Source of the DNA: a virus
Length of the DNA stretch: 5,435 nucleotides
Virus record (IMG/VR): IMGVR_UViG_3300029622_000217
Location: 1-5,435 of that record
Direction: 5' to 3' (one strand)
Below, in pieces: positions 1 to 5,435 of the stretch. The notes below the pieces were generated by a model. That model was not told the DNA's origin. It searched no databases and saw nothing but the letters and a program-made list of their open reading frames with translations. The position numbers and the translations under genes were made by a program. The first letter of the stretch is position 1. Every line of letters starts with the position of its first letter.

Positions 1-1097
1 CTGCCTTTGCTGCATCTGATACGGAAGCGGTTATGCCCTCTCTTGATGATTTTTATAGTCATCATGGTTCTTGGTTTGTTTGGCGTAAGTGTAATTATCT
101 TGGTGTAGATTACTTAGAACTTCTTTGCTCTCCTATTGCTGTATCTGGCTCTTCTTATACATTGCCGTATTCTATTTCTTATTCTACGAATGCGTTTGAT
201 GTTAATTATCAAGCTAATAGTTCTGACAAAACTTATGCTTATGCTTGCGCTTTTCCTTATCCTCTTCGTGGTGCTTCTGGTCTTTGGTCTGAACTCCCCT
301 CTTTCTCTGTTGGTTCTGGCATTTCCGGTGTAACTTCTGTTGTCCGCGTTTATTCTACTTCTGGTCAACCGTCTGGTACTTATGGTTTTTTAACTTCTTC
401 CTTTAGTCGTTCAGACCGTATTCTTTCTTTCGGTAACACTGCCGATTCTTCTTCTGGTTCTTCTACTGATACTTTTGATGTTCTTAGTTTATCTTCCCCC
501 TTTTATTCATATCCTTTTGCATTTCGTCAGATTTCTTCTTCTAATGTAACTGGCTATAGTTTACAGGGTGGTGACTCTGCTTTTATTGTTCCTCCTAATA
601 ATTATTCTGATCTTCTGTATATCGATCTCAGTTCTAATCGTTATCTTTTAAAGACTAGTTCTTTTGTTCCTTATCCCTCTGGGTATACTGTCCCTTCTTC
701 TGATATCGGTTTTGTCTTTGTTCAAAAGCCTTCTTTCTCTTTTGTTACTTCTGCTTCTGACTTTGATATTACGGGTTCTTTCGCTTTTTCTCTCCTTGTT
801 CCTGTTTCTCGTCTTCCTGACGTTAAGCTTGGAGACTGGCTTTCCGATTCCCCCGAGGATTTGCAGGATGCCATTACTAATGAATTTGGCATTGATTCCG
901 GTACTCTACAAGATTCCAAGGATAACTTGAATTCTTGGAATTCTGCTTCGTCCGTAGATTCAGATATTGCTTCCTCTGCTTCTGGTCTTCTTGGCGGTCT
1001 TTTTCAGAATTTAGGCACGTTTCTCTTTTCTGTTTCTCTCCTTTGCTTCGGTGCTGTTGTTCTCCGAATGTTTATTAGAAAGGCGGTTGAGGGATGA
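1..1097 (+). CDS. pIII-like minor coat/adsorption protein (receptor-binding protein with C-terminal membrane anchor). 5'-partial in the linear window; the true start is GTG at 5255 in the circular genome, giving about 392 aa in total.
   Basis: The frame is open from base 3 (codons GCC TTT GCT GCA...) and is continuous with 5255..5435 across the 99-bp overlap. The N-terminus reads VKKKQRCLFKRFAALVAVLILVFSLSVPAFA|ASD, a typical Sec signal peptide with an AXA cleavage site. The body is Ser/Thr/Gly-rich. The C-terminus (LLGGLFQNLGTFLFSVSLLCFGAVVLRMFIRKAVEG) is a hydrophobic anchor followed by basic residues, as in pIII. Codons end mostly in T, like the rest of the genome. The stop is TGA at 1095-1097, overlapping the next ATG (ATGA). 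Confidence 0.6.
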   Translation, partial: AFAASDTEAVMPSLDDFYSHHGSWFVWRKCNYLGVDYLELLCSPIAVSGSSYTLPYSISYSTNAFDVNYQANSSDKTYAYACAFPYPLRGASGLWSELPSFSVGSGISGVTSVVRVYSTSGQPSGTYGFLTSSFSRSDRILSFGNTADSSSGSSTDTFDVLSLSSPFYSYPFAFRQISSSNVTGYSLQGGDSAFIVPPNNYSDLLYIDLSSNRYLLKTSSFVPYPSGYTVPSSDIGFVFVQKPSFSFVTSASDFDITGSFAFSLLVPVSRLPDVKLGDWLSDSPEDLQDAITNEFGIDSGTLQDSKDNLNSWNSASSVDSDIASSASGLLGGLFQNLGTFLFSVSLLCFGAVVLRMFIRKAVEG

Positions 1098-1225
1098 GTT
1101 TTCTTGATTTCTTCAAATCAGTTTTTGGCCTTTTCGGTTCTGGTGGCGCTCTCGTTATTGCCGTTGTCGTTTTTCTTGTCGGTCTTGGTATTTATAAGTT
1201 CGTAAAGGATTGGTTGCCATGGTAG
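1094..1225 (+). CDS. 43-aa coat-like small membrane protein (MSFLDFFKSVFGLFGSGGALVIAVVVFLVGLGIYKFVKDWLPW), possibly a major or minor capsid protein with no signal peptide (Pf3-like architecture).
   Basis: The ATG overlaps the pIII-like TGA stop (ATGA), which implies translational coupling. The protein has an acidic/polar N-terminus, a hydrophobic core of about 20 aa and a basic/aromatic C-terminus (YKFVKDW). T-ending codons match the genome and contrast with the G-ending codons of the overlapping frame. Stop is TAG at 1223-1225. Confidence 0.5.
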   Translation: MSFLDFFKSVFGLFGSGGALVIAVVVFLVGLGIYKFVKDWLPW

Positions 1226-1386
1226 ACTTTGTTTCCGCTCTTGGTGTTTTTACATCGTTTATCGCTAATGTGCTTTCTATTTCCTTTTTTGGCTTTGGTA
1301 CTTTTGGCAATTTTATTTTGGTTTGTCTTCTGCTTTCGCTTGTTGGCTTTGTTCTCCGTGGCCTTTGGGATGGAGGTGATAAATAA
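1219..1386 (+). CDS. 55-aa hydrophobic small protein with two predicted TM segments (pVI-like or pVII/pIX-like minor virion/assembly protein).
   Basis: The ATG at 1219 overlaps the preceding TAG (ATGGTAG), and the stop TAA at 1384-1386 overlaps the next ATG (TAATG). Sequence is MVDFVSALGVFTSFIANVLSISFFGFGTFGNFILVCLLLSLVGFVLRGLWDGGDK. Its position directly after the pIII-like gene matches inovirus gene order. Confidence 0.45.
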   Translation: MVDFVSALGVFTSFIANVLSISFFGFGTFGNFILVCLLLSLVGFVLRGLWDGGDK

Positions 1387-2000
1387 TGGAAATTCCTACT
1401 ATTATTAAAACTTGGCTTGATACTGACGGCGTTACTGTCTACACAGTGCAGTATAAAGACGGTAGTACCTGTGACATGACCGTCCAGCAGTACGATTATC
1501 TTAAGGCATCCGCCGACGCTGTTGTTAAACTCGATTCTCAGCAGGATGCACAAGAAGTTTCTTCTCCTGAAGCTCTTTTTTCTGGTGAACCTGCACAAAA
1601 CATTTCTGAAAGTCCCGACCTCCGCGAAGACTATGTTCCGCAGGAAGATGAATTGCCGTTTGAAGGGAGTTTAACAGCTTATGATGACCGCGCTTCAGAT
1701 ACTCCGGCTTTGTATGCTAATCTCCCTGCTGTCTCTAATAGTTTCACTTCTATTATGGATTGGTTCGGTGATACGTTTTTCGTCGAACGCTCTGAGACGG
1801 TGCACAAGTCCGGCTATACGTCTGAAAGGTACTCCTATAATAGTTCAACTCAACTTATTCAGCTTCCTTATGAGGAGGATTCCACTATTACATCTCAAGT
1901 TCTCAATCCGCAGGCTTGCGTTTCTGCTTTGCTTGTTGTCCTTGTCTTCGTTACTACTGTTACTTGGATTAAAAACGCGATTTGGGGGCGCATGTGTTAA
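1386..2000 (+). CDS. 204-aa hypothetical acidic protein with a single C-terminal TM anchor (ACVSALLVVLVFVTTVTWI). Function unknown; not a canonical inovirus core gene.
   Basis: An RBS GGAGGTGAT lies 6-7 nt upstream of ATG 1386. It is the long ORF from the six-frame track. It is strongly acidic (many D/E) with an N-terminal beta-like stretch (TVYTVQYKDGSTCDMTVQQYDY). Codon usage over 1430-1520 is noticeably richer in C/G-ending codons than the neighbouring genes. Stop is TAA at 1998-2000, overlapping the next ATG. Confidence 0.55.
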   Translation: MEIPTIIKTWLDTDGVTVYTVQYKDGSTCDMTVQQYDYLKASADAVVKLDSQQDAQEVSSPEALFSGEPAQNISESPDLREDYVPQEDELPFEGSLTAYDDRASDTPALYANLPAVSNSFTSIMDWFGDTFFVERSETVHKSGYTSERYSYNSSTQLIQLPYEEDSTITSQVLNPQACVSALLVVLVFVTTVTWIKNAIWGRMC

Positions 2001-2113
2001 TGGAAATTCTTCCTTTTCAGTATTGTTTCGGAATCTTCTCTGTTCCTGAAATTGGTTATTTCATTATTTTCGCTGCTGTTTTTTCTATGTTGGTTCTTCT
2101 GTTCCGTCCGTGA
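2000..2113 (+). CDS. 37-aa hydrophobic peptide (MEILPFQYCFGIFSVPEIGYFIIFAAVFSMLVLLFRP), candidate pVII/pIX-like minor coat protein.
   Basis: Start/stop overlap TAATG with the upstream gene. There is a single TM-length hydrophobic stretch. No strong RBS is present (GGGGG about 11 nt upstream). Size and position are typical of tiny inovirus tip proteins. Stop is TGA at 2111-2113. Confidence 0.35.
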   Translation: MEILPFQYCFGIFSVPEIGYFIIFAAVFSMLVLLFRP

Positions 2114-2211
2114 CAGGTGCCATAAATATCTTTATGAAAGGGTGATGACTTCAGGCCGCTACATCTATTCTTGCAACTCTGCTTTCCTTGGTCGGTGAGT
2201 TCTTTACATCG

Positions 2212-2340
2212 ATGATTACTTGGATGGGTCAGCTCGTCGATTTTTATGAATCCCAGCCTATCCTTCTTGTCTTTGTTATCCTCACTATCGCGGGCATTGT
2301 TCTCCGTATTCTTCGCCGCTGGATCCCCGGTCGTAGTTAA
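2212..2340 (+). CDS. Major-coat-protein-like small protein. Minimal form is 42 aa (MITWMGQLVDFYESQPILLVFVILTIAGIVLRILRRWIPGRS). The same frame is open from 2149 (63 codons) and may hold a longer precursor with a signal-peptide-like segment (see finding).
   Basis: It has the classic pVIII architecture: acidic N-terminus (D/E/E), an 18-aa hydrophobic TM and a basic C-terminus (RILRRW) suited to DNA contact. It ends 14 nt before a strong intrinsic terminator, as gVIII does in Ff phages. The upstream in-frame sequence LQAATSILATLLSLVGEFFTS resembles a signal-peptide h-region, but it is separated from the ATG at 2134 by TGA TGA. Confidence 0.45.
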   Translation: MITWMGQLVDFYESQPILLVFVILTIAGIVLRILRRWIPGRS

Positions 2341-2353
2341 ACGCTGAGAGAAA

Positions 2354-2395
2354 ACGCCGCCGACCATTTTAATGGTCGGCGACGTTTTCGTCTTT
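2354..2395 (+). terminator. Rho-independent terminator after the coat-gene cluster.
   Basis: A 14-bp GC-rich stem ACGCCGCCGACCAT (2354-2367) pairs with ATGGTCGGCGACGT (2372-2385), with one mismatch and loop TTTA. It is followed by TTTTCGTCTTT. Confidence 0.7.
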
Positions 2396-2411
2396 AGAAA
2401 GGATTTATATT

Positions 2412-3035
2412 ATGCTTTATGGTATTCTCATCTTTTGTATTTGCTGGCTTTTTGTATATATCGATAATTATTGCAAAAATCCCTACAAGTTAGAAGCTGT
2501 TGTTGGTTCAAAAGGCTCTGGTAAATCTCTGTATATGTCTCGCGTTGCTGATAAGTGGCTACGTTCTGATAAGGGGCTTATCTATAGCAATATGGGTATT
2601 GGTTATGAGTTAGATTCGGAATATTGGAAACAAACCTTTCTCCCTGATTCCCTTATTTTAATTGATGAAATAGGTGTGCTTCATTCCAACCGCGACTTTA
2701 AAACTATGCCCCGTGAAGCTGTCGAGTTTTTCAAGATGCAACGCAAGTATCACTTGACTATTATTGTATCGTCTCAGACCATGGACTTTGATAAAAAAAT
2801 TCGTGACCTTTGCGATCGCATTTATCTTTGCAACCGCATTGGCTGGTTCTGCCGTCTAACTCCTTATCGCTCTTGCATTGCTATGGAACATCGCCCCGAG
2901 GGAGGTCAAGAGCTTGTTAACACTGTGCGCAAGGCAGGCCGGGCAAGGTGGTATACTATCCCCAAGTCTGTTAAGCAGGTAAGTGCTTTAGAATACGATA
3001 CAGAGCAGGTTATTAGCAAGACCCCCTCTAAATAA
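2412..3035 (+). CDS. Zot/pI-like P-loop NTPase, the filamentous-phage assembly/export ATPase. It is short (207 aa) and contains the N-terminal ATPase domain only.
   Basis: Walker A is VVGSKGSGKS. Walker B is LILIDEIGVLH, which compares with LLVLDECG in M13 pI. An RBS AAAGGA lies about 9 nt upstream of the ATG. An unusual hydrophobic N-terminal extension (MLYGILIFCICWLFVYI) precedes the P-loop. There is no C-terminal TM or periplasmic domain. Stop is TAA at 3033-3035, followed by a terminator. Confidence 0.75.
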   Translation: MLYGILIFCICWLFVYIDNYCKNPYKLEAVVGSKGSGKSLYMSRVADKWLRSDKGLIYSNMGIGYELDSEYWKQTFLPDSLILIDEIGVLHSNRDFKTMPREAVEFFKMQRKYHLTIIVSSQTMDFDKKIRDLCDRIYLCNRIGWFCRLTPYRSCIAMEHRPEGGQELVNTVRKAGRARWYTIPKSVKQVSALEYDTEQVISKTPSK

Positions 3036-3041
3036 AAACTT

Positions 3042-3079
3042 CCCCCCGTGCCCTTTAGGGTCAGGGGGGTTGTTTTTAT
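3042..3079 (+). terminator. Intrinsic terminator downstream of the zot-like gene.
   Basis: CCCCCC(gtg)CCC-TTTA-GGG(tca)GGGGGG forms a hairpin over 3042-3069 with a small internal loop. It is followed by TTGTTTTTATT. Confidence 0.6.
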
Positions 3080-3108
3080 TCTTCGTTTTGTTGCGGCGAT
3101 AGGCGGCG

Positions 3109-3137
3109 AAAAAAAATGAGGGGCTTTAGCCCCTCAT
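3109..3137 (-). terminator. Intrinsic terminator for the minus-strand gene. It converges with the + strand terminator, giving a bidirectional termination zone at 3040-3140.
   Basis: A perfect 9-bp stem (3116-3124 pairs with 3129-3137, ATGAGGGGC/GCCCCTCAT) has loop TTTA. On the + strand it is preceded by A8 (3109-3116), which is T8 after the hairpin on the minus strand. The stop codon of the minus-strand CDS lies inside the stem. Confidence 0.7.
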
Positions 3138-3370
3138 GCGTGCAAGAATCTTTTTCCGTCCCATGTCTTTGCGATTATTTCCCAATTTTCTTCGTCTAAA
3201 TATTTCGTTGTATCTATGTATTCAATGTTGATTCGTTTAATAATTGCGAATCTGTAGAATTCTCCTTTTTCGTTCGCTGCGCTGTATTCAAAGCATTTGT
3301 AGTAAAAGTTTTTTGTACATACGCCTTCGTTTCTCCAGACTTTTCTGAGAAATTCTTTTTTGACTTTCAT
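3134..3370 (-). CDS. 78-aa minus-strand protein, divergently transcribed from rep. Candidate phage regulator, immunity protein or accessory protein. No recognisable HTH.
   Basis: It is the only long ORF on the minus strand with a full expression context. AAGGAG sits 9 nt upstream of the ATG (+ strand CTCCTT at 3380-3385). A near-consensus promoter lies upstream and a T8 terminator downstream. Sequence is MKVKKEFLRKVWRNEGVCTKNFYYKCFEYSAANEKGEFYRFAIIKRINIEYIDTTKYLDEENWEIIAKTWDGKRFLHA, rich in K/E/Y/W. Confidence 0.6.
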   Translation of the reverse strand: MKVKKEFLRKVWRNEGVCTKNFYYKCFEYSAANEKGEFYRFAIIKRINIEYIDTTKYLDEENWEIIAKTWDGKRFLHA

Positions 3371-3399
3371 TGGTTTTTCTCCTTTCCTTTTATGCTTCT

Positions 3400-3428
3400 A
3401 TATTACCATAGGATGTTCTATTTGCCAA
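3400..3428 (-). promoter_or_regulatory. Sigma70-type promoter for the minus-strand gene.
   Basis: On the minus strand the -35 is TTGGCA (+ strand TGCCAA at 3423-3428). A 17-nt spacer follows. The extended -10 is TGgTAATAT (+ strand ATATTA at 3400-3405). The predicted TSS is about 20 nt upstream of the RBS. Confidence 0.55.
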
Positions 3429-3440
3429 TAGAAATTTCTA
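3416..3440. promoter_or_regulatory. Overlapping perfect palindromes, candidate operator sites over the -35 of the minus-strand promoter.
   Basis: TTCTATT-tgcc-AATAGAA (3416-3433) has 7-bp perfect arms. TAGAAATTTCTA (3429-3440) is a 12-bp perfect palindrome. Both sit exactly on the -35 region of the divergent promoter. Confidence 0.35.
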
Positions 3441-3615
3441 ATTTTTTGGAAAATCGGCCGCAGTTGCCACGTTTAGTCACGCGATAGCGTCTCCACCGCG
3501 TCCCCCGTCCCCGCAAGGGCAAAGCCCTTGCCCTTCCTAAACATACCGGCAGCGGCTTCCGTTGCGCTGCTGGCTTGCAGCCGGTGGGCGTTCGTGTAAT
3601 ACGCCCACCTTTTTT
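3440..3615. other. GC-rich structured intergenic region. Candidate replication origin (+ and - ori) and packaging-signal hairpins.
   Basis: This stretch is over 60% GC in a roughly 40-45% GC genome. It contains a perfect hairpin GCAAGGGC-AAA-GCCCTTGC (3513-3531), an imperfect CCGGCAGC...GCAGCCGG pairing (3546-3584), and the hairpin GGTGGGCG-[TTCGTGTAATA]-CGCCCACC (3583-3609) followed by T6. It lies immediately upstream of rep, as the Ff intergenic region does. Confidence 0.5.
3583..3615 (+). other. Stem-loop with an AT-rich loop followed by a T-run. Candidate + strand origin nick hairpin, or a terminator insulating the rep promoter.
   Basis: An 8-bp perfect stem GGTGGGCG/CGCCCACC has an 11-nt loop TTCGTGTAATA, followed by TTTTTT (3610-3615). 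The loop motif TTCgTgTAATA loosely resembles the Ff nick region TTCTTTAATA. Confidence 0.35.
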
Positions 3616-3625
3616 AAATTTCCTC

Positions 3626-3654
3626 TTGACAACTTATTTATACTATGGTAACAT
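3626..3654 (+). promoter_or_regulatory. Candidate rep promoter.
   Basis: The -35 is a consensus TTGACA (3626-3631). After a 17-nt spacer the -10-like hexamer is TAACAT (3649-3654); an alternative -10 is TATACT (3639-3644). If this promoter is used, the transcript would start near 3661, downstream of the ATG at 3645. Confidence 0.35.
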
Positions 3655-3686
3655 TTAGCTATGAAAATGAAGGGTGGTTTTCTCAC

Positions 3687-4823
3687 ATGAAAACGGTCGT
3701 CAAACTTGACTATGCTACATTTGCTTTTGAACAGGGTTCAATTTCTATTCCCAAAATCGAAGATGCGATTGCTCAGTGTGATTTGCACTTTGCGCAGACT
3801 TCTAACGCAAGTGAGTATTCCCCCTACAATTCTCCTGCGGGTCTTTTCTATAAGCCGAACAACGGCGCGAAACAGTCTCCGCACTCTTTACATGTGTCCG
3901 GTCATGGTTGTGAGCTTTTCCGTTCCACCTTGCCGCGTCTCGCGTCACTGATGCAGGATGGTCACGAATTCGGTCACTTTTCCCGTCTTGATTTTTGTTT
4001 CGATGTTGTTATGACAAAGCAACGCTGGCGCGAGTTCTATTTGGGTGTAATTTCTGCTTCTGTTGCTGAAATGAATAATCCTGAAAAGGCGCGTAAAGTT
4101 CGCAAGTTCATGTATCAGGGTTACGGGGATTCTACTACCGTCTATATTGGTCGTAGAACGTCTTCTGTGGTCTTCTGCCGTATCTATAATAAATCTCTTC
4201 AAGACCCTGAAAATAAGCTCTGTGCGGCATCTGGTGAGCTTCTGGATTGCGCCGATGATTCCTATATCATTCGTTACGAGATGGAGTTGAAATATGTTTC
4301 TCGTGTGCGTGCTGGTTCTCGTTCCGTTTATGACCCCTCTCCCCTCTTTTGGTCTTATTATGAAGACCCTGATATGCTCTTTGCTTATCTCCGTAAGGTC
4401 TGGAACCGCTACGGAAATGAAACTCTTCTTCCCGATGGTTGGGAAGATATGGAATTTGTAACAGATCTCGAAGCCCGTCGCATTCCCTTTATTAAGGACT
4501 TATCGCATCCCCTTTGTGATGACCTTGCTCAAAAGTTCTCCGTTTCTATCCATACCGAAGAACAAAAAATGTCTTATGTTACTAATTTCTTCGGTCACCG
4601 GATTATTGATATCCTGCTTTATCGTCCTGAGTTGCTTTTCCTTGCTTGTTGCAAGTGGGAGCAGTTCTATAATGATCGTCTTCCGTTCTCCCCTCTGGCT
4701 CTGATACAGGAAGTCGCGCAGTTCTCGGAATCTTCCCGCATTTCCTATGAAGAATTCCGTGAAGTCGCTGATGACCCTTCTCTCTTTAGTGATGATGGGT
4801 TTGAAGATATATCTTTATTCTGA
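3687..4823 (+). CDS. Rolling-circle replication initiation protein (Rep_trans / gpII-like). The ORF is open from ATG 3645 (392 aa), but ATG 3687 (378 aa) is the likely start.
   Basis: The motif TTVYIGRRTSSVVFCRIYNKS matches the Rep_trans signature (YIGsrkS...RIYdK) with a catalytic Tyr region, and an E-x-E-L-K motif (RYEMELKYV) is present. ATG 3687 has the RBS AAGGGTGG 9 nt upstream. ATG 3645 has no SD and overlaps the predicted -10. Stop is TGA at 4821-4823. Confidence 0.7.
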   Translation: MKTVVKLDYATFAFEQGSISIPKIEDAIAQCDLHFAQTSNASEYSPYNSPAGLFYKPNNGAKQSPHSLHVSGHGCELFRSTLPRLASLMQDGHEFGHFSRLDFCFDVVMTKQRWREFYLGVISASVAEMNNPEKARKVRKFMYQGYGDSTTVYIGRRTSSVVFCRIYNKSLQDPENKLCAASGELLDCADDSYIIRYEMELKYVSRVRAGSRSVYDPSPLFWSYYEDPDMLFAYLRKVWNRYGNETLLPDGWEDMEFVTDLEARRIPFIKDLSHPLCDDLAQKFSVSIHTEEQKMSYVTNFFGHRIIDILLYRPELLFLACCKWEQFYNDRLPFSPLALIQEVAQFSESSRISYEEFREVADDPSLFSDDGFEDISLF

Positions 4824-4844
4824 AATGTAAGGAGTTTCGAACTT

Positions 4845-5087
4845 ATGCGGATTTTGGTAGTCGGTAAATCCCGCCACGCTGGTAAGTCTAAAGCTGGCAA
4901 AGATTATGATTTTACAACAATTATGTTTGAGTATGATATGCGTTCAAACAATGATAACGAGGGCGTTTCGGTTGATAGTATCAATGTTAACGCCTCTATT
5001 ATGCCCTATGCGATGTTTGAAGTTGGTGCTATGTATAATTTTGATTTTGATCGCAATGGGTATCTCCTTAGTATTGAAAAATTGTAA
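4845..5087 (+). CDS. 80-aa protein immediately downstream of rep. Putative ssDNA-binding protein (gV-like), called by synteny only.
   Basis: A perfect RBS AAGGAG (4829-4834) lies 10 nt before the ATG. The small size and rep-distal position are characteristic of the inovirus gV ssDNA-binding protein. Sequence is MRILVVGKSRHAGKSKAGKDYDFTTIMFEYDMRSNNDNEGVSVDSINVNASIMPYAMFEVGAMYNFDFDRNGYLLSIEKL. No domain could be verified by eye. Confidence 0.4.
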   Translation: MRILVVGKSRHAGKSKAGKDYDFTTIMFEYDMRSNNDNEGVSVDSINVNASIMPYAMFEVGAMYNFDFDRNGYLLSIEKL

Positions 5088-5114
5088 TAATAACATATCT
5101 CTTTCAATCTCTCT

Positions 5115-5130
5115 GGCCGCTTCTGCGGCC
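5115..5130. other. Perfect GC hairpin GGCCGC-TTCT-GCGGCC.
   Basis: It is a 6-bp all-GC stem with a 4-nt loop, sitting 28 nt after the ORF80 stop. It is not followed by a T-run on either strand, so it looks like a structural, packaging or processing signal rather than a canonical terminator. Confidence 0.4.
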
Positions 5131-5133
5131 TAT

Positions 5134-5207
5134 GGCGGGTTGGTGTAATGGTAACATGCAAGGGGCTGAGCCTTGATTTGGTAGTTCGAATCTATCACCC
5201 GCAACCA
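5134..5207 (+). tRNA. tRNA-like element (cloverleaf-compatible; anticodon-position CUG, so Gln-like). It may be a non-canonical tRNA gene, a tRNA-derived attP-like segment or a structural mimic.
   Basis: It can be folded by hand. The acceptor stem is GGCGGGT/ACCCGCA (6 of 7 bp, with a G1-A72 mismatch). Positions 8-9 are U8 G9. The D-stem is GTGT/ACAT and the D-loop AATGGTA carries the conserved GG. The anticodon stem is CAAGG/CCTTG with loop GGCTGAG. The variable region is ATTT. The T-arm is a textbook GGTAG-TTCGAAT-CTATC, followed by discriminator A and an encoded CCA. The non-canonical features are G32 G33 in place of the usual pyrimidine at 32 and U33, and the 1-72 mismatch. Confidence 0.45.
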
Positions 5208-5254
5208 TTACGGATTGACCTCCGTTATTCGATGCCGTGAAAGGTGGTGGTGAA

Positions 5255-5435
5255 GTGAAGAAAAAGCAGCGGTGCTTATTTAAGCGCTTCGCCGCCCTTG
5301 TCGCGGTTCTGATTCTTGTTTTCTCTCTTTCTGTTCCTGCCTTTGCTGCATCTGATACGGAAGCGGTTATGCCCTCTCTTGATGATTTTTATAGTCATCA
5401 TGGTTCTTGGTTTGTTTGGCGTAAGTGTAATTATC
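5255..5435 (+). CDS. N-terminal part (signal peptide region) of the pIII-like adsorption protein. The gene continues at window position 1 in the circular genome.
   Basis: GTG start at 5255 with RBS AAGGTGG (5241-5247) 7 nt upstream. It is in frame with feature 1..1097 through the 99-bp overlap. It encodes VKKKQRCLFKRFAALVAVLILVFSLSVPAFA|ASDTEAVMPSLDD... Confidence 0.55.
   Translation, partial: MKKKQRCLFKRFAALVAVLILVFSLSVPAFAASDTEAVMPSLDDFYSHHGSWFVWRKCNY
5337..5435. repeat. 99-bp terminal direct repeat identical to window positions 1-99. This is a circular-genome or assembly overlap, or a tandem-copy junction.
   Basis: Exact 99/99 identity by direct comparison, so the unit length is 5336 bp. 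Confidence 0.95.

Follow-up and report, generated by a model that had tools for sequence, protein, structure and literature searches.

A tRNA gene of small inoviruses as a candidate initiator-type tRNA for a non-AUG start codon

The DNA analysed here, which we call the window, is a stretch of 5,435 nucleotides with a terminal redundancy of 99 nt, giving a unit genome of 5336 nt. Zot (PF05707), Rep (PF02486, Rep_trans) and PHROG families were found in it, and it presents the characters of an inovirus, that is, a Zot/pI-type assembly ATPase, a rolling-circle Rep, a small hydrophobic coat protein and a small circular genome with its genes on one strand. At the DNA level it is 81-82% identical to porcine Inovirus sp. 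records. The features discussed below are collected in Table 1. In the bajarodino viruses 11 and 50 the gene in the position of ORF80 is annotated as 'RstB-like', and a tblastn comparison of ORF80 with these two proteins gave no match. On the other side of the tRNA, the g3-like gene encodes a signal peptide and runs across the circular junction into 33-1097.

Table 1. Coordinates of the features in the window
Feature	Position	Strand	Basis and remarks
Ribosome-binding site (RBS) and spacer of the coat gene: GAAAGGG (2136-2142), then TGA TGA CTT	2136..2151	+	Sequence; clade-A conservation
Major coat protein gene, Q AATSILATLLSLVGEFFTSMITWMGQLVDFYESQPILLVFVILTIAGIVLRILRRWIPGRS, then stop	2152..2340 (CAG at 2152)	+	Comparison, codon-position entropy, SD+CAG scan
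ORF80, small protein gene	4845..5087	+	Directly 5' of hairpin and tRNA
GC hairpin GGCCGC-TTCT-GCGGCC	5115..5130	+	Sequence; followed by TAT, tRNA position 1 after 3 nt
tRNA gene, 74 nt, anticodon CTG (5166-5168)	5134..5207	+	ARAGORN, Rfam RF00005, homologues, covariation
g3-like gene, start	5255..5435 (GTG at 5255)	+	PHROG 24417; upstream sequence

The original prediction, made from the window alone, had placed a perfect GC hairpin ahead of a tRNA-shaped element, and both arms of this hairpin (GGCCGC/GCGGCC) are indeed fully complementary. It ends 3 nt upstream of position 1 of the tRNA, which has a U at position -1, and it is kept in the centroid of the DNA fold. Other clades have a hairpin of unrelated sequence in the same place (for example GAGGGG-TTAT-CCCCTC, GAGGGC-TTCG-GCCCTC or GAGAGTGG-TTCG-CCGCTCTC). 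No terminator was reported at this hairpin because it is not followed by a T-run; it might protect the 3' end of the rep/ORF80 message after RNase P cleavage, or act as an attenuator.

The element downstream of the hairpin is a bona fide tRNA gene. ARAGORN, one of the checks proposed with the original prediction, called it as tRNA-Gln(ctg) and as the sole tRNA in the window, and the Rfam model RF00005 scored it at 41.0 bits (gathering score 29; E = 2.6e-6), well beyond a chance match. The cloverleaf that had been folded by hand stands as drawn, with U8, GG in the D-loop, a TTCGAAT T-loop, a 5-bp anticodon stem (CAAGG/CCTTG), A73 and an encoded CCA (5205-5207); the T-arm, described then as perfect, is present and contains one G.U pair (50:64) in its stem GGTAG/CTATC. 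The anticodon loop is GGCTGAG, with G32 at 5164 and G33 at 5165, and the adjoining stem has the pairs A29-U41, G30-C40 and G31-C39. The acceptor end combines a G1.A72 mismatch with G2:C71 and C3:G70. The body is of the tRNA-Gln type, with a 7-nt D-loop (AAUGGUA), a variable loop of 4 nt and the D-arm usual in phage tRNA-Gln; this D-arm motif occurs mainly in phage tRNA-Gln(UUG) (60 of 119 matches). Thus, the first of the three options originally offered, a divergent tRNA with anticodon CUG, was correct as far as it went. The folding energy of the single sequence is unremarkable (z = -1.1), as is usual for tRNAs, so that support for the fold has to come from the comparison of homologues.

Homologous tRNAs were found in about 130 small inovirus genomes or prophages, in the same place, following Rep and a small ORF80-like gene in a conserved synteny. 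In clade A, that of the window, the tRNA and the CAG motif described below occur together in 99 of 122 contigs, and in 85 of the 90 contigs of at least 4.8 kb. Further homologues are present in clades B and C and in other lineages, as well as in genome contigs of Oscillospiraceae and Lachnospiraceae, and the relatives score 47-63 bits with RF00005. When 28 distinct homologues were aligned, 93% of the cells were paired, compared with 77% in shuffles and 34-50% in slid registers, and changes on both sides were seen in 12 of the 21 pairs. None of 500 shuffles reached any of the five measures, so the fold also outperforms the shuffled controls which had been suggested as a way to refute it. On this comparative evidence, the cloverleaf is backed by compensatory changes and its conservation is established. 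Regarding the search for relatives, an alignment of close Zot homologues yielded only clade A, from IMG/VR and metagenomes, and therefore the tRNA-less controls are few (three). An exact 15-mer search for relatives of the AGU tRNA of MT135290 returned chance matches only, and its relatives were found by BLAST against phage records. Two other candidate members, MT839577 (tRNA-Met) and L417 (a tRNA-Lys with G1.A72), were discarded as they are not inoviruses.

The major coat protein gene has no ATG, GTG or TTG start, nor any conserved in-frame one before codon 20-21. Instead, it has a strong RBS, and a CAG codon at start spacing is invariant 9 nt after GAAAGG(A/G) in 114 clade-A genomes (107 distinct sequences), within the conserved arrangement GAAAGG(A/G)TGATGAnTT, whose two TGAs (2143-2148) would terminate translation in the coat frame; in the 43 aligned clade-A genomes CAG stands immediately 3' of in-frame stops. 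The starts of zot and p43 (ATG) and of the g3-like gene (GTG) are likewise preceded by GAAAGG at this spacing. The 20 codons after CAG present third-position variation, invariant amino acids and in-frame indels, which indicates that they are coding, and the codon-position entropy likewise places the coding region from just past the CAG. The coat ORF is the sole ORF of the window genome opened by a Shine-Dalgarno (SD) motif and CAG. Other starts were considered and rejected: the internal TTG at 2188 is CAG in 11 of the 43 first-aligned genomes, and the codons upstream of it, like those upstream of the ATG at 2212, are clearly coding. An out-of-frame ATG in the clade-A spacer (2145) followed by a frameshift was also discarded, since this ATG directly adjoins the SD, stands in different frame relations in bajarodino 35 and 23, and is missing from L209 and from clade B. 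The lack of a canonical start is in this way established for the window; in a few lineages (L007, L347, L344, L345, L352 and L172) the RBS contains or touches an in-frame ATG or GTG, and a canonical coat start is there still formally conceivable.

In eight further lineages (bajarodino 11 and 50, MT135287, MT135310, MT135288, MT135307, L174, L175, L178, L180 and L182), coat proteins that are unrelated likewise open with an SD, 7-9 nt and CAG; L180 is a prophage of an isolate, Oscillibacter sp. MSJ-31. The U1-bearing tRNAs of L175 and L182 were considered as possible host genes, but a CAG-start coat gene follows and phage genes adjoin them, so they are phage-borne. In public records, those of bajarodino 11 and 50 show no CDS at the coat position, and some annotated CDS begin at the first base of the tRNA or inside it. 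The anticodon and the coat start codon change together, a covariation that the sequences themselves establish: tRNA(CUG) goes with CAG, tRNA(AGU) with ACT in MT135284, bajarodino 58, bajarodino 35 and MT135290, and tRNA(UGU) with ACA in bajarodino 23. Bajarodino 23 and 35 are near-identical over the aligned region from the tRNA to the start of the coat gene, and their differences lie in the anticodon arm, where they are compensated, and in the intergenic spacer. In the three relatives that have no tRNA (bajarodino 60, bajarodino 79 and Dulem 75), the homologous coat gene starts with ATG or GTG. This link between the tRNA and the coat start codon, absent from the original prediction, is the principal result.

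The acceptor end of these tRNAs resembles that of initiators. Positions 1 and 72 are unpaired in 26 of the 28 distinct aligned sequences (U-A in the other two), and among 41 distinct sequences we found G.A in 28, C.A in 8, A.A in 3 and U-A in 2, so that the absence of a Watson-Crick pair at 1:72 expected of an initiator is shared by the window and 39 of the 41 family members; the 1:72 pair of a tRNA-Gln is missing in the window. G2-C71, C3-G70, G4-C69 and A73 are invariant in the 41 sequences, an invariance partly built into a set that was collected by a pattern fixing GCGGG at positions 2-6 and CCGCAACCA at the 3' end. Other CUG-class lineages deviate at 4:69 and below (CGCCGGA, CGCGGCG, CGCGAGU), and G2:C71, C3:G70 and A73 are shared by the window and all CUG-class sequences observed. 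Recognition by the formylase depends mostly on a 1:72 mismatch in combination with 2:71 and 3:70 (PMC5389676). Furthermore, 93 of the 105 viral tRNAs retrieved with the 3' pattern GTTCGAWTC-N5-CCCGCAACCA are tRNA-Met(CAT), and the best blastn matches after other inoviruses are tRNA-Met genes. The anticodon stem of the window is of the au/GC/GC type found in natural initiators (PMC5389676), and 12 distinct sequences share its A-U, G-C and G-C pairs.

Several observations count against an initiator reading. The formylase determinants are not universal in the family, given that bajarodino 35 and 23 have C2-G71, U3-A70 and C73 (U73 is found in MT135284, bajarodino 58 and MT135290), and two phage copies (L175 and L182) have a U1-A72 pair. 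The three consecutive G-C pairs of initiators (29:41, 30:40 and 31:39) are not conserved either: the commonest anticodon stem in clade A is A-U, C-G, G-C, and the AGU and UGU tRNAs also lack G30, which is crucial in the E. coli initiator. In place of the A11:U24 of initiators, U11:A24, as in elongator tRNAs, is present in 40 of the 41 sequences (the L159 row of this table is frame-shifted by a D-loop deletion), and the anticodon is CUG and not CAU. As regards origin, descent from tRNAfMet was rejected, as D-loop length, variable-loop length and D-arm motif are all tRNA-Gln-like. Moreover, a planctomycete tRNA cluster (L186) holds a cellular tRNA-Gln(CUG) with C1.A72, and the native tRNA-Gln of Patescibacteria has the same GCGGG/CCCGC acceptor with A73; the acceptor stem alone is therefore not diagnostic.

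It is the combination of these acceptor features with the missing coat start and the codon/anticodon match that leads us to propose, with a probability of roughly 70%, that the tRNA is a phage-encoded initiator-type ('starter') tRNA for the non-AUG start codon of the coat gene, as far as can be judged from sequence. The tRNA, which lies on the coding strand, would probably be transcribed in one message with rep and ORF80, from which RNase P and 3' trimming would free it. It would then be charged, presumably with Gln in the case of the anticodon CUG, and would pair in the ribosomal P site with the CAG located 9 nt downstream of the coat RBS, starting the synthesis of the major coat protein. In bacteria an unpaired 1:72 together with G2:C71, C3:G70 and A73 directs formylation, favours IF2 and disfavours EF-Tu, so these elements would steer the phage tRNA into initiation and not elongation. 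We infer this charging, formylation and P-site entry, as well as a biological benefit for the phage. There is a precedent in an engineered tRNAfMet with the anticodon CUA, which is charged with Gln and formylated and supports initiation at UAG with formylglutamine; what IF3 monitors is the pairing of codon and anticodon and not AUG as such (PMC11744186). A more ambitious statement, which we still consider probable, is that these inoviruses possess a self-encoded orthogonal initiation in which a tRNA unpaired at 1:72 and lacking the three G-C pairs reads a private coat start, reassigned among CAG, ACU and ACA, and on which the coat protein and its first residue depend.

An ordinary elongator tRNA-Gln(CUG) that boosts CAG decoding, as in the codon compensation classically ascribed to phage tRNAs, its match with the first coat codon being incidental, would agree with the tRNA-Gln calls of ARAGORN and Rfam, with the tRNA-Gln-like body and with the use of CAG (29) over CAA (15) by the phage. 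Nevertheless, we consider it unlikely: Gln accounts for only about 3% of the 1411 codons, an unpaired 1:72, known to disfavour EF-Tu in E. coli, has been maintained, and neither the missing canonical start, nor the ACT or ACA at the exact start position accompanying AGU or UGU anticodons, nor the ATG or GTG at that position in tRNA-less relatives would be explained. The same missing start and covariation remain unaccounted for if the tRNA were a replacement or decoy against host anticodon nucleases, whose altered loop (G32/G33, for instance) would escape cleavage. Phage tRNAs that escape tRNA-targeting defences through mutations in the anticodon loop have been described (PMC10264068), and the subtype of the window varies at positions 32, 33 and 38, but most copies have an ordinary CUCUGAA loop, and this explanation seems very improbable to us. 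Slightly less credit still is given to a tRNA-shaped fold of the single-stranded phage DNA (or of RNA) serving complementary-strand priming, processing or packaging, close to another of the original options. The virion genome is single-stranded and the element lies beside a hairpin in one of the few non-coding stretches; however, what is conserved is specific to tRNAs (T-loop, D-loop GG, A37, CCA and anticodon), which such a structure leaves unexplained, the region folded as DNA gives an unexceptional z of -2.0 and contains no cloverleaf, and in other lineages the position relative to other non-coding regions varies, yet the tRNA stays beside the coat gene.

The remaining option of the original prediction, an attP-type segment for integration into a host tRNA gene, is contradicted by the prophages and is in our opinion the least probable of all. 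Some inoviruses do integrate at tRNA genes (PMC6813254; PMC8530359) and phages of this family do occur as prophages, but two of these carry the tRNA internally. Prophage L198 is bounded by a 12-nt direct repeat, GCATCCCCTTAG, inside rep (777-788 and 5794-5805), with the complete tRNA at 1416-1489, and in L189 the tRNA is flanked by rep and the g3-like gene, the phage-host junction being elsewhere, beside a gene that looks tyrosine-recombinase-like when read by eye. An attP would place the junctions within the tRNA and leave a partial copy of it at the opposite end, which is seen in neither prophage. The tRNA is, besides, full-length with compensated stems, and position 1 is unpaired with A72 in nearly all copies. 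A single genome scan for a host gene matching the 3' half of the tRNA, as an att core would, found none, only phage-borne copies and unrelated cellular tRNA-Gln.

A different question is whether the copy in the window works. The original prediction had rightly flagged G1.A72 and G33 as non-standard signs, although their meanings differ, since G1.A72 is family-wide and G32/G33 is private to this copy. The GGCTGAG loop is found in none of about 115 other clade-A tRNA copies compared, all of which have U33, nearly universal in tRNAs; most have CTCTGAA, and the nearest relatives, of the window's own subtype, TTCTGAG or GTCTGAG. Thus, the standard tRNA-Gln loop (U33 and a purine 37 in a 7-nt loop) is seen in the relatives with CUCUGAA, and the window departs from it at G33. 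An exact 17-mer, CAAGGGGCTGAGCCTTG, looked for as a recurrence of the odd loop, gave 6 IMG/VR matches, all in large contigs without a tRNA and attributable to chance, and was in no other inovirus contig. In the minimum-free-energy fold the anticodon arm of the window collapses to a shifted, mispaired stem with a 3-nt loop, which together with the loss of U33 also counts against an initiator reading, and the Rfam score drops to 41 bits, compared with 50-63 in relatives. Hence, the tRNA of the window may be weakened, or G32/G33 may be an assembly error. That it is a truly defective allele, in which G32/G33 destroy the U-turn and abolish function, or a sequencing or assembly error, we regard as possible but somewhat doubtful, because all four stems are intact with their differences from relatives compensated, the anticodon, A37 and the CAG start of the coat gene are retained, and L142 already has G32, leaving the window one further step away (U33G). 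This concerns the window copy only and is compatible with a starter tRNA in the family.

Compared with known systems, the starter tRNA proposed here would share with bacterial tRNAfMet the acceptor end of the window (1:72 unpaired, G2:C71, C3:G70, G4:C69, A73 and encoded CCA) and, in the proposed role, the P-site decoding of a first codon preceded by a Shine-Dalgarno sequence. Unlike tRNAfMet (CAU), it has the anticodon CUG, or AGU and UGU in relatives, presumably with an amino acid other than Met, a tRNA-Gln-like body (7-nt D-loop, 4-nt variable loop and U11:A24) and no conservation of the three G-C pairs and G30 in the family, and it is encoded by a 5.3-kb phage in which it appears to serve one gene. 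The closest in mechanism are the engineered orthogonal initiators (tRNAfMet with CUA, AAC and other anticodons), which start at the matching non-AUG codon; they are laboratory constructs on a tRNAfMet body, whereas the phage tRNA occurs in nature, resembles tRNA-Gln in its body and has passed through at least three codon/anticodon states in co-evolution with its start codon. Phage elongator and suppressor tRNAs (for codon compensation, stop recoding or nuclease evasion) are likewise virus tRNAs that alter message decoding; however, they act in the A site on internal or stop codons, usually in large tailed phages and with a paired 1:72, unlike a tRNA tied to one start codon in a filamentous phage of about 5 kb. 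The cellular tRNA-Gln(CUG) of Patescibacteria and Planctomycetota agrees with the phage tRNA in its 74-nt architecture, in the AAUGGUA D-loop, in a variable loop of 4 nt and in the GCGGG/CCCGC acceptor with A73, and is likely the ancestral type, but it has U1-A72 except in one planctomycete copy, whereas 39 of the 41 phage sequences have G, C or A at position 1.

Our literature search found no description of such a natural starter-tRNA system. If the proposal is true, this would be the first natural case known to us of a bacterial-type gene that starts at a sense codon unrelated to AUG by means of a dedicated viral initiator tRNA, a non-AUG starter tRNA having been so far only an engineered trick. 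It would provide a natural test bed for the rules of initiators, the 1:72 mismatch being kept and the three G-C rule not, as well as ready-made orthogonal pairs of start codon and tRNA for synthetic biology. Gene finders and phage annotation pipelines would have to allow tRNA-matched start codons. It would also raise new questions about how a tRNA might control coat production, about an N-terminus other than Met on a protein displayed in thousands of copies and about host range, and it would explain the missing or mis-annotated coat genes of these widespread phages of the human, pig and rodent gut.

The window spans a whole circular inovirus genome: an exact 99-nt direct repeat at its ends (1-99 and 5337-5435) indicates a circle with a unit of 5336 nt, and every clear gene is on the + strand. 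The best promoter-like site (3626-3654, TTGACA-17-TAACAT with TG) overlaps ATG 3645, the first in the long rep ORF, and the alignment of the PHROG profile to Rep begins at residue 15, so that Rep probably starts at ATG 3687. A reverse-strand ORF (3134-3370, 78 aa) occupies the position at which bajarodino viruses have an annotated repressor gene. Between the coat gene and zot there is a near-perfect long hairpin (GAAAACGCCGCCGACCATT-TTAA-TGGTCGGCGACGTTTTC, 2350-2389), which was reported as strongly terminator-like and also gave spurious mir-278 Rfam matches on both strands. It is likely the post-coat terminator, comparable to the one after gene VIII of Ff phages, and relatives without the tRNA also have GC hairpins 3' of the coat gene.

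Coordinates of genes in the window and of features in other records
Feature	Record	Coordinates	Strand	Remark
Major coat protein gene	window	2152-2340	+	first codon CAG
Zot-type ATPase	window	2412-3035	+	PF05707
Rep	window	most likely start 3687	+	PF02486
ORF80	window	4845-5087	+	
g3-like gene	window	GTG 5255, crosses circular junction into 33-1097	+	signal peptide
p43, p204, p37	window		+	
Initiator-like tRNA	L039 (tailed phage)	105-178	-	
Initiator-like tRNA	L067 (tailed phage)	2379-2454	-	
Initiator-like tRNA	L082 (tailed phage)	3826-3900	-	
Initiator-like tRNA	L417 (tailed phage)	1911-1984	+	
tRNA and annotated CDS	L345 (MT135307)	tRNA 1650-1723; CDS 1664-2986		annotated start inside tRNA
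Annotated CDS	L351 (PQ006160)	5262-5537	-	over tRNA/coat-start region

Between ORF80 and the g3-like gene lie, in this order, the hairpin GGCCGC-TTCT-GCGGCC (5115-5130), TAT and a 74-nt cloverleaf (5134-5207). The tRNA-shaped element of the original prediction is borne out by the sequence itself, by ARAGORN (the check proposed for it), whose sole tRNA call in the window was tRNA-Gln(ctg), and by an Rfam tRNA score of 41 bits (threshold 29, E = 2.6e-6), with 1:72 flagged as a non-standard pair. The T-arm is not perfect as had been described, since its stem contains one G.U pair; the rest of that description holds. The window loop, GGCTGAG, has no other copy among the compared clade-A tRNAs (the window's close relatives), its subtype having TTCTGAG, or GTCTGAG in one contig (L142), and the 17-mer of the window tRNA was found in no other inovirus; G33 is therefore one private substitution. 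It permits a misfolded anticodon arm with a shifted stem and a 3-nt loop.

The tRNA(CUG) was present in 7/7 relatives first fetched; its loop there is an ordinary CUCUGAA/C, and it scores 50-63 bits in Rfam. Protein-guided searches enlarged the clade sample by 37 IMG/VR and 80 metagenome contigs, the latter mostly from human gut; Zot is 92-99% identical across the added same-clade contigs. Nearly all genome-length clade-A contigs carry the tRNA, and those lacking it are short fragments or cut prophages. In 28 distinct tRNA sequences 93% of cells pair; shuffles reach 77% and slid registers 34-50%, and both partners have changed in 12 of the 21 pairs. When annotated phage records were searched at the DNA level, small, distantly related inoviruses from the faeces of pigs and rodents matched the window over the tRNA only. 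Rare variants of the clade-A tRNA were also seen: one (L159 1578-1646) has lost 1 nt of its D-loop and has 8 nt in its anticodon loop (CTACTGAA), two others (L148, L195) have gained 1 nt in the D-loop, and L249 has G.U at 3:70. In two related contigs (L174 542-634 and L187 448-538, both - strand), ARAGORN also placed a 'tRNA-Arg(tcg)' of unusual length (91-93 nt) some 1 kb away from the phage tRNA, a call that may be spurious.

The major coat gene lies directly 5' of zot. Its product is small and has a hydrophobic core and a basic tail; the gene is homologous to the coat genes of tRNA-less relatives, and its frame opens TGA TGA CTT CAG (2143-2154). GAAAGG(A/G)TGATGAnTT-CAG is kept in the first alignment, of 43 clade-A genomes, where variable codons with in-frame indels come after the CAG, ahead of conserved residues. 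The CAG is invariant in 107 distinct sequences, in which codons 5-21 have fixed amino acids with varying third positions and are therefore translated. The earliest conserved in-frame ATG is codon 20-21, and the first in-frame TTG corresponds to CAG in 11 of the 43 genomes. The distance from GAAAGG to this CAG is the same as that to the ATG of zot and p43. A scan for a ribosome-binding site (SD) followed after 4-10 nt by CAG and an ORF of at least 25 codons gave one match per genome, the coat gene, except in MT135287, which had two and whose g3-like gene may also be CAG-started. In clade C (L007, MT135287, reverse-complement 700-730; L347, MT135310, 479-520), the g3-like gene that follows the tRNA has GAAAGGATGAT(T/G)TATCAG, with CAG at the coat-gene SD spacing and an in-frame ATG abutting the SD, and may be a second CAG-started gene. 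In-frame ATG or GTG is embedded in the SD in a few lineages. Aligned to a virion-protein PHROG, the clade-B coat covers positions 25-80, which leaves out the leader. Read from sequence, these phages combine a conserved tRNA with unpaired 1:72 and a coat gene without canonical starts.

The same arrangement was found in other lineages, with unrelated coat proteins, and in prophages. In bajarodino 11 and 50, AAAGGGGG + 8 nt + CAG lies immediately 3' of the tRNA, with no upstream in-frame canonical start and no CDS annotated at the coat position, and SD + CAG recurs in MT135287, MT135310, MT135288 and MT135307/309. Contigs titled Oscillibacter sp. MSJ-31, Acutalibacter, Oscillospiraceae and Lachnospiraceae have the tRNA(CUG), then GGAAAGGAGG + 7-9 nt + CAG and a coat-like ORF. 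In the three tRNA-less viruses compared (bajarodino 60, bajarodino 79 and Dulem 75), a normal SD precedes the homologous coat gene, which starts with ATG or GTG. Other inoviruses have a tRNA that is clearly homologous (it shares the D-arm and the 74-nt length, and 1:72 is mostly unpaired) but has a different anticodon: AGU in MT135284, bajarodino 58, bajarodino 35 and MT135290, UGU in bajarodino 23. The SD-proximal coat codon is ACT in 4/4 AGU phages and ACA in the phage with UGU. Where aligned, bajarodino 35 and 23 are almost identical; they differ in the anticodon arm (AGU vs UGU, the stem changes being compensated) and in the codon that opens the coat gene (ACT vs ACA). Because their spacers differ in length by one base, the spacer ATG is in the coat frame in just one of the two, which rules it out as the start. 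As far as these sequences go, the codon at start spacing always complements the tRNA anticodon, in three codon states. The discriminator base (A73, U73 or C73) differs between anticodon classes, which would fit our inference that each class is charged by its own synthetase.

Public annotations omit the coat gene, start its neighbour inside the tRNA or put a reverse-strand CDS across the tRNA and coat start; the cases in L345 and L351 are consistent with gene callers failing at a non-canonical start. In bajarodino virus 58 (L350, PQ006110, 2953-3100), the ATG of the annotated g3-like CDS overlaps the first tRNA bases, and the frame runs across the entire tRNA gene into the signal peptide, with no SD or start between the two; this is either a mis-annotation or a sequence doubling as tRNA and coding leader. 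In an Oscillospiraceae prophage (L182), palindromic operator-like repeats TTGAAAGTGCACTTTCAA lie just 5' of the tRNA (795-830) and again 3' of the coat genes (1340-1420), which hints at repressor control of the tRNA-coat unit.

The acceptor end and the body of the tRNA resemble different kinds of tRNA. The 3' pattern of the window tRNA recovers initiator-type tRNA-Met(CAT) in 93 of 105 viral tRNAs, and the best blastn matches beyond inoviruses are tRNA-Met genes. We tabulated 41 of the 42 distinct sequences (one 75-nt copy was omitted): 1:72 is G.A in 28, C.A in 8, A.A in 3 and U-A in 2, and 2:71 G-C, 3:70 C-G, 4:69 G-C and A73 do not vary, an invariance partly built in by a gathering pattern that fixed positions 2-6 and the 3' end. 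Other CUG-class lineages keep 2:71 and 3:70 and differ from 4:69 down; G2:C71 and C3:G70 are missing from one lineage. A 1:72 mismatch with 2:71 and 3:70 is the major formylase determinant, and natural initiators include au/GC/GC anticodon stems (PMC5389676). The window and most lineages have such a stem; the commonest clade-A type lacks it. The three consecutive G-C pairs of the 3 G-C rule are not kept across the family, and A11:U24 is lacking. Its body is of the tRNA-Gln type (7-nt D-loop, 4-nt variable loop, D-arm), and cellular tRNA-Gln(CUG) of Patescibacteria and Planctomycetota shares its architecture and the GCGGG/CCCGC + A73 acceptor, but has U1-A72. The acceptor stem alone is therefore a suggestive, not a decisive, initiator sign. 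A planctomycete genome contig (L186 2363-2436) has a tRNA-Gln(CUG) with C1.A72 in an ordinary cluster (Tyr-Phe-Ala-Gln-Thr), so an unpaired 1:72 in tRNA-Gln is not confined to these phages. About 4.5 kb from a clade-A prophage fragment, L233 has a canonical initiator tRNA-fMet (8851-8926, - strand; CGCGGAG...CUCCGCA-A, three G-C pairs), identical to the phage tRNA at 2:71 to 5:68 and A73; this gene and a tRNA-Leu on the same contig are presumably host genes, with HipA/HTH genes between the fragment and the tRNAs. Large tailed-phage contigs also have initiator-like acceptors (N1.A72, A73, CCA) with non-CAU anticodons (CAG, CUG, CUC, CUU), with no matching SD-proximal orphan start within the short loci examined.

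The interpretation in the original prediction was supported in part, the likeness to tRNA-Gln holding for the body. Its attP option, a segment for integration at a host tRNA gene, is contradicted by two prophages (L198 and L189) in which the tRNA is internal. In L198 (a clade-A prophage in a 50.7-kb contig, 5017-nt unit), 12-nt direct repeats GCATCCCCTTAG at 777-788 and 5794-5805 lie within the rep coding sequence ('SHPLS'), so that integration splits rep; a 12-mer repeat alone is about chance level in 6.6 kb, and this one coincides with the homology breakpoints and the 5017-nt unit. Host-like genes (HSP20, an SLH-domain protein) lie beyond this prophage, and because no phage integrase was seen in L198, host recombinases may have integrated it. 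A tRNA-like or ssDNA structural element fails as well, the conservation being tRNA-specific and the DNA fold unremarkable. Codon compensation would leave the start-codon data unaddressed, and Gln codons are rare in the window genome.

We consider a phage initiator tRNA for a non-AUG coat start the probable reading at the family level (about 0.7), its details less so. The tRNA would be cut from the rep-ORF80 transcript, given the U at -1, the upstream hairpin, which could shield the upstream message, and the lack of a promoter-like site immediately in front of the tRNA. It would be charged as its anticodon dictates and possibly formylated, the unpaired 1:72 would keep EF-Tu off it, and IF2 would bring it to the P site. 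There is a precedent in the engineered tRNAfMet(CUA), which initiates at UAG with formylglutamine, IF3 checking pairing and not AUG as such (PMC11744186). Full-text searches of the literature turned up no account of a tRNA in a small gut inovirus, nor of a natural initiator tRNA for a non-AUG codon; in the large inovirus surveys, tRNAs come up solely as sites of integration or as a means of predicting hosts (PMC8530359, PMC6813254). Such a tRNA could benefit the phage by gating coat synthesis, by giving the leaderless coat a defined non-Met N-terminus or by insulating it from host control.
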